This document shows positions 1-64,000 of a stretch of DNA of 64,000 nucleotides, in pieces. The notes beneath the pieces are model-generated. The model was not told the origin of the DNA and ran no database searches. It saw only the letters and a list, made by a program, of their open reading frames with translations. Source of the stretch: a phage; the NCBI GenBank assembly GCA_032986305.1, contig GCA_032986305.1_3672.1. One strand, 5' to 3'. Made by a program: the position numbers and the translations under genes. The number at the start of each line of letters is the position of its first letter. Within the stretch, counting starts at the first letter, position 1.

Positions 1-3000
1 GCGATGGTGAACGGTCTAGGTGCTAAATTATCAGTCATTGGGAATTTACAAAGGTCTGCTGCCCTAGTCACTGGTGAAGACCCTGTAGGGATAAACGAGG
101 ACTCACAAGATCCTAACTCAAACTGAGGTATTGCGACGTCAATCCAATCCCCTGCGGCGTGTTGAGAACCCTCCGGCGGGGCAATCTGGAACTGGCACCC
201 AATATTCATGTCAGAGGCCACTGCCTCAAACGTAGCAACAACCCTTATCCAAGCAGGTCCGGCTGTTTGCCATCTCTCAGCTTTTACTTTAATTCTCCCG
301 GCTGCACCACCTGTTGTTTTAACTTCAAGTGTTGACAGGTTAACATAGGCATCACCCTGGAATACTGTGGTGGATCCGTTATACATGTCGAATCTTACAC
401 GCAGTCTCTGGTGAGCTTTACCACCTCTTGCAATAATAGATCCAGTACAAAATTTCTCAGCACCTGTTACATCTGCACCTCGGGTGGCTGGAACTGTAGC
501 CAGGTTTAACGCCGTTGTTTCTACACCGGATACGTTGCTTACTGTAAATCTTGCACCTTTTGTGCCGTTGGTGTTTGTTACAGTGTTGCCGACCGTAATC
601 TGTGACTGGGCTCCCCATTTGCTCGGGTCTTCACTGTTAAGCATCAGATTTGTCCTTTGACCTTCAATGAGCAGACCATCTCTTTCGAAACGTGGTTGGT
701 TTGCCTGTGCAACAGCCATGACACCGCGCTTAGTGAAATATGTTGCTGTAGAAGGTCTGGAGAACACCATCTCACCTTCACCTAGTACAGGTTTTAGATT
801 AGAGGTTAAAGGCAACCACAGGTCAGGCATGACTGGGGCAGTTGTACTTTCTGGGAAGCTCGTTCTCTTCCAAGGGCTCCAGTTCATTCCGCTGCCAGTG
901 TTATTATAGTACCTTTCCCACGTTCCCCCAAGATACATTTTATATATCTGGACACAACCTGTACCTTCGTTGGCAGAGTTTCTAAGCACGATCAGCGTAC
1001 CAGCCATCTGCTGCCCTGGTGGGTAGTGTCTTTCCGCTGTGGCGTTGGCATTTGCCTCTTGATGGTAAATACCTTCGCGATCCGCTTTGTAATCGTTAAG
1101 GTCACTAGTCCCCAACCCTTGACCACGGTGCTGAATAACTTTGTTCCACGCTCTGTGGTTACCCTGCTCTATGGAACGGGTGTACAGCTGATCTAAACGA
1201 CCTGCCATCTGGAAAGCATAGTTTCCAGAAAACGCCACAGACAGACCGCCAACAACCATCGAACCTTCTGGCCCGTTGACGTTGCCAGCCATTATTTTGG
1301 ACGGATTATTATTTCCGAACTGGTTGTTCCAGTCTGCACCTGTGTGGCATACAAAACCACCAGGGGCCGAGAAAGTACCGTCTTTGTTGAAATTGTAGAA
1401 TCTGTGAGCGGAACCTACAACATCACGAACAATAACTTGACCAGCTTCTGGAGTAGACCTGAACTCTGCTTGGCCTTGGAGGCCAGCACCATTGCCGCAT
1501 TTAGAGGTAAACGTACCGTTAGTCAGGTCATCTGTCCCATCCGATGCGCACTGGAATCCTGCATTAGAGAATAACGCCTTTCTAGGACTGCCGTAGCACA
1601 AATAATCAATACCGTCTGCCCATAGCTCGACTTTTGGCATGTTCATTTTGCTCATCACCGCATAGCGTTCAGCAGTGCCTATATAGTGCCACTGTGTGCC
1701 GCCACCAGTGTAGAACCCAGAGGTACCTTTGAAGTCAACAATAGGTCTGGTGTTGGTATTGTTATCTCCAAGAACAGCCAGATTTAAATCTGCTGACTGG
1801 AGAGGTGCAACGAACTTAACACCGTCCTGATTGTTTGTTACAGAGCCAACTTGATAATCTTGCTCTCTGGTAAACACTTCGACAACATTTCTACTTGCGT
1901 ATATGCTGACAGGGAAAGCACGAGCCTCTGCATAGAAAGCAACATACTCTTGTTTACCCCTTGTCGGAGCAACCATCCCAAGAAGTGCTTTTTCATTTTG
2001 ATAGAAATTCACTACCCCGTAGAAAGAGTCCCCTCTATCTGTCCAACCGCCAGTTCTATAGTGGCACTGTAAGGTGGCGCAGTTCATAGGGTCACCGCCA
2101 GATGACGATCTGGTGACTAAGGTAATATCAGTGCCAGTTGCTGGAGCATAATACGGATCTGTTCTAACGATGATTGGGTAATATTTCCCATCTTCCATCC
2201 CTGCAGTTCTTGGCAGTGTTAAGAAATCTTTGACACCCGCAGCTATAGGAACTTTGAACAGATTCTGAGCATCTGCCAGGGTTGTAGCCCCTGTACCACC
2301 TGCAGCTTGAGGTAAAGGCTCCCACTTGGCCTTCCGGTTGTTATAAACACCCCACTCAAGCGTTCCTTCACCTTGCTCGTCCATACCGCCATCCCAGATG
2401 ACCATCTTGGCGGCTTTCTTAGATCCCCAGAAACCTCTTTCTGCTCCTGAACTGCGGATCCATTCTCCAAGTCCCCAGTTTGCCATCTGACCGTTCAGAT
2501 CACCAACCTGCATATATTTAGGACAATCTAAGACCCCATCCTCACGGAAACCTAAATATCTATGAGTTTCAGATCCTTTTGCACCTTTGTGCAGGTGGAT
2601 TGTTAACCACGCCCTATTGTCGTTTCTTACCTCGGAGTAGATCCTATAACCATGTTCAAGAACACCATCGGTGTTATATTTATCCCCATGGAGAATACCT
2701 GAAGCAGATTTAACATCTCCTGAGTATTGAGCTAAGTAAAGGTGCCCGAAAGCAGGGGAGTTGTTTTTACCAAGGCCGATATGAGATCTGAAGGTGTCAT
2801 CATTCCGAGGTCTGACCATCGGCTGCCATGCAGTCCACTGGTTTGTGTTGGCCTGATAGGTTCTCAAATACCAAACATCCACGTTAGAGAATGGATAGTA
2901 TTCCTGACGACAGCCTGTGCCACCGTTAGCATTGTTCTGCCAAACAATCAGGTGACCAGCACCAGAACCTGCAGGATAACCATTTGCCTCAGTTGCATTA

Positions 3001-4007
3001 GCAGTCATCGGCTGGTAGTATATGCCGTCCTGATTACCAGTCAAGTTATTGATATTGAAATTTTCCTCAAGGGCTGCACGTTGCTTATAGAAAGCACCGA
3101 TATTGATACGGACTCCAGCAGCATCTCTGGCTCCTGTACCGCCTTGCTCTATAGCAAGAGGTTGCCACGAGGCTGTTTGTTGGTTCCACATACCCCAACG
3201 ACCTGCTGCATCAAGCTGCAAGTACCCTGCCGTGTTTAAATCATCTCCGGCACGGATAACTGTTCTTGTTGGGTTGTTTGCCTCCAGGCGTTTAAATTCA
3301 TCACGAAGTGCTATTCTTTTTGTTGTTGCTACACCGTTGGTTACTGCAATGGTATACATGGCTCCAGAGGTAGCGCCACGGAAAACACCATCAACAGTCG
3401 TAGTATCACGACGAGATACCACACCGTTCAGAAATTTTTCACCAGCTGCTTCAGAAGGGTAGTTAGTAGTTCTTCCCTCTTCAATAACTGCAGGACCAAC
3501 AAAGTTGACAAGGTGAATAACATCACCTACAGTATGCACTGTACCAAAATCTACCCGCTGTGCAAGCGCTTTAGCATCGTTGGCTGTCTGAACCGTAACA
3601 TCCATTACATCCTGTACAGACTGCCCCTCGGCTGTCATGATCATAGATGCGCCAATGGTAGACTCCAGCTCCTCCCTTAAGGACGGGTCTGTATACACCA
3701 TCCATGCAGCGTCGGTGATCCCACCGTCAGAGTATGGTGAAGACAGTGCAGGAACAGTATGTGGAAATTCGCCTTTCCAACGCAGGTAGAGGTCTTCCTC
3801 TTCGAAGTAGGCAAAATCCATTGGGCCGTTTAACTTACCACCTTCCTTAAAGGAGATTACATGAGAAACAGTCCCATCCACATGGACAACATCGCCAATT
3901 TTTACACGACGGGTCAGGTCTGGTTGTTGAACAACCAGGTAATCATCCTCTGTCACTGCGGTAGTGGCAGGAAGAGATTCAATTCTGACAACTTTAATAT
4001 CAGCCAT
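1..4007 (-). CDS. large tail fibre/tailspike protein, 3'-truncated by window edge (at least ~1335 codons in window)
   Basis: ATG at 4007-4005 (reverse) with AGGAGA 6 nt upstream; spot translations in this frame (around 2030-2072 and 1-150) are stop-free and protein-like; absent from ORF track presumably because no stop lies inside the window; distal end of tail module. Confidence 0.5.
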   Translation of the reverse strand, partial: MADIKVVRIESLPATTAVTEDDYLVVQQPDLTRRVKIGDVVHVDGTVSHVISFKEGGKLNGPMDFAYFEEEDLYLRWKGEFPHTVPALSSPYSDGGITDAAWMVYTDPSLREELESTIGASMIMTAEGQSVQDVMDVTVQTANDAKALAQRVDFGTVHTVGDVIHLVNFVGPAVIEEGRTTNYPSEAAGEKFLNGVVSRRDTTTVDGVFRGATSGAMYTIAVTNGVATTKRIALRDEFKRLEANNPTRTVIRAGDDLNTAGYLQLDAAGRWGMWNQQTASWQPLAIEQGGTGARDAAGVRINIGAFYKQRAALEENFNINNLTGNQDGIYYQPMTANATEANGYPAGSGAGHLIVWQNNANGGTGCRQEYYPFSNVDVWYLRTYQANTNQWTAWQPMVRPRNDDTFRSHIGLGKNNSPAFGHLYLAQYSGDVKSASGILHGDKYNTDGVLEHGYRIYSEVRNDNRAWLTIHLHKGAKGSETHRYLGFREDGVLDCPKYMQVGDLNGQMANWGLGEWIRSSGAERGFWGSKKAAKMVIWDGGMDEQGEGTLEWGVYNNRKAKWEPLPQAAGGTGATTLADAQNLFKVPIAAGVKDFLTLPRTAGMEDGKYYPIIVRTDPYYAPATGTDITLVTRSSSGGDPMNCATLQCHYRTGGWTDRGDSFYGVVNFYQNEKALLGMVAPTRGKQEYVAFYAEARAFPVSIYASRNVVEVFTREQDYQVGSVTNNQDGVKFVAPLQSADLNLAVLGDNNTNTRPIVDFKGTSGFYTGGGTQWHYIGTAERYAVMSKMNMPKVELWADGIDYLCYGSPRKALFSNAGFQCASDGTDDLTNGTFTSKCGNGAGLQGQAEFRSTPEAGQVIVRDVVGSAHRFYNFNKDGTFSAPGGFVCHTGADWNNQFGNNNPSKIMAGNVNGPEGSMVVGGLSVAFSGNYAFQMAGRLDQLYTRSIEQGNHRAWNKVIQHRGQGLGTSDLNDYKADREGIYHQEANANATAERHYPPGQQMAGTLIVLRNSANEGTGCVQIYKMYLGGTWERYYNNTGSGMNWSPWKRTSFPESTTAPVMPDLWLPLTSNLKPVLGEGEMVFSRPSTATYFTKRGVMAVAQANQPRFERDGLLIEGQRTNLMLNSEDPSKWGAQSQITVGNTVTNTNGTKGARFTVSNVSGVETTALNLATVPATRGADVTGAEKFCTGSIIARGGKAHQRLRVRFDMYNGSTTVFQGDAYVNLSTLEVKTTGGAAGRIKVKAERWQTAGPAWIRVVATFEAVASDMNIGCQFQIAPPEGSQHAAGDWIDVAIPQFELGSCESSFIPTGSSPVTRAADLCKFPMTDNLAPRPFTI

Positions 4008-4042
4008 TCTTTCTCCTGAAAGGGGGCAAACAGCCCCCTATG

Positions 4043-6640
4043 TTAAAGGTACAATCCACGGTATTGAGCATAAAGTCCCAGACCGCGAAGGATTTCGCCA
4101 GAGTGATAGCCTACCGGATCAGAAACTGCCCAGCAGCCGTTTAAAACATTATCCCCGTTAATGAAGTGGTGCTTTTGCAGTAACTTCACACAGGCTTCTA
4201 CAACAATATCTATTTGAGGTATTGTCTCTGAATACCCGCACAGACCTAGCCAGCAGCAACCTGCAAGCCATTCACCTACCACCCACATCCTGTCCCCTCT
4301 GTCTTGATAAGAATATCCACCAGAGGTGTTAAAGTCTGTAGGTAGATTTCCTGAGTGAGAGGACTGGAATCTGTTGAGGAACCATGCCCATTTCTGGCAG
4401 AACAGGAACAGTCTTTCATCAACAGGTTCTTTATGTTTCTTAAGCTCATATAGTGTGCGACACGCAGCAACAAAGGCTCTTGATTGGAGTTTAGAGTTAT
4501 CTACCATCTCCCACCAACCAGTCAACCCCTCATTACCTCTCTGCCATACGTAGCGGGATGCAACTGGTCCTTCTGTTTTAAATGTGTTATTATACCAAAC
4601 TTGGGAGTCGTACATAAATCCAATCGTATTTGCCAATCTTTGACGATCTATGTTTTCCGCACCCATACAGTAGACTACCGGATATTGCATTCCGGGGTAG
4701 GGCCAATTTGGCCTTTCCTCTAGAAGATAATTTTCCTTATCTATCACCTTTCCGGCAGGGAACACACCTGGAGTGTGTCTGTATGCGCCTTGCTTGTAGT
4801 TTCTGACATAGCAATCACCAACCTTGGCTGTTGATTCTGTCTTGCTTGCCATCCATACACTAAACCAGATCAGATAAGCATCCCTATCTGCAACATAAAA
4901 TTGTGGCAGCGTGTTGACGCAATACAGATCGAACAAGCCATTGCCTATCTGCCTGTCGCTCAGATTGAAATCTACAGAGGTAATTCCTTTAGGGTTAGCA
5001 AAGAAAGGTTTAATCTCATCTTCTGTGTGATGAGGTTGTGTTGGGTCTAGTTTAAAATCACCTAGGGTAAGAGTTTCTGTTATCCATTGTCCATTAGTGG
5101 CATATAGATCAGCATACCATAACCAACGGTCTTTGTCAAGAAATTTGACCCTTATCATCTCATCATCTGATCGATAAGTTACTGAGTTTAAAGAAATCTC
5201 TCTTCCAAAATTGAAAGTTACCTTGCCTCTTGCTATGTTGCAACGGGTGAAGTTGTCGGAGTGGTTATAAATGTCGGTATCATACTGCATACTAACACTA
5301 GCGCCACCGCTTACGACAATGTTTTCCTCTTTTGGTAAGAGATACGGGTTACCATCTTTACCAACCACCTCTACGAAATCAGTAACCTTGGCAACTGTCT
5401 CTGTTACCTCTGCCCCTCCAAAAGGGACACCTATCCTATACTGTTTTTTGTTATTGTTGCCATCGTTAAGGATGAAGTGTGGCTGGAACAGAACCCCTTC
5501 TCCTCCGAAATTCATAACAATTTCAGCATCTCTGCCTATCTTGTATGTAGTCCCTTTTTGAATTATTTCGCAAGGCTGACGTGCGTTCATTCTAAAATTG
5601 ATATACCCGTCGCTGTCCCTGCTCATGACAGGAACTGTTCCTGCGACTAGACAAGTACCATCTGTGAACGGTGCCTTAATTAACGTGGTCTTTCTAAACA
5701 GTTTGTCGTAGGCATTTATATCGCTGAAATTAAGCAGCTTATTATAAGACTGCTTAAACGCGGTGTAATACTTTTCCTCACCTGTCAAGGTGTAGAGTTG
5801 ATAACAAGCGTCACACCACATTTCTTCCCCGTCCAACTCTGGGGCTTGATTGTCTGCAACCACGTTTATAGGATTTACAATTACAGGGGATCCAGCAGGT
5901 ATCACTGATCCACCCTGCTCTTGTGGCAATCTCACACAGTAGGTTACCTTGTGGCTGCCTGTAACACCCTTATCCTGCAGTTGGATTGTGCCGAACTCTA
6001 CAGACGTATGACCGCTGTCGGCTATGCTACCGTTAGCCCAATAGCGATTACCATCCCATGCTATATACCACTCAACCCACCAACTTAACCCAGATGTTGT
6101 CCAATTTGGGTTAGCATCTGTGCCGCCGTAAACATCAGAGTCTACAGTGTTTCTTCCTAGCACACCGTTATACGCTTGGAATGCCTTATCTAGGTATTCA
6201 CCCCATGTCGGAGATCCGGCTGGGATTTTTCCTCTACCATTGGTAAAAGACACCACTACATCTTTAAACCCGCCATGTGATGGAACCCCATCTGTGGATA
6301 ATGGGTAGTGGGACAATCTTTGCATTTTACTTTCTACTGCATAGGCACCCAGAAGATGACTGTTGTAGGCTTCCCAAGCTTCTTTGGCCCTATCTAGGTA
6401 AAAATCGCTTTTTGATGCCCTGTATGCCTCAATGTACCCCAGAATCAACACAGCCTGAGCTTCATGCATTGCCCAATCATTATTTATCTTACTTCCTGAC
6501 CAACCTGACGCTATAAGTCCATCCTGGTTTACCAGTTTGTTCTGCGTGGGGAGATTGGTAATGCCTGTGTTGTTATCGAGGCACTTCCTGTGCCCCTCAA
6601 TCATCTGAAATACGTTATCAATGTTGTGTTGAATACGCAT
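4043..6640 (-). CDS. tail fibre/tailspike protein (865 aa)
   Basis: long ORF with AGGAG RBS, directly downstream of baseplate genes; size and position typical of receptor-binding fibre. Confidence 0.5.
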   Translation of the reverse strand: MRIQHNIDNVFQMIEGHRKCLDNNTGITNLPTQNKLVNQDGLIASGWSGSKINNDWAMHEAQAVLILGYIEAYRASKSDFYLDRAKEAWEAYNSHLLGAYAVESKMQRLSHYPLSTDGVPSHGGFKDVVVSFTNGRGKIPAGSPTWGEYLDKAFQAYNGVLGRNTVDSDVYGGTDANPNWTTSGLSWWVEWYIAWDGNRYWANGSIADSGHTSVEFGTIQLQDKGVTGSHKVTYCVRLPQEQGGSVIPAGSPVIVNPINVVADNQAPELDGEEMWCDACYQLYTLTGEEKYYTAFKQSYNKLLNFSDINAYDKLFRKTTLIKAPFTDGTCLVAGTVPVMSRDSDGYINFRMNARQPCEIIQKGTTYKIGRDAEIVMNFGGEGVLFQPHFILNDGNNNKKQYRIGVPFGGAEVTETVAKVTDFVEVVGKDGNPYLLPKEENIVVSGGASVSMQYDTDIYNHSDNFTRCNIARGKVTFNFGREISLNSVTYRSDDEMIRVKFLDKDRWLWYADLYATNGQWITETLTLGDFKLDPTQPHHTEDEIKPFFANPKGITSVDFNLSDRQIGNGLFDLYCVNTLPQFYVADRDAYLIWFSVWMASKTESTAKVGDCYVRNYKQGAYRHTPGVFPAGKVIDKENYLLEERPNWPYPGMQYPVVYCMGAENIDRQRLANTIGFMYDSQVWYNNTFKTEGPVASRYVWQRGNEGLTGWWEMVDNSKLQSRAFVAACRTLYELKKHKEPVDERLFLFCQKWAWFLNRFQSSHSGNLPTDFNTSGGYSYQDRGDRMWVVGEWLAGCCWLGLCGYSETIPQIDIVVEACVKLLQKHHFINGDNVLNGCWAVSDPVGYHSGEILRGLGLYAQYRGLYL

Positions 6641-6641
6641 C

Positions 6642-7310
6642 TTAGATAGCTCCTGCTATAATCAGTGCCCCGTACCAAGTTAGCCCGTTGTCGTAGGTTT
6701 CTAACTTGAAAATATCTGTTGCACCAGCTGTAAATGTTAGGATAGGATCTCTTCCGTATGCCCATTTAACATTATCAGGCCAATAGACTTTGTTGCCTCC
6801 AGAGGTCTGAGTAATGCATACGGTTATAGTTCTCGCCACCCCTTCAAGGCCTTCTGTTTGATTTTCAAAAGAGATTGTGGTATTTGAAGTTAGTCGAACT
6901 TTAAAAGTGTCCGCAACTTCAAGATCCATATCAAGCTGACCACCAATAGATCCGTAATCAACTATTCTGCCAGAAGAAGTTGCAGCAAGCTCCCCAAAAA
7001 CAGACCAGGCTTTTGCAGACACACCCCCAGCACCCTCTACAGTAGAGTCTGGAAGGATTATTTTAGGATAATCCCCGTTCCACGTGTAGTAGCGCTTGGT
7101 CTCTGGGTCATAAGCAAAGTCCTTCTTGCTCTTAAGATAACCACCCTCTGTGAAATAGACTATTTTGGTAATGCTGAGATCGTTGACAACATCGTCAATC
7201 TTAGCCTTTCTTGTCCCATCAGTCTGATTGACAACCAAGAAGTCATCACTCAGGACTGTTTCTGCATCTTCAAGATCTGGAATTGGTATTGTAGGATAAG
7301 CTACAGCCAT
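6642..7310 (-). CDS. tail/baseplate-associated protein (222 aa)
   Basis: ORF tightly packed in tail module; no recognised motif. Confidence 0.35.
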   Translation of the reverse strand: MAVAYPTIPIPDLEDAETVLSDDFLVVNQTDGTRKAKIDDVVNDLSITKIVYFTEGGYLKSKKDFAYDPETKRYYTWNGDYPKIILPDSTVEGAGGVSAKAWSVFGELAATSSGRIVDYGSIGGQLDMDLEVADTFKVRLTSNTTISFENQTEGLEGVARTITVCITQTSGGNKVYWPDNVKWAYGRDPILTFTAGATDIFKLETYDNGLTWYGALIIAGAI

Positions 7311-7319
7311 GATTTCTCC

Positions 7320-8036
7320 TTAGTTAACATCAATAGCACGACCAGACTGGTTGGCAATAGCCTCATCATTAGAGGTAGCAATAACACCAGAGTATTCGCG
7401 CTCATCTGGAGCAAGCGTCCAGGTATTGCGGTTAATGGTTTGTTCTGCCTCGGTCATCAGCAGATCTTTATCCTGAGTCAACAGAGAGCCGACAGGGATC
7501 GGGTTTTCCATCTCAGGACCAGCATACTGGTTCCACCATGTGGCATCTCCGGTTCTAGGCAACCTGAAGTTGATCAGGTAATACAGTTTATTAGCCCACT
7601 TAATCCAACCTTCATCATCACATAGAGAGGTTGTCCCAGAATCAGGTTGTGGATAGGTAAACTGATCAAGACCTACGAAAGCAAGTCTTACAATCTCGTT
7701 CTCCTTGGTAACAACCTCAAAGAACGCTTGATATGTTCTCGATCTTCGATCCATGGTAGATTGGAAGTTTATGATGTTTAGCACATCCGGCTCTTGTCTT
7801 GCCACTTCCATAATCTTGTTATCAAGAACAGTCTTCATGACTTTCTTGCTAAGAAAGTCCATATAAGGGAAGCCAAACAATTCGTCAAAGTACCAGCTCC
7901 CTTTCCAGGTATTAAACCTCATCCACAGGCGCTGGCGCAGACTTACTTGGTTCGAGTCTATCAACTTAAGACCTTTGTCTATCGCCAAATCGCCTGTCTG
8001 TGGGTCCATCAATATATCACTATAAAGCGTAGCCAT
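7320..8036 (-). CDS. baseplate protein (238 aa)
   Basis: ORF in baseplate block; function from position only. Confidence 0.35.
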   Translation of the reverse strand: MATLYSDILMDPQTGDLAIDKGLKLIDSNQVSLRQRLWMRFNTWKGSWYFDELFGFPYMDFLSKKVMKTVLDNKIMEVARQEPDVLNIINFQSTMDRRSRTYQAFFEVVTKENEIVRLAFVGLDQFTYPQPDSGTTSLCDDEGWIKWANKLYYLINFRLPRTGDATWWNQYAGPEMENPIPVGSLLTQDKDLLMTEAEQTINRNTWTLAPDEREYSGVIATSNDEAIANQSGRAIDVN

Positions 8037-8048
8037 GCAAGCCCTCTA

Positions 8049-8726
8049 TTAGTGCGGTCCACTTGTCTCACCATCAGGGCAAGAGTGGGTATGACCTTTA
8101 TATTCTGCATAGAATGAGTCCAAATCCACACCAGCAGCAGTTATGATTCTGCCCGATGGGTCTATTGTGGCACCATTCATTCTAATATTTCCGTCCACAG
8201 CAGCTCGTAAATTGGCAGCTCCGTTGGTGAAAGAAAACTCCCCGCTGCTGTCGCACCGTAATGTCCCACCGGGTGTTTGAAGCTCAAAATCACCAGAAGG
8301 TGTAAGCTTAAAATAAACCCTATCATTCCATAACTCTACATTATCAGGATCGATCTGCAGAGCGTTAGAGTCTGAATGAACAGAGGTTATTGCCCACCCT
8401 GGAAACAGGCCGTGAGTTTGTTGATCATCATTATTGTTTTCATTTCTCTCTGAAAACTGCAATCCTACAACATCTCCAGCCTTAATAGGAAGTGTTAACC
8501 TTGCCTTCCCACTGTTTGCAGACATCACCTGGATTGGCACATCATAGATAAGAGGGTATCTCTCAACATCTCCGTCATCAAACGTGGTTTCAGCTATTGG
8601 CTGCACTGCTGCGGAGGGGATACTGTAATCTACACTGACAACTCTGGCCCTGATACTGGTGTGGTAGTCCCTCATTATTTTTTCTATAAAGGATCTTACA
8701 GCAGCATCTTTCCTATTTATTGCCAT
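8049..8726 (-). CDS. baseplate central spike protein, P2 gpV-like (tentative)
   Basis: 225 aa; C-terminal HxH motif (..GHTHSCPDG..) resembling the metal-binding apex of gpV-type spikes; position in baseplate block. Confidence 0.4.
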   Translation of the reverse strand: MAINRKDAAVRSFIEKIMRDYHTSIRARVVSVDYSIPSAAVQPIAETTFDDGDVERYPLIYDVPIQVMSANSGKARLTLPIKAGDVVGLQFSERNENNNDDQQTHGLFPGWAITSVHSDSNALQIDPDNVELWNDRVYFKLTPSGDFELQTPGGTLRCDSSGEFSFTNGAANLRAAVDGNIRMNGATIDPSGRIITAAGVDLDSFYAEYKGHTHSCPDGETSGPH

Positions 8727-9724
8727 TATACCTCCTCAGTTTTGTCAACAACTCCACCCACTGTTTCCCCAAGGCCAAGCTCTGTAGTGTAATCACCACC
8801 TTCTATGGTGCCCTTATGATGCACTGTGATCACCTTATAGAAGCCTGTGTACTGCCTGCTTTTAAGATAAATGGTGGACTCTGGGAGGATAGCTCCGTTG
8901 AGACATGTGGTTACAGTAAGACCAACATCCTCTCTCGGGTTTTTCTTTTTCTTACTTGTGCCACCTTTCGCAGCAGCTTTAGCTTTTCGTTTTTTAGCAG
9001 GTTCTGGGTTTTTAGGAGTAGGTGATCCGTGCATCCCAGATTCTGCACTTATTTCAAACACAGAATCCTTGAACCTTTTTCCAACCTTGGTCCAATACAA
9101 AGCCCCATCCTGAACGCTAAACGTCGAGTTGGTCAGCCTTGCAAACCTGCGGAGGTTCTCTGCAGTGTTTCCAGAGAAAGCCATAGAGTATTGCAAAGTC
9201 TGGTTTCCAAAACCAACAACCCTACCTTTTGGCAAGTTCATATCCTTCAGTAGGTCATTAAGCACAGAGTTCAGAGGTGTACCTTTCTGATAAGATCTTG
9301 TGCTTTGGCACTTAATGATGTTCTCAGTGCCATCCCCAAAGATGAACTTAGTTTTTCTGGTCGGGCCTTCCCATCTGTCCTCAACAAACTCTACAGTTCC
9401 AGAGAATATCAACTGGTTCTCATTATCATAGCCAGCCTCAAACATAACTGCAAGAGCATCAGCTTGATGCATATCTAGATAGTTAACTGTATCGTCAGAC
9501 AGGTTGTAAACTGTCACATAGCCTTTGTTTGGCTCTTTGGTATTGTCCTTTTGTATGTCAAACTCTATATTGGCAGCACCAGTGTCCGAACTAATCTCAT
9601 AAACTCCGGAATCACTCTCTCCTTTCTTTTCAACAGATTTTGGGATATTGGTTTTTGATTTACCGCCATGTTCTACAGGACGACCAAACAATAATCGCCA
9701 TGTTCTACGTCTGTACTCTGCCAT
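8726..9724 (-). CDS. baseplate/tail protein (332 aa)
   Basis: ORF with lysine-rich segment; position in tail module. Confidence 0.35.
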   Translation of the reverse strand: MAEYRRRTWRLLFGRPVEHGGKSKTNIPKSVEKKGESDSGVYEISSDTGAANIEFDIQKDNTKEPNKGYVTVYNLSDDTVNYLDMHQADALAVMFEAGYDNENQLIFSGTVEFVEDRWEGPTRKTKFIFGDGTENIIKCQSTRSYQKGTPLNSVLNDLLKDMNLPKGRVVGFGNQTLQYSMAFSGNTAENLRRFARLTNSTFSVQDGALYWTKVGKRFKDSVFEISAESGMHGSPTPKNPEPAKKRKAKAAAKGGTSKKKKNPREDVGLTVTTCLNGAILPESTIYLKSRQYTGFYKVITVHHKGTIEGGDYTTELGLGETVGGVVDKTEEV

Positions 9725-10104
9725 TATTCTAACCCTTGCTGTTCCTTGTAAAGATCAACTGGGGTACCGTATACAAGTTGCAGCTCAGACCTTGCTCCAA
9801 GGTTGTATCTTCCAACCCTTCCCCAATATTGATCGTCTTTAAACGACAGCACCATCAATCTACCTTTCGGTAAATCGTCTCTGTAATGCAGTCCGTCTAG
9901 AATATCTTGACAAGCTGTTACTTTTCTAGTTACTAAAGGGCTGTCACCTACCGGACCAAGAGATAACCACCAGGACTCATCCCTCTCATTCCATTGCATA
10001 CGCATTTCATACGTCTCATTGTCTAAAACAACACGCATGGTTTGATCAGGAAAGCCGTCAATGTCCCACACAAAGGTGATTATGCACCAATCTTTAAGTT
10101 CCAT
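9724..10104 (-). CDS. tail protein (126 aa)
   Basis: ORF, start overlaps upstream stop; position only. Confidence 0.35.
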   Translation of the reverse strand: MELKDWCIITFVWDIDGFPDQTMRVVLDNETYEMRMQWNERDESWWLSLGPVGDSPLVTRKVTACQDILDGLHYRDDLPKGRLMVLSFKDDQYWGRVGRYNLGARSELQLVYGTPVDLYKEQQGLE

Positions 10105-10117
10105 TACACGCTCCCCC

Positions 10118-11002
10118 TTATTTTCCGTTAACTTTGTTGTAGTTTCCCTGCTCAGATGGGACTATGGTAGAAGGTCTTCCATATTCCTGATAATACCAAT
10201 CAGCAGCAGATTGGGTAACACCGTTTTCATCCGTCCACATCATAGATTTGTATGGCTGCCACTCTTCTGCGGCATTTGTGGATGCAGTGTCTGCAAATGC
10301 CCCTGTGTCCCTCTTGTTACCTACGTTACTGCCATTCTTACAGTCGTTGACAGCACCTTTTTGCTGGGTCTTGCCTACTTTCTTAGGGTTGCTGTATACA
10401 GTTGCATTAACAACCTTGTTCAAGTAGAATGTGCGGAACTCTGTAAGTTCTACATCAAACACCATCGCAGCACCTTCACCAACAGACTTGTTGGCAGAAA
10501 GGCTGGTTATGATGTAGTTCTCAAGGAGTCTTTCCTCGGTAACCAAAGAAACCAACTGGCGCTTATTAATGATCTCAGTCAAAGCCTCCAGTGCAGCGCC
10601 CGGTCGCATAGATGCTGCAGGGTTTTTAGAGTCAGTATTCCTGTCAATGTAGTTTTGCTCATAGATTATATGTGGTGATGTATTTACCCTGCCAGTAAAA
10701 GAAAATACACCATCTTTAATTACAGCGTGGTCTGACAGGGTAGATTTATCTTCCACCGCAAAATCAGTCTTATCAACAGTATGTTTGAAAGAGTAGTTCT
10801 CAATCTGATCGAAGATGATGGCAAGATCGTTAGTAAAGTTTTTACCCTTCATCTCCGTATTGCGACCACCATAGTTAAGACCGCTGACAAACATAGTGTA
10901 CTTTACATCGCTTTCAGTTTGCTGTTCTGCCTTTTCAGCCTTTGGAGATTTAACCTCTTGAGGCTTGTACAGGTCTTTTTCATCAACTATATTGCTTGGC
11001 AT
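10118..11002 (-). CDS. tail protein (start moved to internal ATG with GGAGAGG RBS)
   Basis: ORF track 10118-11029; internal Met (MPSNIV..) has a better RBS. Confidence 0.35.
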   Translation of the reverse strand: MPSNIVDEKDLYKPQEVKSPKAEKAEQQTESDVKYTMFVSGLNYGGRNTEMKGKNFTNDLAIIFDQIENYSFKHTVDKTDFAVEDKSTLSDHAVIKDGVFSFTGRVNTSPHIIYEQNYIDRNTDSKNPAASMRPGAALEALTEIINKRQLVSLVTEERLLENYIITSLSANKSVGEGAAMVFDVELTEFRTFYLNKVVNATVYSNPKKVGKTQQKGAVNDCKNGSNVGNKRDTGAFADTASTNAAEEWQPYKSMMWTDENGVTQSAADWYYQEYGRPSTIVPSEQGNYNKVNGK

Positions 11003-11065
11003 AACCTCTCCAGGACACTCCGATACCATCTAAATATTGTATCATAAAATAGCCGTTTTTACAAC

Positions 11066-11096
11066 ACCGATAAAATAAAGGGGGCCGGAGCCCCCC
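11066..11096 (-). terminator. intrinsic terminator downstream of tape measure gene
   Basis: GC stem (GGGGG..CCCCC, 11080-11096) followed on the minus strand by a U-rich tract. Confidence 0.45.
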
Positions 11097-11109
11097 TGTG
11101 TGCTGTTTA

Positions 11110-13452
11110 TTACCAAAGATCTGTTGACATAAAGTTAATATCTTTGTTATTCTCCCACTCAAGTTTTGCATCAAGTATTTTGCTAAACTCCCCCTCATCT
11201 ATTGAAATCGTGATTTTGCCATCACTGATCTCTAAAGGTAGCATTTCCATAGTTCTTAATTGAGAAGCAAAACCAGGACCACCCGGCAACGGAAGAGTCC
11301 CTCCCGGTAAGGTGTCCAAAGGATCAACAAACCCGTTACCTCCCGATATGATATCTTTGCGAATCATATCGCTGATAGTATCCAGTTGCTGATTTCTCTC
11401 ACTCAGCGGGTTGAAACGGTCATTAAATAACTCCCCGGCACTTAATATTGTACCGATAATACCAAGCTTCCCAAGCAGGCCAACTTTACCGCCAGGTGTC
11501 TTGAGGCCACCTCCCCCTTTTCCTGCCGCACCACCACCACCAGATCCTTCTGTGGTAGCTGCACCTGCACCTGCTGCTCCAGCTGCGCCTCTTATAGAAC
11601 TAAGGAATTTGAAGGTTTTTACAAGCATAGATGCCATGACAAAACCTTTTGTCAGGGCGTTCACTACCAGCATGATGGCAGCAGCAAACCCTGCCCATTT
11701 AGCATAGCTAAAGGTGTCATTAAGCTCTTCAGAATATTCCTTCGTCTTAGCTGTTATGAATCCCCATTTAATCCCCCATTCAAGGAAAAACATGCGGATC
11801 TTGACTATGGTATTGTTTAGTTCACCAACTACCCAGTTGAGGCCTCTCATAAACCCGCTAACAAAATCACCAGAGGCATCCCACACAAATTGCAAAGTCT
11901 CACCTGTGCGAATCAGTGTATAATAGAACTCTGTTAATTCATCAGCCCAACGGGTGAACAGCTTCTGACGAGATAGTTCGATGAAGGTTTTCAGCCTGTT
12001 TTCTGCCAGTACGTTAGACTTCTGCATTCTTTCATAACCAGCTGCAGATGCCTCGTTCATGTACTTAGCCACATACTTCATGATCTTGGCTGTTTTAACC
12101 TCACCTTTCTTCATCATGTCCATGAACTGATCCATGGATAGTTCAGAAAGACCAAAAGCCTCTTTGGTGGCTTTGATAAAAGGTTCGTATGCACCAGGCA
12201 ATGCTTCAGCAAGTTGTTGCTTCAGTTCTTCGGACATTACCTGTCCTTTACCGAGCATTTGCTGGATTGCCATGATGCCACGCTGGTATTTTACCTCATC
12301 GGCACCGTAAGCAGCAGCATACTGTGAGTATGCAGAGAATAGCTCATGCACCTCTTGATTTGTCATCTGGTTTTTGGCGTTTACCGCCATCTGGGCGTAA
12401 CCTTGAAGACCAGATTTGAGATCAAAACCAAGACGCATAGCCTCTTGCTGGACAAACGCAACCTCACTGTTGGCTTTGTTTGGATCTCCAGTAACAGCAG
12501 TAAGAGCAGCACTTGCCCCCTCCATCATGTGACCAGATCTGTTCACAGCAGTAAATCCAGAGAAAGCCGTATACGCAGCTGTTGCATTAATAACAGATCT
12601 ACGTAAGTCTCTCATGGCATCGCCTAGTGTAAGCGTTTGGCTGGTGGCGCTTTTAAATCCAGACTGCAGCGCTGACAGGTGGGCGTTAAAGGTTGACTTT
12701 TTCATCTCCCCGCGAGCAAACCTGGACTCTAACTCTGAGTATCCTGGCAAGCTTCCACGGAATCCGGCTCCATACTTGGCAGAAAGTCTTATCGCAGAGT
12801 TGTAGAGGTGGGTTCTCCTTGCCTCACGATCCGACATAAGCCTATTATCCATACCAGCTTTACTGTCTCTTCTTAGCTGTCTATGATAACGATTCATAGC
12901 GGCTGTTTGAGCTTTCACAAGGTTAGGGTCGGAAGCCACACCACCCATATTAGGGTTACCTGGGATATACTTGAAAGATTTGGCATTAGCCAGAACTCTT
13001 GCCTTGGGTGCCTTATAACCGCCGTAAGACACTGGTGTAGATTTGGCAGCCTTTTTGGCCTCTTTAGCTTGCTGCTGGTAGAACTTACGCATCCTAGCCA
13101 TTTCTGGATTTTTAGCGGTAAGATTACCCACAGCTTGTTTGCGTCTCGCGTTCTCCCTACGTTCTATTGCAGCCCTTACTGCAGCCTCTTTCTTGGCTTG
13201 TGCTACGCTCTCCCTGTGCAGTTTAGCATTTGCCTGAGATTGCTGTCTGGCAACCCGTTGCATTGTTTGCTGGGTTTTAACAGCCACTGCCTGCCATCTA
13301 CTCATTGGGTTGGCTGAGTTAAAATCCTCGCCAAGTTTCCTGAACTCCCTCCCAATACTGCGAATTTTCTCTACAGCTTTTTTGTAGGAGGAGTTCTCTA
13401 TCTCAAAGCCAATCTTGTTGACTGTTGTGGCAACTATTTTGTTTGTAGCCAT
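11110..13452 (-). CDS. tail tape measure protein (780 aa)
   Basis: long ORF immediately after chaperone pair; coiled-coil-like Ala/Gln/Lys-rich N-terminal half and Gly-rich segment; canonical position. Confidence 0.7.
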   Translation of the reverse strand: MATNKIVATTVNKIGFEIENSSYKKAVEKIRSIGREFRKLGEDFNSANPMSRWQAVAVKTQQTMQRVARQQSQANAKLHRESVAQAKKEAAVRAAIERRENARRKQAVGNLTAKNPEMARMRKFYQQQAKEAKKAAKSTPVSYGGYKAPKARVLANAKSFKYIPGNPNMGGVASDPNLVKAQTAAMNRYHRQLRRDSKAGMDNRLMSDREARRTHLYNSAIRLSAKYGAGFRGSLPGYSELESRFARGEMKKSTFNAHLSALQSGFKSATSQTLTLGDAMRDLRRSVINATAAYTAFSGFTAVNRSGHMMEGASAALTAVTGDPNKANSEVAFVQQEAMRLGFDLKSGLQGYAQMAVNAKNQMTNQEVHELFSAYSQYAAAYGADEVKYQRGIMAIQQMLGKGQVMSEELKQQLAEALPGAYEPFIKATKEAFGLSELSMDQFMDMMKKGEVKTAKIMKYVAKYMNEASAAGYERMQKSNVLAENRLKTFIELSRQKLFTRWADELTEFYYTLIRTGETLQFVWDASGDFVSGFMRGLNWVVGELNNTIVKIRMFFLEWGIKWGFITAKTKEYSEELNDTFSYAKWAGFAAAIMLVVNALTKGFVMASMLVKTFKFLSSIRGAAGAAGAGAATTEGSGGGGAAGKGGGGLKTPGGKVGLLGKLGIIGTILSAGELFNDRFNPLSERNQQLDTISDMIRKDIISGGNGFVDPLDTLPGGTLPLPGGPGFASQLRTMEMLPLEISDGKITISIDEGEFSKILDAKLEWENNKDINFMSTDLW

Positions 13453-13506
13453 GCTTTCCTCATAATAAAAAGGGCCAGATCCCAGAAAAGGAATCCGGCC
13501 CTTAGA

Positions 13507-14240
13507 TTATCCTCTCCTGCGTTTAGCTTTCGCAGCAGCTGCGGCAGCCTTCTGCTCCCGCTCCATTTCCCTGTTTTGGACGGTATCTAGGAATTCTTCG
13601 ATATCAAGATACTCACAGAGCTTCAGGAAATACGCCATATCTGCAAGATTTAGCGATTCAAAATTTTCCCCTTTGAAATTCTTGAGCACCCTGCACCAAA
13701 GAAAGTCGAACCAGTTAAGTGAACTGTTCTTGGCTGCCCACTCACTGGCCCTCACAACAACCTTGCTTATTCCTGCTCTTCCGGAGTCTGATCCAGATTG
13801 TTCACCTGCTGGATCATACCCATCTGCTGTAACATCTCCAGAAGGCTTCCTAAACCGTCTTGTGTGAAAAAACAGCCGTAGTTAACCTCCAGAACCTTAC
13901 CTGCCAGCTTAATCATCTCTAGCAGATGCCCTGCAAACACAACATCAGGGTTAAGCTTATCCACACCATCCACGGTAATATCTTCGAACAAGATTTTAAA
14001 TAACTCTTCAATAGAGTTGTCATCAAGTTCTTGGAACAGGTAAGCCAGGGCTGTAGGAAGGACCTCTGCCATATTCTGACCGCCTGAGAGAATAGATCCA
14101 CCGATAGCACCTAGCGGGACAGCCACAATCTTACCGATTTTAGGCATGTTTTTCATTGCTTTCATCGGTCCCCAGTGGGTGATCACAAAGTTGTGCCCTG
14201 CTAAATCAATCTCTGTTGTAGGTCTAAAATTTATAGCCAT
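13507..14240 (-). CDS. tail assembly chaperone frameshift product (G-T-like fusion via -1 programmed frameshift)
   Basis: -1 frame is open from the heptamer TTTTTTC (reverse of 13866-13872) through ORF 13507-13755; read by hand the shifted frame continues ..FHTRRFRKPSGDVTADGYDPAGEQSGSDSGRAGISKVVVRASEW.. Confidence 0.5.
13767..14240 (-). CDS. tail assembly chaperone (G-like, 157 aa)
   Basis: ORF between tail tube and tape measure genes; overlapping -1 frame ORF downstream. Confidence 0.55.
   Translation of the reverse strand: MAINFRPTTEIDLAGHNFVITHWGPMKAMKNMPKIGKIVAVPLGAIGGSILSGGQNMAEVLPTALAYLFQELDDNSIEELFKILFEDITVDGVDKLNPDVVFAGHLLEMIKLAGKVLEVNYGCFFTQDGLGSLLEMLQQMGMIQQVNNLDQTPEEQE
13866..13872 (-). 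other. slippery heptamer U UUU UUC for -1 ribosomal frameshift
   Basis: X XXY YYZ pattern in the G reading frame (codons tgt ttt ttc). Confidence 0.45.
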
Positions 14241-14350
14241 TTTATAGCATCCTTATTAGTCATGTTGTGCACCATATTTGTGTATTTTACCATGATTATG
14301 GTGCATTGTCAATTTAACCTTTCAAGCAATTCAAGAACGTGTGTCAAAAC

Positions 14351-14384
14351 CATAAAAGCAAAAAGCCCCACCCGAAGGTGAGGC
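14351..14384 (-). terminator. intrinsic terminator after tail tube gene
   Basis: minus strand GCCTCACC-TTCG-GGTGGGGC hairpin followed by TTTTTGCTTTTAT. Confidence 0.5.
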
Positions 14385-14402
14385 TTATGCTAAAGTGTGC
14401 CC

Positions 14403-14876
14403 TTAGATAATACCTGCAAGACCTGCGAGGCCAGTAAGAGCACCAGTGATGTTATCACGGTTGAGCCATGCATCCAGAATACCGATATCCCAGTCCAATT
14501 GACCTACTTCGGTTCCGTAAGTCAGGTCAGGCTGTTTCTGGATCCAACCAATTGTGGAAATACCAGGACCCTGGCTACCTTCCAGCAGAACCGGGAAGAA
14601 TACCAGGCCAGTAATCGATGCCTGTTTCTGCCAGTCAGAAAGGTAAGCGTTCCATACAGAAGTGTTCTGCAAAGATACAGTCATAACACCAGATTGGTTA
14701 CGAGACAGGGCCGCAGACATTTCGCCATCCACACCAACGTGAGGGTAGATGTTATCTTCATTTCTTGAAACAACGATCTTGGTGTCAGCAGCGAAGCCAG
14801 TGACACGCTGCTGCATCAGGTACAGTTTGACCTTTTTAGGGTCATAAGCATAAGGAGTTAAAATTTGAGTTTCCAT
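14403..14876 (-). CDS. tail tube protein (157 aa)
   Basis: small ORF immediately downstream of the 458-aa sheath-sized gene; AAGGAAG RBS. Confidence 0.55.
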   Translation of the reverse strand: METQILTPYAYDPKKVKLYLMQQRVTGFAADTKIVVSRNEDNIYPHVGVDGEMSAALSRNQSGVMTVSLQNTSVWNAYLSDWQKQASITGLVFFPVLLEGSQGPGISTIGWIQKQPDLTYGTEVGQLDWDIGILDAWLNRDNITGALTGLAGLAGII

Positions 14877-14886
14877 CTAGTCTTCC

Positions 14887-16263
14887 TTATTCAGTCATTG
14901 CAACAGCATTGGTGGATTTAGAACCAACTTTGTCCAGAAGGACGTTGATCCGGATACGAACGAAGTGCAGGGCGTTGTTATACACCAGTTCTACTTTCAC
15001 ACCTTCCAGAACACGAGCAGCCAACTGATTGGTTGGGATCTCTGCACGTTTAGGAACTGTGATGATCGGGTCGTAGAACACATTGTTGTCTTCGTCAAAA
15101 CCTGTCAGGATCGCGCCATTCTTAATGCCAGTATTGATCGGGTTGTTCATCAGAACAGACTTGATAACCGGAAGATCATCATCAGACATCTTCATGCTTA
15201 AACCCATATTAGAGCGACGATGCATGTACCCAAACATAGATTCTTCAGATCTGAACTTGATCCAGTGTGCAAAACGAATAGCGTCTGCATACTGACCTGA
15301 AGCACACTTGCCTTCCCAGAAAGCGCCAACACCGTTAATCATTCTGTAGAAGTTAACGTGGTTTTCCCAAATCGCCATACGCTGAGTTAAAGTCAGAGAT
15401 GGTGCAATCACACCAGGCATCTGTTTTAAATGCAAGCTGTCGCCATAGGACGGATCGTTAGATGCCATAGCGCCTATGATACCACCCTCTGGAAAATCTT
15501 TATCAGCACGAGGATCGTACATGCCAACACTGTCATATTGTGCAGCCATCAGTTTGGTGGCGATGTTATTATCTTTACCCGTCACATCTTCTGCAGTAGA
15601 GTAGACATGCAGCTTGTAGTTAGCCTGAGCCCACTTAGCACATGCTTCAATGTCGGTGTGGTCTTCATGGCACAGGAAGTACCAATTGTCACGCTCAGCA
15701 TTGATCTTATCAACTACTGTAGAAGGTTTTTCAGCATTGGCGATATTTTTGATTGTATAGTTACCAGTATGGTAACCAACAGTACAGTCACCAGTGATGG
15801 TGATAACACCATCGGCAGCCTCTACAGTGATATCGTCCAAGTTATCATCTGCTTCGATCTTAGTCTTCATTGACTCTGCAATCTGAGTTGCACCTGTTCC
15901 ACCAGAGATAGGTACTATCAAAGAAGTATTGTAGCTACCTTTTGCAATAGTCATTACGACATCGGTATCAGCTGCGGCAGCAATACCTTTAAAATCTACA
16001 GTGGTCTTTTCTTTGGCCTGTCTGCCGATCATAACGTATTGTGGAGGGAATACACCACCAAAAGCTTTTGCTGCAAACTCATACGCTGCAGAGCCTTGTG
16101 CGAAACCATCTTCCACCATCTGATCCAGCTCTGCATATACGCGAGCTCGCTCAGTAAAGTTGTTGTGGATAGCGATGAACAGGGGAGTTTCGAAACCTAC
16201 AGTGTCAATAGGCTGGGTTCCGAGGTTAACTGTAACATCTACCACTTTATCTAAATATGGCAT
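14887..16263 (-). CDS. tail sheath protein (458 aa)
   Basis: size and position (before tube, chaperone, tape measure) typical of contractile-tail sheath. Confidence 0.55.
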   Translation of the reverse strand: MPYLDKVVDVTVNLGTQPIDTVGFETPLFIAIHNNFTERARVYAELDQMVEDGFAQGSAAYEFAAKAFGGVFPPQYVMIGRQAKEKTTVDFKGIAAAADTDVVMTIAKGSYNTSLIVPISGGTGATQIAESMKTKIEADDNLDDITVEAADGVITITGDCTVGYHTGNYTIKNIANAEKPSTVVDKINAERDNWYFLCHEDHTDIEACAKWAQANYKLHVYSTAEDVTGKDNNIATKLMAAQYDSVGMYDPRADKDFPEGGIIGAMASNDPSYGDSLHLKQMPGVIAPSLTLTQRMAIWENHVNFYRMINGVGAFWEGKCASGQYADAIRFAHWIKFRSEESMFGYMHRRSNMGLSMKMSDDDLPVIKSVLMNNPINTGIKNGAILTGFDEDNNVFYDPIITVPKRAEIPTNQLAARVLEGVKVELVYNNALHFVRIRINVLLDKVGSKSTNAVAMTE

Positions 16264-16335
16264 TTGTTTCCTCTTAATATCTGTGCACGGATATCAAACA
16301 CGCAGTGTAATCATTACACTACACAATTATAACGA

Positions 16336-16887
16336 TTACTGACCACTGTCTGTAACCGCTTTACCAGAATTGGGTGAAGGGAAGTGTGTGGTTATTTCAG
16401 CCTTAATTCCCTGAAGATCCTCAAAAGCCCCAATGTCTGTTTCAACAAACCTTACGTTAAATGTCAGCATCACAGTGGCTCTATTTTCATACGTCTGCTT
16501 ATTCAACGGCACTCTTTGAGGTGAGATTGTTGAATTGTTAGAGTAGGCAAAGCACGATCCCAGAGGGAAATACTTGTCATAAAACATTGGAAGGTTTATT
16601 GCTTGCAATACTCTGCTAAGTGCAGCATATGCCCTGCCACGATAAGCTGTTAGCAGATAGGTAACAGTGTAGCTGTGGGTGACATAAGCATTACCCTCTG
16701 CATCTTGAAACTCATTATCTTCCCAAGTGGTAGGATTGATCGCCAAGGTTTGTAAAAGTACAAACTCACCTTCCGGCTTCGGTATGGTAGAGCTTTCTGC
16801 CAGAACTACAGTTCTTCCTGTGGCAACCTTGACAAGCTTAGCAATGGTTGTTTCAAGATCAGAAAAAACTTTTTCGAAAGCTTCCAT
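16336..16887 (-). CDS. virion structural protein (183 aa)
   Basis: ORF between head and tail modules. Confidence 0.3.
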   Translation of the reverse strand: MEAFEKVFSDLETTIAKLVKVATGRTVVLAESSTIPKPEGEFVLLQTLAINPTTWEDNEFQDAEGNAYVTHSYTVTYLLTAYRGRAYAALSRVLQAINLPMFYDKYFPLGSCFAYSNNSTISPQRVPLNKQTYENRATVMLTFNVRFVETDIGAFEDLQGIKAEITTHFPSPNSGKAVTDSGQ

Positions 16888-17312
16888 CAGTTTTCTCCTT
16901 CAGGCTCTTCTACCACAAAAAATCTATATCTCCCACCACCAGAGGTAACATATGCATCGCATTTTAAAACGGTAAACCATTTCAAGTCACCACGGATGTC
17001 AGGAAGTTGAATTTGATCAGCCATTGCATATGTTCCTTCATCTGGACTATACAACTTGGTTGAGGAGTAAACTGTAAAAGCCTCGTACTGTCTGTCACCT
17101 TCAGGGTTTATTTGAGAGGAGTAATCTTTGGCTGCCCTTCCTGTCAACGGCTGCACAACACACTCTAAGACATCAAACTCTTCATACTCAAGTTCTAACC
17201 CCTCGTTGGCAAAAGGGCCACCAACTGTTTTGTTATACACTCTGTGGCGACCTTTGAATGTTTTACGAGGTATTAGTCTGTTCTTTCCTATCAGCTTATA
17301 ACCTGCTGCCAC
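16887..17312 (-). CDS. virion structural protein (141 aa)
   Basis: ORF; start overlaps upstream stop. Confidence 0.3.
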   Translation of the reverse strand: MAAGYKLIGKNRLIPRKTFKGRHRVYNKTVGGPFANEGLELEYEEFDVLECVVQPLTGRAAKDYSSQINPEGDRQYEAFTVYSSTKLYSPDEGTYAMADQIQLPDIRGDLKWFTVLKCDAYVTSGGGRYRFFVVEEPEGEN

Positions 17313-17328
17313 TCAACCCCCTTATTTT

Positions 17329-17799
17329 TTACTGTCCGATTTTAAAGGTTGCAGATTCAAGCAGCACATCGTAATGCCGCATAGCCTCGTTGAAGCCTTT
17401 CTCTTGTGCCCACTGCTCGCTAACAGTAGGATTACTAAACTGCCCAGCCTCAATAACAAACTGGATAGCTTTGGCCCCTGTGTCCCCCATCTGCTTAAGA
17501 ATAGCCTCTGCACTTGATCCTCTAGCCATAGCTCTCAACAATTTTTCTGTCAAGGTCTGTAGTTGAGTGCTGTGAAATGCAAAGGCTGTCTCCATGAAAT
17601 TGCGAACAGGCAGCCCGTTCCAACCGAAGTTGTGAATGGCTGCCAATGTTGCCATATTTAAGCCTGACGGGTGAGGTTCGTCATAAAAGCCGTAGGTTAT
17701 TGTTTTACTTTCAAGTCTCACAAGTTCTTTGTAGAAGCGATCTAAACGCTTTAGGTTGAACCTTGTTTGACATCTAACCTTTAGCATTATATCCCTCAC
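17329..17799 (-). CDS. head-tail connector/completion protein (156 aa, tentative)
   Basis: position only. Confidence 0.3.
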   Translation of the reverse strand: MRDIMLKVRCQTRFNLKRLDRFYKELVRLESKTITYGFYDEPHPSGLNMATLAAIHNFGWNGLPVRNFMETAFAFHSTQLQTLTEKLLRAMARGSSAEAILKQMGDTGAKAIQFVIEAGQFSNPTVSEQWAQEKGFNEAMRHYDVLLESATFKIGQ

Positions 17800-17840
17800 T
17801 AATGTATTTTACCACAAAGATACATCAAAAGCAACAATTT

Positions 17841-18461
17841 TTAAAAACTGCGTTTGCGTCTTGGGTGGCGAGGAGGTTGGTTATTTAGACCACTGATAGG
17901 TGTAATACCCTGGACATCGAACGGCCCGTTGCTGTTTTCATTAAATTTAACCCGAATTCCTTCATCTACACGAACACCACCAATGATAATCATTCTGCTG
18001 TAAGCATCTAGCTCAGAATCTACATAGTCTGGGTGTGCCAGCAGCCAATCAAGGAAATCTTTCCATTGAGCGTAGGAAGATCCGCCACGAATCTCTATGG
18101 TCTCATCACCTATTTTTTCCAGACGGGAAGTTATACTTGCATTACCGCTGGACACTTCCTGCATCATCAGCCACCGCACAAGTTGCACAAGCACATTGTA
18201 CTTAAGCAGAGGTAGCTTATCAGGATCTGCCGGATAATTTAGTTTCAACTTCTCCATGTCAAGGAATGTTTTAATTACCTCATCAGGGAGAGTTTCCTCA
18301 TCAACATTGCCGAGCAACAACCTCATAATATTAATAAGAGGTTGGTCTGGATCAGGTTCCGGAAGTACAGGATCTTCTTTTGGTGGTTCTTCTGGGGTAT
18401 CGACTACACCATTATGGTTAGGCGGGGACGGGATAATCTCTTCATCTTCATACCATGCCAT
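17841..18461 (-). CDS. virion structural protein (start at internal ATG with GAGGT RBS)
   Basis: ORF track 17841-18518; MAWYEDEE.. start has an RBS; Pro/Glu-rich N-terminal region. Confidence 0.3.
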   Translation of the reverse strand: MAWYEDEEIIPSPPNHNGVVDTPEEPPKEDPVLPEPDPDQPLINIMRLLLGNVDEETLPDEVIKTFLDMEKLKLNYPADPDKLPLLKYNVLVQLVRWLMMQEVSSGNASITSRLEKIGDETIEIRGGSSYAQWKDFLDWLLAHPDYVDSELDAYSRMIIIGGVRVDEGIRVKFNENSNGPFDVQGITPISGLNNQPPRHPRRKRSF

Positions 18462-18520
18462 TTGAAAATACCTCGTAAAAATAAAGCCCCATTCCTGATT
18501 TGGAAGGGGCCTTAACAAAA

Positions 18521-19360
18521 TTATGCCAGTGCAGCCTCAAAATCTTTCATCATATTTTGGAAAGTTTTTGCCTTACTTAAGGTAACACCGTGCTCTTTGG
18601 CGAAGGTTTGGAGTGCATCTTTTGAACCACTTTTGTCATCTTCGTTGTTAAGAGCTGCAGCCTGCTGCAGTATGGCATCAATATCATTGTGAGAAGATCT
18701 TGATTCTTGTGCCTGTTCAGGCTCCTGCTCAGCACCTCCTGGTGCAGCCGGATCTGGAGATTCCTCACCACCAGGTTCAGTAGGACCTACAGGCGGCTCC
18801 GGCTCTGGTTCAGGCGGTGGAGCTATCGTAGAGACAAGTCCAAGATTTACAACCTGAGAACGTTTCTTAGGCCACTCAATGGTGAAAGTTTGGGTATCTT
18901 CTTCATAAACAACGTTGCATTGCTCATCGTTTATGGTCACTTTTTTGGGCATCCCTTCAGGGTCCCACAGATGACCTTCTGCTACGGAAACCTTGAAAGC
19001 AGCATCTACCTCTTTAAACACCGAAGGAGTGAGTGTAATATTGACATCACCGCTTTGAAGTGTTAAAGTGCTTTCATCAAGATTTTCTGTGAAGAACAGA
19101 AGAATAACACCCATACGGATGGTTGAAATGCCTGTATCAATTGGCAGGCCTGTGTGTTTTGCAATCTTCTCGAAGAAGTCTACAATCGTTCTGCATGGAT
19201 AGTGAACACTTCCAATAACGAACTCTGTTGGTGGAAGCAGGGCTGATAAACCAACATTGATTTCTGGATTGTATTGTGCTAAAAATTGATAAAAACTTAA
19301 CTGATTGTTGAAAACTCTTAATAGAGGATCATACTCGACTGGATATACGGCTCTCTTCAC
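18521..19360 (-). CDS. virion structural protein (279 aa) with PEPEPEPP linker
   Basis: ORF directly downstream of major capsid gene terminator. Confidence 0.3.
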   Translation of the reverse strand: MKRAVYPVEYDPLLRVFNNQLSFYQFLAQYNPEINVGLSALLPPTEFVIGSVHYPCRTIVDFFEKIAKHTGLPIDTGISTIRMGVILLFFTENLDESTLTLQSGDVNITLTPSVFKEVDAAFKVSVAEGHLWDPEGMPKKVTINDEQCNVVYEEDTQTFTIEWPKKRSQVVNLGLVSTIAPPPEPEPEPPVGPTEPGGEESPDPAAPGGAEQEPEQAQESRSSHNDIDAILQQAAALNNEDDKSGSKDALQTFAKEHGVTLSKAKTFQNMMKDFEAALA

Positions 19361-19381
19361 GGGACACTCCTGTTAAACCCT

Positions 19382-19417
19382 AATAAATAAAAAAGGGGAG
19401 GGGAGAACCCCCTCCCC
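19382..19417 (-). terminator. strong intrinsic terminator after major capsid gene
   Basis: GGGGAGGGG/CCCCTCCCC stem followed on minus strand by a 6-U run. Confidence 0.6.
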
Positions 19418-19441
19418 ATATGGGATGAATCACATTAGTGA

Positions 19442-20464
19442 TTATTCACTTTTCAGAGTTACTTTAACAACCAGCTCTGGGCGGGTGTTAACTGCCAGCA
19501 TGGAAGTTTCAGATTCGATTTTCTGTTCTCTCAGGTAGGCAGAGTGTTTATACCACATATACAGCTCTTGAGCTGGGGTATTTGCATCTTCCAGAGTGTC
19601 AGCCGGAGCAAAGTGCAGCTGGAACATCTGATCGATACCCATAGGCATCAGACGAGCCTCACCGTCCGGAATGTTGCCAGAGATGTCTTCGATGAAGGTC
19701 ATACCCTTGTGTTCAAACACACGGTAAATGCTCTGTTCACCACCTGCACCCAGACGACGACGCAGCGGTTCCTGAGAAGAGCTGTAGTAGGTGTAAGCCA
19801 GCTCTACCAGCGGGTGATGAACCAGTGCTGAGAAGAATTTCGGAGAGCACAGCGCGATGATGTTATAAGCACCAGCGTTGTCACCAGCCTGCAGAGCAAT
19901 GTGCAGACGTGCATCTTCGATTACTTCCATCGGGTCCTGTGCTGCATTTTTAGGATCGATTTCGATAGATTTCTGGGAAACGCCCCACAGTTTGTAATAG
20001 TCATACTGACAGGTGGTGTCGCCAGGGGCATATGATTTACCCAGAACTGCAGCAAACAGCGCTTTTTCACGCAGAGTTTCGTGGGTCAGACGGATACGAC
20101 GAACCACACGGGTAACTACGTCCTGAACAGTTTTCGGTGCATCAGGGGTGAAGTAGCGACGGAAGTTCTGAACATCTGCAGCGGTGATGCCTTTATCCAG
20201 CGGGAAGAACGGGATGTTCAGGTTTTTGATCTGAGCACGTTCGCTACCAACGTAGTTACGTTCACCACCACGGCGACGTGCAGCAATATCACCAACCACT
20301 TCATCTGCACGTTCAATCTGTGCGATTGTTGAGGTGCCTAGATGAGTTTCAAACAGATCCATACCAGTGATCAGTCGGAATTGGCGCGGAACCAGTTCAA
20401 GAGTAGCACCTAAATCAACAATACCAAAATCATCTTTACGGGTGTTAGCCATTATTTTCTCCAA
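19442..20464 (-). CDS. major capsid protein (lambda gpE-like size, 340 aa)
   Basis: 340 aa ORF after a 124-aa decoration-like gene and scaffold; GGAGAA RBS; followed by strong terminator (high expression unit). Confidence 0.6.
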   Translation of the reverse strand: MEKIMANTRKDDFGIVDLGATLELVPRQFRLITGMDLFETHLGTSTIAQIERADEVVGDIAARRRGGERNYVGSERAQIKNLNIPFFPLDKGITAADVQNFRRYFTPDAPKTVQDVVTRVVRRIRLTHETLREKALFAAVLGKSYAPGDTTCQYDYYKLWGVSQKSIEIDPKNAAQDPMEVIEDARLHIALQAGDNAGAYNIIALCSPKFFSALVHHPLVELAYTYYSSSQEPLRRRLGAGGEQSIYRVFEHKGMTFIEDISGNIPDGEARLMPMGIDQMFQLHFAPADTLEDANTPAQELYMWYKHSAYLREQKIESETSMLAVNTRPELVVKVTLKSE

Positions 20465-20498
20465 ATAACTTTAAAATTTATTTCCCAAAGATCTAGGA

Positions 20499-20873
20499 TT
20501 ATTCCTGAACTTTGTTGCCTTTGGCTTCAAGCGCTGCCAGAACTGCTTCAGCTGCCGCTGTGCCGCCAGCAACTTTCAAATGAGCTTTAGCGAAGGTTAC
20601 ACCGCGAACAGCAACAACCAGCTTGTACTTCTCGCCAACTTTCAGCGGTTCTGCAAGATTTACACGACCAGCAGAGTCGGGCAGAAGCGCACGGTCAACC
20701 AGCACACCAAAGGTGTCTGAACCATCTTGATTAGCCAGAGTACCGGTTTTGGTAACTACTGCGCCAGCAACGTGATCAGCAGTGAGAGTGATTTCAATTT
20801 CTTTAAAGTTGAAACCTGCATCGCTAGAATCAACTTTGCCGAGCACGATATCAGAATATTGAGTGGTGATCAT
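20499..20873 (-). CDS. head decoration protein (lambda gpD-like, tentative)
   Basis: 124 aa ORF immediately upstream of capsid gene. Confidence 0.45.
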   Translation of the reverse strand: MITTQYSDIVLGKVDSSDAGFNFKEIEITLTADHVAGAVVTKTGTLANQDGSDTFGVLVDRALLPDSAGRVNLAEPLKVGEKYKLVVAVRGVTFAKAHLKVAGGTAAAEAVLAALEAKGNKVQE

Positions 20874-20894
20874 TATTTTCCCCTATTAAACAAA

Positions 20895-21875
20895 TTATTT
20901 ATTGGATTCTTTACGTGCGCGAGCCAGAGCTTTAGCGACGTTTTCAGCAATAATGTCTTCAGCAGATTTAGCAATGTCGTCCACCACGACATCACCATCT
21001 TTACCTTGCTCTGTGGTTGCGAACTCTTCTTTAGCTTTTTCAACTTTAGCTTCCAGTTCAGCAATACGAGCTTGAGCTTTTTCCAGCAATTCAACAACAG
21101 GGGCGTTAGCTTTATCCAGCATGAATTCGACCAGAGGTGCGTGGTCTTCTTCAGTGGTGAAGCTTAACGCCTGAGCTTTTTCCAGCATTTTAGCTTTTTC
21201 AACTTCTACCTGAGCCTTGATGATTTCTTCAGCTTTTTCATTGGTAGCTTTCAGTTCTTCGAACTGTTTCAGCAGGTCCAGGTACTCTTGAGACTTGGTT
21301 ACGTCTTCCACCGGATTCTCCTCGGTATTTGCGGATTTATCAACATTGTCCACAGCGTCTGTAACAACTTCTTCTGTGGTTTCCTGTGCCGCTTTAATAA
21401 GTTTCCCTTCTTCATCGAAGAGATCAGCGGTCATCTGCTCAAAAACTTGTTGGGTTTTCAACAGAGTGTATTGGTCAACAATACTTAAATCTTTACCTTC
21501 TTTAGCAGCTTTGTGAATGGTTACGTTATCACAACGTTCTTCTAACCACTGCACACAAGCCTCTGCATCAGCCTGTGCCCACTCCCAATCTGGGTGTTCT
21601 TTTGCCCAAGCTTCTTCCTCAATCTCGAACCCAAGCAGGTGAGCCAGTGCCTTAGCATCGTCATACCACATATCGAAAAAACGACGCAGGTATTCTTCAA
21701 AGCTAAGTTCAACAGTAACTTGGCGAAGAGCCTTAACGATATCCTCTGTTAACTGCTCGGGCTTAAGATCGCTCTTCATTAAAAGAGATACAGGCCTATT
21801 GTTAGCGCTATAGCCTTGCGCCTTGTGGCACAGGGCAATCCCTTTCTCTTTAATAGTGATTGTTTTTTCAGACAT
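20895..21875 (-). CDS. head scaffolding protein
   Basis: 326 aa, acidic, Glu/Lys/Ala-rich coiled-coil-like C-terminal half; between portal and capsid genes. Confidence 0.45.
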   Translation of the reverse strand: MSEKTITIKEKGIALCHKAQGYSANNRPVSLLMKSDLKPEQLTEDIVKALRQVTVELSFEEYLRRFFDMWYDDAKALAHLLGFEIEEEAWAKEHPDWEWAQADAEACVQWLEERCDNVTIHKAAKEGKDLSIVDQYTLLKTQQVFEQMTADLFDEEGKLIKAAQETTEEVVTDAVDNVDKSANTEENPVEDVTKSQEYLDLLKQFEELKATNEKAEEIIKAQVEVEKAKMLEKAQALSFTTEEDHAPLVEFMLDKANAPVVELLEKAQARIAELEAKVEKAKEEFATTEQGKDGDVVVDDIAKSAEDIIAENVAKALARARKESNK

Positions 21876-22290
21876 TACTCATTGCCCTCTTCTACAACAC
21901 TGATCCCGAAGTTTACGTTGGTGATCTCGCCAGTTTCTTCATCAACATTGCCAGTTGCCTGAATGCTTAGTCCACCAACAATGCCAGCCTTCTTAGCTTC
22001 CCATAATTCAGGATTGTTGTATTTAACTTTAGCAACCCAAGAGCCAGCCTTGATGACCTGCTCAGTACCAATTACCACAACATCAAACTCTTCTTGAATC
22101 CACGTCTTTTCAATAGTGAATGCATCTGTGGAGGTCAAGTGGAAAAGGTTTTCAGAAACTAGGCCTGCGGCGTATGCTGCGTCCCAATTATCTTTAGCCT
22201 TTTTGATGGTGTCTTTACTCATCCACTCACCGTGAGCGTCTTTAGTGTCCGGTTCGTAGATGATTTCGTAGGAAATCATTTCTTCCTGTG
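21875..22290 (-). CDS. head morphogenesis protein (start uncertain)
   Basis: ORF track 21875-22447 overlaps portal 3' end; internal ATGs with weak RBS. Confidence 0.3.
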
Positions 22291-22361
22291 GCATCTTATT
22301 CCCCATGTGGATTATTTTATCACGCCAAAGGAGGTTTTGCAACCCCCTGTGTTGATAATTT

Positions 22362-23918
22362 TTAATTTTCCATGTTGGATATGGAATTATCTCTGGTTGA
22401 TGACATCTTAGAAGTGCCGTTGCCAGTGGATCCTGCAGCCATTCCATCGCCAGCCCTACTGATGTCCTGGCCCAAGAGCTTCATTAGCTCTTCCTGATCC
22501 ATGTCCTCGTCAAATCTTTCATCAAACCCACCTACTTCAAGAATCTTATTAATTACTGCAGGAGTTTTTGGCAAGTAACCTACAGCACCGATCCTCTGGA
22601 CAAACTTGGAGAAGCTCTCCATGTCCACCTCTTCAATCAGGCCAGGTTTCAGTTTAGGCATATCATCATCTTCAAGGATGATACCATTCAATGCCAGAAG
22701 CTGTGGAATAAGATCTTTATTGAAGGCCTCAGTGATAATATCTATATCACGCTGAACAAAATGACCATGGATAGACTGTTTTGACTCAGACAGAGAGAAG
22801 GATCCGACGTTATCGTTACCGAGGTTAATAAAGCCAGCACCGAAACGGTCAAGAATCGCCTTCTTACGGGCATCAATCAAATCTTTAGTTGAATACTGCT
22901 TGCCCATACCGTCAACCCCCTTCAGGGTCATGGAGTAAAGCTCTTTACCAGACTTATCTCTATCAGACGGAAGTATAAAGAAACTTTGCTCCCCACTATG
23001 GGCGTTTGCTGCGTCAAGCATAAGATCTGCAACCATTCTCCCTTCCATTGAATTCGGGTCAATACTGGCCTTGTTCAAAATATTGGAAGGAATTTTCAGC
23101 TCAAGCACACCACCAAGGTCTTTGGAACAGCCAACAACCTCAAGGTTTTCAATCAAAACTTTCTCACGGAAAGATCTGTAGCAACCTATCATCGGTGACA
23201 CACCTGCAGGGTTAGATTCTGTTCCTGACAGAGTCATGAGCATAAGCTTTTTAGCAGGGATGAAAATTTCAGGCTCATTAAAGCCTTTTGAAGGCATTGC
23301 AGCAAGAGGTCCAGCCCAGCGTGCATTCTGAGTGTTTAGAAATGCATTAGGTGACTGATAAATACCTGTCAGTGTTCTACTATTCTTGTCAAAGACAAAC
23401 GGCTCTGATCTGGACAGACTGGCCTGAGGTCGGAATGCAATTTTATCAATAAGGAGCATCCCGGCATATTTACCTTCTTTCTCTCTGCGGTATACTTTCT
23501 CAAACAGTGAAAAACCATACTCGTTAAAGGTAGCTGCGCTTCTTGCAATATCCCGAAGGGTTTGTTGGTTTGCTAAATTACGCAAAGAATACTCTATAAG
23601 CTCGGCAGCTTTCTTAGAGTCTTCACTTTTAACATTATAAAGGATCTTAAAATCATTGAATGCTTTCGTGATGAAAACATATTTTGTATCTAAGGCAGTA
23701 GCAACTGTGGAATCACATTTCATAGTCTCCACTGTGGCAATCAGCTGAGGCCAACGCAATTCCTCAACCATCATAGATTGCGATTCTGCCATGATTTGGG
23801 AAAGTGCGCCAGAACCGATCTCACTCATACGAACATTATGAGTTGGTGCGCCTGCGTTCCCAGATTTATTCACAGTTTTGGCTGTGGCGTTGTGTTTCCT
23901 GCGGTTCTTTTTGGACAC
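22362..23918 (-). CDS. portal protein (518 aa; start GTG or downstream ATG)
   Basis: size and position between terminase and scaffold; annotated start is GTG. Confidence 0.6.
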   Translation of the reverse strand: MSKKNRRKHNATAKTVNKSGNAGAPTHNVRMSEIGSGALSQIMAESQSMMVEELRWPQLIATVETMKCDSTVATALDTKYVFITKAFNDFKILYNVKSEDSKKAAELIEYSLRNLANQQTLRDIARSAATFNEYGFSLFEKVYRREKEGKYAGMLLIDKIAFRPQASLSRSEPFVFDKNSRTLTGIYQSPNAFLNTQNARWAGPLAAMPSKGFNEPEIFIPAKKLMLMTLSGTESNPAGVSPMIGCYRSFREKVLIENLEVVGCSKDLGGVLELKIPSNILNKASIDPNSMEGRMVADLMLDAANAHSGEQSFFILPSDRDKSGKELYSMTLKGVDGMGKQYSTKDLIDARKKAILDRFGAGFINLGNDNVGSFSLSESKQSIHGHFVQRDIDIITEAFNKDLIPQLLALNGIILEDDDMPKLKPGLIEEVDMESFSKFVQRIGAVGYLPKTPAVINKILEVGGFDERFDEDMDQEELMKLLGQDISRAGDGMAAGSTGNGTSKMSSTRDNSISNMEN

Positions 23919-23937
23919 AAGCTTTACCCCTCAAAAC

Positions 23938-23970
23938 AGTATAACAAAATAGCCCTCGTGTTAGAGGGCT
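23938..23970 (-). terminator. terminator-like hairpin between terminase and portal genes
   Basis: AGCCCTC..GAGGGCT stem followed by AUUUUGUUAU on minus strand. Confidence 0.3.
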
Positions 23971-24020
23971 AGTATCTCCGATTACTCTATTCTACCACAT
24001 CTAATTAAGATTGGCAACAC

Positions 24021-24827
24021 TTAGATAAAACGCTTGAACATAGAAGGTGATGAGATTGATGGAATCACACAAGGAAGTGCTACCTCCTCTTTCTCCAGGA
24101 AATTAATTGCAGAAGCTACACAGTCAGCCCAGTCGTCTTTTCTGTTAAATGTTGATCTTTCCCCGTTGAATTTTTCAAGTTCAGTCAGAAATGCTTCCAG
24201 AGTATCAGGATGGAAACTGGATTTTACAATCCTAACCATTCCTTGTTGGGCAAGATTGGCAAAAGGTGAGAACCTTGTCAGTTTAGATTTGTTGGAAGGC
24301 ATTGGGTCTTCTTCAACCCTAAACCCTTCGGCGAGCAAGGATCTGGAGGATGTTAAGAACTCACTCTTACCTGCCTGACCGGGGTCCACAGAGAATACGA
24401 TTATACAATCATCACCATCAAACTGCGCCTGTTTCCTGATGATCACATCTCGTTCACCAGCCTTTTTACAGAACTTGCCTTCCAGACCTGTGGAATACCT
24501 CCCGTCATCCACGTTTTCAGGACAATAATCCCCTGACAGGTAATAAAAGCCGTCGCTATCTTTACTTACCTTAACACTGGCGGTAAAGTCAGGAAATTTA
24601 TTACCGGAAGTTCTGTCGGTTCCTGCCTTATCCCATGCCCTGCAAGATACTGATCCAAGGGGTACTCTATCGGCATCACGAAGGAAAGATCTTTGAAAAT
24701 AGTTTGCACCCTCAGGCTTTGCAAACCAGTTGCCATGAAGAAGCTGGGCTTTTTCAAGCTCGGGCAGACCTTCAAGAAAAGCAAGGTATTCTGGGTTGTC
24801 TCTCAAGCAGACAGGATTATCGAATCC
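24021..24827 (-). CDS. terminase large subunit, exon 2 (nuclease domain); 5' boundary approximate
   Basis: 261-aa ORF; continues the reading frame of exon 1 after removal of the intervening intron. Confidence 0.65.
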   Translation of the reverse strand, partial: GFDNPVCLRDNPEYLAFLEGLPELEKAQLLHGNWFAKPEGANYFQRSFLRDADRVPLGSVSCRAWDKAGTDRTSGNKFPDFTASVKVSKDSDGFYYLSGDYCPENVDDGRYSTGLEGKFCKKAGERDVIIRKQAQFDGDDCIIVFSVDPGQAGKSEFLTSSRSLLAEGFRVEEDPMPSNKSKLTRFSPFANLAQQGMVRIVKSSFHPDTLEAFLTELEKFNGERSTFNRKDDWADCVASAINFLEKEEVALPCVIPSISSPSMFKRFI

Positions 24828-25804
24828 TTATATTCAAAGGTGGTCGCAACACCACCTTCCGCACCTTTACGTGCTGCTGCATGTTACCATGCAGAGTAGA
24901 CTATATCACCACCCATTTCAGGGTGCTTCGCTTTTCGAGCGCCATAAGCTTGCGCCCTACTCCCTCTCGGGATAGTCGTTGAACTACATTACCAATCGTA
25001 ATTGTTTGAAATATAGGTGTAAGTCTTACGGTCTTTTATTCCTTTAACAACACTAAAACTTACTCCCCACTTCTTAGCTATTTTATTTACACACAAGACC
25101 TTATCACTAAGATCCTCGCAGATACCTATTATCTTGTGCTCACTTATCCGATTAGAGGTTGGCACTTTTCTAAAGTTAAACTCTTTAGAAATATCTGGGT
25201 ATACTGAGCCATTCTTTATACCACTTACAAGTGGTTGATTGACACCAAACATTTCACAAATGTCTTTTACCCTTGCGCCTTGCTCTAACAGCCTACATAT
25301 TTCAAGAGCAGTGGCATCATCCAGGGACCTGTATTTATTGACATAGTCCTTTTTAAGTCCCATTTCATGAGCGTGATGTGTGTTTTCCTCAGGCGTTGTC
25401 CACTCAAGGTTCCATGCGGCGTTATTCAACTTATTACCATCTAGGTGGTTTACTTGAGTTTTCACGCTGGGATTGTCATTATCAACAAAAGTCATAGCAA
25501 TCACTCTGTGAACGAGCACTTGGAACTTTTTACCGTCCTCGCACAAAGTTACCATAGCATAGCCAGTCTTTTTCTGCACATTAGGATGGAGGAATTTATT
25601 AGAATACAGACTGTAAATTCTGCCATCGTATGTAGCACAATAATGATTGTAGCCTAAAAAGCCTAAATTTTTCATTTCAAACATCTCCCTACTACAGGTT
25701 CGGAAGGGTAATTATAGCTGCTGATTGTCCGTTTAGCAATCGGATTTCCCAGCAATTAACGAAGTTATTCGACGTGCATTTCTGCACGAAGCCACTATCA
25801 TTTA
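24828..25804 (-). mobile_element. group I intron in terminase large subunit gene, carrying an HNH homing endonuclease ORF (boundaries +/- ~20 nt)
   Basis: R-like GTTCAACGACTATC (reverse of 24962-24975) and S-like GATATAGTCT (reverse of 24897-24906) core elements; 3' core nearly identical to the nrdD intron at 53500-53545; interrupts a single terminase reading frame. Confidence 0.65.
24989..25675 (-). CDS. HNH homing endonuclease (intron-encoded)
   Basis: motif ..VHRVIAMTFVDNDNPSVKTQVNHLDGNKLNNAAWNLEW.. (HNH_3-type); ORF lies inside the intron; stop 12 nt before the R element. Confidence 0.7.
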   Translation of the reverse strand: MKNLGFLGYNHYCATYDGRIYSLYSNKFLHPNVQKKTGYAMVTLCEDGKKFQVLVHRVIAMTFVDNDNPSVKTQVNHLDGNKLNNAAWNLEWTTPEENTHHAHEMGLKKDYVNKYRSLDDATALEICRLLEQGARVKDICEMFGVNQPLVSGIKNGSVYPDISKEFNFRKVPTSNRISEHKIIGICEDLSDKVLCVNKIAKKWGVSFSVVKGIKDRKTYTYISNNYDW

Positions 25805-26547
25805 ATGGTTGCGCCTATAAACGAGAATGACAACGGTCTTGGCTTGATCTCCACACCCAGTCCGTTAACCGTGGTGTATTTCTCTATCAACTCTTCTTTA
25901 GAGTCTCCCCAAATAAATTCACCGTCGCGTCGGATAAAATATCTTTTCTTACCGCATTTCTCCGGATCTGGATACCCTTCATCGTCCAACCACCATCTAA
26001 CCAGTTTGGCAAGCATGTGTTCTGAATCGGGGTTACAGCTGATAACCATTCTTGATGGATACTTTGACTGAGATCGCAGACGAGACATCAGATAGTCTAT
26101 CTGCTCCCATTCGAACTGCGTTCCCTCATCGAAGCAAACCATGGTGTACTCAAGCCCTTGATGGTTAAGCTTATCTTGTACATACTCCATGTGGCAGTAT
26201 TTTACAACAGCTCCCTTTTTGCTCCTATCCCACTTGCCAGTGTTCGGATCAAACCGTGGAAAAATGAACTTATGATCCTTCTCTCTGAACTTTGGCTTAA
26301 TGTTTTCAGGCAGATCACTATAAATAGCTACTGCTTTAGGCCATAGTCCACCCTCACCTTCCAACTGTGGGGTTGTTCTTCGGAACATAACCACAGAGCT
26401 GTGGGGGTCATCAATAATTTTAAGCGGCATCAACTGCAAGAGGAACGACTTGCCAGACCCTGCGGCACCGCCGATTACCAAAATATCTGCATCATTTTCG
26501 AGGATCATCTTCTGCTTTTCAGAACACGGTCCGTAAATCTTAGACAT
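25805..26547 (-). CDS. terminase large subunit, exon 1 (ATPase domain); 3' boundary approximate
   Basis: Walker A GGAAGSGKS near the N-terminus; ORF ends at a stop lying just inside the intron. Confidence 0.7.
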
Positions 26548-26834
26548 TAACCTCTCTCCTTTGGAAAAAGTGTTCTAATATAGTCTTGCAAAATGATCAA
26601 TTTAGCTCTATCATTGCTACAAGACAGATTATTATCCCTCATAATGCCAGAGTTCACTGCATCTGGCGCACCTTTCTTCAAAGGCATAGCTTTAGCAGGT
26701 GGTTTCATGGCACCTTCCGGGGGCTTAACAATCAACCTTCCTACATCTGGAGGGTCAATCTTGTATTCTTTCTCAACACTGGTTGCACACCCACATAATA
26801 ACAAGCACGCAATAAACAGTGTAGCAACTCTCAT
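26547..26834 (-). CDS. o-spanin-like outer-membrane lipoprotein
   Basis: signal peptide with L-C-G-C lipobox, Pro-rich periplasmic part, 95 aa; overlaps upstream gene by 4 nt. Confidence 0.45.
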   Translation of the reverse strand: MRVATLFIACLLLCGCATSVEKEYKIDPPDVGRLIVKPPEGAMKPPAKAMPLKKGAPDAVNSGIMRDNNLSCSNDRAKLIILQDYIRTLFPKERG

Positions 26835-27229
26835 CGATCCTCCTGATTGATACTCTCATTATAAATATCTATAAGCTGATCAGGAAGTGTTGACTTCTTA
26901 CCTTCAGGTGATTGGAGGTAGATAATCTGCTTTTCTCTACCTTCCCTCTCAGCCATATTTAATTTATCCTGCAGATCAGAAAGAGATTTTTCAAGGTTTT
27001 TAACCTCCTCTGCGTGGCCCATTTTAATTTTGTCGGCCTGCTTTTGTTGCTGATCAAGGATCCGTTCCCACTTTAACTCTGTTGCTGACACACCCTCTTG
27101 GTAGGCATCATTAAGCTTAGAGTTAAACCAATACACGGCCCCAAGATAAGCTGCACCTATAGCCGCTGCAAAAACTAAACCTTTTATGATCCCTCTATAC
27201 CTACTCAGCCATGTTAAACCTGAAATCAT
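26831..27229 (-). CDS. i-spanin-like protein
   Basis: N-terminal transmembrane helix followed by a charged coiled-coil-like region, 132 aa; paired with the lipoprotein gene. Confidence 0.45.
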   Translation of the reverse strand: MISGLTWLSRYRGIIKGLVFAAAIGAAYLGAVYWFNSKLNDAYQEGVSATELKWERILDQQQKQADKIKMGHAEEVKNLEKSLSDLQDKLNMAEREGREKQIIYLQSPEGKKSTLPDQLIDIYNESINQEDR

Positions 27230-27244
27230 TTTAAGGCTCCAGAA

Positions 27245-27278
27245 ACGAAAAAACCCCGCAGCTATACAGCTAACGGGG
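27245..27278 (-). terminator. intrinsic terminator between tRNA region and spanin genes
   Basis: CCCCG..CGGGG stem then TTTTTT on minus strand. Confidence 0.45.
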
Positions 27279-27334
27279 CGGGTTAAAATTGAGTAACCTA
27301 AATAGATCGAAACTAACTAAAAGGAGACTAATAC

Positions 27335-27603
27335 TTATCGAGGCACTCGGTGGATGATTCTAACAGTAACTGCATTTTCATTCATCAAGTATGCATCTAC
27401 ATCTCTGTAAATATAAAACTTCTGCTCACTATCAACAACACAAGCTACCGCCCCTTCAGAGTTGTCTTCAAAAAAGACCACCACTGCATCGCAGCTGAGT
27501 TCATGATATGACTCTCGAAGATTTACAGCCAGAGGATTGAAATCGTCACGAAAATCTACAGTATTTGTTGGATTTACACGCTCTACAATTTTAAGTGTAT
27601 ACA
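27335..27603 (-). CDS. hypothetical protein (89 aa; start moved to internal ATG)
   Basis: ORF track start overlaps tRNA-Pro; internal MYTLK start has AAGGAA RBS. Confidence 0.35.
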
Positions 27604-27649
27604 TTTTAAAGGTTCCTTTTGTGTGTATATGTTTAAAGTATAACTGAAA

Positions 27650-27726
27650 GTGGTCTCCACGGAGTGATTCGAACACTCGACCTCCTGATCCCAAATCAGG
27701 CGCTCTACCAAGCTGAGCTACGCGGA
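27650..27726 (-). tRNA. tRNA-Pro (anticodon UGG)
   Basis: hand-folded cloverleaf: acceptor CTCCGCG/CGTGGAG, T-loop TTCGAAT, anticodon loop TTTGGGA, CCA encoded. Confidence 0.8.
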
Positions 27727-27737
27727 GTATTTACTAT

Positions 27738-27812
27738 TTGGTGGCCCTGGGTGGAATTGAACCACCGTCTGGCGATTATGAGTCGCTTGCTTGAACCTTC
27801 CAGCTACAGGGC
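27738..27812 (-). tRNA. tRNA-Met (anticodon CAU; elongator or Ile-lysidine type)
   Basis: acceptor GGCCCTG/CAGGGCC, T-loop TTCAATT, anticodon loop CTCATAA, CCA encoded. Confidence 0.75.
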
Positions 27813-27813
27813 C

Positions 27814-27889
27814 TTGGTGCTGATGGCAGGACTTGAACCTGCAACCTATTGATTACAAATCAATTGCACTACCAATTGTGCTACATCAG
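27814..27889 (-). tRNA. tRNA-Thr (anticodon UGU)
   Basis: acceptor GCTGATG/CATCAGC, D-stem GCAC/GTGC, anticodon loop TTTGTAA, T-loop TTCAAGT, CCA encoded. Confidence 0.8.
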
Positions 27890-27894
27890 CAAAA

Positions 27895-27993
27895 AGGTGC
27901 TAGGCGGTGGAATCGAACCACCTATGTATTCAACGACTACCTCGTCTATTTTCAGGATTAAAAATCCTCGCCCTTGCCAAAGGGCTTACCTAG
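27895..27993 (-). tRNA. atypical tRNA-like gene, possibly tRNA-Lys (anticodon UUU) with ~30-nt extra region; may be a pseudo-tRNA
   Basis: perfect 7-bp acceptor pairing GCTAGGT/GCCTAGC, canonical T-arm GGTGG-TTCGATT-CCACC, D-stem GCCC/GGGC, 4-bp anticodon stem with loop TTTTTAA, but ~99 nt long and no CCA. Confidence 0.35.
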
Positions 27994-28091
27994 CTCAGTA
28001 TGTTGACCATGTTGCTAGTCGGCGATGACGACTGTAACATTTGATAATCCGGTTCTGCTTCCGGCTTTCGCTTAATTACAAGGTCAACAAT

Positions 28092-28182
28092 GTGGCGGAG
28101 AGTAATGGAATCGAACCATCATCGAGTCATCCTCAATGGGACGGTTTTCAAGACCGCTTGAGCACCATTGCTCCCTACCCTC
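28092..28182 (-). tRNA. tRNA-Ser (anticodon UGA), long variable arm
   Basis: acceptor GGAGGGT/ACTCTCC, anticodon loop CTTGAAA, extended variable arm, discriminator G, CCA encoded. Confidence 0.7.
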
Positions 28183-28189
28183 CTTTATA

Positions 28190-28218
28190 AATTATACTGA
28201 TAATGACACTGATTTTCG
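28190..28218 (-). promoter_or_regulatory. sigma70-like promoter upstream of tRNA-Ser
   Basis: minus strand TCGAAA-N17-TATAAT, -10 ending 7 nt before the tRNA 5' end. Confidence 0.4.
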
Positions 28219-28296
28219 AGCAGTTAGTGACTAGTATAAACGACGATAAATATCAATGCCATTATCTGTATTATTTACGCATCTAAAAATATAAAT

Positions 28297-28383
28297 TTGG
28301 TGGGGAGTGGTGGAGTCGAACCACCCGAGTCGCAATGACAATAGATTTACAGTCTACACCGCTACCTCTACGGGATAACTCCC
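28297..28383 (-). tRNA. tRNA-Tyr (anticodon GUA)
   Basis: acceptor GGGGAGT/ACTCCCC, anticodon loop CTGTAAA, long variable arm, T-loop TTCGACT, CCA encoded. Confidence 0.75.
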
Positions 28384-28387
28384 CAAT

Positions 28388-28462
28388 TTGGCACCCCGTA
28401 CTGGACTCGAACCAGTGTCAACGGCTTAGAAGGCCGCTGCTTTATCCACTAAGCTAACAGGG
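28388..28462 (-). tRNA. tRNA-Arg (anticodon UCU)
   Basis: anticodon stem-loop GCGGC-CTTCTAA-GCCGT, T-arm ACTGG-TTCGAGT-CCAGT, CCA encoded. Confidence 0.7.
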
Positions 28463-28559
28463 CACTGGGTGGCTTTCTTTTACACCTTAGCCGCCAGAAA
28501 AGGTGGGAGACCATGTTTACAATATTACACTGTTAAGCAAAGTTTGTCAAGAAAATATT

Positions 28560-28898
28560 TTAGCTATTGCTAACAGGCTGTATTTCTGTAGTAAATGGCA
28601 TAAAAGGTGCTGGTTTTTCAGCCTCTTCCACTACCATCTCTTCCTCTTCACCAAACATCTCATCATATTCTTCCTGCATTCGGTCTGCCTTATCAAGAAC
28701 ATACTCTGCAATGCTTTGACGAATATTTTGTTTGGTTTTCGGGTCCAACATCAGCTCTCTTAAAACTTTGTGAGCTTCTGGAACCATCGCTATAAAAGAT
28801 TCCTTCATATCAAGGATGTTCTTCTCTAGCTGAATGGCGTTGGACTCCTCTTTCAGAGGTCTGCCTCTACGGCGACGCTTTTTAGTTGTATCCGCCAT
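28560..28898 (-). CDS. hypothetical small basic/acidic protein with AT-hook-like KRRRRGRP motif
   Basis: start moved to MADTTKK.. with GGAGGA RBS; acidic C-terminal tail. Confidence 0.4.
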   Translation of the reverse strand: MADTTKKRRRRGRPLKEESNAIQLEKNILDMKESFIAMVPEAHKVLRELMLDPKTKQNIRQSIAEYVLDKADRMQEEYDEMFGEEEEMVVEEAEKPAPFMPFTTEIQPVSNS

Positions 28899-28904
28899 GT
28901 TTCC

Positions 28905-29200
28905 TCCATTATCACGTGATAGGTGGATTTTATCATAGCAAATACTGATTGTCAAGTTCGCCGCAGGGTGGTATTCCCTGCGACTTGTCCAGCGTCCTGG
29001 ACCAGCAAGACCCAACAAGTGGGTTACCAGAGGCCTATTACCCGCGCTTCGGCTCGACCTTGTTACAGGTTGGCTGGGGTCACATCGTCATGTGCTGGCT
29101 GCCCCTACCATTTTAAGTGTGGTGCACTATCAAGCCCTCTAAGGGGAACTCAGCCTTCTCCGAACCCTGTTTCAAAGCATCCAGAGATAAAGCCATCAAA
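28905..29200. ncRNA. GC-rich non-coding island, candidate structured RNA (strand and function unknown)
   Basis: GC content visibly above flanking DNA; hairpins CGCAGGG..CCCTGCG and GTCCAG-CGTC-CTGGAC; only an Arg-rich implausible ORF spans it. Confidence 0.25.
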
Positions 29201-29244
29201 TTCATCTTTAAATTGGATATTCATCATGATACACGAAAACAACC

Positions 29245-29487
29245 TCATTGTAAAGCACAAATAAATAAAACATACTTAATTTGTTTGTTATCAGGCTCAG
29301 GGTAGAAGTAGAAGATCTTGCTATCACCGATCTGAACACCACCATCCCAACAACATAGCCCATAACCTGTATTCATACAAGCTAAGTCGTTGGCAAAATC
29401 TATTGCATCATCCAGTGCACGAAATTCACCTTCATCTTCTAAATAATCCTCATTCATGGAACGAAAAACGAGCTTAACCTTAAACAT
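29245..29487 (-). CDS. hypothetical protein (80 aa)
   Basis: ORF only. Confidence 0.3.
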   Translation of the reverse strand: MFKVKLVFRSMNEDYLEDEGEFRALDDAIDFANDLACMNTGYGLCCWDGGVQIGDSKIFYFYPEPDNKQIKYVLFICALQ

Positions 29488-29563
29488 AGCATTACCTGTA
29501 GACCTCGTAAGTTAAAATTGCATCACATCATATTGCAGATCTTATCAGGTAACACTATTTTTG

Positions 29564-29773
29564 TCAACAGATTCCGGCCTTATCCTTCCTGTCTGCGTAT
29601 TCTTTAATCGCAACCTCATCTGCATTAGTGACCAGGTCTTCAAAGTAACTCTCAAGCTCCTCGTCAATGTCAGGAGACCAGCCCTTTTTCCTGTCAGTGT
29701 GAATCGCAGACTTGTTAAACTTAGTACAGTTCTTTGCTACCGGATTGTTCATTAAGCACCCCTCAGCGTTCAT
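29564..29773 (-). CDS. hypothetical protein (69 aa)
   Basis: ORF only. Confidence 0.3.
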   Translation of the reverse strand: MNAEGCLMNNPVAKNCTKFNKSAIHTDRKKGWSPDIDEELESYFEDLVTNADEVAIKEYADRKDKAGIC

Positions 29774-30341
29774 AGTAAATCTTATTTAACATTACCTCAT
29801 CCTTTGCAGAAAGGATATCTAGATATGCATCACCGAATCTACCTGCAACAACCTCTGCATGATACATCACTTCGTTAATATCGTCAAGAGGGATAACTGG
29901 ATGACCGTATCTCTCTGAGTATTGTCTCAGAGTGCGATGTAGGGAGTCATCATCATAGGCAGACTTTTTAATATCGCAAACACGACGAATAGCCTTGATG
30001 TCGAAAAACCCTGTACGATACCAACCAAGAAAAAGGTTTCGTGCAGTGTCAACATCTACATCAATACCATTAAGAACCTTATCTACAAGATAGCTGTCAT
30101 CCTTTGGACCAGCTTCCTTAGTGCGAATGTAGTTGCCATCTTTTCCAGGTGACATCTCCTTCTCATCACCAACCTGCATGCCATCATTTGGCGGTGTTAG
30201 CCACTTATCCGGATGCTTACGATCACGAGCGTTAGAATGATTACGCTGGAAACCAGGCTTCCACTTGAAAGTTTTCTCCATCTGTTCTTCATTCTGATAA
30301 CGTTTTGCAATCTTTTCACGGTCATCTTTGCGTGAACCCAT
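29763..30341 (-). CDS. hypothetical protein (192 aa)
   Basis: ORF with GAGGAGG RBS. Confidence 0.4.
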   Translation of the reverse strand: MGSRKDDREKIAKRYQNEEQMEKTFKWKPGFQRNHSNARDRKHPDKWLTPPNDGMQVGDEKEMSPGKDGNYIRTKEAGPKDDSYLVDKVLNGIDVDVDTARNLFLGWYRTGFFDIKAIRRVCDIKKSAYDDDSLHRTLRQYSERYGHPVIPLDDINEVMYHAEVVAGRFGDAYLDILSAKDEVMLNKIYYER

Positions 30342-30454
30342 AGCTGCCTCCTCTTCAAGTTATAGAAAAACTCACTGTATCACTTTGTAACGAGCTTTTC
30401 TATCAAACTGGTGCGATTGCATTACCTGGTATAGTTTATATAGCTGTGGAGCGA

Positions 30455-30710
30455 TTTAGGGGCCTTCTTGTCAGTTTCCACACATAAACTTCATCCAAGC
30501 TCGCGCGGGAGGCTCTCAACCGACTCCTTACGGCGCTGGCAAGCTTTCGTCGGTGGTCCACATCAGTGCTCGGCCTTTGGCCTGCGCTATCGCTTCGCTC
30601 CCACACATGTTAACAGACCTGCATGTATGCACTTCTGTTATTGTGTGCACCAAGGAGGCCCGGCATCTCGCCCCTCGTAGGCGAGTGCCAATGAAGGGCC
30701 GACACTACCT
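30455..30710. ncRNA. GC-rich non-coding island, candidate structured RNA (strand and function unknown)
   Basis: ~250 bp GC-rich block between AT-rich DNA; hairpins CTCGCC..GGCGAG and GGCC-TTT-GGCC; GGGGCCTTC at one end nearly complementary to GAAGGGCC at the other; only a low-complexity ORF. Confidence 0.25.
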
Positions 30711-30843
30711 ATAGTAAGTAATAATTTTAAAACATGGTACTTAGGATCTAGTATATTCTACATAAGTTAAGTATATGTACTTAGTACCATAAGTACTAGA
30801 TCTTTTATTTTTTATTATTTAGTTATTTTAGTTATATTCTTTA

Positions 30844-30927
30844 TGTGTCCGTATCACGGACAGTTAGTGTCCGTATTACGGACAGATGTGTCCGCGTGAC
30901 GGACAGTAGTGTCCGTATCACGGACAG
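30844..30927. repeat. four tandem ~21-22 bp palindromic repeats GTGTCCGT-N3-5-ACGGACAG (operator or iteron array)
   Basis: copies centred at about 30854, 30876, 30898, 30918; each is a 7-bp inverted repeat; 20-22 bp periodicity; AT-rich palindrome-rich DNA lies next to it at 30720-30840. Confidence 0.6.
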
Positions 30928-31001
30928 TTACTGACCTCTGTTCCAGAGCGAACATAAAACATACGAATCCTTATAGTACAGATATTTAAGTTTTTACTGG
31001 T

Positions 31002-31352
31002 CTAACCAGTTGTTGACATTCGAATAACCTCTTCTGGTGGCAAAACTTTGGAAAATGTACATCTTTTACCTCTCCCTTGTGTGGATATTTCAACCACTCC
31101 TGCACATTCTAAAGTTTTAACACACGCTGCTGCTTTTGTTTTCTTTATCCCAACATCTGCTGCAATTTTCCTTGTGCTGGGTGTGAAGCGTGAATTTCCT
31201 CCAAGCTTATACCAGTTGTGCAGGTAGCAGTATACGATCTTGTCATATAAGTCAAGAACAACAACCTCCCCAGTTGTGTCATTCAAAACTTTTGACATAG
31301 ACAGTATTTCAAGGGGGACTTTAAGATATAGCAGCTTATCCCCATCTTTCAT
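31002..31352 (-). CDS. small helix-turn-helix-like DNA-binding protein (tentative)
   Basis: 116 aa; segment ..STRKIAADVGIKKTKAAACVKTLECAGVVEI.. resembles an HTH; gene ends ~75 bp before the palindromic repeat array. Confidence 0.35.
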   Translation of the reverse strand: MKDGDKLLYLKVPLEILSMSKVLNDTTGEVVVLDLYDKIVYCYLHNWYKLGGNSRFTPSTRKIAADVGIKKTKAAACVKTLECAGVVEISTQGRGKRCTFSKVLPPEEVIRMSTTG

Positions 31353-31399
31353 ATCTCCTGATTCTCCTTGTGTGGCAATTTTCTTTAAAATAGCAGGGA

Positions 31400-31954
31400 T
31401 TACTCCCCGCTGTCAATAGCAAGACTCATTGCAATACGGTATGCCTCTTCTAATGGTAAGAGTCTCCCCCACACATCCCAACCGACATCAAACTGCCTGC
31501 CAAACAACTGCTGTGTGGTTCCGTGAGCATGACCGAACAGTTGGACTGATCCGTGAGGCTTTCTGTTCCACTTTGCAAACTGGTAATGGCTCATACAGAT
31601 CAAATTCTTGTTGTGGCGAAGCTCGTAATAATCTACAACCTCATGACCGAACTCTTTCATAATTCTGACAGTCGTCCTTGTGTCATGGTTACCACGAACA
31701 AGAATAATATGTCCGTTCAACATATTTAGAACATCTGGGAGCAATTTGTTGATATTCTTATCATTAGTGCACGCAATATCTCCCAAGTGAAACACAGTGT
31801 CTGCAGGTGACACAACAGAGTTCCACTTGGTGATGATTCCCGCATTCATACTGTCAAGATTGTGATCATACTGAGATCTGTGTTTTTGACATGAATCGAA
31901 CTCCATGACCCGCTGGTGGAGAAAGTGTGTGTCGCTTGTTACAAAGTATTTCAT
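31400..31954 (-). CDS. calcineurin-like metallophosphoesterase (start at internal MKYFVTSDTHF)
   Basis: motifs D-x-H (SDTHF), GDIA, GNHD, GHAH in canonical order. Confidence 0.6.
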   Translation of the reverse strand: MKYFVTSDTHFLHQRVMEFDSCQKHRSQYDHNLDSMNAGIITKWNSVVSPADTVFHLGDIACTNDKNINKLLPDVLNMLNGHIILVRGNHDTRTTVRIMKEFGHEVVDYYELRHNKNLICMSHYQFAKWNRKPHGSVQLFGHAHGTTQQLFGRQFDVGWDVWGRLLPLEEAYRIAMSLAIDSGE

Positions 31955-31961
31955 ACATTCC

Positions 31962-32372
31962 TCATTTAAGTTTAATGCAGTTTTTAAGCTGGCGTTCCAT
32001 ACGATCCACAACCCTGTCTGGAACATCATGAATGCTTTTATTACCATGGCGGTTTTCAACCACGATCACGGTATAACTATACCCATGACTGATCGCCATG
32101 TCAATATATTCTTGCACATATTTTTCTTTTGTAAACGTATTACTTACCACGATACGGTCGTATCCCATACGCATCATATCTTCTACGTTATCTTTGCACC
32201 ATTTTGCTGCAAGTGTTACTTTACTTGCATCCCAGTTATAATTTCCATCATCGTCGTACCAGAACATGTCGTTCTCAAAATGTGGATACAGACCGTCTAA
32301 AGATAGCGCATTTGCCAGTGTTGATTTGCCAGACCCTGGCAGACCACGCACGATATATAGCATTTTAGACAT
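31962..32372 (-). CDS. P-loop polynucleotide kinase-like protein (T4 Pnk kinase-domain-like)
   Basis: Walker A ..IVRGLPGSGKST.. near N-terminus; start MSKML with GGAGGA RBS; adjacent to phosphatase and divergent from RNA ligase. Confidence 0.55.
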   Translation of the reverse strand: MSKMLYIVRGLPGSGKSTLANALSLDGLYPHFENDMFWYDDDGNYNWDASKVTLAAKWCKDNVEDMMRMGYDRIVVSNTFTKEKYVQEYIDMAISHGYSYTVIVVENRHGNKSIHDVPDRVVDRMERQLKNCIKLK

Positions 32373-32400
32373 AGTAATCCTCCGTTTTAATTTCAACGAT

Positions 32401-32429
32401 AGTATACCTGACTGTTTTGTTAATTTCAA
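32401..32429 (-). promoter_or_regulatory. sigma70-like promoter for kinase-phosphatase operon
   Basis: minus strand TTGAAA-N17-TATACT. Confidence 0.45.
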
Positions 32430-32432
32430 GTG

Positions 32433-32461
32433 TTGACACTAGGTTATTTGTGTGGCAGGAT
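32433..32461 (+). promoter_or_regulatory. candidate early promoter (good -35 TTGACA, weak -10)
   Basis: TTGACA at 32433-32438, back to back with the divergent minus-strand -35. Confidence 0.3.
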
Positions 32462-32472
32462 AGGCTGACAAA

Positions 32473-33408
32473 ATGACAAATGAGGAACGTATGATGAAGT
32501 ATTTTAATGCAGATGACCTAGTAGACAAAGGTCTTGTAACCAGTCGGTATTATCCAGATCTTGGATTAAAGATCTATAAATATGCCAGAAAAGTATTCTA
32601 CAACAATCTGTGGCATTTGTCTCCGCGTTTACTGGAGTGCCGAGGTATTGTTGTTGGCAATGAGGGGAATGTTGTGGCATGGCCTTTCACAAAAGTATTC
32701 AACTTAGGAGAAAACTCCACCAACCTACCGGACAGTAAACTTGTTACTGCGGTAGAGAAAAAGAACGGATTCCTTGGTGTGGTATCATCTCATAAAGGTG
32801 AACTATTGTTCTCAACAACCGGATCTCTTGATTCTCCATATTGTAACCTCACAAAGGAAACCATCCAAGAGCAATGTGGTAATTTAGATCTTATCAAGAA
32901 GGTTATGGGCAATGAAAACATGACATTCATGTTTGAAATTTGTCACCCTTCAGATCCGCATATTGTTCAGGAAGATCATGGCGCATATTTGATAGGTTGC
33001 AGATATAATGATTCTGGAATAATGCTGCCAGAAGCAGCTTTAGATGGGATTGCCAAATACCTTGGCGCAAAACGTCCTCACACTGTGCGTGAAATTCCGT
33101 TCAGCTATGCAAAAGAATTGGCTGCAGAAACAAGAGGTGAAGGGTATATGATTCGTAAGCCTTACTACCCTTATGATCTGCAGCTGAAGATCAAGTCTCC
33201 ATACTATCTGGCACGGAAGGCCGTAATGAGGGGTAAAGCTTGGAAGATTTGGGATGATGATATCTTTAAACGTGTTGACGAAGAGTTTTACGGCATGGTA
33301 AACTTCATTCGTAGCAATTACACAGAAGATGTGTGGAACTGCCTACTGGAGCAGGAACGCAGGGAGATACTCGACCACTATTTCCACAACGAGGACTATA
33401 TGCAATGA
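32473..33408 (+). CDS. RNA ligase, T4 Rnl1-like (alternative start at 32491)
   Basis: recalled T4 Rnl1 motifs: ECRGI, FNLGEN, nucleotidyltransferase motif I KKNG (K-x-[DN]-G), EGYMIRK..LKIKS. Confidence 0.6.
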   Translation: MTNEERMMKYFNADDLVDKGLVTSRYYPDLGLKIYKYARKVFYNNLWHLSPRLLECRGIVVGNEGNVVAWPFTKVFNLGENSTNLPDSKLVTAVEKKNGFLGVVSSHKGELLFSTTGSLDSPYCNLTKETIQEQCGNLDLIKKVMGNENMTFMFEICHPSDPHIVQEDHGAYLIGCRYNDSGIMLPEAALDGIAKYLGAKRPHTVREIPFSYAKELAAETRGEGYMIRKPYYPYDLQLKIKSPYYLARKAVMRGKAWKIWDDDIFKRVDEEFYGMVNFIRSNYTEDVWNCLLEQERREILDHYFHNEDYMQ

Positions 33409-33755
33409 AGAAGTTGATTGTGTGGCTGGATGATTTGAGAGATCCGTCAAATTATGGACTCCCAGACGCTGTTTGGCTGAAGAATTCCTCCGAGTTTATG
33501 GATTTTATTAACGATAATGGAAAGCTCTACAGACGCGTTTCTGAGTGGCATATGGACAACGACTTAGGAGAAGTATTCGAAGGATATGATTGCCTATCCA
33601 TGTTGGAGGAAAAATTTGTATTCGGTAAGCCTCCCGTGGTTGACAACGTGAAGATTTTCGTACATACTTCTAATCCATCAGCGGCTCGTAAATTCATGCT
33701 TGCAGCTGACTCGTTTAAAAAGTTTGGAATAGAGATTAAACAAAACATCTACTGA
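33405..33755 (+). CDS. hypothetical protein, possibly flavodoxin-like/receiver-like fold
   Basis: 116 aa; KKLIVWLDD start and later DxD and VHTSNP segments loosely resemble a receiver-type domain; ATGA overlap with ligase stop. Confidence 0.3.
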   Translation: MKKLIVWLDDLRDPSNYGLPDAVWLKNSSEFMDFINDNGKLYRRVSEWHMDNDLGEVFEGYDCLSMLEEKFVFGKPPVVDNVKIFVHTSNPSAARKFMLAADSFKKFGIEIKQNIY

Positions 33756-33763
33756 GGACACTT

Positions 33764-34525
33764 ATGCGACGACTGATTATTATCTCCGGTGCTGGTTTGA
33801 GCGCTGAATCTGGTATTCCCACTTTCCGATCTGGTAGCACTGCAATGTGGGAGAATTTCAGCATCGATGAGGTGTGCAACATCCACACCTTTGCCAAGAA
33901 CTACTATAAGGTGCATGACTTTTACAATGCACGTCGTGTAGCTCTGGGCAGTGTTGATCCTAACCTTGCACATCTTCGGATCGCTGAGTGGTATTCCCGC
34001 TGGTCTGGTCGTGTGATCAACCTTACCACCAATGTAGATGATTTGCTGGAGCGTGCTGGTGTAAAACATGAAGATATTTTACATGTCCACGGGTATTTGC
34101 CTGAAATCACCTACGAAGATGCTGAAGGTAATGATGTAATTAAAAATATCGGATACACGGAGGTAGATACAGGTAAGTATACCTGGGTTAAGCCCAATGT
34201 AGTGTTCTTCGGTGAGGTTGCTCCTAAGTATACAGACATGTATGACCTGTTGACATCTCTCACAAGCAATGATATGGTGATCCTGGTAGGTTGTTCTAAC
34301 ACAGTTATTAATTTTAACTGGGAATTGTTTCCTGCTACTTGTAAAGGCACAAAACTGCTGATTGTAAACAAGTATGATTCGCAGAGTGCAGATGGAAGTG
34401 GCATTTCACGTAGCGACCTTTATCAATATGAGGATCGCGGGATCCCTGTATGGTTTAACGGTGCTGTTGACGCTTTCTCTGATAAAGTATTTATTGAAAC
34501 TGTAGAAAACTTTATGGAACTTTAA
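33764..34525 (+). CDS. SIR2-family (sirtuin-like) NAD-dependent enzyme
   Basis: motifs GAGLSAESGIPTFR, TNVDDLLERAG, catalytic-type HG, VFFGE; no obvious zinc-ribbon cysteines. Confidence 0.65.
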   Translation: MRRLIIISGAGLSAESGIPTFRSGSTAMWENFSIDEVCNIHTFAKNYYKVHDFYNARRVALGSVDPNLAHLRIAEWYSRWSGRVINLTTNVDDLLERAGVKHEDILHVHGYLPEITYEDAEGNDVIKNIGYTEVDTGKYTWVKPNVVFFGEVAPKYTDMYDLLTSLTSNDMVILVGCSNTVINFNWELFPATCKGTKLLIVNKYDSQSADGSGISRSDLYQYEDRGIPVWFNGAVDAFSDKVFIETVENFMEL

Positions 34526-34538
34526 AAGGAGACCTTTA

Positions 34539-35252
34539 ATGCTGAATACTAAACTGATCGACAACCTGGAAAAACTGTCTCAGCCTGAAAACTACCTTTG
34601 GTCTGCCAACTGGGTGGAAAACTGGAACCGTGTGGCAGCTAAGGTGAAAAAATCATACACACCATTCGAATTACAGCTTAGCTTCATTGAGGAAGAGTTC
34701 AATGAAGTTTTGGAAGAGCTGGAGAAAGGTGATGGTGGAGATCACTTGCTAAAAGAGGCCTGCGATCTTCATGTTGTCACAAGTTATGCCGCTTATCTTG
34801 TTAATGACAATCACGAAAAGTGGTCAAACCTGTTTGATAATCCACGAGGTATTAAGTTCAAGATTGGTGAGTTCTATGATACACTGATCGCTGCGAAAAA
34901 CACCTCTAAGCAAAGAGCGTCTGCTTACCGCTTAGCAGAGTTGTCAACAGCTTTGCTGTTCCAGCTTCGCGGAGATGTGTGCGGGATGATGCGTAAGGTT
35001 CTCAAATCGAATGACAGCAAGTTTGCACGGGTCAACCATCTACGGTATTCACACGGTGCCAGTGCAGATATGCCTGCTGAACAACTCATCGAGTTGGAGA
35101 TTAAAGATCTTGAGCGACGCTTTGATGGTCGATATGAAGGTTTTGTTGCTAAGGAAGAATTCTACAACGGTAATAAAGTTATCATATTCCTTGACAGTAA
35201 AGGTAAGATCATGAAGCCTTCAAGCTTCAAGGATGTAACAGGGTATATTTAA
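34539..35252 (+). CDS. hypothetical protein, possibly MazG/HisE-like nucleotide pyrophosphohydrolase domain
   Basis: N-terminal EExxE-type acidic helix pattern (..FIEEEFNEVLEELEKG..); weak. Confidence 0.3.
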   Translation: MLNTKLIDNLEKLSQPENYLWSANWVENWNRVAAKVKKSYTPFELQLSFIEEEFNEVLEELEKGDGGDHLLKEACDLHVVTSYAAYLVNDNHEKWSNLFDNPRGIKFKIGEFYDTLIAAKNTSKQRASAYRLAELSTALLFQLRGDVCGMMRKVLKSNDSKFARVNHLRYSHGASADMPAEQLIELEIKDLERRFDGRYEGFVAKEEFYNGNKVIIFLDSKGKIMKPSSFKDVTGYI

Positions 35253-35259
35253 CAACATA

Positions 35260-35285
35260 GCCGGGATCACCCGGCTTTACTTGTT
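35260..35285 (+). terminator. intrinsic terminator
   Basis: GCCGGG-ATCA-CCCGGC hairpin followed by TTTACTTGTT. Confidence 0.45.
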
Positions 35286-35624
35286 GTGGAAAGTATGCAA
35301 GTGAGGCAGATAGTTATGTACAAGCACTCTAGAGATCTTGAAAACGATGCTGTGTTTGGGGATCAGATGAAAGAGTTGGTTAAACTCATAGGCAGGATAG
35401 AGGATAAGTTTGACACTAAGATCTACATCGACAGCAAAGTATTCAACCACAAAATATGGACAAATCTGTGTGTTGGACTACATGGAGATAAAGATGTTGT
35501 AAATTTAGTTGTAATTAAGTTCATAGTGTGGCAGAATAAGACTATACGTTATTCCGATCCACACTTACTTGTTTATCCTATAAAAGACCTACTACAGAAA
35601 GAGGACTGCAATGCCGTTATTTAA
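35286..35624 (+). CDS. hypothetical protein (112 aa)
   Basis: ORF only. Confidence 0.3.
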   Translation: MESMQVRQIVMYKHSRDLENDAVFGDQMKELVKLIGRIEDKFDTKIYIDSKVFNHKIWTNLCVGLHGDKDVVNLVVIKFIVWQNKTIRYSDPHLLVYPIKDLLQKEDCNAVI

Positions 35625-35880
35625 TCTTGCTAAACCTGTAGAAGCCCACCAGTTTGACGGAAGCTCTTCATCAGTATCTGATCTGCAACGGTGGATTGAT
35701 ACAGGTGTGTTTACATCGTCACCTGTTCGGACCAGAGATCTTCGTCGCATGTGTGAGCTTGTCGAGCCTTTTGGTAACCTTGTCTTGTACCAAGGAGATT
35801 GGCTAGTTGACTTTATGGGAGACTGGTTGGTAATGAGTAAAGAAGAGATGTTTAAAATTTTTAAGGAAGAGGCCGAGTAA
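35611..35880 (+). CDS. hypothetical protein (89 aa)
   Basis: ORF, overlaps neighbours. Confidence 0.3.
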   Translation: MPLFNLAKPVEAHQFDGSSSSVSDLQRWIDTGVFTSSPVRTRDLRRMCELVEPFGNLVLYQGDWLVDFMGDWLVMSKEEMFKIFKEEAE

Positions 35881-37163
35881 TGCATCAAATCAAAACAACA
35901 CTGTACGCACTGAACAAAGATGGCAGCTACCAACAGTGGAAAGTATTCACTGATGGCGAAAAGGTTATCGTAGAGTTTGGCAAGCTTGACGGTAAATTGC
36001 AGTACAAAGAGACGGTATGCACACCTAAGAACGTAGGTCGTGCCAATGAGACTACAGCTGAGCAACAGGCCGAGCTTGAGGCTATCAGCAAGTGGGAAAA
36101 ACAAGTCCGTCTGGGGTATGTTGAAAACATGGAAGATTGCGAGCAGGGTGTTGATCTTTTACCCATGCTGGTGCATGACTACCTGAAGCGTGGCAAGGCA
36201 CTTAAACTACCTTGCTGGATCTTGCGTAAGTTAGATGGCCTTCGTCTGCTTGTTGTTTTCCAAAATGGTGAGCCTAAATTTATTTCCCGTGGTAATAAGT
36301 CCTACCCTATTCAAGGAAAGCTTTTAGAGCAACTTCGTTCTTTCCATTCTACCACTGGGATTAAACAACTTGATGGGGAACTATACATTCATGGTCTTCC
36401 TTTGCAGAAAATAGTGTCTCTTGCTAAACGGTGGCGAACACAGGAAGAGATTCAGGCCGAGATCGATAAAGACTATGAGGCAGATAAAAAACGCCGTCAT
36501 ACCGCAATTAAGGCAGGCTTATCAACATACAAAAACTTCAACAAGGTAGATATTCCTGTCGATGTTGAGCCTGTTCGTGATGATTTGCGTTACGGTGGGT
36601 ACTGTAGCTACGATCTTGAGTATCACATTTTTGATATTCCTAGCGACAAGGTGTGGTGGGATCCAGAAACAGAGTCTGGACGCTGCAAGGATCTTATGGA
36701 TGCAGAGGATACCGTTACCACTCTGATGCTTGACCATATCAAGGTTGTTGACGCAGAGCTTGCGTACACAGTTGATCATTGCGAAGAATCTGTTGGTATA
36801 TTCATGTCCGAAGGATATGAAGGTACTATCATGCGTAATTTCTGCGGTAAATATGAGTATGGTCAGAGAACATCTGAAGCATTGAAATGGAAAAAGTTCA
36901 ACGACGCAGAGGTGAAAGTTATTGACGTTGAGAAAGATAAGAATGATGAAGGTGTTCTTATCTGTGTTGACAAGGAAGGTGTTGTTGTTAAAATGAAGAT
37001 GAAAGGCACGCACGAGGAGCGTAGCTATGACAGGATGCAGGAAATGATCGGCAAGTTTGTCACCTTCAAATATCAAGCAAGGACAGAAGACAACAACTAC
37101 CAATTCCCTGTCGGTATCTGCGTCCGAAATGTTAACCCAGACACTTGGGAGGTGCTGGAATAA
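35880..37163 (+). CDS. ATP-dependent DNA ligase
   Basis: motif I K-L-D-G-L-R (..ILRKLDGLRLLVV..), motif IV/V-like EGTIMR and LKWKKF, OB-fold-like C-terminus. Confidence 0.65.
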   Translation: MHQIKTTLYALNKDGSYQQWKVFTDGEKVIVEFGKLDGKLQYKETVCTPKNVGRANETTAEQQAELEAISKWEKQVRLGYVENMEDCEQGVDLLPMLVHDYLKRGKALKLPCWILRKLDGLRLLVVFQNGEPKFISRGNKSYPIQGKLLEQLRSFHSTTGIKQLDGELYIHGLPLQKIVSLAKRWRTQEEIQAEIDKDYEADKKRRHTAIKAGLSTYKNFNKVDIPVDVEPVRDDLRYGGYCSYDLEYHIFDIPSDKVWWDPETESGRCKDLMDAEDTVTTLMLDHIKVVDAELAYTVDHCEESVGIFMSEGYEGTIMRNFCGKYEYGQRTSEALKWKKFNDAEVKVIDVEKDKNDEGVLICVDKEGVVVKMKMKGTHEERSYDRMQEMIGKFVTFKYQARTEDNNYQFPVGICVRNVNPDTWEVLE

Positions 37164-37316
37164 TTTAGGTATGCTTAGTAGATAACGGTAGCCAATTGAA
37201 TAAGTGTTTTCAATTTGCACCTACATATACCCTGATGTATGCACTGTGCAACCTAGCCACACCACACAGTGGTGCTGATCGGGGCCTCGTTATGAGTGAA
37301 CTGGAGAGTATGAAAA

Positions 37317-37787
37317 ATGAAACTTGATAAAAATGTTCAACGAAAAGCTTTCTTGGATATGATCGCATATTCGGAAGGCACAGATAATGGTAGACAACCA
37401 ACTAAGGATCGGGGATACGATGTCATAGTTGGTGGCAAGCTGTTTAGCGATTACAGCAAGCATCCAGGTGTGTACGTTAAGCTAAATGCTAAACTTACCT
37501 CCTCCGCTGCTGGGCGTTACCAGGTTTTGGAGAAGTTTGCTAAACACTACATGGAACAGTTAGGATTGCCAGATTTTGGCCCTGCCAGTCAGGACAAGAT
37601 TGCGTTGCAACTGATCCGTGAGTGCAAGGCTCTCTCCGACATTGACGAAGGGCGTATCCACGAGGCTATCCATAAATGCCGTTCCCGCTGGGCTTCGTTA
37701 CCTGGTGCTGGATATGGTCAGCATGAACAGAAGATCGAGAAGTTGATCGAGGTGTTTAAAAAGGCAGGCGGTGTTGTCCTTGATTGA
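37317..37787 (+). CDS. endolysin, lambda R-like lytic transglycosylase
   Basis: close match to recalled lambda R sequence along most of its length (QRKAFLDM..SEGTDNGRQ..GYDVIVGG..DYS.HP..AGRYQ..WASLPGAGYGQ). Confidence 0.85.
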   Translation: MKLDKNVQRKAFLDMIAYSEGTDNGRQPTKDRGYDVIVGGKLFSDYSKHPGVYVKLNAKLTSSAAGRYQVLEKFAKHYMEQLGLPDFGPASQDKIALQLIRECKALSDIDEGRIHEAIHKCRSRWASLPGAGYGQHEQKIEKLIEVFKKAGGVVLD

Positions 37788-37790
37788 TCA

Positions 37791-37819
37791 TTGACATAAC
37801 CACACGGACGTGGTATTGT
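37791..37819 (+). promoter_or_regulatory. sigma70-like promoter
   Basis: TTGACA-N17-TATTGT. Confidence 0.45.
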
Positions 37820-37850
37820 TACCTCATAAAATGTTTAGCAGGGTTTAACC

Positions 37851-38057
37851 ATGAAAGATTTTCTGTTGGCAATTTTGTTCATGGCAGCATGTCTGGCCTG
37901 TGGTGTCGTGTTTGCAGGTGAAACAGCGTATCTTGTCGATGTATATCGGGACAATGGTAAACGTATTTGCCTTTATGAGACAAGTCAAGGTGAGCTCTAC
38001 GAGCTTGTGAAACAAGGCGAGGCTGGATCTTGTCCTCGCACCCATTTCTTTGAATGA
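37851..38057 (+). CDS. small secreted or lipoprotein-like protein (68 aa)
   Basis: hydrophobic N-terminus with Cys in lipobox-like context. Confidence 0.35.
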   Translation: MKDFLLAILFMAACLACGVVFAGETAYLVDVYRDNGKRICLYETSQGELYELVKQGEAGSCPRTHFFE

Positions 38058-38066
38058 GGAGAATAC

Positions 38067-38531
38067 GTGGAAGACGGACGTTTAATGAAGTCTGAACGCA
38101 GGCTTATTGTGCAACTGATCCCAGAAACAGCTTGGTATAATAACCTCCGAAACGCTGTGAAGAAGAGTGAGTGGGATAAGATCCGTAAGAAGTGCTACAG
38201 AGAAGCCAACTACACTTGTGAGGTGTGCGGAGGCAAAGGCAGCAAACACCCTGTGGAGTGTCATGAACTTTACACTTTCGAAGAGGGAGTGATCCGGCTT
38301 GTCGGACTGATAGCGTTGTGCCCGGATTGTCACACATCGGTGCATCCTGGGTTAGCAAATATCCGTGGGAAGTATGCTCAGGCAGTTAGTCAGTTAGCTA
38401 AGGTGAATAAGATCACCAAGGGTATGGCGGAGGCCTATTACCGAGACTGCTTTGCAGAGTGGCGTGAGCTTAGTAAAGTTCCAGAATGGAAGACTGACTT
38501 TTCGTGGATAGAGGGTTACCTTGATGGCTAA
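38067..38531 (+). CDS. HNH-type (His-Me finger) nuclease-like zinc-binding protein
   Basis: C-x2-C .. H-x .. L-x2-L-C-P-D-C-H pattern (CEVCGG..ECHEL..LCPDCH). Confidence 0.4.
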   Translation: MEDGRLMKSERRLIVQLIPETAWYNNLRNAVKKSEWDKIRKKCYREANYTCEVCGGKGSKHPVECHELYTFEEGVIRLVGLIALCPDCHTSVHPGLANIRGKYAQAVSQLAKVNKITKGMAEAYYRDCFAEWRELSKVPEWKTDFSWIEGYLDG

Positions 38532-38814
38532 GAAACCTGTAAAAGAGAAATTTGATAAGACAGCTTTTGTATTCGATACACCTTTGGACGATATCATCAG
38601 AGGTATGCAAGACTTGTATCGGAAGGCTGAATCTGAGCAGCTGTCAGAATCAGAGCTTTACTGGTTGGGTTGGTGGGAGCTTAATCTACCTAAAGCTGAA
38701 AGATCTGATCTAAAAACCGTTAAAACGTGTGCCCAAGAAAATGCTGCACTTGGAATTTACCACAAAAGAAAAAGATCAACAAAAAGCTCTCCAAGAAAGA
38801 CTAAAAAGTCTTGA
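38521..38814 (+). CDS. hypothetical protein with basic C-terminal tail (97 aa)
   Basis: ORF only. Confidence 0.3.
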   Translation: MMAKKPVKEKFDKTAFVFDTPLDDIIRGMQDLYRKAESEQLSESELYWLGWWELNLPKAERSDLKTVKTCAQENAALGIYHKRKRSTKSSPRKTKKS

Positions 38815-38840
38815 CAAATGAGTCTCTGATCTGATATTAT
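38811..38840 (+). promoter_or_regulatory. sigma70-like promoter
   Basis: TTGACA-N18-TATTAT. Confidence 0.45.
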
Positions 38841-38873
38841 CAGTTAACTATTTATTAACTAGGAGAACTAGGT

Positions 38874-39182
38874 ATGCTTAAAATTTTTATTGTTGAAGAT
38901 AAAGATATCGTCCAGTTGTATGCAAATGAGAATCACAAAGGTATGATTCTGAAGAAGGCAAAAAACCTTCATGAAAACACAATTCAACCGGGTGATGTAA
39001 TTAAGATCTGTGGTTATATGATACCAGACTCCTTGATGAAAATAACCCACCACTGGGGGTCTAATCCGTTCCTTTTTGAAAAGTATTGGGATGTTGAGTC
39101 ACTTATTGCAGAGAGTGATGATGCATTTCATTACAGCATCCAACCATCTTGCAGAATAACTAACAGGAGGGGCTTTGAGTAG
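38874..39182 (+). CDS. hypothetical protein (102 aa)
   Basis: ORF with RBS. Confidence 0.3.
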   Translation: MLKIFIVEDKDIVQLYANENHKGMILKKAKNLHENTIQPGDVIKICGYMIPDSLMKITHHWGSNPFLFEKYWDVESLIAESDDAFHYSIQPSCRITNRRGFE

Positions 39183-40314
39183 AGAATATCCACTTATTGA
39201 ATCTGTAGATTGTCTTGCTGATCTTCTCGAACCTGACGCTATAGTTTATTATGACTTCGACCAGGTTGCATATCAAGCTGCGGCAAGTTGTGAAAAAAGG
39301 ACAATTGAGGTAACACACAAAGCCTCCGGACGCAAGAAGATGTTTAAAACACGAACAGAGTTCTGGGGGCGGCAGAAAAACACCGTTGGTGGTTGGTTAA
39401 AAGCTGAGAATACCAACCGTGAAGCCGCATGTAAAAAGGCTGGAAAGGAGTTTATTCCGTGGACACGCGAAGATTTCGATGTCTTGGATATCCAAACCCC
39501 TGATCCTGTAGAGAACTGCTTACACACAATTAAGTGTAAAGCTAATGCAGTTCTTAACTATCTTGGTATTCCGGAAGAGCGATGTGTCGGGGTGTTGGGA
39601 GGCACAGGTAACTTCAGACTAGATCTTCCAATGCCGGAAAGATACAAAGCCAACCGTAACAATACTCTTCGACCACTGCTGCTTGGAGATGCAAGACAGT
39701 ATCTCCAAAAGCAGTATAATGCTCAAGTGATCAACGGTATCGAGGCTGACGACTGGTTAGCTATCCAGCAATTTGAAGGTTGGAACCACTACCAAAAAAC
39801 AGGAAAGTTCAACAAGTTTATTATCTCTATTGATAAGGACCAAAGAACACTACCGGGGCTTGTGTTCGATCCTATGCGAAACGATAAGGGAGATTTTGTA
39901 AGGGAAACCCCTATGCTGATCGATAACGGTATGGGGAACATCTTCATGAAGCCTAATGGAGAGGTTGGTGGTTACGGAATGCTGTTCTTCGGATACCAAA
40001 TGCTGTGTGGTGACTCTGCTGACAATATCAAGCCGTATCAAGGACTTATCGGTAAGGGTAAGTTCGGGGATGCCTCAGCATTCTACCTACTGTCTCAGTG
40101 CAGCACTCCAAAGGAGATGTGGGTGGCTATTATTGATCAGTACAAGAAGTGGTTCCCGAAAGGTGTTGTTAAGTACACTGATTTCAATGGTATTGATCGT
40201 AGAATTTCCGTAGGTCAATGGATGAGTATAATTTTTGACTGTTTGTATATGAAGCGAACATTCAATGATCAGACAAAACTTGTTAACGTTCTTAGAAATG
40301 TTGGAGCAATTTGA
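39175..40314 (+). CDS. 5'-3' exonuclease / flap endonuclease (FEN-like)
   Basis: GIEADDWLA acidic motif and LCGDSADNIKPYQGLIGKG helix-hairpin-helix-type motif. Confidence 0.6.
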   Translation: MSREYPLIESVDCLADLLEPDAIVYYDFDQVAYQAAASCEKRTIEVTHKASGRKKMFKTRTEFWGRQKNTVGGWLKAENTNREAACKKAGKEFIPWTREDFDVLDIQTPDPVENCLHTIKCKANAVLNYLGIPEERCVGVLGGTGNFRLDLPMPERYKANRNNTLRPLLLGDARQYLQKQYNAQVINGIEADDWLAIQQFEGWNHYQKTGKFNKFIISIDKDQRTLPGLVFDPMRNDKGDFVRETPMLIDNGMGNIFMKPNGEVGGYGMLFFGYQMLCGDSADNIKPYQGLIGKGKFGDASAFYLLSQCSTPKEMWVAIIDQYKKWFPKGVVKYTDFNGIDRRISVGQWMSIIFDCLYMKRTFNDQTKLVNVLRNVGAI

Positions 40315-40646
40315 TGACTAAAAATTCTGTAGATAGTGCAATTATGGAAGCTGTTTTTGAGGATGATCATACAACAGGGACCATTAAAACAAAAAATACA
40401 TTTATTGTTGCCACAGGTATGTGGCGGTTGTATGAAGATGACACTATTGCATACATCTTGTATACTGATGATTACGCAGATGATCGTGTATGGTCTGCTG
40501 TTTTAAAAGAGGATTGTGAGCTGATTGAGGGCGAGCGGTTATGCATGTTCACCAGTGTGGAAACAGATGTTAAGCTTTGCTCTCTCGTCTTGTTCAAAGA
40601 TAAGGCTTATGCTCCTGATGAAGGAGAGGAGGATGAGGAAGCATGA
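40311..40646 (+). CDS. hypothetical acidic protein (111 aa)
   Basis: ORF only. Confidence 0.3.
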   Translation: MMTKNSVDSAIMEAVFEDDHTTGTIKTKNTFIVATGMWRLYEDDTIAYILYTDDYADDRVWSAVLKEDCELIEGERLCMFTSVETDVKLCSLVLFKDKAYAPDEGEEDEEA

Positions 40647-41272
40647 GAGAGCGCCTATTATCCATAGACCAGTCGTTGACACACACAGCTTGCGTTGTAT
40701 GGGACGATGGAAAGCCTGTTCATAAGGTTGTGTTACGAACTCAAAGCTCATCTGCAAAAGAGAAGAAACCAGGGACGGTTTCTTTTGCAACAGCTGCTGA
40801 GCGTATTGACTGGATCTGCAAACAGGTCAGATATTATATCCACACGCACGGAGTTGACACCGTGGTTATGGAAGGGCTTTCCTTTGGATCACGCGGAGAT
40901 GCCACACGTGAACTGGCCGGGTTGTTTTACGGTCTTGAAATTATGCTTTGGGATGCCTTAGCTGATTGTGAAAATGACGGCCTGTTTAAGGTCCACACAG
41001 TGACACCAACAACTGCCAAAAAGTTTGCTCGCAGTCATCTTCCTGAAGAACTTGCTTTTGAGGAGAAGAAAAAGCTTGACAAAAAGACAGGTAAAGAGCA
41101 TACTGTGAAGAAACCTGTTACAATGGATAAAAAGTTGATGGTTAAGGCCTGCGAAGTATCTGAACCGGGGTTCCTAGACGGGATCAATTTGGTACAAGGT
41201 AAGGCCGATCTCGCAGATGCTTATTGGATAGGCAGGGCTCATCTGGAGGGATTATCGCAAAGCGTAAAATAA
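40643..41272 (+). CDS. RuvC-like Holliday junction resolvase
   Basis: N-terminal LSIDQS..ACVVWD, VVMEGLSF, ADAYWIG segments matching the RNase H-fold RuvC acidic-residue pattern. Confidence 0.5.
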   Translation: MRERLLSIDQSLTHTACVVWDDGKPVHKVVLRTQSSSAKEKKPGTVSFATAAERIDWICKQVRYYIHTHGVDTVVMEGLSFGSRGDATRELAGLFYGLEIMLWDALADCENDGLFKVHTVTPTTAKKFARSHLPEELAFEEKKKLDKKTGKEHTVKKPVTMDKKLMVKACEVSEPGFLDGINLVQGKADLADAYWIGRAHLEGLSQSVK

Positions 41273-41829
41273 GAAAGAAAGCTGTCAAAGCCCCAGTTCA
41301 TAACGGGTGGTTAAAAGATTCTAAGGACATAGCCAACTTTCGAAAAGAATTGTCAGAGGAGCAGGATGGTCTTGATCCGATCTTGTGCGAGCCACTTCGT
41401 AAGCCTTGTTTAGATCATGATCATCTGACTGGTCGTTGCAGGGGTGTTTTGTCTCAGTGCACTAATACCTTTGAGGGGTATGTGCTTAAATACTGGATGA
41501 AATACTGTAACGAGTATACAGATTGCAGTTTATCAGAGGCGTTGCGCCGGATGGCTGACTATTTGGAGAAAGACTACAGCGACTTCCCGCTCCACAAAAA
41601 CTACAGAGATGATATGACAAAGTTCTTGAGGAGATGCTCTAAAGCTACGATTATTGCACGAGCAGAATCAGATCTCAATCTTGTCATTAATCCGGAGTGC
41701 ACCAAGCATGAGGCTATTGAGTTCTACATGCAGGAGTTTATAAAGAAAACTGAGGAGAGAGATTTCTATGGGGATGAAAAAGGTATTCAATCCTTGCGAC
41801 TCAGTCCTGATCAGGATGAAATACCGTAA
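41224..41829 (+). CDS. endonuclease VII-like (T4 gp49-type) junction-resolving nuclease; start uncertain
   Basis: signature ..CLDHDHLTGRCRGVLSQCTN..; annotated start is TTG overlapping upstream gene. Confidence 0.55.
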   Translation: MDRQGSSGGIIAKRKIRKKAVKAPVHNGWLKDSKDIANFRKELSEEQDGLDPILCEPLRKPCLDHDHLTGRCRGVLSQCTNTFEGYVLKYWMKYCNEYTDCSLSEALRRMADYLEKDYSDFPLHKNYRDDMTKFLRRCSKATIIARAESDLNLVINPECTKHEAIEFYMQEFIKKTEERDFYGDEKGIQSLRLSPDQDEIP

Positions 41830-41989
41830 CTGGAAAGGTGTTGTTGCAGATCGCTGCGTTACTGAGCCTAATTTATGGTTTGGCTCTACAGAGTATCATA
41901 AAGAAGAGCAGTGGTTGATGCGTGCCTTCGATGTAGACAAGGGCGAATATCGTGACTTCGCTTTAAAAGACATTCTTCAGTTTTACTAA
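41768..41989 (+). CDS. hypothetical protein (73 aa)
   Basis: ORF only. Confidence 0.3.
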   Translation: MGMKKVFNPCDSVLIRMKYRNWKGVVADRCVTEPNLWFGSTEYHKEEQWLMRAFDVDKGEYRDFALKDILQFY

Positions 41990-42001
41990 GGAATCTTAAC
42001 G

Positions 42002-42985
42002 ATGATGACAAAGTTAACTCTTGAGCAAATTTTAACACTAAAGCAACAGGGATACACTAATAGACAAATTGCTCGTGAATTTTTAGGCCGTGAGTCACGT
42101 GAGAGCTGGATCCGACTACAGCTTAAACGTGCACAAGAGAATATGTCAGAGATTGTAGGAGAAGCAACGGAGCGCTTCCTTGAAGAGCACAAAGGTGCTA
42201 AAGTTTGGGTGTATGATACAGAGACATCCCCAACAAACGGCTGGTTCTTTGGGCACTATAAGACCAACATTCAAACCTGTGGTATTGAAGTTATGCCTTA
42301 TATGCTAACTTTCGCAGGTAAGTGGTTAGACAGCCCTAGTGTGGTTGACTGCGCTCTTCCAGATTACAAAATGTGGGATGAGGATATTCACAATGATCTC
42401 GAATTGATTCAGGATTTGTGGTATTATCTGGATAAATGCGATGTCGCAGTAGCCCACAATTCAGGTTTTGACTGCGGGTGGGCCAACCAACGATTTGCAT
42501 TTCACGGGTTGCCTCCAACAAGCCCCTACAAAGATGTTGACACCCTTAAAATGATCAAAAAGGCATTCCGTTTGAATGCAAACACTTTGGAGTATGCATG
42601 CAAATACTTCCAACTGGCCCGACAGAAACTGATTGATCACACATTTGAAATGTGGATCAAGTGTGTCCATGGCGATCTTGAGGCATTTAAACAGATGCGG
42701 GAGTATAATGTTGGTGATATCCTGTCTCTGGAAGGACTGTATTTGCTGGCTCGCCCGTTTGCTAAGCAGCACCCAAACATGTCATTGTACTACCAGGACG
42801 AGGAGCCAAAGGTTCGTTGCCCACGCTGTGGTGGAGAACACTTTCACGAGGAAGAAGCTTTGGCATATACTCAGCTGAGTGCATTTAAAACATACCGCTG
42901 CGAAGGTTGTGGATCTGTTGTTCGTGACCGTAACAACATCCGTACCAGAGAAGAAATGAAAAACACCCTGATTCAGATAATCTAA
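42002..42985 (+). CDS. DEDD-type 3'-5' exonuclease with N-terminal HTH and C-terminal zinc ribbon
   Basis: HTH-like GYTNRQIAREF; exonuclease motifs VWVYDTETS, AHNSGFDCGW, YNVGDILSLEGLY; CPRCGG..CEGCG. Confidence 0.5.
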   Translation: MMTKLTLEQILTLKQQGYTNRQIAREFLGRESRESWIRLQLKRAQENMSEIVGEATERFLEEHKGAKVWVYDTETSPTNGWFFGHYKTNIQTCGIEVMPYMLTFAGKWLDSPSVVDCALPDYKMWDEDIHNDLELIQDLWYYLDKCDVAVAHNSGFDCGWANQRFAFHGLPPTSPYKDVDTLKMIKKAFRLNANTLEYACKYFQLARQKLIDHTFEMWIKCVHGDLEAFKQMREYNVGDILSLEGLYLLARPFAKQHPNMSLYYQDEEPKVRCPRCGGEHFHEEEALAYTQLSAFKTYRCEGCGSVVRDRNNIRTREEMKNTLIQII

Positions 42986-42993
42986 CAATTATA

Positions 42994-43021
42994 GGGAGGC
43001 TTGCGCCTCCCTTTTCCTTTT
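42994..43021 (+). terminator. intrinsic terminator
   Basis: GGGAGGC-TTGC-GCCTCCC then TTTTCCTTTT. Confidence 0.55.
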
Positions 43022-43030
43022 GGAGGCACT

Positions 43031-43849
43031 TTGAGCAAGAAAGAGTCCAACGACAAATATTACACAAACCCTGAGTATGCAGAATATCTTGTTGGTAAAG
43101 TAAAAGACAAGTATGGGAATTGTGCATACGTTGAGCCTTCTGCTGGAAGGGGTTCTTTTTCAAAACTATTTTCAAAGATACTGTCGTACGATCTAGTACC
43201 AGATCCTGAATTTGAAGGACCAACACAGTGCATTCAGGCAAACTTCTTGGAGGTGCATCCCAAGGCAGATGTCTTCATAGGTAACCCACCATTTGGCAAG
43301 AATTCATCTTTAGCTTGCAAATTCTTTAACCATTGTGCATCATTGCTAGAGCTTGGCGGGGCTATAGCCTTCATATTGCCACGGACATTTGAAAAAATAT
43401 TTTTTGCAAACAAACTGGACATGTCTATGCACCTTGTCTACAGCGAAAGGTGCCCTAAGAACTCGTTTTTACTTAATGGCAAACCTTACGACGTGCCATG
43501 TGTTTTCCAAATTTGGGAGAAAAAGGCGTGCAATAGGGATCCTGTAGAGATTGGAGAGAATAAGTTATTTTCTTTTAGCACTCCAGATGACTACGACTTC
43601 TGTGTAAGACGTGTTGGGTATAATGCTGGAAAAGTATTGGGGGATGATGACCCAAAATCTGAAGAATCGACATATTTCATAAAATCTTTAGTTGACGGTG
43701 TTGACAGAGTGTTTGCCGAATGCTATTCTTCTTTTCAAGAAGAAGCAGGTAAGACTGCTGGAATGAAGAGTATAGGCAAGAAAGAACTACAATACATTTT
43801 GGAGACCCGGTATGATCAAAAGCATAGACTTGACCAAAGAACTTACTGA
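43031..43849 (+). CDS. DNA N6-adenine methyltransferase (TTG start after terminator)
   Basis: motif IV FIGNPPFG, motif I-like EPSAGRGSF. Confidence 0.55.
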   Translation: MSKKESNDKYYTNPEYAEYLVGKVKDKYGNCAYVEPSAGRGSFSKLFSKILSYDLVPDPEFEGPTQCIQANFLEVHPKADVFIGNPPFGKNSSLACKFFNHCASLLELGGAIAFILPRTFEKIFFANKLDMSMHLVYSERCPKNSFLLNGKPYDVPCVFQIWEKKACNRDPVEIGENKLFSFSTPDDYDFCVRRVGYNAGKVLGDDDPKSEESTYFIKSLVDGVDRVFAECYSSFQEEAGKTAGMKSIGKKELQYILETRYDQKHRLDQRTY

Positions 43850-44270
43850 TGCAAAAGCTTTTGGTGAGACAGCGGTACAAAGAGGCCAGGCGATGGGACT
43901 GGCACTACCTTTCGTCTTAAAAGAGCACTTTACAGATTTTCAACTTATCAAAGGTGATAAGGGAATGCTTATCCTGGAGCATAAGTTGAGTAAGAAACGC
44001 TACAAAGTTGTTTTTAATTCTAAAGCCCCAACAAAACTTGGATTCAGAACTTACAATCTCAACCCATCCTATACTAAGGGTGTTGGAAGGGTAGAACAAC
44101 AGCATTTCAGTGCTAGAGCTTCTTTAGCCCCTTTGATGCTAAATTTCTCAGGGGTGGCTTTAGGATACCTTGATAAGAAAAGAGTTCTTCATGTCCGTTT
44201 CACAGACTTTGTAACGCTTTTAGCTAACAACGAAGTTGATGAAAAGGGACGTGTAAAAACAAACTTCTAA
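43812..44270 (+). CDS. hypothetical protein (152 aa)
   Basis: ORF only. Confidence 0.3.
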   Translation: MIKSIDLTKELTDAKAFGETAVQRGQAMGLALPFVLKEHFTDFQLIKGDKGMLILEHKLSKKRYKVVFNSKAPTKLGFRTYNLNPSYTKGVGRVEQQHFSARASLAPLMLNFSGVALGYLDKKRVLHVRFTDFVTLLANNEVDEKGRVKTNF

Positions 44271-44285
44271 TAACGCATAGTATGA

Positions 44286-44489
44286 TTGGAGACCGCAATG
44301 ACACTAAAGTTAACAATTACAGACAGCTTTTCAGAAAACTTTATCCCAGAAATGATGGGTAAGATGCGATCATTGCTTGATCAGATTGAGGAAGCTGTTT
44401 GGGAAGACGATGCTGTAGTGGCTAACGAGCTAGTAGATAAGTGTAAAAGTATTATTGATGCAGTTGAAGAATATCACGGAGGTTTTTGA
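44286..44489 (+). CDS. hypothetical acidic protein (67 aa)
   Basis: ORF with RBS. Confidence 0.3.
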   Translation: METAMTLKLTITDSFSENFIPEMMGKMRSLLDQIEEAVWEDDAVVANELVDKCKSIIDAVEEYHGGF

Positions 44490-45103
44490 TGGATATTATT
44501 GTTCTTAACGCCCCACCTAGCAGCGGCAAGGATCACATTGCAGATCTCTTGTTGGAAGCTATTCCTAACTCACACCACCGTGAGGTTAAGGAGATGCTCT
44601 TCAGTGTGGCAATTAAGGCAGCTGGTGTAACTCCTCAACTCTGGAATGCACTTTATGACCGCCACTACAAAGAAGAGCCTTGCCCTTTCTTAATGATAGA
44701 CGGCAAGCATGTTTCTCCGCGAGAGTGGATGATCCATTGTAGTGAAAATCTGATTAAACCTATCTTTGGTGAAGATGCTTTCGGTAAGGCCGCAGTCACA
44801 TCCTTGAAGAAAGATTTCCCTAAAGGTAAAGGGGTTGTTGTTTACTCCGATGGTGGATTCAAAGAGGAGCTGGCATGCCTTAGTGAGTACGCATACAGCA
44901 CAGGTGGAGATCTGTTGTTGTTCCGTATTCACCGTGTCGGATATGACTGGGGAAATGATTCCAGAACCTATCTAAGCCTGGAAAAGAACGGAATAAAAGG
45001 GATTGAGTTCGATGTTGTAAATCCTGAAGGTGCACCTTGGGAATGTGCATCGGAGATTGTGTGCAAGTATATTGATGCTAAAGAGGCCCAAGAAGAATGT
45101 TAA
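44486..45103 (+). CDS. P-loop nucleotide kinase-like protein (possible dNMP kinase)
   Basis: N-terminal ..IVLNAPPSSGKD.. P-loop-like; in nucleotide metabolism cluster. Confidence 0.4.
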   Translation: MMDIIVLNAPPSSGKDHIADLLLEAIPNSHHREVKEMLFSVAIKAAGVTPQLWNALYDRHYKEEPCPFLMIDGKHVSPREWMIHCSENLIKPIFGEDAFGKAAVTSLKKDFPKGKGVVVYSDGGFKEELACLSEYAYSTGGDLLLFRIHRVGYDWGNDSRTYLSLEKNGIKGIEFDVVNPEGAPWECASEIVCKYIDAKEAQEEC

Positions 45104-45690
45104 TCGGAATTGATGTAGATTTGACACTGGTAGATTCAGGAACAGCATGGTGGGAGTGGTTGGAGCGTTTGTATGGTCCAGCCAGTAAGACAGTCGTTAA
45201 ACCTTCTAATGGGCTGATGTATTACGATCTGTCAAAGTATTGGCCTGATCGCCCCAAAGAAAACATCATAGGACCTTTTGATTTCTGGAGTGATCCGTTC
45301 CTCTACGACTTTCTTAAGCCTGAAGAGGGGGCTATTGAGGTTATGAAAGATTTGGTGGCTCGCGGTCACAAGCTCGCATTTATCTCGGTATGCAAGAAAG
45401 GTCACCTTGCATCTAAATCAAGGTTCTTAAAGCGCTGGACCAGTGATTTTATGGATCTGGATGATCACACCCAGGGTCACGGCTTCTACGCCACACATTT
45501 CAAAGGTAATGTGGCTGTAGATGTTATAATTGATGACAGGCATGAATACCTGAACCAATTCGCTTCACGACCTGAAGTTATTAAAATCCTAAAAGACACG
45601 CCTTATGAGCAATTCGAAGAGTTAAAGGTCAGTGTTGACTATACCGCTAATAGCTGGTATAAAATAGGAAAGTTTTTAGAAGGTATTTGA
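45097..45690 (+). CDS. HAD-superfamily phosphatase (possible 5'-nucleotidase)
   Basis: N-terminal DxDxT motif (GIDVDLTLVD). Confidence 0.45.
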   Translation: MLIGIDVDLTLVDSGTAWWEWLERLYGPASKTVVKPSNGLMYYDLSKYWPDRPKENIIGPFDFWSDPFLYDFLKPEEGAIEVMKDLVARGHKLAFISVCKKGHLASKSRFLKRWTSDFMDLDDHTQGHGFYATHFKGNVAVDVIIDDRHEYLNQFASRPEVIKILKDTPYEQFEELKVSVDYTANSWYKIGKFLEGI

Positions 45691-45691
45691 A

Positions 45692-45892
45692 ATGGGCAGA
45701 TGTTCTAAAGGTGGCGATCCTGTAGTCAGATACGGTGACTGGCTAGAGGTGTATGATCTGGGAGGTAAGCTGGTGTATGCCTCCAGGATCACCCAAGACA
45801 TGTGCTCCGATATGTTCAACAGATACCTTGCATTTAAGGCTAACATAAACCCAGACGAAATTTCCAAAATTAAAACAAGGAGAGCTAAATAA
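45692..45892 (+). CDS. hypothetical protein (66 aa)
   Basis: ORF only. Confidence 0.3.
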   Translation: MGRCSKGGDPVVRYGDWLEVYDLGGKLVYASRITQDMCSDMFNRYLAFKANINPDEISKIKTRRAK

Positions 45893-46875
45893 TGCTAAAA
45901 CTGTGCACTGCAAAGATCATTGCTGACAGCATTTCCGAGAAAGGTAAGCGTATCACCACTTTTGAGCTAGAGTATCCTCGAATTATTCACTCAGAGCTTA
46001 TGACACATCGAGTGTTCAGCCGAAACGCCATGTCTTCCCGTGCAGTGCCTGTAGGCAAGATGCTACAACAGATTGTGGAGAATCCGGCAATGCCAGTTCG
46101 CTTCGGTGTAAATAAGCGAGGGATGGAAGATGGTGGGAAGCACGATCAAAAGATCCGTGTAGAGTACACCGACATGGAGCTAACTCCTGAAGAGTTTTGG
46201 AAAGAAGCTGCAAAAAACGCCGCTTGGCATGCAGAGAAGTTCGCCCTTGCTGGTTACCATAAGCAAGTATGTAACCGCTTAGTGGAGCCGTTTCAGCGCA
46301 TGAAAACAGTTGTAACAAGCACAGAGTGGAATAATTTCTTCCATCTCCGTTGTTGGCACGATGCTGACCCTACTATTCAGATGTTGGCTAATTGCATGTG
46401 GGAGGCTCTTATGAATAGCACTCCTGAAATCCTTAAACCGGGTCAATGGCACACTCCATATGTAGAGCACGTTTATTTGGACGGAGAGTTTAACTACGCT
46501 GTACGTGACACAGAAGGAAAGCTCTGTATTCTCGATACTAAAGAAGCTCTGTCTATTAGTGCTAGTTGCTGTGCACAAGTATCTTATCGAAATATTGACA
46601 GCACGTTTGAAAAGGCAGATAGTGTGGCTAAAAAATTGATTGGTGGGGATCGTATTCATGCAAGCCCTTACGAGCACCAGGCAACACCTATGGATCACGA
46701 TAACGCAATGGAACGTTTAAACTACTATCTATCTTCATGTGAAATCACACAAGACAGCTGTGTTTGGCAGGAAGGTGTAACCCATCAAGACCGTGATGGT
46801 AAATTCTGGTCTGCCAACTTTTGTGGGTGGGTTCAGCACAGACAACTGCTTAATAACCACTTTGTGAAAGGTTAA
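45892..46875 (+). CDS. thyX: flavin-dependent thymidylate synthase ThyX
   Basis: ThyX signature ..MTHRVFSRNAMSSRA.. (RHR-x-S-type motif); ~330 aa. Confidence 0.8.
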   Translation: MLKLCTAKIIADSISEKGKRITTFELEYPRIIHSELMTHRVFSRNAMSSRAVPVGKMLQQIVENPAMPVRFGVNKRGMEDGGKHDQKIRVEYTDMELTPEEFWKEAAKNAAWHAEKFALAGYHKQVCNRLVEPFQRMKTVVTSTEWNNFFHLRCWHDADPTIQMLANCMWEALMNSTPEILKPGQWHTPYVEHVYLDGEFNYAVRDTEGKLCILDTKEALSISASCCAQVSYRNIDSTFEKADSVAKKLIGGDRIHASPYEHQATPMDHDNAMERLNYYLSSCEITQDSCVWQEGVTHQDRDGKFWSANFCGWVQHRQLLNNHFVKG

Positions 46876-46904
46876 TCCTATCACAGCGATAGGTAACTTT
46901 TGTG

Positions 46905-46933
46905 TTGACTAATAGTATCAGATAGTCTATAAT
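46905..46933 (+). promoter_or_regulatory. sigma70-like promoter
   Basis: TTGACT-N17-TATAAT. Confidence 0.5.
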
Positions 46934-46973
46934 AATGGCTCACTTTGTTGGTGAGCCAGAAATGGAGACAGAT

Positions 46974-47435
46974 ATGAGTAATGTTATGATTCCTAAAAAG
47001 ACATTTATTTCAGTTACTTTAGATTTCCTAGCTACCGTCCCTGGGTTTAACGTTCGCACACGAAACGGTCTCCGAGCTGCACTCTTCACCGTAGGGTTTG
47101 ATTTAAAAAATATTGATGTTCTTCGTGGAAAAAACGTTAGATGCAAAAATAAGCCAACCCATTATCGAAAGGCAGATGTATTTGCTGGTGTCATGCGTGC
47201 AGACTTTAGATACCCACAAATGTATAACGGTGTAGATATTTTAGATGTAGATAAAGCACCTGGTGAGGCAATGCTTGTTCAAGATCTTCCGTATGATATC
47301 TCTGTAGAGGATCGTGTTAATGTAAGAAAGTATACAAAACAATCTGAAAAGGCTGAAGATATTCATATTGTTGATGAACCTTTCAATTTTGAAGATCTGC
47401 ATCGCCTGGAAAAATTATTCGGTATTGAAAGCTAA
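46974..47435 (+). CDS. hypothetical protein (start at ATG after promoter)
   Basis: ORF track start 46935 would precede the predicted transcription start; MSNVMIPKK start has GGAGA RBS. Confidence 0.3.
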   Translation: MSNVMIPKKTFISVTLDFLATVPGFNVRTRNGLRAALFTVGFDLKNIDVLRGKNVRCKNKPTHYRKADVFAGVMRADFRYPQMYNGVDILDVDKAPGEAMLVQDLPYDISVEDRVNVRKYTKQSEKAEDIHIVDEPFNFEDLHRLEKLFGIES

Positions 47436-47445
47436 GGTGGTGAAG

Positions 47446-47676
47446 ATGAGTCATAACTCCAAGTGGAAGGATCTTGGTTTTGCAAGTCGGGCAGAATATG
47501 TTGGTTGGCTTTGGTTCAACGGCCTGACAAACGATATTAAAATGTATGATGATGTTTATTATGATGAGTATACAGGTAAAATTATAAATATCTCTGTAGA
47601 AGAGGATACCTTTATTCAGCAAGATACTGATACCTGCCTTGATAAATACGTTAATGAAGTGGAGGAAGCAAATTGA
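47446..47676 (+). CDS. hypothetical protein (76 aa)
   Basis: AAGGTGGTG RBS before MSHNSKW. Confidence 0.3.
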   Translation: MSHNSKWKDLGFASRAEYVGWLWFNGLTNDIKMYDDVYYDEYTGKIINISVEEDTFIQQDTDTCLDKYVNEVEEAN

Positions 47677-49988
47677 TCACCAAGGTAATTAAAAGCAACG
47701 GATGTGAAGTGGCATTCGACCCAGAACGTTTAAATAAGGCAGCTATTTTCGGTGACGACGGTAACGGCAATTGGTCACACATTGCACTGGATGCATACAA
47801 ACGACTGTATGATGGATGTACAACCAAAGAAGTTAACCAAGCTATCATAGACTCCTGTGTTAGCCGTAAAGACGAAGCACATTCCCGTATGGCTGGTCGT
47901 GTTCTTATTGGTCAGATTTATAAAGAGGCTTTTGGAGGGTTTACAAAGATCCCTTCCTTACCATCATTTTACAACGACATGGTTGAGAAAGGGTATTGGG
48001 AGGATATGGGTTATAGCTTTACCGAGCTAAATACTTTAGACGCTGTTATTGACCACAGCAAAGATCTCGGTTACGGCTATGCAGTCCTTAAACAGTTTCG
48101 CGACAAATACGGGATCAAGGATACTCTTAAAGACACCCTGTTTGAATCTCCCCAGATGATGTTTATGGGGATAGCAATGGCTGTCATGAAGAATATGCCG
48201 AAAGAACGTCGTATCAACGATGTTGTAAAATTATACACTTATCTGTCCGACTTAAAGATCAATGCTCCGACACCGTACTTAAACGGGCTGCGCACAGGTA
48301 AGACAGGGTATGCATCTTGTTGTGTAATAAAAGCGGATGATACAGCAAAATCTATTGGTGTGGCACGTGAAGTTGCGTACACAATGACGGTTAACCAAGC
48401 AGGTATCGGCTACTATTTATCATCAAGATCTGCAGGCGATGGTGTTCGTGGTAACACTATTAAACACATGGGTAAGATTCCATATTATCGAGGTATTGAT
48501 GCTGGGGTTAAGGAGAACAGACAACAATCGCGTGGCGGTTCTGCAACAGTATCATTCCTTGCACTAGACCCGCAGATTGATGAGCTAATCCGTTTGAGAA
48601 ACCCTATGACTGTTGCTTCAAAAAGAATCAACACCATGGACTACTCTATAGGTATTAATAGGTCGTTTATCAACCGTGTGGCTAAGAATTTAGATTGGAT
48701 GCTTGTTTCTTATAAGCACGCTCCTCAACTGCATGAAGGTATCTTCACCATGTCTATGGAGGAGTTTGATGCAGAGGTTGATCGTATCGCTAAAGATGAC
48801 AGTATTCCTAAAACATGGATCCGAGCTAGAGATCTTGCTGTTGAGCTGATCACGCAGCGTACCGAAGTGGGGAGGCTGTACGTATACTGGACAGATGAGA
48901 TGAATAGACATACACCTTTTAAAGATGTGATCTACTCAAGTAACCTGTGTGCAGAAATAGCCCTCCCGACAAAAGGCTATTCAGATATGCGTAATATCTT
49001 CAAGTACGATGCTGATGATGGCGAGGTTGCATTGTGCTTCCTGTCATCTCTTGTAGCTGGAAGGGTTACCCCAGAGGAGTATGAGGATGTTGCATACTAC
49101 ACGGTGCTTATGATTGACAATGTTATGGAAATCATGACATATCCGTATGAAAATATGGAGAGCACTGTTAAAAAACGCAGATCCATCGGGGTTGGCCTTA
49201 CCAATGTTGCACATTTTATTGCCAGCCACAAGGTTACTTACGGATCTCCTGAAAGTAAACAGCTTGTTCACGATCTTGCAGAACTTCACAGCTACAGCTT
49301 GCATAAGGCAAGTTTACGGTTGGCAAAAGAGCGTGGTGTCTGCGAGTGGATGCATAAAACAAAATATCCAGAAGGTTGGTTACCAATCGACACCTATAAC
49401 AAAGAGGTAGATAGCGTGGTGAAAGATCCTTCTCTTAAACAGGATTGGGAAGGGTTACGTAAAGAAATCATTGAAAATGGTGGGCTACGTAATAGCGTTC
49501 TTGAAGCATATATGCCTAATGAAAGCTCTTCGCTGGCAACAAACACCACTAATGGGGTTTATCCTGTCCGTGAGCACATTATCTTTAAAAAATCGCCACA
49601 AGGGCAGGTGCTGTTTATCGTTCCTGACTATGATGAGTTGAAAGAGTATTACACCTCGGCTTGGGACGTTGATACTAACGACATGATCGATATGTATGCT
49701 GTGATTCAAAAATTCACAGGTCAGGCAATCAGCGCGGATTTATACATAGACTACACCAAGTTGAAAGATGGTAAAATTTCAATGAAGGAGCAGCTAGGGT
49801 ACCTTATCCGTGCCACTAAATTCGGGATGAAGACATGGTATTATTTAAACTCTAGGGTTGGTGCTGGTGACTCCTTGGCAGAGGAACTTCATGCCAAGAA
49901 ACAGGCTGAAGATGAAACCAGAAAGAACTACCCTTTGATTGCAGATAGTTCAGTTGAAGATCCGTATTGCGAAAGCTGTGCACTATAA
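47673..49988 (+). CDS. nrdA: ribonucleotide reductase class Ia large subunit NrdA
   Basis: 771 aa; active-site motif SNLCAEIALP, C-terminal redox cysteine pair YCESCAL. Confidence 0.85.
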   Translation: MITKVIKSNGCEVAFDPERLNKAAIFGDDGNGNWSHIALDAYKRLYDGCTTKEVNQAIIDSCVSRKDEAHSRMAGRVLIGQIYKEAFGGFTKIPSLPSFYNDMVEKGYWEDMGYSFTELNTLDAVIDHSKDLGYGYAVLKQFRDKYGIKDTLKDTLFESPQMMFMGIAMAVMKNMPKERRINDVVKLYTYLSDLKINAPTPYLNGLRTGKTGYASCCVIKADDTAKSIGVAREVAYTMTVNQAGIGYYLSSRSAGDGVRGNTIKHMGKIPYYRGIDAGVKENRQQSRGGSATVSFLALDPQIDELIRLRNPMTVASKRINTMDYSIGINRSFINRVAKNLDWMLVSYKHAPQLHEGIFTMSMEEFDAEVDRIAKDDSIPKTWIRARDLAVELITQRTEVGRLYVYWTDEMNRHTPFKDVIYSSNLCAEIALPTKGYSDMRNIFKYDADDGEVALCFLSSLVAGRVTPEEYEDVAYYTVLMIDNVMEIMTYPYENMESTVKKRRSIGVGLTNVAHFIASHKVTYGSPESKQLVHDLAELHSYSLHKASLRLAKERGVCEWMHKTKYPEGWLPIDTYNKEVDSVVKDPSLKQDWEGLRKEIIENGGLRNSVLEAYMPNESSSLATNTTNGVYPVREHIIFKKSPQGQVLFIVPDYDELKEYYTSAWDVDTNDMIDMYAVIQKFTGQAISADLYIDYTKLKDGKISMKEQLGYLIRATKFGMKTWYYLNSRVGAGDSLAEELHAKKQAEDETRKNYPLIADSSVEDPYCESCAL

Positions 49989-50026
49989 TTTTAAAGGGGC
50001 TTCGGCCCCATTTTAGAGGTAGAATA

Positions 50027-51115
50027 ATGGCTGTATTTAATGCTGAGAACACCGCTCATAAAACTGGTGACTATCCGCTGTTTCTGGGACAGCAAATGGG
50101 TATGTACGACTCTATCAACAAAAAATATCCACAACTGTTCGAACTGTACAAAAAACAAAAAGAACAAGACTGGGCAGAGGATGAAGTGGATTTGTCGCAA
50201 TCTATTTCAGATTTTGTAACATGCTCCAAGTCAACTTATGATGTGATGGTGCAGACCTTGATGTGGCAATGGGAGGCTGATAGCGTTGCGGCAAGATCGA
50301 TCATCTGCCTCTTTTCACCATTCATCACTAATAGTGAGCTTTTCACTCTATTGATGAAACAGTCAGAGATTGAAGTTCTTCACGCGCTAACTTACTCAGA
50401 GATTGTTAGACAATGCCTCCCCAATGCCCGTGAGATTATAGAAGAGATTCAGGAAAACCAAAACGTTCTGAGCAGATCTGGCGTTATTGTCAAATACATG
50501 CAAGAGCTTGAGGTTATTGGTGCAAAATACCGACTGGATCCTTCTAGTGTTGAAGAAGATATTGTGCGGAAATGCATTCTTAGAGCGCTTTTTGCACTTT
50601 TAGCCCTGGAAAGTATTGAGTTTATTGCAAGTTTTGCATGCACTTTCGCAGTAGCTGAACAGGGTATTTTTGTTCAGGTGGCGCAGCTTGTTCAAAAAAT
50701 CATGCTTGACGAAATGCTACATTCGAAAGGTGATTTTGCCATCATTGATATCCTGCTTAATGATCCGGCATGGGAGAAAAGCTTCCTTGAGATAAAAGGG
50801 GAGTTAAAAGAGATTCTTGATGAAGTACGAACCAAAGAGTACGGTTGGAGTGACTATATTTTCAGCGAAGGAAGAGCGATTATAGGTCTTAACTCACCAT
50901 TGCTTAAAGAATGGGTTGACTATAACTGCTCACCGATTTATGATTACTACGGCATCGACAAAGACTTTGTGCCGCCAACAAAGGACCCTCTACCGTTTAT
51001 GCAGGTGTGGATGAAACCTTCATTGCAACAGACGGCGAACCAAGAAATGTCGAACACTGACTACCGCGTCAACACAACTGTTAATGACGCTGAAGAAGAA
51101 ATTTGGGAGTTTTAA
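50027..51115 (+). CDS. nrdB: ribonucleotide reductase small subunit NrdB
   Basis: immediately downstream of nrdA; ~360 aa; start ATG with GAGG RBS. Confidence 0.75.
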   Translation: MAVFNAENTAHKTGDYPLFLGQQMGMYDSINKKYPQLFELYKKQKEQDWAEDEVDLSQSISDFVTCSKSTYDVMVQTLMWQWEADSVAARSIICLFSPFITNSELFTLLMKQSEIEVLHALTYSEIVRQCLPNAREIIEEIQENQNVLSRSGVIVKYMQELEVIGAKYRLDPSSVEEDIVRKCILRALFALLALESIEFIASFACTFAVAEQGIFVQVAQLVQKIMLDEMLHSKGDFAIIDILLNDPAWEKSFLEIKGELKEILDEVRTKEYGWSDYIFSEGRAIIGLNSPLLKEWVDYNCSPIYDYYGIDKDFVPPTKDPLPFMQVWMKPSLQQTANQEMSNTDYRVNTTVNDAEEEIWEF

Positions 51116-51118
51116 TAC

Positions 51119-51397
51119 ATGAGCTGTGAAAAATCTTTTTTCTTTATTATTTACGGTAAAGATAACTGCCCACATTGTGTAAGAGCAAAAGAATTTGCAG
51201 TCAGTAAAGGTCTGCCTTTTGTATATAAGACACTTGGCGAGGGTTACACAAAAGAAGAGCTTATTGAGAAGTGCAGTCCAATCGTACCCAGAACGTTGCC
51301 GCAGATCTTCTTAGAAAGCAATCTTGAAAGTGCCCATATAGGCGGTGCCGACGATTTCATCTCTTTTGTTAAGAATGGTTTTGGAGAGAAAAAGTGA
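51119..51397 (+). CDS. glutaredoxin/NrdH-like redoxin
   Basis: CPHC active-site motif (..YGKDNCPHCVRAKEF..). Confidence 0.7.
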   Translation: MSCEKSFFFIIYGKDNCPHCVRAKEFAVSKGLPFVYKTLGEGYTKEELIEKCSPIVPRTLPQIFLESNLESAHIGGADDFISFVKNGFGEKK

Positions 51398-52254
51398 AAG
51401 TTGTAAAACGGGACGGTAGAGAAGAGGTCTATAACGGAATTAAGGTGATCAAGGCGGCAGAGTCCGCCTTACTTGAGTCTGGACATACTGAAGAAGAAGC
51501 TTACCGGATCGCCTGCGCGGTTAATGAAGTTGTTGCTAACAATCTACCAACCGACCAGTGCACGATCTCTGTAAAAAATATCCATATCCTTGTTGAAGAC
51601 GCTCTTATGGATATGGGTTTAAAATGTGCAGCCAGAGAATACATCCAGTATAGGCAGACAAGAGATAATAACAGAGAGGCAGGTGGAAAACTGCTTGCAG
51701 ATATTAGTGGCTTCTTGGATCGCACTTGTGATGAATTTACAAAAGAAAACGCAAATAAGCCTACCAATCATGTACACACTCATCGTGACCTGCTTGCAGG
51801 CATCCTTAGCAAACACCTTGCATCAACACAGATCCTGCCAGACCGTGTCTCAGAAGAGCACAATAAAGGCTTCATCCATGTGCATGATCTTGACTACTTG
51901 ATCAGTCCGTTAACAAACTGTTGTTTGGTAAATTATCCAGATATGTTGGAAAACGGATTCAACATTGGTAACGCCCATGTCAGTAAGCCGAAGTCAATAG
52001 GGGTTGCAACAACAATCCTTAGCCAAATTTCTAGTGCAGTAGCTAGTGCTCAGTATGGGGGTCAGACTATGAGCCATATTGATCATTATCTGGCACAGTA
52101 TGCTGAGGCGACCTATGAGAAGAATCTTAAATTTTGCCAGGAACACTGGTTGCCAGATGCTGAGACTGTTGCAATGCAAATGACAGATAAAGACGTATTT
52201 GACAGCATGCAGACTTTGCTCTATCAAATCAATACGTTAACCTCTGTCAACGGT
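51394..52254 (+). CDS. nrdD: anaerobic ribonucleotide reductase NrdD, exon 1 (GTG start)
   Basis: N-terminal ATP-cone-like MKVVKRDGREEVYNG..; reading frame continues into exons 2 and 3 after intron removal. Confidence 0.7.
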
Positions 52255-52568
52255 TAACAAACTGGCCGTTTTAAAACTCTGCTAACCTCAGTATGAGGGG
52301 TCAGCTGATCGCTGGCTAACGGGGAACGCTAAGGCGAAAGCTATGCCAATCCCGTGACTAGCTTCACAAGGAGTGAGGCGGTTGTAACGACTAACCTTTT
52401 GGTGTAGGGATTATGGAAGATTCCGAAACGCAGAGGTCTGATTAAGAATCACACGGTGTGATTTCAGGCAAGAGATAGTCTGGCCTTGTGGAAACATAAG
52501 GGTGGGGACCGCAAACCCCTTTTATCACATTAAGTTTAGGTCTGGACACCTCAGTATTTGGTAGAATG
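52255..52568 (+). mobile_element. group I intron 1 in nrdD (ORF-less, ~314 nt)
   Basis: non-coding insertion between in-frame nrdD segments; R-like AACGACTAACC (52386-52396), S-like AGATAGTC (52473-52480); 5' exon ends in GGT, intron ends AATG; homologous to the other two introns. Confidence 0.55.
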
Positions 52569-52811
52569 ATTACCAAAAACTACTTGAAAGTCCACAAAAT
52601 GGGTCTTGGTGAAGAATGTATCACACCTGTGTTCCCTAAAGTGCTGTTCTTCCTAGAAGAGGGTGTCAACATGAACCCTGGAGATCCTAACTATGATTTG
52701 AAACGTTTAGCTCTGGAATGCTCTGCAGAGCGGATTTATCCTGACTTTGTTTCTGTTCCACTAAATCGTAAAGTGACAGGCTCGACAGATGGCAAAGTAA
52801 CGAGCATGGGT
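52569..52811 (+). CDS. nrdD: NrdD exon 2
   Basis: encodes ..VFPKVLFFLEEGVNMNPGDPNYDLKRLALECSAERIYPDF.. matching recalled class III RNR sequence; ends in GGT before intron 2. Confidence 0.6.
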
Positions 52812-53573
52812 AAACTATAACTGCTCATGTAAAATCTATCTAAACGGGGAAACTCCAGAACGGACAATCCCGTGCTAAACGTAACAGAACTCCTGACCAA
52901 GAGGAGTCCTGAAATGAGAAAACAAATTCGTGATTTTGAAGGTTATGAAATTGACGAGATGGGCAATGTTTATTGCACCCGCTACGAAAATGAAAGAATT
53001 ATTCATTCGTGGGAAGAGATAAACACAGGTTACCGTCTTGTTAGGATACGCAAGAACAAAAAGACTGTTTGCCTAAGGGTTCACAGACTTGTTGCTGAAG
53101 CGTTCTTACCAAATCCAGACAATTTACCCTATGTTAAGCACAAAGGGGACAACAGGAAAGATAACAGTGTATACAACCTTGAGTGGGGAGCTTGCCCAGA
53201 CAATACGCAAGAAGGATACAACAACAACTGTTATGCTTTTTACACAAGATGCCACGGTGTGAAAGCCACCAACAAATTAACTGGTGAGGTTTTCCACTTT
53301 AAAAGTCTGAGATGTTGTGCTGATGTTTTAGGAGTGGATAGAAAAAGAATATCTGCTATCCTGAAACGTGGTGCGCCTAATAACTATGATTACGAGTTCT
53401 GTTACGAAATGCCTAACGACTAACCGTGATGAATGTAGCGGTGTAGGGTGTAAGCCGATGACACTCGAAATGGTAGACACACTAAGTGTGAAGATATAGT
53501 CTGATCTGCATGGGAACATGCAGCAGCACGTAAAGGTGCGGGGGTGGACTTGCGAACCACCCTGAACATAATG
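52812..53573 (+). mobile_element. group I intron 2 in nrdD, carrying an HNH homing endonuclease ORF
   Basis: R-like AACGACTAACC (53415-53425), S-like AAGATATAGTC (53491-53501); 3' core near-identical to terminase intron; exons rejoin as ..TSMG|CRSFL.. Confidence 0.65.
52915..53423 (+). CDS. HNH homing endonuclease (intron-encoded)
   Basis: GAGGAG RBS; motif ..RVHRLVAEAFLPNPDNLPYVKHKGDNRKDNSVYNLEW..; stop codon lies inside the intron R element. Confidence 0.7.
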
Positions 53574-54536
53574 TGTAGAAGTTTCTTATCGAAATATAGC
53601 GACCCTGTAACAGGCGAGGAGAAATACCTTGGCAGATTTAACTTAGGCGTTGTTAGCCTTAACCTGCCAATGATTGCGGCAAAAGCCAAGACGGAAGGTG
53701 TTGATTTCTTTGCAGTTCTTGACGAATACTTGGATCTTGCATACGAGGCTCACCTTGTAAGGGTTAATCGTCTAAAAGGAACAAAGGCAGGGCAGAACCC
53801 CATCATGTGGTGTGAAGGCGCTCTTGCTCGCCTGGATCCTGAAGAGAGTGTTGATAAACTCTTCTATGACGGGTACGCTTCCATCAGTATTGGGTATATT
53901 GGTGTGTATGAAACCTGTCAGATTTTGGGTAGAGAGGGTGACAAGGCTTTAGCTCTTGGAATCCTTCAGCACATGAGAGATGCTTGTGAGCGATACAAGA
54001 AGGAAAGTAGACTAGCGTTTAGCTTGTACGGCACTCCTTCTGAGAGTCTATGCTATAAAGCTGCAACCTGTCTGGATCGTGAATATCCGGAAGTGTTGAA
54101 GCACGAGCATGAATATCTCACCAACAGTTTCCATCAGCCAGTATGGATAAATAGCTCTCCTTTTGATAAGTGGGAGTATGAGGAAGGTTTTGCTATGATC
54201 TCCTCTGGTGGCAACATCGGATACGTAGAAACACCTAACCTGAAAAACAACCTGGATGCTTTAGAGGCTCTTGTTGACTTCGGGTATAAACATATTATGT
54301 ACTTCGGTATAAACCAGCCTGTTGACCAATGCTTCAAGTGCGGTTTCCAGGGAGAATTTAAAGCCTCTCCAAGAGGTTTTATATGCCCTTGTTGTGGAAA
54401 CCATGAGGAGGGAACGATCAGTGTAATTAGACGTGTGTCTGGATACCTTTCCAGTCCTAACTCCCGTCCTTACAATAAAGGTAAGCAAGCGGAAGTTATA
54501 GAACGGGTTAAGCACTATGGAAGTTGTAGTTGCTGA
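53574..54536 (+). CDS. nrdD: NrdD exon 3 (glycyl-radical C-terminal part)
   Basis: CRSFL..GRFNLGVVSLNLPMIA, C-terminal Cys cluster CFKCG..CPCCG and glycyl-radical-like RRVSGYL. Confidence 0.7.
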   Translation, partial: CRSFLSKYSDPVTGEEKYLGRFNLGVVSLNLPMIAAKAKTEGVDFFAVLDEYLDLAYEAHLVRVNRLKGTKAGQNPIMWCEGALARLDPEESVDKLFYDGYASISIGYIGVYETCQILGREGDKALALGILQHMRDACERYKKESRLAFSLYGTPSESLCYKAATCLDREYPEVLKHEHEYLTNSFHQPVWINSSPFDKWEYEEGFAMISSGGNIGYVETPNLKNNLDALEALVDFGYKHIMYFGINQPVDQCFKCGFQGEFKASPRGFICPCCGNHEEGTISVIRRVSGYLSSPNSRPYNKGKQAEVIERVKHYGSCSC

Positions 54537-54539
54537 TAC

Positions 54540-54569
54540 TTGACAGAAGCCACAAGGATGTGGCATACT
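54540..54569 (+). promoter_or_regulatory. sigma70-like promoter
   Basis: TTGACA-N18-CATACT. Confidence 0.4.
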
Positions 54570-54602
54570 TGGCTAATCTATGAGAACCAAGAGGGATCAA
54601 AG

Positions 54603-55559
54603 ATGCCTAGAGGAAAACAACTTACAACTGAAGAATTTACAAAAAGAGCTAGAGAAGTACATGGCGATAAATATGACTATTCAAAAACCGTATATAAAAC
54701 TGCTAAAAGTAAGGTTGTAATTGTATGCCCTGTTCATGGTGAGTTTACGCAGATCGCTGGACATCATATCCTTGACGGTAGTGGGTGTCCTAAGTGTGGT
54801 AGAGTGCCAGTAGGCAATAAGCTTAGAAACGATTCTAGTGATATTATCAAAAAATTTGTAAAAATCCACGGTGACACCTATGATTATTCTAAGGTTGAAT
54901 ATGTTAACTATAAAACTCCTGTAAAAATTGTATGCCCTGAGCACGGAGTGTTCTTGCAATCCCCATCTAACCATTTGAAAGGCCAAGGGTGCCCTGAGTG
55001 TAGTAAACTCATTAGCGCAGCAAAAAGGAATAAAGGCCCTGAATTCATAGAAAGAGCCAAAGAAATCCATGGCGATAAATATGACTACTCTTTTGTAGAT
55101 TATATGACTTGCGAAGATAAGGTAGAGATAATCTGCAACACTTGTGGAAATCACTTCACCCAGACACCTTCTTGCCACCTGTCTGGTCGTGGATGCCCTA
55201 AATGTGCCAAAAACGGTTTCTTATCTCACAACTATGGGAAGCTTTACCTCATGGTTGATAACTTAGAAGCGCCAACACTTATGAAGATTGGTGTGAGCGT
55301 CAATGTAGAAGCGAGGAAGGGAAGGATATTAAGAGCATCCAAGAAGGCTGGTGCAGGTATTTATGATCTCCACATAGTAAAAACATGGGGCGGATCGACT
55401 GAAAACATGCTGAGTGTAGAAAAATCTGTGCATGAAGCCTTCAATAAGTATAAAATAAACTTCTCTAAAGTATTTAGTGGAAGCACTGAATTCTTTCACT
55501 ACAGACCTGAAGTGTTTAGCATAGTGGAAGCAGTATACAAAGAGATCTGTGGTAAATGA
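54603..55559 (+). CDS. free-standing homing-endonuclease-like protein: three zinc-finger repeats plus C-terminal T5orf172/GIY-YIG-related domain (tentative)
   Basis: three repeats of HGDKYDYS..C(P)..HG.F..H..G.GCP.C; C-terminal ..GKLYLMVDN..KIGVS..HIV..; between nrdD and nrdG. Confidence 0.45.
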   Translation: MPRGKQLTTEEFTKRAREVHGDKYDYSKTVYKTAKSKVVIVCPVHGEFTQIAGHHILDGSGCPKCGRVPVGNKLRNDSSDIIKKFVKIHGDTYDYSKVEYVNYKTPVKIVCPEHGVFLQSPSNHLKGQGCPECSKLISAAKRNKGPEFIERAKEIHGDKYDYSFVDYMTCEDKVEIICNTCGNHFTQTPSCHLSGRGCPKCAKNGFLSHNYGKLYLMVDNLEAPTLMKIGVSVNVEARKGRILRASKKAGAGIYDLHIVKTWGGSTENMLSVEKSVHEAFNKYKINFSKVFSGSTEFFHYRPEVFSIVEAVYKEICGK

Positions 55560-55611
55560 TCGTAGAAAGATACACATGTCTTAAATATGCTATTAACTAA
55601 GGAGGTGCAGT

Positions 55612-55728
55612 ATGTCATCGGGTATCTATAAAATCTGCAAGTGCGGTTGTCATTGTAATCTTCGTTGGTGCAAGGCACTGGACGATTTTATTTGGCATTG
55701 CCCTAAATGTGATGCGGAGTATCTATGA
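55612..55728 (+). CDS. small Cys-rich (zinc-ribbon-like) protein, 38 aa
   Basis: AAGGAGGTG RBS; MSSGIYKICKCGCHCNLRWCKALDDFIWHCPKCDAEYL; ATGA overlap with nrdG start; below ORF-track size cutoff. Confidence 0.4.
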   Translation: MSSGIYKICKCGCHCNLRWCKALDDFIWHCPKCDAEYL

Positions 55729-56198
55729 ATATTGCCGGATACACAGAAATATCTTACACCGAAGGGCCAGGTATTAGAACTGCCTTATGGGTATCTGGGT
55801 GCCCACACGCTTGCCCTGGTTGCTTTAATCAGGCATTTTGGTCAAAAGATAAGGGGAGAGAGTTTACTGAAGAAGACTTGCAAAAAATCTTGTCAGATTT
55901 AGATAACCCGTCTGTGTGCGGTATCTCTCTGCTGGGTGGAGAACCCTTAGCATACTATAATGAGCCAGATATTATTAGCCTGATGGAGAAAATTAAGGAA
56001 AAATTTGGTGACAAGAAAACTATTCTTGTATATACTGGGTTCACATTTGACCATATCTCTAGTGATGTTCTTAAACTGGCTGATATCATCATTGACGGTA
56101 AGTATGTAAAAGATTTACCAACCAAGAAACCGTTCCGAGGTAGTGATAACCAAAGAATGTTTAAAAAAGTATCAGGCGGTTGGGTTCAGGTAGACTAG
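55725..56198 (+). CDS. nrdG: anaerobic ribonucleotide reductase activating protein NrdG (radical SAM)
   Basis: 157 aa; N-terminal Cys cluster ..WVSGCPHACPGCFN..; adjacent to nrdD. Confidence 0.65.
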   Translation: MNIAGYTEISYTEGPGIRTALWVSGCPHACPGCFNQAFWSKDKGREFTEEDLQKILSDLDNPSVCGISLLGGEPLAYYNEPDIISLMEKIKEKFGDKKTILVYTGFTFDHISSDVLKLADIIIDGKYVKDLPTKKPFRGSDNQRMFKKVSGGWVQVD

Positions 56199-56201
56199 TT
56201 G

Positions 56202-56231
56202 TTGACAAAGCTTTGTTAAGTTGGTTATAAT
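56202..56231 (+). promoter_or_regulatory. sigma70-like promoter
   Basis: TTGACA-N18-TATAAT. Confidence 0.5.
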
Positions 56232-56260
56232 TGTCGTAATGAAAGCAGAGGAGGTGCCAA

Positions 56261-56374
56261 ATGGCTAAAAAAGCCTTGAAGAAGGCGTACAAGAAAGAGA
56301 TTGCGCTTGAGCTTAAGAAAAAACACAAGCGTGAAAAGAAACATCATGAGGATGAAGAGGGGGTGCAACAGTGA
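56261..56374 (+). CDS. small highly basic protein, 37 aa
   Basis: GAGGAGG RBS then MAKKALKKAYKKEIALELKKKHKREKKHHEDEEGVQQ; below ORF-track cutoff. Confidence 0.35.
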   Translation: MAKKALKKAYKKEIALELKKKHKREKKHHEDEEGVQQ

Positions 56375-56721
56375 CACAAGAACGTATCGATTTGGCTAAT
56401 AAGTTTGTAGATCTCATTTTGCCACGGTTAGTTACTCAACATGCAGACGCTATTTCTACTAATCTTGATGGCTTACGCCTAATGCTGAATCGCACAGATG
56501 ACCCTCGTATTCGGGCTGATTTAGAAGCCTCTGCCAACAAACTGGAAAAGTTCTTGCAAGTAGATACGCAAGAGGCCTTACACAAGATTATGGTGGAAGG
56601 TTTCTCTAAAGAATTTACCATTAAAGAGCTTAAGGAGCTGATCCACCAAGAAGAGATGAATATCCGAGTTCAGGCTGTTGCAAGCAGCATGGAAGCGGCT
56701 ATTGAAAAACTGTTGCAGTAA
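56371..56721 (+). CDS. hypothetical protein (116 aa, GTG start)
   Basis: ORF overlapping upstream stop. Confidence 0.3.
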   Translation: MTQERIDLANKFVDLILPRLVTQHADAISTNLDGLRLMLNRTDDPRIRADLEASANKLEKFLQVDTQEALHKIMVEGFSKEFTIKELKELIHQEEMNIRVQAVASSMEAAIEKLLQ

Positions 56722-56759
56722 AAGTGCTTGGTACATCTCAATCTGAAAGGAGTCCCAAC

Positions 56760-57548
56760 ATGGGTCGAGCTAAAGAAACAAAACGCATGCGTGATGAAGC
56801 TAGAGAGGCTCGCAAATCTGATCGCCTGCGTAAGGCTGCTGAGAAATTTGCTGACGAACGAGAGCACACCGCTCCAGCTCTCCGACCAATGAATAAGAAG
56901 CAGCAAAAGTATCTTGATTATCTAGGGTCACGTAAGATTATTATTGTAAACGGTGTGTTTGGATCCGGTAAGACATTCATGGCATCTGCATATGCAGGTG
57001 ATCTTCTGCGTAAGAACGAGATTGATAAGATCATTGTTGCACGTCCTTATGTACAGACCGGAAAATCAAGCGGATACAAACCGGGAACGTCAATGCAGAA
57101 GCTTTGGCCTTACCTTCGTAGTATGATGGACACTATTTGTCGTCGTGTTGGCAAAGGTGCTTTTGCCGCAATGCTAGGAGACGGTCAGAACAGCCGTATC
57201 GAGATTTGTGAAGTTGAAAGCATTCGTGGTCGTAGTTTCGATGAGCGATGCTTTGTCCTGATTGACGAGGCACAGCAAACTAACCCTGAAGAAATGTTGT
57301 CAATTATCACAAGGATCTCTGATCAGGCAACCCTTGTAATTATGGGCGATAATAGCCAACGTGACATCCCTGGTAAATCTGGCCTTGCATGGGTGACGGA
57401 TTTCTTTACTCGTCATCCAGATCCTGAGGTTGGAATGATCAGCTTTGATAGTCCAGACGATGTCGTTCGTTCCGGGTTGGGTCGTCAGATTGCACTCAAT
57501 CTTATTGAGGATCGTGCAAATCATATTTGGACCCCTGTTTCCGAGTAA
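56760..57548 (+). CDS. PhoH-like ATPase
   Basis: Walker A GVFGSGKT, Walker B-like LIDEAQ; start ATG with GAAAGGAG RBS. Confidence 0.6.
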   Translation: MGRAKETKRMRDEAREARKSDRLRKAAEKFADEREHTAPALRPMNKKQQKYLDYLGSRKIIIVNGVFGSGKTFMASAYAGDLLRKNEIDKIIVARPYVQTGKSSGYKPGTSMQKLWPYLRSMMDTICRRVGKGAFAAMLGDGQNSRIEICEVESIRGRSFDERCFVLIDEAQQTNPEEMLSIITRISDQATLVIMGDNSQRDIPGKSGLAWVTDFFTRHPDPEVGMISFDSPDDVVRSGLGRQIALNLIEDRANHIWTPVSE

Positions 57549-57555
57549 TACAGAA

Positions 57556-57580
57556 GGGTGGTTATTCCACCCTTAAATAT
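57556..57580 (+). terminator. terminator-like hairpin
   Basis: GGGTGG-TTATT-CCACCC followed by TTAAATAT. Confidence 0.35.
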
Positions 57581-57592
57581 CTAAAACAGTTG

Positions 57593-57621
57593 TTGACAAA
57601 TAGGCAAGCTTTAGATATTAT
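57593..57621 (+). promoter_or_regulatory. sigma70-like promoter
   Basis: TTGACA-N17-TATTAT. Confidence 0.5.
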
Positions 57622-57649
57622 TATCGGACAAAACAAGGAGGAGGACAGT

Positions 57650-57961
57650 ATGGCTACAATACAAGAGAAACTGAATAAAATATACTGCCTGTTTGTCTAT
57701 AACGGCGAGACAATTTTGGCAAATAAAGGATCCAAGAATGTGTGGATCAAGGACAGTGGTGGTAATATAATCAACTTAGCGTTGCTACGTGAGCGCCGAC
57801 ACAGATTCTTTATCGAGTCTCGGATTATTGAAAGCAGCACCTGCTACAGAACAGGCGATAAAGTAATTGTTGACAATGATACGTGGTATGTGGTAGACTG
57901 GCAATCATTGAGTTGTGATGCTTCTGACAATCGTAAGTATTCCATAGTGATTGCTAAATAA
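57650..57961 (+). CDS. hypothetical protein (103 aa)
   Basis: strong AAGGAGGAGG RBS before MATIQEK. Confidence 0.4.
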   Translation: MATIQEKLNKIYCLFVYNGETILANKGSKNVWIKDSGGNIINLALLRERRHRFFIESRIIESSTCYRTGDKVIVDNDTWYVVDWQSLSCDASDNRKYSIVIAK

Positions 57962-58021
57962 AGGTAAATGTGAATCAGGTTTAAATAAATAGCTTTCAAC
58001 TTCCAATATTAAGGATTTCTC

Positions 58022-59071
58022 ATGAATTTAACACCTCGCAGCACCATGGTACACGGCATGAAAGAAAAACAGAACGGTTTCGAACCTATGAGTAATAAAA
58101 TGTTTGGTATGCCGGGCGGTATCATGGAAACATACAGCTACCCAACACCTGTTGTTGACCACGTTCTTTATATCGACGATTTGGAAGACCTACAGGATCA
58201 TATGTCTCGTCTGCAGACGATCCGTATGGCTCAGCCGGAAGAAAGCATTCGGGTAATCATCAATAGCCCTGGGGGTTGCGTGCACATTGCAATGGCTTAT
58301 CTGCAGGCATTCCGCGAGTCTCAGGCAAGCGTTGTTGCACATGCTGAAGGGATGTGCTGCTCTGCTGGAACAATCCTATGGCTGGGTTGCAAAGAACGCA
58401 CCGTGGCTCCGGACACAGAGTTTATGTTCCACTACTATCAAGGCGGCACTTATGGTAACGGTGTGAACATGAATACTCAGGTCAGCTACTGGAAAAAACG
58501 TTTCGAACGCCTGATCGAAAAATACTACGGTGGGGTGCTTACAGAAGATGAGATCGCATCCATCACAGCTGGTGGCGAAGTGTGGTTGGACGGAGAAGAG
58601 CTGGCAGCACGCACTGGAGCTATTATTCTGGATGAAGGCAACATACAACGCATCCAGAACGGACAAAAACCGAAAAAGCTTCTGGCAAAAGGTGATGAAG
58701 AAGGCGTGTTAGGTGAAGCAGGTCTTCCGGAGATTCACCAGTGCACATCTTTAGATGAGTTAGTTCATGCTGTTGAATCTGCAAAAGCGGGTGGTTCGAA
58801 AGGTGATGTTCACACTGTGTTCCTGAATCTGCAGATGGAGAGTGGCGAGACCGTCAGAATTGCCCTGGGTGAGATTACTTCAGAAGATCTGCAGAGATTC
58901 TCTGTCGTTGAACTTCAGGATATTCTGTCTCAATTGAAGACTACTCTGAACGGCGGTGAAGAGGTTAAGGTGAAAGATAAGACTCGCAAGCGTCTGGTGG
59001 ACAATATTATTAAAACAGCAAAAGAGCTCAATGAAAAAATCCTGGGTGCAGGAATTGTCGAAGAAGCTTAA
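58022..59071 (+). CDS. ClpP-family serine protease-like protein with C-terminal extension
   Basis: ..IINSPGG.. motif, Ser in GMCCSAGT, His in MFHYYQ; 349 aa. Confidence 0.55.
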   Translation: MNLTPRSTMVHGMKEKQNGFEPMSNKMFGMPGGIMETYSYPTPVVDHVLYIDDLEDLQDHMSRLQTIRMAQPEESIRVIINSPGGCVHIAMAYLQAFRESQASVVAHAEGMCCSAGTILWLGCKERTVAPDTEFMFHYYQGGTYGNGVNMNTQVSYWKKRFERLIEKYYGGVLTEDEIASITAGGEVWLDGEELAARTGAIILDEGNIQRIQNGQKPKKLLAKGDEEGVLGEAGLPEIHQCTSLDELVHAVESAKAGGSKGDVHTVFLNLQMESGETVRIALGEITSEDLQRFSVVELQDILSQLKTTLNGGEEVKVKDKTRKRLVDNIIKTAKELNEKILGAGIVEEA

Positions 59072-59084
59072 ACATTAATTCTAA

Positions 59085-59108
59085 AGCCCTCTTCGGAGGG
59101 CTTTTATG
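59085..59108 (+). terminator. intrinsic terminator
   Basis: AGCCCTC-TTCG-GAGGGCT then TTTTAT. Confidence 0.55.
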
Positions 59109-59122
59109 ATCTGGAGATTTGC

Positions 59123-59656
59123 ATGACTTGTGCTAGAAAACCTGATGAACAACGTAACGCCTACGATGAGTATGTGACACCGGAGTGGTGTGCAGAAGGG
59201 CTGTATGACCTTATTCCGTTCCCAGAAGACTGGACCTACTTAGAGCCTTGCAGGAATAGTGCCTCAGGTGTGTTCTACTCCCGTATGCCGTTAGGATCTG
59301 CATGGGGAGAAATCCAAGAAGGTGTTGACTATCTGAATACAGAATACAACCATGTTGACTGTATTATCACCAACCCACCATACAGCCTGGCTCGTGAGTT
59401 TGTAGACAAGGCGTTGAAAGATGCTGACGTAGTTATTATGCTTTTGCGTCTTAATTTTCTGGAAAGCAAAACCAGATTCGAATGGTGGCTTGATAATGCA
59501 CCTACCACTGTGATCACAATATCTAAGCGCCCGTCATTCCAATCCAATGGTAGAACGGATGGGCAGGCATATGCATATTTTGTATGGGACAAGAAAAACC
59601 GTCTAGACTTGCCGCCATTTATGTGGTTGGCACCACCAGAGGCAGACTTGAAATGA
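59123..59656 (+). CDS. small DNA methyltransferase (N6-adenine type, motif IV NPPY)
   Basis: ..CIITNPPYSLA..; 177 aa. Confidence 0.5.
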   Translation: MTCARKPDEQRNAYDEYVTPEWCAEGLYDLIPFPEDWTYLEPCRNSASGVFYSRMPLGSAWGEIQEGVDYLNTEYNHVDCIITNPPYSLAREFVDKALKDADVVIMLLRLNFLESKTRFEWWLDNAPTTVITISKRPSFQSNGRTDGQAYAYFVWDKKNRLDLPPFMWLAPPEADLK

Positions 59657-59937
59657 AAATGAGTGCTAAGGACAAGTTGCACCAGTTAGCGCTAAAACGT
59701 CCTGTAACGCTCCCTGACGAGCTTAACTCCATTTATGATGCGATTGTAGGGGAGATACAAAATAAAGCGTTAGCAGGCTTTCTGGGATGCGGATTTTCGA
59801 TAAATCTACCCTCACATCTCTCAGATTACTTCCCACACATTGTTGGGGATTTGAGGGCAGGAGGTCTGCAGGTGGATGTTGTTGGCATCTCTCCGGAGAA
59901 AAATAACACAGTTGCCTACTTGACAGTGACCTGGTAG
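59653..59937 (+). CDS. hypothetical protein (94 aa)
   Basis: ATGA overlap with methyltransferase stop. Confidence 0.3.
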   Translation: MKMSAKDKLHQLALKRPVTLPDELNSIYDAIVGEIQNKALAGFLGCGFSINLPSHLSDYFPHIVGDLRAGGLQVDVVGISPEKNNTVAYLTVTW

Positions 59938-59974
59938 TAGTGTATTTTGTTTTCAACAAGAGGGGGGGTCATCC

Positions 59975-60214
59975 ATGTATAAGTCATTTTCAATTTACTC
60001 AAGACAGGCAAAACACTACACAGAGATTCTGATCACTCAGAAAAAATCTGTAGAAGGTGAGTGGGAATATCATCATAAAATGTTGCGTCCAGACTGGGTT
60101 TTTGATAGACTTATTGCTATGATCCCTCTTGGAGAAGTATACCCTATGACAGGCCATAGGGATGCTTGGGATTTAATTGACTATATAGATTCATTTAAGG
60201 AGCCCAGTGTATGA
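59975..60214 (+). CDS. hypothetical protein (79 aa)
   Basis: ORF only. Confidence 0.3.
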   Translation: MYKSFSIYSRQAKHYTEILITQKKSVEGEWEYHHKMLRPDWVFDRLIAMIPLGEVYPMTGHRDAWDLIDYIDSFKEPSV

Positions 60215-60609
60215 AGATTGAGATCACTAAAGAAGGTAAGAAAGTGTCTGGAGACTATGCAACAGTAATTCGAGATTTAATGTTTGAAACCACCAAGTTC
60301 GGCACATCTAAAGTTGGTCAAACTGTTAGTGTGCAAGGTAATATCGTCTCAGGAGAGAAGATAATCATCGTAATAAAAGGCCAGGACCCTGTAGAAGGGA
60401 CAGTGGGCCGAGGAGGCTACCTGTGTATCTCTGAAGAGCCTCGTATGCTAGTTGCTGATAACTCTACAGGTAAAAAGCGGGTATGTAACACGGACGAGGT
60501 GATGATTATCTATCCAGTCAACCCAGATGATCCGGCAACATGGATTGTGGGAAATGAAATCTTCTCTTTAGAAGAGTTATCCTTCCCAGCTCCGCGCTCT
60601 GTTCAGTAA
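60211..60609 (+). CDS. hypothetical protein (132 aa)
   Basis: ORF only. Confidence 0.3.
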   Translation: MKIEITKEGKKVSGDYATVIRDLMFETTKFGTSKVGQTVSVQGNIVSGEKIIIVIKGQDPVEGTVGRGGYLCISEEPRMLVADNSTGKKRVCNTDEVMIIYPVNPDDPATWIVGNEIFSLEELSFPAPRSVQ

Positions 60610-60648
60610 TAATTTATCTTACCAGGGACGGTAGAAGTAGGAGGTAGC

Positions 60649-60882
60649 ATGAAAGTTAAATTTCTTACAGATTTAGGGTACCCTTCCTTGGTTGACTGCA
60701 TTGGTAAAATTGTGGAAGCAAAACGGCTATCTGCAAACGATAATGTTGTCATGGTTAAGGGAAAAGATTTATTAGCTGCAGGTGCAGAGTCTGGCAGGAT
60801 CTCTCCTGACTATACATATTACCTATCTTTAAGTAATCTACCAGAACGAGGTGGCAAAGGCCTTGAAGTTGTGGAGGAGTGA
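60649..60882 (+). CDS. hypothetical protein (77 aa)
   Basis: GGAGG RBS. Confidence 0.3.
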   Translation: MKVKFLTDLGYPSLVDCIGKIVEAKRLSANDNVVMVKGKDLLAAGAESGRISPDYTYYLSLSNLPERGGKGLEVVEE

Positions 60883-61412
60883 CAGGTATGCTTCTTATTA
60901 ACTGGGAAGACCTCTATGGGGACAAAGACCCTGTTGCGTTTGTTGATCGTAGATGGAGATATACTGAAGAACAACTGGCTGCAAAAAATTTAACTGCGAA
61001 ACGCAGAAAGATCATCCAGTGCAAGTATAAATACGCACAGTTTGCTGCAAAAGTGTCTCCACAAATCGAGAGCTTTGTGCTTAAATTGTATGACGAGTAC
61101 CTCAAATTCAGATTGGATTTTGTACAGGTATACCGTACACAGTTGCGCCCAGATACTAGCATTTGTAGATGGAAGGTTGTTTGTGACGGTAAAGATTTGC
61201 CGCTCAGCTTGACAATTGAGCAGCGTTGTGGGTATCATGAGTGCGGTCTGTATGAGACTTGGGATGTCATTGTAGATCCTGCTAAGTACCTGAACACGGA
61301 GGAGCTGGAATATATCAATAAGGTTATTCTAGATATGTTTTTCAGCTACACCTGTGAAAACTCCAAGAAAGAACGGGATACTTTTCTTGACACCATAAGC
61401 AACCATCTGTAG
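60879..61412 (+). CDS. hypothetical protein (177 aa)
   Basis: ORF only. Confidence 0.3.
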   Translation: MTGMLLINWEDLYGDKDPVAFVDRRWRYTEEQLAAKNLTAKRRKIIQCKYKYAQFAAKVSPQIESFVLKLYDEYLKFRLDFVQVYRTQLRPDTSICRWKVVCDGKDLPLSLTIEQRCGYHECGLYETWDVIVDPAKYLNTEELEYINKVILDMFFSYTCENSKKERDTFLDTISNHL

Positions 61413-61442
61413 TATACAATTTAACCTACAAAGGGAGGGCTA

Positions 61443-61679
61443 ATGAGTATAAATGTTGTGTTAATAGGTTACCTGGTAATATCCGTTATAACAGCGGTAT
61501 TCTTGACAGGTATATGCATCGTGTCCAGACGAAGGGTGAAGTTTGATGATTTTATCACCATCATCACTGCTGCACCTTTTTGGCCTGTTGTTATCTTCAT
61601 AGTGATAATGTGTCTGGTTGATTACTACAAGAATATCCGTAAGGAGAAAAAGGAGAGTAGAGATGGATACCGCACCTAA
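61443..61679 (+). CDS. small membrane protein, two predicted transmembrane segments (78 aa)
   Basis: two hydrophobic stretches; AAGGGAGGG RBS. Confidence 0.35.
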   Translation: MSINVVLIGYLVISVITAVFLTGICIVSRRRVKFDDFITIITAAPFWPVVIFIVIMCLVDYYKNIRKEKKESRDGYRT

Positions 61680-61815
61680 AACTATCTATGCTGTTCTTAA
61701 AGAGATTGCGTTCTACGCAGATCTTAGCAAGGCACCTTTATGGGAAAAGAGCATGTATTTAAAATGGTGCGTTAATTTAGGGAGACCTTCTAGTGTTTCA
61801 AGCCATGTTTATTGA
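61663..61815 (+). CDS. hypothetical small protein (50 aa)
   Basis: AAGGAG RBS before MDTAPK. Confidence 0.25.
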   Translation: MDTAPKTIYAVLKEIAFYADLSKAPLWEKSMYLKWCVNLGRPSSVSSHVY

Positions 61816-61898
61816 GATGCTATCCGGGGTATTGTTACTGGTAGCCATCTTAGGTGGTGCAGTTCTGATGTATAACTATCTTGAAAAAGGAGACAGCA

Positions 61899-62084
61899 AT
61901 GGTAAAAAATAAATCTTTAGAGCAGGCTGAAAACCTTCTCCACGAGCTGGTAAAGGAGTGGAAAGTTGAATACTCAGATTTTAATGCACGAGAGGGTGAA
62001 GATTATTGGCCTACGGAGCGCTCAGAGGGAGAGTGGTATCAAGATTTTATAGAATGGCTATATCAGACGTGTGATGAGGGGTGA
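61899..62084 (+). CDS. hypothetical protein (61 aa)
   Basis: AAGGAGA RBS before MVKNK. Confidence 0.3.
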   Translation: MVKNKSLEQAENLLHELVKEWKVEYSDFNAREGEDYWPTERSEGEWYQDFIEWLYQTCDEG

Positions 62085-62542
62085 CGATGTTTGTTAAATA
62101 TGTAAAAACGTGCCTCAACAATCTTGGTAGAGAGCATTGGTACACCTTGCTTGAAAAAGGAGAAATTTTAACAAAATCTGGAAAGATAACTTTGATACCC
62201 TTGGACGATAAAGATCCGTCACTACTTATCATAGATGATTACGTTACAGGTGTGTCGTACGAGGTCTCTGTGGAGAGGTTAATACGTAGATCTGGAGGTC
62301 CTTATGACCGAAGAGAGTATGTTTTCGATTCTGTTACAGAGAAGGAAGATCCGTCTCTAATGTTTAGGATGGTAATCAGGGATATGAAATCATCTATAAA
62401 TAGGATCGTAAAGGACATTAAGGAGCCTTTTAGGGTAAAAGTTAAGAAGTTTTTTGATTCTAAGATTAACATACTTGCCGTTGTGCTAGGCGTAATTCAA
62501 CTTCTGTTAATTTTGCACTATCTTGAACTGTTGTTTAAGTAG
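62081..62542 (+). CDS. hypothetical protein with C-terminal hydrophobic segment (153 aa)
   Basis: ORF only. Confidence 0.3.
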   Translation: MTMFVKYVKTCLNNLGREHWYTLLEKGEILTKSGKITLIPLDDKDPSLLIIDDYVTGVSYEVSVERLIRRSGGPYDRREYVFDSVTEKEDPSLMFRMVIRDMKSSINRIVKDIKEPFRVKVKKFFDSKINILAVVLGVIQLLLILHYLELLFK

Positions 62543-62602
62543 CGTGCAATAAGGCACAAAGGATGTGCCATAATTAAATAGGTTAAGAAAGAGGTAGAGA
62601 GA

Positions 62603-62968
62603 ATGACAAATATTAAATCGATATTAAAATGGGTAGCTGCTATGGGGCTGGTAACCGTCGTGGCTTTTATAGGGTACTGGGTTTGGGAAACTGAATTAAA
62701 AGATATCGGATATACCAGTCTTGAGAGCAAGGCGTGTATTGGCATAACCGATGCATTCAGGCAAAATGCCATGGATCACGAATGTGTCGATGCAGATATA
62801 GATGAGAAACTGTCTAAGGACAAAGATTTTTACCATGGTCATGCCTTGCTTGATAGTGGTGACACTGTAGAATTCTGGTCGTGGTTCCGTGAAGATGGAA
62901 CAATAAAGACAGCAGTAAAGATTTCCAACAAAGAGTTAATGCTGTTGCAGCAGAAGGAGGTGCAATGA
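62603..62968 (+). CDS. hypothetical protein with N-terminal signal/anchor (121 aa)
   Basis: hydrophobic N-terminus; GAAAGAGG RBS. Confidence 0.3.
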   Translation: MTNIKSILKWVAAMGLVTVVAFIGYWVWETELKDIGYTSLESKACIGITDAFRQNAMDHECVDADIDEKLSKDKDFYHGHALLDSGDTVEFWSWFREDGTIKTAVKISNKELMLLQQKEVQ

Positions 62969-63252
62969 TTTGGATATCCTACACTGATGGCACCATGCTG
63001 TATACTGCAGGTACTAGGTATGAAGTCCAGGAGGACGATAAAAAATTTATCGTAAAAACATTTGACAAGGACGACAACCTTTTGTTAGAATTGACTTACA
63101 AGGTTGGGGAGGTATCTAGCATCCAATTGGATTGCGGTCATAAAGATAACCCGCTCAAGAAACCTGGGGTAGGTAAAGCTTCAGAAGAACGCCTGTCTCG
63201 TATTGCAGAAAGCGTTTCTGCACAAAAATCTAAGAAGGGGACTAGAAAATGA
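62965..63252 (+). CDS. hypothetical protein (95 aa)
   Basis: ORF only. Confidence 0.3.
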   Translation: MIWISYTDGTMLYTAGTRYEVQEDDKKFIVKTFDKDDNLLLELTYKVGEVSSIQLDCGHKDNPLKKPGVGKASEERLSRIAESVSAQKSKKGTRK

Positions 63253-63443
63253 AAAACTTACGTTTTAACACTTATTACTACAACACTTTGAATGATTTGT
63301 ATTATATTATTCGAAGTAAAAGTCCTGAAACAGTCCTATTCTGCCGCGAACCTTTCAAAGGAGAGGAAGTAGAGTCTGAGATGAATGTTAGCCATATTAC
63401 CTCTTTGTTGCTCTCAGGTGCAATGGAAGAAGCAATATTCTAA
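63249..63443 (+). CDS. hypothetical protein (64 aa)
   Basis: ORF only. Confidence 0.25.
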   Translation: MKNLRFNTYYYNTLNDLYYIIRSKSPETVLFCREPFKGEEVESEMNVSHITSLLLSGAMEEAIF

Positions 63444-63460
63444 ACCGGGCGGGAGGGTTT

Positions 63461-63646
63461 ATGAAGCACTATTGCCTGTTTGGTAGGATGGGTGTAGAGT
63501 GTGATTGGGTTTTCTTAAAACTTGTCAGCATCCGAGAGTCAATCCCAGAGGAAGAGCAAGAAAGTGAGCTGATGTCATGGATCAACTATTACGGCAACAC
63601 TTTCCGGTATGTCAAAATGGAAGGGCTGCCAAGCGAGGATGATTGA
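63461..63646 (+). CDS. hypothetical protein (61 aa)
   Basis: ORF with GGGAGGG RBS. Confidence 0.25.
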   Translation: MKHYCLFGRMGVECDWVFLKLVSIRESIPEEEQESELMSWINYYGNTFRYVKMEGLPSEDD

Positions 63647-63648
63647 TT

Positions 63649-63738
63649 ATGATTGCATCAATATTAACGTTTATGGGTGGCGTGGCAGTCGGATTCATTA
63701 TTTGCCTGTTTATAGTGATTATGTCTATGCGAGGCTGA
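63649..63738 (+). CDS. small hydrophobic peptide (29 aa)
   Basis: MIASILTFMGGVAVGFIICLFIVIMSMRG; below ORF-track cutoff. Confidence 0.2.
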   Translation: MIASILTFMGGVAVGFIICLFIVIMSMRG

Positions 63739-63741
63739 CTT

Positions 63742-64000
63742 ATGAAACTGTTCGAGTGGTTTAAAAAGTTTAAATATCGGGCCGTTGCTGTATCGAAATG
63801 GACCGTCCGCTGGGTGGACAATGATGGAACACAAATTCCCGGTGATCAGGATACCGGATACTGGGTTATGATGGAGAACGGATTTGGGAAAAGGAAGTTT
63901 AAATGTGTTGGTGCTCCTACTCTTTTAAATGTTAGAAGTGTGCCAGGGTACAGCACTATGGTTGTTTGGGAGCTATCCGGTGTTCCTCCTGCCAATGTGC
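63742..64000 (+). CDS. hypothetical protein, 3'-truncated by window end
   Basis: ATG at 63742, frame open to the window end. Confidence 0.3.
   Translation, partial: MKLFEWFKKFKYRAVAVSKWTVRWVDNDGTQIPGDQDTGYWVMMENGFGKRKFKCVGAPTLLNVRSVPGYSTMVVWELSGVPPANV

Follow-up and report, generated by a model that had tools for sequence, protein, structure and literature searches.

Conserved AUC and AUA codons at the end of a RuvC-like gene as probable start sites of an overlapping endonuclease VII-like gene in rV5-like phages and their relatives

Introduction

Endonuclease VII of phage T4 (gp49; PDB 1EN7, 1E7D, 2QNC), a domain-swapped dimer that cuts four-way junctions, Y-structures and mismatches, is toxic when overproduced, and expression of its gene, gene 49, is restrained translationally. 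RuvC resolvases, such as those of E. coli, T. thermophilus and Lactococcus phage bIL67 (PDB 4KTW), have an RNase H-like fold and a D-E-D-D catalytic tetrad and, as Mg-dependent homodimers, cut Holliday junctions symmetrically. The phage enzymes are described in one study as more promiscuous than the bacterial ones (PMC3864405). Gene callers limited to the canonical codons ATG, GTG and TTG cannot see any other start. In E. coli, AUC, AUA and AUU initiate at about 1-2% (0.02-3%) of the level of AUG, and protein initiated at AUC begins with Met (Hecht et al., bioRxiv 10.1101/063800). Confirmed E. coli starts of the AUH type are those of infC and pcnB only (bioRxiv 10.1101/063800).

The locus described here joins these subjects. 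A RuvC-like gene is followed directly, and overlapped, by an endonuclease VII-like gene, an arrangement that is not a T4 feature. The genes themselves are known; the new element is a conserved weak start. Neither the start codon nor the RuvC-endonuclease VII pairing is discussed in the rV5 genome paper (PMC3606486) or in the other Vequintavirinae papers searched, and searches of the literature turned up no proteomic or ribosome-profiling data and no N-terminal sequence for the endonuclease VII-like product.

Results

The window, by which we mean the whole 64,000-nt stretch of phage DNA analysed, belongs to a Vequintavirus, an rV5-like coliphage of E. coli. A sequence-only reading had reported two adjacent, overlapping ORFs for two types of junction-resolving nuclease, and both were found exactly as given. 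They share 49 nt, and the second is read in the -1 frame with respect to the first. The RuvC gene ends with TAA at 41270-41272 and its ATG overlaps the stop of the upstream gene (ATGA). Both nuclease genes are read as part of a single, densely packed operon of replication and recombination genes. The features of the locus are as follows.

40643-41272, plus strand, RuvC-like ORF (ATG start, 209 aa)
40667-40669, plus strand, RuvC catalytic codon D9
40871-40873, plus strand, RuvC catalytic codon E77
41207-41209, plus strand, RuvC catalytic codon D189
41216-41218, plus strand, RuvC catalytic codon D192
41224-41829, plus strand, endonuclease VII-like ORF as called mechanically (TTG start, 201 aa)
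41245-41249, plus strand, Shine-Dalgarno sequence GGAGG, within the final 28 nt of the RuvC gene
41254-41256, plus strand, proposed start ATC (AUC), separated from GGAGG by 4 nt and placed 16 nt ahead of the RuvC stop
41254-41829, plus strand, proposed extent of the endonuclease VII-like gene (191 codons; the TAA stop is at 41827-41829)
41410-41424, plus strand, catalytic motif LDHDH
41464-41466, plus strand, catalytic codon N81 (201-aa numbering)
41473-41475, plus strand, catalytic codon E84 (201-aa numbering)

Both enzyme identities proposed from the letters alone were borne out by profile searches and fold matches. The RuvC-like protein matched PHROG 159, 'RuvC-like Holliday junction resolvase', with E=5e-39. 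Because a Pfam search returned no match at E<=1, PF02075 not being reached, its assignment needed fold evidence alongside that of PHROG; a family profile matched RuvC sequences of the PDB only weakly (E=0.46), and the distant homologues P0078 and P0080 do carry PF02075. An AlphaFold2 (AF2) model (pLDDT 92.6, pTM 0.89) had bacterial RuvC as its top 11 PDB matches, among them those of T. thermophilus, D. radiodurans, P. aeruginosa and E. coli, and matched the phage bIL67 RuvC too, with TM(target) of 0.72-0.79. The D-E-D-D tetrad is intact, with E77, D189 and D192 invariant and D9 at least 90% conserved in a 29-sequence alignment. Its counterparts in E. coli RuvC are D7, E66, D138 and D141, and the C-terminal DxxDA motif is present. 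Compared with described RuvC resolvases, the protein has an insertion of about 45 residues (approximately 131-176, a beta-hairpin plus helix), which is absent from the most distant homologues in the alignment. The product of ORF 40643-41272 is, as predicted from the modelled structure, a RuvC-fold resolvase.

The second protein matched Pfam PF02945 (Endonuclease_7) with 31.6 bits against a cut-off of 23.6 and PHROG 423, 'endonuclease VII', with E=6e-37, while its family profile matched T4 endonuclease VII (1e7d, 1en7, 2qnc) with E=7e-15 over residues 9-155 of 157. Its AF2 model (pLDDT 84) shows the two-domain fold, including the C-terminal helical domain, and Foldseek matched it over 152-157 columns to 1e7l, 1en7 and 2qnf (probability 1.0; TM(target) 0.66-0.74). 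The signature string noticed earlier, CLDHDH followed by RGVLSQC, lies at nt 41407-41424 onward. D64, H65, H67, N81 and E84 show no variation across 40 homologues and align with the catalytic D40, H41, H43, N62 and E65 of the T4 beta-beta-alpha-metal site. Identity to the T4 enzyme is only about 23%, and the zinc cysteines C23, C26, C58 and C61 of T4 are replaced by D51, L54, S77 and T80. No cysteine column is conserved in the 40-homologue alignment, and a zinc site of the T4 type was thus not found in the family. In contrast to T4 endonuclease VII, the family adds a Lys/Arg-rich N-terminal tail of 25-35 residues, which in the window reads (M)AKRKIRKKAVKAPV from the proposed start. Judged on sequence, the second ORF product is a zinc-less but otherwise full-length T4 endonuclease VII homologue.

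The start of the second gene had been left unresolved by the sequence-only reading, and GenBank records indeed give four: TTG 41224 (MiataMamis, LL12, AlexBoehm), ATT 41251 (rV5, DQ832317), TTG 41350 (Mangalyan) and ATG 41497 (VB-EcoM-WM). The observation that no in-frame ATG precedes the conserved core held, and extends to GTG; between the upstream stop and the core, TTG 41224 and TTG 41350 are the only canonical candidates. The accompanying statement that no good RBS is present was wrong. A consensus GGAGG lies at 41245-41249, at the 4-nt spacing preferred by the phage from ATC 41254. GGAGG-N4 is the modal geometry of the phage's own ATG and TTG genes (7/17), and among GGAGG-ATG pairs that open ORFs of at least 50 codons in the window, seven have 4-nt spacing and none 1-nt spacing. 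GGAGG-N4-ATH is not rarer than chance within the window alone (3 matches versus 5.25 expected) and shows no significant enrichment there; the argument for an ATC start therefore draws entirely on comparison with relatives. A special initiator tRNA supplied by the phage was considered and rejected, as the window tRNA(CAT) at 27739-27813 has a paired G1:C72 end and lacks the GGG/CCC anticodon stem, and is thus not an initiator.

For the comparison, 37 viral or GenBank loci and 17 metagenome loci were surveyed for a Shine-Dalgarno sequence with a start-like codon in frame 3-9 nt behind it. Exactly one such site was found per viral or GenBank locus, except for L022 with two and S4-7 and 121Q with none. 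The site always heads the basic tract, and the metagenome loci, read by eye, agree. At the aligned codon, ATC is found in rV5-like phages, the L006 group, the Seunavirus/Mydovirus group, L103, L104, L108, L017, L019, L021 and L114, and ATA in Henunavirus pEa55/L020, L028, L029 and Stephanstirmvirinae KP13-16. ATG stands there in L018, L023/L112, ABPH49 and LTH01, GTG in L022/L111 and L024-27, and TTG in PBES02 and phiA019; these canonical codons occur where another gene separates the RuvC and endonuclease VII genes, and in ABPH49. Overall, GGAGG or GGGGG followed by N4 and AT[C/A] is kept at the head of the conserved basic tail in about 14 diverged lineages, a count of independent AUH lineages that is lower than the count of loci because many loci are close relatives.

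Several features indicate that the ribosome-binding signal, rather than the RuvC protein sequence, is conserved. Every relative with abutting genes keeps GGAGG or GGGGG here, and the RuvC-frame residues across it vary (EG, ED, QG, QE, GG) whereas the nucleotides do not. In L021 the Shine-Dalgarno sequence is out of frame with the endonuclease ORF, with a stop between; the element is therefore conserved as RNA and not as Gly-Gly. The start codon is also tied to the RuvC stop. ATAA, ATAG and TAATC overlaps with that stop occur in L019, L020, pEa55, L028, L029, KP13-16, L114 and L021, and ABPH49 carries a canonical TAATG there. One A-to-G substitution would be enough to create ATGA, yet ATA is kept in four lineages.

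Many of these loci lack a canonical start upstream. In-frame stops lie 0-6 codons upstream of the Shine-Dalgarno sequence or AUH codon in L005, L021, L029, L103 and L114, there is no ATG, GTG or TTG between the in-frame stop and the conserved Trp in L104 and L114, and no canonical start precedes the basic tract in the Seunavirus/Mydovirus group, L017, L019-21 and L029. The stretch from the RuvC stop to the first canonical start evolves like coding sequence in the endonuclease frame. In the Seunavirus/Mydovirus group, variable codon positions 1/2/3 number 0/2/8, with 7 synonymous versus 2 non-synonymous codon columns; between L019 and L020 they number 1/1/10, with 9 synonymous versus 1 non-synonymous. 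Against an ATC start, an internal Ile conserved within an extended N-terminus would leave a similar pattern if translation came in from upstream by another route, and in the lineages with GGGGG (L017, L019, L114) a -1 slip of tRNA-Gly is conceivable.

These data bear on each of the annotated starts. The earlier claim that the second ORF opens at a TTG corresponds to the choice of most GenBank records, TTG 41224, which yields a 201-aa protein whose first 10 residues overlap the conserved C-terminal helix of RuvC. This is the only canonical start in the window upstream of the conserved basic tract and Trp29, and it is conserved in the roughly 120 near-identical rV5-like genomes sampled. However, the TTG is made by the taT TGg (Tyr-Trp) codons of the conserved AYWIG motif of RuvC, which explains its conservation. 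It has no upstream Shine-Dalgarno sequence, residues 1-9 of the 201-aa form are modelled with pLDDT below 50, and no start codon exists at or near the equivalent position in Seunavirus, Mydovirus, Henunavirus and other relatives. In the close relative L005, an in-frame TAG follows three codons after the TTG. L005 is the same contig as L099 and represents one metagenomic genome, and among GenBank phages no further genome with this stop was found. We conclude that TTG 41224 is probably not the start, leaving it a small but appreciable chance. The adjacent ATT 41251, one codon upstream of the ATC, was the choice for ORF 97 of the rV5 record (DQ832317, where CDS position 75509 equals window 41251). 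Its appeal lies in that curated use, in the standing of ATT as a proven rare E. coli start codon (infC, pcnB), and in the occurrence of ATT or ATA before the conserved ATH also in L011, L103, L104, L019, L020 and L114. Against it, ATT 41251 follows GGAGG by only 1 nt, a spacing that none of those GGAGG-ATG pairs uses, and the equivalent codon varies among relatives (att, ttt, tat, gat, agt, gct, cct, ttc, ata, aaa) while the next codon is always ATC or ATA; we regard it as unlikely. A start at TTG 41350, or at a codon beyond it, would make a shorter protein that lacks the basic tail and is highly improbable. This TTG is a canonical codon upstream of the catalytic LDHDH, and a jumbo-phage 121Q homologue does lack the tail, but no Shine-Dalgarno sequence precedes it, the region upstream of it has a coding signature, and starting there would cut off conserved residues 29-42 (including W29 and R40) together with part of helix 33-46, residues that align with T4 residues 9 onward.

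The second protein could also lack a start of its own and be made as a RuvC-endonuclease VII fusion by programmed -1 frameshifting near the RuvC end, for which the candidate event in the window is slippage of tRNA-Lys on A_AAA while TAA occupies the A site (41266-41272). In all adjacent pairs the endonuclease gene lies in the -1 frame of RuvC, a relation that ATGA- and TAATG-type overlaps, however, also produce. In dnaX, an SD-like element upstream of the slip site stimulates -1 frameshifting, and such an element lies upstream of the slip site here. A_AAA_TAA is present in the window and G_GGG_G in some relatives, but no slippery sequence is conserved, and runs of A or G are missing from the shift window of most relatives. 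In L021 a stop in the -1 frame is completed 1 nt ahead of the RuvC stop, which leaves no room to shift. The distance from the Shine-Dalgarno sequence to ATH is fixed, whereas that to the RuvC stop varies from 2 to 20 nt, and relatives with an intervening gene, as well as ABPH49 with its TAATG, encode a stand-alone protein with the same N-terminus. No RuvC-endonuclease VII fusion was found among the protein homologues or among the best 150 of 1698 representative hits, and the predicted fold of the junction RNA (MFE -19.6 kcal/mol, z=0.51) was no better than that of shuffles. Frameshifting from A_AAA_TAA was rejected because of the non-conserved slip site, the L021 stop, the stand-alone versions and the lack of fused homologues, and a frameshift fusion is in general distinctly unlikely.

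The endonuclease VII-like gene thus most likely starts at ATC 41254, as read from comparative sequence, and not at the ORF-opening TTG. It would overlap the RuvC gene by 19 nt. The curators of rV5 record DQ832317 likewise took a non-canonical start, the neighbouring ATT.

Discussion

We consider it reasonably probable that the locus encodes two separate nucleases, both predicted to be competent, and that the endonuclease VII-like one is made from AUC 41254 at a low level and coupled to RuvC translation. The AUC, 4 nt behind GGAGG, would be read as fMet. In the lineages compared, the start site lies on the RuvC stop or within 16 nt of it, and the combination of a weak near-cognate codon with this closeness suggests that a small and constant share of the ribosomes that complete or move past RuvC may make the second nuclease. 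An endonuclease VII-like enzyme, as a broad-specificity and potentially toxic branch cutter, would in this way be kept low relative to RuvC. We infer AUC use, low expression and coupling to RuvC, as well as toxicity of the product and a division of labour between the nucleases, from the arrangement and conservation of the locus.

This arrangement resembles the AUU starts of infC and pcnB in that a conserved AUH behind a normal Shine-Dalgarno sequence replaces AUG, and low, IF3-sensitive initiation would be expected of it. It differs in that the codon is AUC or AUA instead of AUU, belongs to a phage nuclease gene, overlaps or abuts an upstream stop, and is proposed from sequence. Equally, the ATAA, ATAG and TAATC junctions of the relatives and the TAATG of ABPH49 resemble the ATGA and TAATG overlaps of coupled genes, but with a non-canonical start codon and, in the window, a start that lies 16 nt upstream of the stop. 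A bolder reading, which we hold only tentatively and think rather doubtful, is that the AUC or AUA at the RuvC stop is a selected dosing device, by which endonuclease VII is drawn from a small fixed share of RuvC ribosomes. If so, expression could rise when IF3, which polices near-cognate starts, becomes limiting late in infection, and the locus would provide a family-wide conserved AUH start outside infC and pcnB that controls a toxic nuclease. The two resolvases would then be a stoichiometrically tuned pair and not redundant enzymes.

Practical consequences also follow. More than 100 Vequintavirinae genomes, many of them proposed for phage therapy, carry at least four different and probably wrong starts for this gene, and the likely start is invisible to gene callers limited to ATG, GTG and TTG. 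Were the proposed start correct, the locus would offer a natural system for near-cognate initiation and termination-reinitiation coupling across several phage genera, and would show phages holding a dangerous branch-cutting nuclease at low dose.

The suggestion that encoding both resolvase types is redundant is not supported as it was put. The RuvC and endonuclease VII genes stay next to each other in Vequintavirinae, in a phage of the Stephanstirmvirinae, and in one phage each of Aeromonas and Vibrio. In most cases the start overlaps the stop, and both catalytic sites are conserved. Conservation of the pairing across several phage groups argues against simple redundancy and, at the level of sequence, for non-redundant roles of the two enzymes. 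The pair raises the question of how two resolvases might split recombination, pre-packaging debranching and mismatch cutting.

The gene that stands between the RuvC and endonuclease VII genes in Certrevirus-like phages belongs to PHROG 12410, to which no function is assigned, and searches of this insert found no Pfam domain and no recognisable homing endonuclease.

A nuclease gene pair in a replication operon

The 4 kb surrounding the two genes share 99.4% identity with Escherichia phage MiataMamis and 98–99% with approximately 120 rV5-like phages (genus Vequintavirus). ORF listing recovered both ORFs as the sequence-only reading had placed them, the second opening at a TTG 49 nt ahead of the RuvC stop and in the -1 frame relative to RuvC. 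They sit in a tightly packed replication/recombination operon on the plus strand:

39175-40314, +, 5'-3' exonuclease, upstream member
40311-40646, +, small protein with no assigned function, preceding the RuvC-like gene
40643-41272, +, RuvC-like gene
41224-41829 (ORF; proposed gene 41254-41829), +, endonuclease VII-like gene
following the endonuclease VII-like gene, +, small WYL/SH3-like protein
42002-42985, +, DnaQ-like exonuclease

Also 98% identical over the 4-kb query are 20 "Campylobacter phage" entries (GenBank MG0656xx, host Campylobacter jejuni), which suggests mislabelled hosts or contaminating coliphages.

Predicted activity of both nucleases

Profile searches, whose failure had been named beforehand as refuting, succeeded for both proteins and back their identities as junction nucleases. 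The RuvC-like protein matched PHROG 159 ("RuvC-like Holliday junction resolvase", E=5e-39); a Pfam search gave no match, and a 29-homologue profile matched PDB RuvC sequences weakly (E=0.46). The 29-sequence alignment shows the RuvC acidic tetrad: E77, D189 and D192 never vary, D189 and D192 lying in a DxxDA motif, and D9 reaches at least 90% conservation. A confident AlphaFold model (pLDDT 92.6, pTM 0.89) found its best PDB folds in RuvC of T. thermophilus, D. radiodurans, P. aeruginosa, E. coli and Lactococcus phage bIL67 (TM normalised to target 0.72–0.79). An insertion of roughly 45 residues is missing from the most distant homologues aligned.

The second protein (residues numbered on the 201-aa ORF) matched Pfam Endonuclease_7 (31.6 bits versus a gathering score of 23.6) and PHROG 423 "endonuclease VII" (E=6e-37). 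A 40-homologue profile aligns to residues 9–155 of the 157 in T4 endonuclease VII (E=7e-15), and T4 crystal structures match the predicted fold over 152–157 columns (TM 0.66–0.74). T4 catalytic residues D40, H41, H43, N62 and E65 correspond to D64, H65, H67, N81 and E84, all invariant in the 40 homologues. In contrast, the four T4 zinc-ligand cysteines align with D51, L54, S77 and T80, and the homologue alignment contains no conserved cysteine column. The family also carries a Lys/Arg-rich N-terminal tail of 25–35 residues that the T4 enzyme lacks. Judged by conserved catalytic residues and matching folds, both nucleases look catalytically competent, the endonuclease VII-like protein as a zinc-less variant. 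Both genes are real and functional-looking, and both are already annotated in public records.

The last ~20 endonuclease residues (GDEKGIQSLRLSPDQDEIP) are found only in rV5-like phages. At its 3' end the gene runs into its small downstream neighbour (41768-41989; PHROG 3715, weak WYL/SH3-like Pfam matches), whose start is also disputed among annotators (ATG 41768, with GAGGAG upstream, or ATG 41816). One endonuclease VII homologue, P0169 (446 aa), aligns in two parts that flank a weak LAGLIDADG-like segment and may be interrupted by an intein or homing endonuclease.

A probable conserved near-cognate start site

The start of the second gene had been described as unsettled, and GenBank records indeed place it at four positions; the rV5 paper makes no comment on the choice.

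Annotated starts of the endonuclease VII-like gene
TTG 41224: MiataMamis, LL12, AlexBoehm
ATT 41251: original rV5 record (DQ832317)
TTG 41350: Mangalyan
ATG 41497: VB-EcoM-WM

As previously observed, no in-frame ATG precedes the catalytic motif; nor does any GTG, and the only in-frame canonical codons upstream are TTG 41224 and TTG 41350. The latter was excluded because homology in the protein sets in well upstream, at a basic tract immediately preceding Trp29. The sequence-only reading erred in finding no good RBS ahead of the conserved core: GGAGG at 41245-41249 precedes ATC 41254-41256.

The comparison covered 25 related viral contigs, 12 named phages and 17 metagenome loci with both genes (RuvC identity 28–100%); many are close relatives, and independent lineages with ATC or ATA (ATH) at the proposed start number about 14. 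All relatives with abutting genes share GGAGG or GGGGG, a 4-nt spacer (6 nt in L021; L numbers denote related viral or metagenomic contigs), an in-frame ATC or ATA, and a basic tract. This site was seen in rV5-like phages, the L006 group, the Seunavirus/Mydovirus group, L103, L104, L108, L017, L019, Henunavirus pEa55/L020, L021, L028, L029, L114 and Stephanstirmvirinae phage KP13-16. RuvC-frame residues over the purine motif differ (EG, ED, QG, QE, GG), and in L021 the motif and the endonuclease ORF are in different frames, with a stop between. By this comparison the motif is conserved as nucleotides, not amino acids. In-frame stops lie 0–6 codons upstream of it in L005, L021, L029, L103 and L114, and no ATG, GTG or TTG occurs between the in-frame stop and the Trp in L104 and L114; several relatives, as sequenced, have no alternative start.

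Downstream of the RuvC stop, as far as the first canonical start codon, variable sites in the Seunavirus/Mydovirus group fall 0/2/8 at codon positions 1/2/3, with 7 synonymous versus 2 non-synonymous codon columns, a pattern that vanishes in the other two frames. The same stretch in L019 versus L020/pEa55 gave 1/1/10 and a synonymous:non-synonymous ratio of 9:1. By these substitution patterns, this DNA evolves as endonuclease-frame coding sequence.

Where another gene separates the nucleases, a canonical start occupies exactly the aligned codon, with GGAGG 5–7 nt ahead; in L018, where RuvC was not found, the start is likewise canonical, behind GAGG at 9 nt. The aligned codon is ATG in L018 (MARTSKRK), L023/L112 (MAVRP.RRRR) and phage LTH01, GTG in L022/L111 and L024-27, and TTG in phages PBES02 and phiA019. 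At several abutting junctions the classical ATGA and TAATG overlaps of start and stop recur, but ATG is replaced by ATA or ATC: ATAA in L019, L020, pEa55 and L114, ATAG in L028, L029 and KP13-16, and TAATC in L021. Acinetobacter phage ABPH49 has canonical TAATG in the equivalent place. A single A-to-G transition would turn ATAA into ATGA; nevertheless, ATA is kept in four lineages. Within the window, GGAGG-N4-ATG is the commonest geometry (7 of 17 GGAGG-ATG pairs, ORFs of at least 50 codons) and is shared by the exonuclease TTG 39175; the GGAGG-N4-ATH count in this single window is not significant.

On evidence that is wholly comparative, the second gene likely starts at a conserved weak AUC/AUA behind a strong Shine-Dalgarno (SD) sequence, coupled to RuvC. 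In this particular phage, TTG 41224 or ATT 41251 could also serve, but comparison with relatives supports neither. TTG 41224 is created by the Tyr-Trp codons of the RuvC AYWIG motif, lacks an SD, is followed three codons on by an in-frame TAG in the 91% identical relative L005, and has no counterpart in most diverged relatives. ATT 41251 lies only 1 nt past GGAGG, at a position that relatives do not conserve.

A RuvC-endonuclease VII fusion made by -1 frameshifting has a low likelihood. The RuvC gene does end in GTA AAA TAA, with the endonuclease ORF consistently in the -1 frame relative to it, but ATGA- and TAATG-type overlaps produce that relation as well. Relatives share no conserved slippery site, L021 has no room for a shift window, and the distance held constant is from SD to ATH, not from SD to stop. 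Moreover, stand-alone endonuclease genes with canonical starts exist, and no fused homologue occurs among close homologues or the best 150 of 1698 representative matches, where the only long match, P0169, is the one with the LAGLIDADG-like interruption.

Predicted coupling and dosage

Under AUC initiation, the endonuclease VII-like gene would stand alone, with 191 codons (41254-41829), fMet-tRNA initiating on near-cognate AUC and an SD lying within the 3' end of RuvC. A start that overlaps the RuvC stop or lies shortly ahead of it would indicate translational coupling to RuvC, likely yielding a low, fixed endonuclease VII:RuvC ratio. Many branched and mismatched structures are substrates of T4 endonuclease VII, which is toxic on overproduction and whose synthesis T4 restrains at the translational level; low dosage would therefore make sense here. 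No RNA structure stands out at the junction, and we found no proteomic or ribosome-profiling data.

Near-cognate initiation is already known. Initiation in E. coli on AUA, AUC and AUU reaches ~1–2% of the AUG level (0.02–3% by context), protein initiated at AUC bears N-terminal Met, and the only confirmed natural cases are infC and pcnB, both AUU (Hecht et al., bioRxiv 10.1101/063800). The conserved weak AUC/AUA start proposed here is directly testable.

Maintenance of the pair

Vequintavirinae genera (Vequintavirus, Seunavirus, Mydovirus, Henunavirus), unclassified ABPH49 and one Stephanstirmvirinae phage have the two genes side by side. In Certrevirus-like phages only one gene comes between them, and Aeromonas phage phiA019 and Vibrio phage S4-7 also have them close together. 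This retention across phage groups, with both active sites conserved, argues that selection maintains the pair, against the simple redundancy earlier proposed. A division of labour is one possibility, with RuvC junction-specific and endonuclease VII a broad debranching and mismatch-cutting enzyme.

The intervening Certrevirus-like gene (PHROG 12410, ~215 codons; L090 510-1151, L091 507-1157, also L022-L027) encodes a protein with no Pfam domain found, and endonuclease starts in genomes carrying it are canonical (GTG, TTG or ATG). In L016 (IMGVR_UViG_2974574029_000001, 1930-2534), the RuvC homologue falls in two tblastn segments in frames 1 and 3, indicating a frameshift, sequencing error or pseudogene; it is intact in the nearly identical L015.

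Other features of the window

TTG starts behind GGAGG-N4 are also apparent in at least two further genes of the operon region, the exonuclease at 39175 and an ORF at 43031, and non-ATG starts may be common in the replication module of this rV5-like phage. A tRNA gene cluster on the minus strand (27651-28463) comprises Pro, Met(CAT), Thr, Ser, Tyr and Arg. The tRNA(CAT) at 27739-27813 was rejected as an initiator, its G1:C72 end being paired; since its anticodon arm (GCGAC-UCAUAA-UCGC) resembles that of E. coli tRNA-Ile2, this tRNA, once lysidine-modified, may read AUA and not serve as Met. At 27896-27994 (minus strand) ARAGORN also called a "tRNA-???" of 99 nt whose anticodon has four bases (atcc). 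It falls below the gathering score of the Rfam tRNA model and may be a degenerate tRNA, one that carries an insertion, or a false call.

Follow-up and report, generated by a model that had tools for sequence, protein, structure and literature searches.

Adenine methyltransferases of an rV5-like phage: a GATC-specific enzyme and a probable GTAC-specific enzyme beside a putatively disabled restriction-like partner

Two DNA methyltransferase genes, ORF1 and ORF2, were analyzed in a 64,000-nucleotide stretch of phage DNA (the window). Taken as a whole, the data are best explained by ORF2 being specific for GATC and ORF1 for GTAC, with ORF1 acting as a solitary protective methylase next to a partner gene that has been disabled, a reading to which we assign a probability of roughly 70%. 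The gene annotations and the activity and target of ORF2 are already published. New here, and computational, are the assignment of GTAC to the ORF1 family, two partner gene families which we have named R1 and R2, and the putatively disabled partner beside ORF1; the GTAC assignment and the R1 and R2 families may already be familiar to the curators of REBASE. The features concerned are as follows.

42993 to 43026, plus strand: terminator-like hairpin (42993 to 43012) and a T-run, then the ribosome binding site of ORF1, GGAGG (43022 to 43026).
43031 to 43849, plus strand: ORF1, a 272-aa TaqI-like (gamma-order) N6-adenine DNA methyltransferase with probable GTAC (GTm6AC) specificity.
43133 to 43159, plus strand: ORF1 motif I, EPSAGRGSF, the SAM-binding loop; E35, P36, G39, G41, and F43 are invariant in 61 homologues.
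43283 to 43294, plus strand: ORF1 motif IV, NPPF, catalytic; G84-N85-P86-P87-F88-G89 is invariant in 61 homologues.
43812 to 44270, plus strand: 152-aa partner gene, a putatively degenerate R2-family homologue that matches phrog_9938; 38-nt overlap with the 3' end of ORF1.
59123 to 59656, plus strand: ORF2, a 177-aa minimal N6-adenine DNA methyltransferase, GATC specific and Dam-like; retron trigger.
59327 to 59371, plus strand: ORF2 codons for D69 (59327 to 59329), D79 (59357 to 59359), and T83 (59369 to 59371), the sites of the loss-of-function/retron-escape changes D69G, D79G, and T83P (PMC12548924).
59372 to 59383, plus strand: ORF2 motif IV, NPPY; N84, P85, and P86 are invariant in 63 homologues.
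59653 to 59937, plus strand: 94-aa ORF (phrog_12158), translationally coupled to ORF2 by an ATGA overlap.

The window phage was identified from its sequence as a Vequintavirus, an rV5-like E. coli myovirus. The DNA at positions 42000 to 46000 and 58000 to 61000 is 98 to 99% identical to that of more than 100 such phages, and the near-identical relatives of the window include MiataMamis, LL12, rV5, FV3, and several BASEL phages. The comparisons below rely on Bas51 (Escherichia phage WalterGehring, MZ501111), in which the orthologue of ORF1 is gp200 (269/272 residues identical) and that of ORF2 is gp176 (176/177 identical).

Both genes were found where the initial annotation had placed them, with the NPPF and NPPY motifs that it reported, and both products are predicted to adopt methyltransferase folds. 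The 64 kb holds three [NDS]PP[FYW] tetrapeptides (six frames, ORFs of at least 100 aa), two of which are those of ORF1 and ORF2, indicating that these motifs are real rather than chance matches. The count of two methyltransferase genes is correct within the window, but the Bas51 genome carries two more beyond the equivalent region. The open frame of ORF1 spans 43001 to 43849 on the plus strand, and its 272-aa product, starting from a TTG at 43031, corresponds to the CDS annotated in BASEL phages. A DnaQ-like exonuclease gene precedes the terminator-like hairpin upstream of ORF1. ORF2 is preceded by a ClpP-like protease gene, and the 94-aa ORF that follows it (59653 to 59937) showed no sign of a functional link to it. 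In distant ORF2 homologues from other phages, the PhoH-ClpP-methylase gene order is kept, with no nuclease-like partner.

Alignment-based AlphaFold models of ORF1 (pLDDT 92.9) and ORF2 (pLDDT 90.2) assign both proteins to the class I SAM methyltransferases with a TaqI-like N6-adenine core. The motifs are arranged in the order X-I-IV in the N-terminal half of each protein (DKYYT, EPSAGRGSF, and GNPPFG in ORF1; DEYVTP, EPCRNSASG, and TNPPYS in ORF2), and the N-terminal D-x-[FY]-x-T(P) and the NPP(F/Y) are invariant or nearly so among 61 ORF1 and 63 ORF2 homologues. The two families are distant homologues of each other across the catalytic core (hhalign probability of 97.6%). In predicted fold and motif order they resemble the gamma-class enzymes M.TaqI, M.BseCI, CamA, the methylase domain of MmeI, and type I HsdM, and the profile of the ORF2 homologues matched M.TaqI at 6e-6. 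They differ from these enzymes in lacking a separate target-recognition domain at the C terminus: ORF1 extends beyond the core by about 100 residues, and ORF2 is a bare catalytic core that ends at 177 aa.

In PHROGs, ORF1 belongs to phrog_5172 (7e-129), labeled "unknown function", and ORF2 to phrog_799 (6e-67), labeled "DNA methyltransferase". Both proteins fell below every curated methyltransferase cut-off in Pfam and NCBIfam, with best scores of 15 to 20 bits located near motif IV. Against the models scored (Pfam N6_Mtase, Eco57I, EcoRI_methylase, and the phage Dam family PF05869; NCBIfam TIGR01712), the best values were 16.3, 20.3, and 19.1 bits for cut-offs of 25 to 28, and 16.6 bits for the TIGR01712 cut-off of 97; the gamma-class thresholds of N6_Mtase and Eco57I were thus not reached. 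Single-sequence searches of PDB sequences with ORF1 and ORF2 gave no match, and a Foldseek search of viral structures with the ORF1 model returned no named characterized relative.

The initial annotation had left the target specificities of both enzymes open, which is outdated for ORF2, whose target follows from the T83P mutant of an orthologue with a single residue difference; for ORF1 we infer GTAC. In a 2025 study, all escapers of Bas51 from two retron systems were mutated in a Bas51 N6 adenine methyltransferase, and the engineered changes D69G, D79G, and T83P in this enzyme abolished defense (PMC12548924). The gene concerned must be gp176, because the 177-aa protein is the only one compatible with D69, D79, and T83; all three residues are present in both gp176 and ORF2. 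Nanopore sequencing of wild-type Bas51 gave 1405 6mA sites in GATC, 509 in GTAC, and 576 in other contexts, compared with 35, 511, and 349, respectively, in the T83P mutant (PMC12548924, S4 Table). By our count, the Bas51 genome contains 703 GATC sites with 1406 adenines and 258 GTAC sites with 516, numbers so close to the published ones that both motifs must be essentially fully methylated in Bas51 virions. GATC methylation in Bas51 was thereby shown to depend on the ORF2 orthologue, and since ORF2 differs from it at a single residue, the specificity of ORF2 is known to be GATC, the methylation itself having been measured in Bas51. The initial annotation had also made its reading depend on modified bases in virion DNA that could be attributed to these genes, and such bases are indeed present, as the ORF2 orthologue methylates Bas51 virion DNA (nanopore, PMC12548924).

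On the Bas51 data, ORF2 does the same job as E. coli Dam and T4 Dam, forming Gm6ATC on phage DNA. It gave no match to the alpha-class Dam family (Pfam MethyltransfD12); its motif order is gamma-like and its SAM loop (EPCRNSASG) unusual. Like the small phage Dam family (PF05869, TIGR01712), it is shorter than 200 aa and has no target-recognition domain, yet it scored only 19.1 bits against PF05869 (cut-off 28.1) and stayed far below TIGR01712, as given above. The 346 GATC sites of the window occur at an observed/expected ratio (O/E) of 1.0 and are not avoided. Among earlier reports, the CB7 paper described ClaI evidence of Dam-type methylation in a distant Vequintavirinae relative and did not name the gene responsible, methylation goes unmentioned in the rV5 genome paper, and the VpaE1 and metaepigenome papers were of no help in assigning GTAC.

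ORF1 most likely makes GTm6AC. Comparison of the published counts with the site count indicates that about 510 of the 516 GTAC adenines of Bas51 stay methylated when the ORF2 orthologue is inactive. E. coli K-12 is not known to encode a methylase for GTAC (it has Dam, Dcm, EcoKI, and a silent YhdJ), and a phage enzyme must therefore make the GTAC methylation of Bas51, for which there are two candidates, gp200 (the ORF1 orthologue) and bas51_0070, the latter encoded beyond the region equivalent to the window.

Site depletion points to the ORF1 family. In viral loci with an ORF1-family gene, GTAC was by a wide margin the most depleted 4-bp palindrome, with O/E values of 0.34 where R1 was present, 0.42 with R2, and 0.41 where no partner was detected. 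The per-locus median was 0.34, whereas 70 viral loci that had been fetched with the ORF2 family as controls had a median of 0.87 (Mann-Whitney p of 1.6e-18). In bacterial loci, the GTAC ratio was 0.80 where a partner was missing, compared with 0.51 and 0.54 where one was present. In the window, GTAC is again the most depleted 4-mer palindrome (108 sites, O/E 0.54), and in the whole Bas51 genome it is the second most depleted (O/E 0.59). GATC depletion was considered as a positive control for site avoidance and was found not to be specific, with medians of 0.69 in ORF2-family and 0.67 in ORF1-family loci; GATC was the most depleted palindrome in the ORF2-family loci. As evidence for the target of ORF1, site depletion is circumstantial, and family members that are 35 to 45% identical need not share one specificity. 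A characterized GTAC m6A methylase, M.HpyAXII of Helicobacter pylori, has been described as a TaqI-like enzyme in which residue 87 is the catalytic Asn (PMC2588503). The chemistry and site proposed for ORF1, which has N85, are the same, a likeness at the level of enzyme class that is drawn from the published description.

The other candidate, bas51_0070, could be the GTAC enzyme, in which case ORF1 would either be weakly active or have another target, to which part of the 349 other 6mA calls would belong. This gene encodes a 441-aa beta-class, Mod-like protein that matches Pfam N6_N4_Mtase over its full length (4e-42), has room for a target-recognition domain, and is present in about 88 Vequintavirus records; moreover, the published data assign GTAC to no gene, and the roughly 349 6mA calls in T83P remain without a motif. 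We nevertheless consider this arrangement unlikely, because in unrelated contigs, viral as well as bacterial, the depletion of GTAC follows the ORF1 family and because that family forms gene pairs resembling restriction-modification (R-M) systems. In addition, annotators place bas51_0070 with the type III Mod subunits, which as a rule methylate a single strand of an asymmetric site, whereas GTAC is about 99% methylated on both strands. For the 349 other calls, GANTC was tried as a motif and rejected, as its 350 sites in Bas51 would give 700 adenines; the numerical match was treated as a coincidence.

Relatives of ORF1 comprised 795 database proteins at an E value of 0.001 or below, 65 bacterial loci in a survey that took a single genome from each species, and 476 viral contigs in a scan of IMG/VR, many of them giant-virus MAGs. 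The gene pairs were recognized by clustering of neighboring genes and HMM searches around bacterial and fetched viral loci. R1 proteins are about 200 aa long and R2 proteins about 130 to 175 aa. Of the 80 viral loci fetched, 43 had a gene of the R1, R2, or 152-aa type adjoining the ORF1 homologue, as did about 21 of the 65 bacterial loci; the distance was nearly always no more than about 100 nt, and the partner could lie on either side of the methylase gene and on either strand. The bacterial pairs often lay beside an IS1595 transposase. Type II R-M pairs of chloroviruses and bacteria have the same properties, in that a small methylase and its partner are adjacent in any orientation and mobile; those acting at GTAC include CviQI, Csp6I, and RsaI. 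Strict adjacency combined with free orientation is the pattern of an R-M pair, which argues that the substrate of ORF1 is DNA and not RNA.

The canonical R2 proteins conserve an E...D...(D/E)xK signature resembling that of PD-(D/E)xK enzymes. Neither R1 nor R2 matched anything in Pfam, NCBIfam, or the PDB, whether searched as single sequences or as profiles. PabI represents a known family of GTAC glycosylases, and R.HpyAXII, the partner of M.HpyAXII, is PabI-like. The bacterial partners were accordingly considered as PabI-like proteins or as other known nucleases and were rejected as such after searches of Pfam, NCBIfam, and the PDB; in having no PabI-like match, R1 and R2 differ from R.HpyAXII. 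The description of R1 and R2 as putatively restriction-enzyme-like draws on gene context together with the sequence motif.

An action of ORF1 on RNA was also weighed. In this reading, ORF1 would be a METTL5/Erm-type enzyme that forms m6A in rRNA or tRNA of the host or the phage. Only about 150 of its residues align with the METTL5/PH1948/Ta1320 and Erm/KsgA rRNA adenine methyltransferases. Enzymes of this type act on rRNA, and METTL5 needs TRMT112. We regard this reading as very improbable, since the matches that cover ORF1 at whole-protein length (230 to 249 aa) are the DNA enzymes BseCI, MmeI, CamA, and TaqI, about 64 of 145 loci pair the ORF1 family with a restriction-enzyme-like gene, the depletion of GTAC in DNA is specific to carriers of the family, and ORF1 is located in a module for DNA replication and nucleotide metabolism. 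Virion DNA furthermore contains a methylated motif still lacking a gene, which ORF1 as a DNA enzyme would explain.

The initial annotation described both methyltransferases as orphans with no adjacent restriction gene. Searches of PHROGs, Pfam, and NCBIfam did not reveal a known nuclease among the neighbors, but ORF1 adjoins a remote R2 homologue, the 152-aa gene. "Orphan" is the right word functionally, if the partner is as inactive as its sequence predicts, but does not describe a methylase that travels with a conserved small partner gene. The 152-aa gene, which has a GGAG of its own, starts 38 nt ahead of the stop codon of ORF1. Its homologue lies immediately upstream of the ORF1 homologue in contigs of phAPEC8-type and other phages, in the order opposite to that of the window. 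The genes flanking the pair vary, being primase-helicase and DNA polymerase in one case and NrdG and PhoH in another, and the finding of the same pair between different flanks shows that the two genes move together.

The relationship of the 152-aa family to R2 was detected by hhalign (probability of 95.5%, E value of 1.6e-8, 98 columns), and three loci were hit by both the R2 and the 152-aa profile. A joint alignment exhibited the common signature Y...PSxxxGxGR. The same family showed no relation to R1 and no match in Pfam or the PDB. A word-based search with the 152-aa protein found close relatives only, to which an exhaustive HMMER search added four weak hits. Proteins from Vequintavirus and Phapecoctavirus carry P, L/I, and K-V in place of the R2 residues E, D, and (D/E)xK, respectively, and no acidic residue is invariant in this phage subfamily. 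Purifying selection on the gene is nevertheless strong: the window copy and that of FV3 differ by 29.5 synonymous and 3.5 nonsynonymous changes, giving a dN/dS of 0.027. The best reading of these sequences is that the 152-aa protein is a catalytically disabled relative of the R2 partner that has been kept for another role.

Because the gene overlaps ORF1, is homologous to R2, and is strongly conserved by selection, and because many giant-virus contigs carry an ORF1-family methylase with canonical partners, the pair might instead be an active R-M system that cuts unmethylated host DNA at GTAC in the manner of the chloroviruses. All four positions of the R2 signature are substituted, however, leaving the window partner, in contrast to those of type II R-M pairs, without the putative catalytic residues, and no canonical R1 or R2 gene was found anywhere in the window or the Bas51 genome. 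An active pair is for these reasons highly unlikely. The disabled-partner reading can be taken further, tentatively and with a good deal of doubt, by supposing that this restriction endonuclease homologue lost catalysis and was reused as an anti-restriction factor or as a DNA-recognition helper for ORF1. As an anti-restriction factor, it might form dead heterodimers with host R2-type enzymes or cover GTAC sites until they are methylated; as a helper, it might provide DNA recognition to a methylase that has no target-recognition domain.

Under the proposed model of a GATC enzyme and a solitary GTAC enzyme, both would modify the phage's own replicating DNA. Through ORF2, all 346 GATC sites in the window (Bas51 has 703) would be fully methylated when packaged, with immunity to GATC-cutting enzymes that are blocked by m6A as the presumed benefit and avoidance of host systems that read unmethylated GATC as a possible further one. 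ORF1 would act as a solitary protective methylase at GTAC, with the 108 sites of the window and 258 in Bas51 as its substrates, and the R2-like partner of Vequintavirus and Phapecoctavirus would have lost its nuclease residues and been retained for a different role. The expected consequence is that the DNA of the phage and its relatives resists enzymes of the MboI/DpnII and RsaI/KpnI types and is cut by DpnI and similar methyl-directed enzymes. RsaI fails to cut GTm6AC (PMC2588503).

Self-protection by the two enzymes is plausible in a narrow form. None of the R-M systems used in the BASEL tests is known to target GATC or GTAC. In that study, the Vequintavirinae were "exceptionally susceptible" to the six R-M systems tested, of types I, II, and III, so any protection would be limited to enzymes cutting sites that contain GATC or GTAC; the anti-restriction role proposed by the initial annotation is tenable in this restricted sense, but as a broad function it is unsupported by the published plating data (PMC8594841). 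The only measured phenotype of ORF2 is a cost, namely the triggering of retrons. The Bas51 methyltransferase triggers retrons Asa1 and Squ1 and is toxic when overexpressed, and the noncoding RNAs of both retrons contain GATC, the reverse transcription of which into RT-DNA was confirmed for Asa1 (PMC12548924). In the model, ORF2 would thus trigger retron abortive-infection systems with GATC in their msDNA.

If true, the assignment of GTAC would give a specificity to an unclassified methylase family with no target-recognition domain, represented by about 800 database proteins and found on 476 viral contigs and at 65 bacterial loci, and the GTAC module would define two candidate nuclease families. 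New biology could reside in one element, the conserved and putatively disabled partner gene. The triggering of retrons by the ORF2 enzyme bears on the prediction of host range, and relatives of the window phage are widely used, in O157 typing, in biocontrol, and as members of the BASEL collection. The records of these relatives have for years named the two genes "putative DNA N6-adenine methyltransferase", "methyltransferase", or "hypothetical protein".

Upstream of both ORF1, the gene for a predicted N6-adenine methyltransferase with a probable GTAC target, and ORF2, whose Bas51 orthologue methylates GATC, lies a GC-rich hairpin with a T-run behind it. At both genes this element comes immediately after the stop codon of the preceding gene, and hence ORF1 and ORF2 may each be first in their own, separately attenuated transcription unit. 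A counterpart of the BASEL "putative glycosidase" bas51_0171 was located nearby.

42993-43012, hairpin and T-run upstream of ORF1
59083-59106, hairpin and T-run upstream of ORF2
60879-61412, + strand, bas51_0171 counterpart, 1.2 kb downstream of ORF2

The ORF2 orthologue of Bas51 triggers retrons Asa1 and Squ1, and mutations in it abolish the defence; a premature stop (R87*) in bas51_0171 does the same for Asa1, with Squ1 defence unaffected (PMC12548924).

Twelve 6-bp palindromes, for the most part GC-rich, had zero copies in the window (1-64000), including CGATCG, TGGCCA, GGCGCC and GCTAGC (1 to 7 of each expected in 64 kb), and CTAG, ACGT and GGCC were fewer than expected. These absences and shortages point to a general avoidance of restriction sites by the phage, in addition to methylation.

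The alignment of the window to Bas51 was interrupted close to the genes for terminase and anaerobic ribonucleotide reductase, the gaps coinciding with annotated homing endonucleases and split genes in Bas51; homing-endonuclease content thus differs among relatives. Close relatives also carry two additional methyltransferase genes, which in Bas51 lie beyond the window-equivalent region.

about 24825-25808, alignment gap
52811-53609, alignment gap
54565-55029, alignment gap
MZ501111 64456-65781 (L011:14456-15781, L011 being the Bas51 locus), additional methyltransferase gene
MZ501111 67042-67806 (L011:17042-17806), additional methyltransferase gene

One, which occurs in approximately 88 Vequintavirus records, encodes a Mod-like adenine methylase of the beta class (441 aa); the other product (254 aa) is annotated as a "Dcm-like C5 cytosine methyltransferase" and had zero matches to Pfam. 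In T83P, the Bas51 mutant of the ORF2 orthologue, 349 6mA calls had no assigned motif, and their agreement with the 350 GANTC sites of Bas51 is probably due to chance.

Approximately 20 GenBank "Campylobacter phage" records (MG065646-MG065684; matches H8-H10, H26, H27 and others), with Campylobacter jejuni as stated host, were 95-99% identical to the window, which comes from an E. coli Vequintavirus, over both methyltransferase regions. These records are probably contaminants or mislabelled.

The ORF1 family was common in giant-virus MAGs (IMG/VR loci L111-L165, GVMAG contigs). Several ORF1 homologues, among them protein P0013 on loci L002 and L003, had a precomputed Pfam match to PF26055 (Mtase_EDM2), the methyltransferase-like domain of plant EDM2. 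This match suggests that viral methylases of the GTAC type are linked to a domain of a eukaryotic chromatin protein. In bacterial loci (L013, L015-L017, L020, L024) from Campylobacterota, Alphaproteobacteria and one Gammaproteobacteria MAG, an IS1595-family transposase gene often directly adjoined the pair formed by the methylase and its restriction-enzyme-like partner, which suggests that this insertion sequence moves the module.

Follow-up and report, generated by a model that had tools for sequence, protein, structure and literature searches.

Two predicted, optional T4-type group I introns in the anaerobic ribonucleotide reductase gene nrdD of a Vequintavirus

The nrdD gene of a Vequintavirus (rV5-like E. 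coli phage), located at 51394-54536 on the + strand of a 64,000-nt stretch of phage DNA (the window) and interrupted twice between its GTG start at 51394 and its end at 54536, very probably contains two group I introns of T4 type (subgroup IA2), each optional and independent of the other, the second of them mobile; their splicing would join three exons (Table 1).

Table 1. Positions of the nrdD exons, predicted intron elements and associated features in the window
Feature	Position	Strand	Description
nrdD exon 1	51394..52254	+	287 codons; ATP cone and N-terminal part of NRDD domain
Intron 1	52255..52511	+	257 nt, IA2-like group I; from L002 allele, RF00028 and MFE fold
Intron 1 P1	52249..52270	+	exon AACGGU 52249-52254 with guide GCCGUU 52265-52270; U·G at splice site
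Intron 1 P3	52277..52435	+	CUCUGC 52277-52282 with GCAGAG 52430-52435
Intron 1 hpA and hpB	52286..52316	+	hpA 52286-52298, hpB 52300-52316; between P3 5' strand and P4; MFE fold
Intron 1 P4	52319-52324 / 52350-52355	+	ACGGGG with UCCCGU
Intron 1 P5	52328-52346	+	GAAA loop
Intron 1 P6	52361-52379	+	
Intron 1 P7	52389..52480	+	GACUA 52389-52393 with UAGUC 52476-52480; pseudoknot with P3/P8
Intron 1, between P7 strands	P7.1 52394-52403; P7.2 52407-52424; long P8 52436-52469	+	
Intron 1 P9	52484-52501	+	CCUUGUG-GAAA-CAUAAGG
Intron 1 3' tail	to 52511	+	GUGGGGACCG; its GGGG can pair with exon 2 CCCC 52517-52520
nrdD exon 2	52512..52811	+	100 codons; start CAA ACC CCT TTT (QTPF), end ...AGC ATG GGT
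Intron 2	52812..53573	+	762 nt, IA2 group I, T4 nrdD (sunY) intron homologue; from intron-less alleles, homology, covariation and Rfam
Intron 2 P1	52806..52828	+	exon AUGGGU 52806-52811 with GCUCAU 52823-52828; U·G at splice site
Intron 2 P10	52815-52819 / 53574-53578	+	CUAUA with exon 3 UGUAG
Intron 2 5' core	52835..52890	+	P3 5' UCUAUC 52835-52840; P4 52844-52849 with 52868-52873; P5 52854-52864
Intron 2 P6 5' strand	52880-52890	+	CGUAACAGAAC
HNH homing-endonuclease ORF (putative)	52914..53423	+	169 aa, loop L6 of intron 2; from phrog_59, I-HmuI and Pfam
Intron 2 3' core (whole span), first helices	53396..53573	+	P6' 53396-53406; P7 5' 53418-53422; P7.1 53423-53442; P7.2 53446-53466
Intron 2 3' core, middle		+	P3' GGUAGA 53472-53477; P8 53478-53490; P7' 53497-53501; P9 53506-53523
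Intron 2 3' core, end		+	P9.1 53526-53539; P9.2 53542-53562; tail UGAACAUAAUG
nrdD exon 3	53574..54536	+	320 codons and stop
Exon tract linked to intron 2	53574..53612	+	first ~35-39 nt of exon 3

The nrdD exons and their junctions

The GTG start of nrdD overlaps the glutaredoxin stop, with GGAGAG just upstream. As the first-pass annotation had proposed, the frame was split twice into three exons that joined in frame into one NrdD. The conceptually spliced product of 707 aa aligned gap-free at both junctions with T4 NrdD (PDB 1H78, residues 6-604, E 1e-166) and with 9D3X (residues 15-723, E 2e-163). The ATP cone, CRSFL segment and glycyl-radical C-terminus claimed for it were recovered with Pfam profiles (ATP-cone, NRDD and Gly_radical matched the nrdD pieces) and the T4 alignment. 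The first codon of exon 3 is TGT, for the Cys of CRSFL, and aligned with Cys290 of T4 NrdD; the same exon holds the glycyl-radical domain and the cysteines of the Zn ribbon. Once the introns are removed, this single colinear, full-length match, with its ATP cone, Cys290-aligned Cys, Zn ribbon and C-terminal glycyl-radical motif, is that of a class III ribonucleotide reductase. In T4 NrdD numbering, intron 1 lies between Gly190 and Gln191, and intron 2 between Gly289 and Cys290.

Both junctions were fixed to the base by natural intron-less alleles (L002, lacking intron 1; L003 and L005, lacking intron 2), in which the frame continues across the site and the gene is shorter by exactly 257 nt or 762 nt. 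As had been noticed before, GGT is the last codon of both 5' exons (52252-52254, within ...AAC GGT of exon 1, and 52809-52811). The limits first given for intron 2 (52812-53573) were also correct, including its AATG end (...CATAATG). Those given for intron 1 (52255-52568) held only at the 5' side: the 3' end at 52568 was rejected, as the frame is open from 52512 and encodes QTPFITLSLGLDTSVFGRM (19 conserved codons), and the AATG at 52565-52568 is exon sequence (Arg-Met codons). With the earlier boundary, exon 1 covered positions 1-154 of the Pfam NRDD profile and exon 2 positions 181-263, so that 155-180 had no counterpart; the error of 57 nt had gone unnoticed because 57 is a multiple of three. 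The phage phiWec191 allele without intron 1, shorter by exactly 257 nt, reads ...GTCAACGGG joined directly to CAAACCCCATTC...; hence, intron 1 ends ...GGGGACCG, at 52511.

In relatives with other intron combinations, conceptual splicing always gave 707 aa, with 95.6-96.0% nucleotide and 97.7-98.0% amino-acid identity. The exons of the intron-bearing genomes are, on this comparison (~98% aa vs ~96% nt identity), evidently under purifying selection.

Predicted ribozyme structure of the two introns

Judged by sequence and predicted fold, both nrdD insertions belong to the T4-type group I introns of subgroup IA2, and splicing is predicted for them. Each has a P1 with a U·G pair at the 5' splice site, a terminal guanosine (omega-G; G52511 and G53573, both fixed by the intron-less alleles) and a P3-P8/P4-P6 core with the P3/P7 pseudoknot, upheld by compensatory changes in intron 2 and, in comparison with the variant of phage WalterGehring, in P3, hpB and P9 of intron 1. 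Homology of intron 2 to the T4 nrdD intron, whose self-splicing has been shown by experiment, also agreed with the group I identity assigned at first. Intron 1 opens with an in-frame UAA, and in intron 2 the in-frame stop comes after two codons (AAA CUA UAA). In both, P7.1 and P7.2 lie between the P7 5' strand and the P3 3' strand, as expected for IA2 (subgroup definitions according to PMC3984707). The R-like core element reported earlier, AACGACTAACC, occurred in exactly two + strand copies (52386-52396 and 53415-53425), and the S-like element was present as AGATAGTCTG at 52473-52482 and as the variant ATATAGTCTG at 53494-53503.

The scan with the Rfam model RF00028 that had been suggested as a check gave significant E-values at both introns, although neither reached the gathering score of 50 bits. 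In a 1.6-kb search, intron 1 was matched at 52245-52501 (29.2 bits, E 4e-5) and intron 2 at 53418-53523, in its 3' half only (35.3 bits, E 6e-7); the controls scored 105.3 bits (T4 nrdD intron) and 70.4 bits (the ORF-less orthologue of intron 2 in phage ECGD1). Since this orthologue passes, the low score of intron 2 was attributed to the 510-nt ORF that splits its core. Intron 1 is a genuinely weak match in its own right.

Intron 2 closely resembled the T4 nrdD (sunY) intron, an IA2 intron carrying I-TevII, with 66.5% identity over ~260 aligned core positions. The two share the host gene, the ribozyme family, identical P7 and P9, the helix order (P1, P3-P9, P7.1, P7.2, P9.1, P9.2), the UGAACA..AUUG/AAUG 3' tail and an early in-frame stop. 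Nevertheless, the T4 intron is inserted inside the Tyr180 codon, a site different from those of introns 1 and 2, and its GIY-YIG enzyme I-TevII is encoded downstream of P9.1, unlike the HNH ORF in L6 of intron 2. In an alignment of only four sequences (the window, ECGD1, Vibrio phage 1.084.O and T4), with the structure derived from one of them, 96.9% of the cells were paired and 22 of 69 pairs were compensatory; none of 500 shuffles was as good, and slid controls were 33-42% paired. Both P7.1 and P7.2 covary in this family.

The fold of intron 1 had a z of -4.1 (0 of 200 shuffles folded as well), and its MFE structure yielded P1, P3, P4-P6, P7.1, P7.2, P8 and P9, P3 enclosing hpA, hpB, P4-P6, the 5' strand of P7, P7.1 and P7.2. 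Compared with the window, the WalterGehring variant carries compensatory changes in P3 (CUCUCC/GGAGAG), P9 (CCCUGUG/CACAGGG) and the helix between tail and exon (GGAG/CUCC), and hpB covaries as well (GUCGG/CCGGC). The sequence of P7 is that of the T4 nrdD intron, and being invariant (GACUA/UAGUC) it gives no covariation information. In the allele without intron 1, position -1 is G and not U. The presence of hpA and hpB between the P3 5' strand and P4 departs from the standard group I layout, in which a joiner of just 3 nt links the two. Furthermore, P2 is absent and P10 nearly so (2 bp). Intron 1 might thus be a structurally atypical IA2 ribozyme, with no P2, two hairpins inserted between P3 and P4, virtually no P10 and a compensating helix between tail and exon 2, a proposal held only tentatively, the odds being rather against it.

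The two introns had been described as homologous, which stood at the level of the subgroup and of the core motifs only. They share the strings ACGGGGAA, CAATCCCGTG, AACGACTAACC, GGTGTAGGG, CGAAA and ATAGTCTG, but their global identity was ~44%, not clearly above that of shuffled sequence (z 1.3). Intron 1 had only core motifs in common with the founding IA2 members (global identity 44-49%), and the T4 nrdD intron and the window's own terL intron were both much closer to intron 2 than intron 1 was.

Distribution among relatives and the intron 2 endonuclease

All four configurations were found among ~119 related records: most had neither intron, ~42 had intron 1, 18 had intron 2 and 7 had both. 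Intron 2, with its endonuclease ORF intact in a peripheral loop, was 96.8-100% conserved over its whole length in the 18 Vequintavirus records. The first ~35-39 nt of exon 3 were identical in all alleles bearing intron 2 and had 14-15 mostly synonymous differences from the alleles without it. Intron homing in T-even phages is classically recognised by such variable presence together with co-conversion (PMC2988022), and this polymorphism among close relatives, with its 35-nt co-converted tract, marks intron 2 as a probable mobile intron.

Outside the subfamily, introns occupied the same site, between MG and CRSFL and followed by an exon starting UGUAGAAG, in Stephanstirmvirinae (ECGD1, VEcB and nepoznato) and in the Vibrio phages 1.084.O and F92; intron 1 was not seen in any of these five. 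Identity in VEcB and nepoznato was 84.7% over the whole of intron 2, the HNH ORF included. The intron of ECGD1, whose CDS is already annotated as a join, was 89.8% identical in its RNA core; introns of this type, unlike intron 2, have lost the ORF and keep its 3' end (the last ~13 codons). The core of the Vibrio 1.084.O intron was 75.7% identical (76.6% for the 3' core of the Vibrio phage intron), but the ORF within it is another one, with a winged helix-turn-helix annotation.

The putative endonuclease ORF of intron 2 matched phrog_59 (E 3e-32), gave weak Pfam HNH_3 and I-HmuI NUMOD-like matches, and in relatives bears the annotation HNH homing endonuclease. Its Shine-Dalgarno sequence GAGGAG sits in the 3' strand of a hairpin (52889-52907), and its last codons (..EFCYEMPND and stop) overlap P6', J6/7 and the P7 5' strand. 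Residues 3-166 aligned full length with residues 4-172 of I-HmuI, the HNH nicking endonuclease of the SPO1 DNA polymerase intron (PDB 1U3E; E 2e-7), across the HNH region and the C-terminal helix-turn-helix/NUMOD-like region. Nevertheless, identity was low, and the Asp that precedes the catalytic His in I-HmuI is Lys (VKHK) in the intron 2 ORF; therefore, the endonuclease may be impaired.

Intron 1 in the window has no ORF. The Vequintaviruses WalterGehring, FFH2, FV3 and slur16 have an HNH-bearing intron 1 at the same site, 86.7% identical in its 5' half and with the same P1, P3, hpA, hpB, P4-P6, P7 and P9. That form is 797 nt long, has a 177-aa HNH ORF in L8 and differs in the sequences of P7.1, P7.2 and P8; hence, the 257-nt form of the window is no simple deletion derivative of it. 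In BASEL genomes, the nrdD CDS with intron 1 is annotated as a join.

Alternative readings and expected course of splicing

Among the alternatives, the one that survived best, though improbable, was that one or both insertions (intron 1 the likelier) are decayed relics unable to splice, nrdD being a pseudogene and the phage relying on class I NrdAB or a host enzyme. Vequintaviruses do encode NrdAB immediately upstream of nrdD, and intron 1 scored only 29.2 bits, lost or never had an endonuclease ORF, and has the unusual insertion between P3 and P4 with almost no P10. On the other side, the ORF-less intron 1 was 99.2-99.6% identical across 14 genomes, compensatory changes between it and the ORF-bearing form preserve its helices, the three exons are intact and under the purifying selection described above, still encoding 707 aa, and nrdG is retained downstream of nrdD.

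Far less credible was a truly split gene, whose three pieces would be translated separately and assemble into a multi-subunit enzyme, as reportedly occurs in Aeromonas phage Aeh1, where nrdA is split by mobE. Many GenBank records do list separate CDSs (nrdD_1, _2, _3), and in-frame ATG or GTG codons (52566 and 53544) lie close to where the downstream pieces begin. Nevertheless, the start at 53544 falls inside the intron RNA core, that at 52566 would drop 18 conserved residues, and a split at site 2 would part Gly289 from Cys290 (T4 numbering), a catalytic residue of T4 NrdD that lies in a finger loop. Moreover, the intervening sequences have a group I ribozyme structure in which the U·G pair and the terminal G are precisely placed, and are homologous to an intron proven to self-splice.

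Translational bypassing would have to span 257 and 762 nt, and all bypass gaps known to us are far below 257 nt. This reading and removal by protein splicing scarcely merit consideration: inteins are common in ribonucleotide reductase genes (PMC3653736), but no intein or Hint domain was found with Pfam profiles, and in both insertions the frame meets a stop 1-3 codons after the 5' junction, which refutes either route.

Under the preferred reading of two optional group I introns, each intron RNA would fold into a ribozyme with the P1 U·G, the P3-P8 core with its P3/P7 pseudoknot, and P7.1/P7.2, and would be removed by two guanosine-initiated transesterifications. Splicing would then join 51394-52254, 52512-52811 and 53574-54536 into one mRNA for the 707-aa class III enzyme. 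In a mixed infection, the HNH enzyme of intron 2 would presumably cut or nick an intron-less nrdD near the Gly and Cys(290) codons, and repair would copy intron 2 and ~35 nt of the downstream exon into the recipient, that is, homing with co-conversion. Intron 1, a sister of the form with HNH in L8, probably persists by vertical descent, recombination or mobilisation in trans. We infer splicing in vivo, the activity and target of the endonuclease and the homing route from sequence comparison.

Two introns in a single phage nrdD had been called unusual, which was overstated, as seven deposited relatives carry both and multi-intron phage ribonucleotide reductase genes are documented: Staphylococcus phage Twort nrdE has two introns, Brochothrix phage A9 nrdE has three, and SPbeta bnrdE/bnrdF are further cases (PMC3653736). 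Like nrdD, these genes contain several group I introns, some with HNH genes, beside conserved catalytic residues (PMC3653736); unlike it, they encode class Ib enzymes in phages of Gram-positive hosts, whereas a class III gene of a coliphage is concerned here, with introns that assort independently among close relatives. In a phage ribonucleotide reductase gene, introns such as those of nrdD are thus nothing out of the ordinary. If intron 1 self-splices efficiently, it would represent a new peripheral arrangement near the catalytic core. In that case the choice of the 3' splice site, and hence NrdD expression, might also depend on translation or on a cofactor.

Reading frame, junctions and spliced product of nrdD

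The anaerobic ribonucleotide reductase gene nrdD started at a GTG (51394) with a GGAGAG ribosome-binding site. Residues 1-91 formed an ATP cone (Pfam E 1.7e-14), after which came positions 1-154 of the NRDD profile, and the frame was closed by a TAA right after the GGT at 52254. The first-pass annotation had explained this and a second interruption as two homologous group I introns (52255-52568 and 52812-53573), both ending in AATG. For intron 2 these limits were exact to the base, as the alleles of phages AlexBoehm and WalterGehring, which lack it, read AGCATGGGT|TGCCGGAGT. The start of intron 1 was likewise correct, but its end was not. Translation of 52452-52823 showed a frame open already from 52512 and encoding QTPFITLSLGLDTSVFGRM, exactly the stretch missing between positions 154 and 181 of the Pfam NRDD profile when exon 2 starts at 52569; this start was rejected on account of that gap. 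Furthermore, the allele of phiWec191 without intron 1 read GTCAACGGG|CAAACCCCATTC and was 257 nt shorter. Intron 1 therefore spans 52255-52511 and ends in ...GGGGACCG, and on the same two grounds the AATG belongs to the exon. In two relatives inspected by eye (loci L001 and L003), exon 1 ended in GTAAACGGT and not in GTCAACGGT; both carried the 257-nt intron.

Conceptual splicing at the predicted junctions 52254|52512 (...GTCAACGGT|CAAACCCCT...) and 52811|53574 (...AGCATGGGT|TGTAGAAGT...) joined the three exons in frame, as had been proposed, into one 707-aa NrdD. This protein was colinear with both the T4 NrdD (1H78; E 1.3e-166, residues 6-604) and a 734-aa NrdD (9D3X; residues 15-723), and both junctions were free of gaps. 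Many deposited relatives (e.g., loci L001, L003, L004 and L005, positions 1501-1713) have nrdD annotated from an ATG 213 nt further into the frame, which omits the ATP cone (51394-51606 in the window). The GGAGAG motif, the Pfam ATP-cone match and an alignment with 9D3X that begins at residue 1 speak for the longer frame. The exons were intact in the intron-bearing relatives (707 aa), with about 98% amino-acid against about 96% nucleotide identity, which argues that nrdD would be expressed and hence spliced. Inteins and translational bypassing were ruled out because the in-frame stops are immediate.

Group I architecture and relationship of the introns

Intron 2 fitted every helix of the T4-type IA2 structure: P1 with its U·G, P10, P3-P6, P7, P7.1, P7.2, P8, P9, P9.1 and P9.2, followed by the UGAACAUAAUG tail. 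With the ORF left out, its identity was 89.8% to the intron that Justusliebigvirus ECGD1 carries at this site without an ORF, 75.7% to the intron of Vibrio phage 1.084.O and 66.5% to the self-splicing T4 nrdD (sunY) intron (66-71% across comparisons). In an alignment of four sequences, from one of which the structure had been read, 96.9% of the cells paired and 22 of the 69 pairs had changed on both sides; none of 500 shuffles reached these values, and slid partners gave 33-42% pairing.

The expected match to the Rfam group I model (RF00028) was obtained for both introns at the E-value threshold, but neither reached the gathering score of 50. Intron 2 scored 35.3 bits (E 6e-7) over its 3' half only, since the core is interrupted by the 510-nt ORF, and intron 1 scored 29.2 bits (E 4e-5 locally, 0.0017 window-wide). 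At gathering thresholds, the whole window yielded tRNAs and no group I intron match. This absence was discarded as evidence against the introns after two controls had passed the gathering score: 105.3 bits for the T4 intron and 70.4 bits for the ECGD1 orthologue of intron 2, which has no ORF. At least five tRNA genes were clustered at 27654-28463 on the minus strand (29.9-79.5 bits), along with two or three weaker tRNA-like matches.

Intron 1 lacked an ORF and was more divergent. Its minimum-energy fold had the group I layout and was more stable than all 200 shuffles (z = -4.1), and P7 (GACUA/UAGUC), the same as that of T4, formed the pseudoknot. In 28 other Vequintavirus records this site held a sister form of 797 nt with an HNH ORF in L8, and the 5' halves of the two forms were 86.7% identical. 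The sister form showed compensatory changes in P3 (CUCUCC/GGAGAG), P9 and hpB, the second of two non-standard hairpins (52286-52298 and 52300-52316) found between the 5' strand of P3 and J3/4-P4. The other P3 proposed by Rfam (CGCUG-CU with CG-CAGAG) was rejected, since it is unconserved in the WalterGehring variant while the P3 of the minimum-energy fold changes compensatorily. P10 was nearly absent; the 3' tail and exon 2 (52505-52520) can pair as GGGG/CCCC, which changes compensatorily to GGAG/CUCC in the sister variant and is likewise foreign to the standard group I layout. The literature consulted held no precedent for the two-hairpin insertion or for the near absence of P10 with tail/exon 2 pairing. 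The sole match to intron 1 outside Vequintavirus was Bacillus phage S4-2, limited to the P4-P5 region.

The homology claimed between the two introns held for the subgroup architecture and the core strings ACGGGGAA, CAATCCCGTG, AACGACTAACC, GGTGTAGGG, CGAAA and ATAGTCTG, but not as close homology, as global identity was about 44% (z 1.3 against shuffles). This figure came from a global MAFFT alignment of both with the T4 and terL introns, which misaligned intron 1 and was unusable for a claim of close homology. Intron 2 was 65% identical to the terL intron of the window, with a nearly identical P9-P9.2 domain (Rfam 35.3 and 21.4 bits); this terL intron corresponds to that of rV5 (PMC3606486). 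Since intron 2 resembles the T4 nrdD and terL introns far more than it does intron 1, the two nrdD introns are independent arrivals from one broad family, with no duplication.

Features of the nrdD and terL regions and helices in the minimum-energy fold of nrdD intron 1
Feature	Position	Strand	Details
nrdA		+	first in local gene order, before nrdB
nrdB	49967-51115	+	
Glutaredoxin gene	51119-51397	+	directly before nrdD
HNH ORF of nrdD intron 2	52914-53423	+	in L6
Free-standing endonuclease-like gene	54603-55559	+	between nrdD and nrdG; phrog_681 E 1e-67; Pfam T5orf172, MUG113, DUF723, zinc-ribbon repeats
nrdG	55725-56198	+	after the endonuclease-like ORF
terL exons (large terminase gene)	26547-25798 and 24806-24021	-	flanking the intron
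terL intron, T4-type group I	~25800-24826	-	interrupts the large terminase gene
terL intron ORF	24989-25684	-	231-aa HNH
Intron 1 P1			AACGGU/GCCGUU, U·G
Intron 1 P3			CUCUGC/GCAGAG
Intron 1 P4, P5			P4 ACGGGG/UCCCGU; P5 with GAAA loop
Intron 1 P6, P7.1, P7.2, long P8, P9			after P5

Insertion sites, endonuclease genes and mobility

In T4 numbering, the insertion points are within codon Tyr180 for the T4 intron, Gly190|Gln191 for intron 1 (about 31 nt downstream of the T4 site) and Gly289|Cys290 for intron 2, right before the codon aligned with Cys290. In T4 NrdD, Cys290 has been proposed as the cysteine that bears the thiyl radical, at the finger-loop tip. Homing endonucleases and their introns habitually target codons of catalytic residues (PMC2988022).

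The L6 loop that holds the ORF of intron 2 was closed by an 11-bp P6 (52880-52890 with 53396-53406). The ORF matched HNH endonuclease families (phrog_59 E 3e-32) and, over its whole length, I-HmuI (1U3E; E 2e-7). Its final codons overlapped P6', J6/7 and P7, and its Shine-Dalgarno lay within a hairpin (52889-52907). In phage introns such features are said to accompany tight control of endonuclease expression (PMC3984707), and similar control may be surmised here. In the HNH motif (53120-53130, ORF residues ~70-73), the catalytic His is preceded by Lys (VKHK), in contrast to Asp in I-HmuI and Asn in the other two HNH ORFs examined, which may affect metal binding and activity. In ECGD1 the ORF-less intron (L008 2896-3173) retained about 13 codons from the end of the ORF (..YDYEFCYEMPND*), joined to a short remnant, which shows loss by internal deletion with P6 preserved.

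The whole locus (51394-54536) matched 303 phage records, the best being Vequintavirus (rV5-like) coliphages, with 241Ecol014PP (95.6% over the full length) and navn (98%) closest. About 18 GenBank records in MG065635-MG065690 (database matches H3, H5, H6 and H13-H17) are labelled "Campylobacter phage", host Campylobacter jejuni; their identity to E. coli Vequintaviruses across nrdD was 93-100%, and the host label looks doubtful. A 574-nt probe across both spliced junctions retrieved 119 records, and in most of those listed nrdD was uninterrupted. Intron 1 was present in about 42 (14 ORF-less, 99.2-99.6% identical, and 28 ORF-bearing) and intron 2 in 18 (96.8-100%). Both occurred together in seven (241Ecol014PP, navn, A147, A135, phita32, C2 and JEP1), close to the 6.4 expected under independent assortment. 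Additionally, intron 2 was found at ~84.7% identity in about 11 Stephanstirmvirinae genomes, with ORF-less derivatives that keep the last ORF codons in further ones, a distribution that fits a cycle of invasion, decay and loss.

All intron-2-bearing alleles had in common the first ~35-39 nt of exon 3 (53574-53612; TGTAGAAGTTTCTTATCG...). Alleles without intron 2 began exon 3 with TGCCGGAGTTTTCTTAGC..., at 14-15 mostly synonymous differences, the AlexBoehm-type junction reading ...ATGGGTTGCCGGAGTTTTCTTAGC... The copies of Stephanstirmvirinae and Vibrio phages had the same UGUAGAAG start. The recoded stretch was probably acquired by co-conversion or serves for immunity to the endonuclease, and it also provides the P10 partner UGUAG of intron 2. 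For the nrdD introns, splicing, endonuclease activity and homing are inferred. The endonuclease-like gene between nrdD and nrdG is, by its distribution, another optional mobile gene (present in WalterGehring; absent from 241Ecol014PP, AlexBoehm and phiWec191), analogous to T4 mobC between T4 nrdG and nrdD.

Prior reports and implications

The original interpretation was thus essentially right and the finding real, with one boundary corrected. The rV5 genome paper reported the terL intron and no nrdD introns (PMC3606486), and the BASEL paper mentioned intron boundaries only generically (PMC8594841). The literature search found no paper on nrdD introns in rV5-like phages. Single-intron alleles are annotated as joins in the BASEL genomes, as is nrdD of ECGD1, and double-intron genomes were deposited with nrdD as three fragments. 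Ribonucleotide reductase genes are the commonest phage intron hosts, and a single one can hold as many as three introns (PMC3653736). In the related Certrevirus CB7, whose nrdA, nrdB, terL and DNA polymerase gene contain HNH-bearing introns, RT-PCR demonstrated that these are spliced (PMC7344957). The introns described here are new or only database-annotated, their kind is thoroughly known, and they open no new kind of mechanism.

Their practical value lies in annotation: nrdD is entered in two or three pieces, or begun 213 nt late, in most of the deposited Vequintavirus genomes, and the two junctions permit a single correct 707-aa CDS. The ~119 genomes, with all four intron configurations and ORF-containing and ORF-less forms, are a natural population in which the homing cycle, and transfer from one subfamily to another (Vequintavirinae and Stephanstirmvirinae), could readily be studied. 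The locus is another clean example of the T-even phage rules, with ribonucleotide reductase genes as intron magnets and introns at the most conserved codons. The ribozyme core, its insertion site and the endonuclease gene evolve independently of one another: in intron 2 the core is of the sunY type, the site within nrdD is new, and the enzyme is an HNH protein encoded in L6 in place of a GIY-YIG one at the 3' end.
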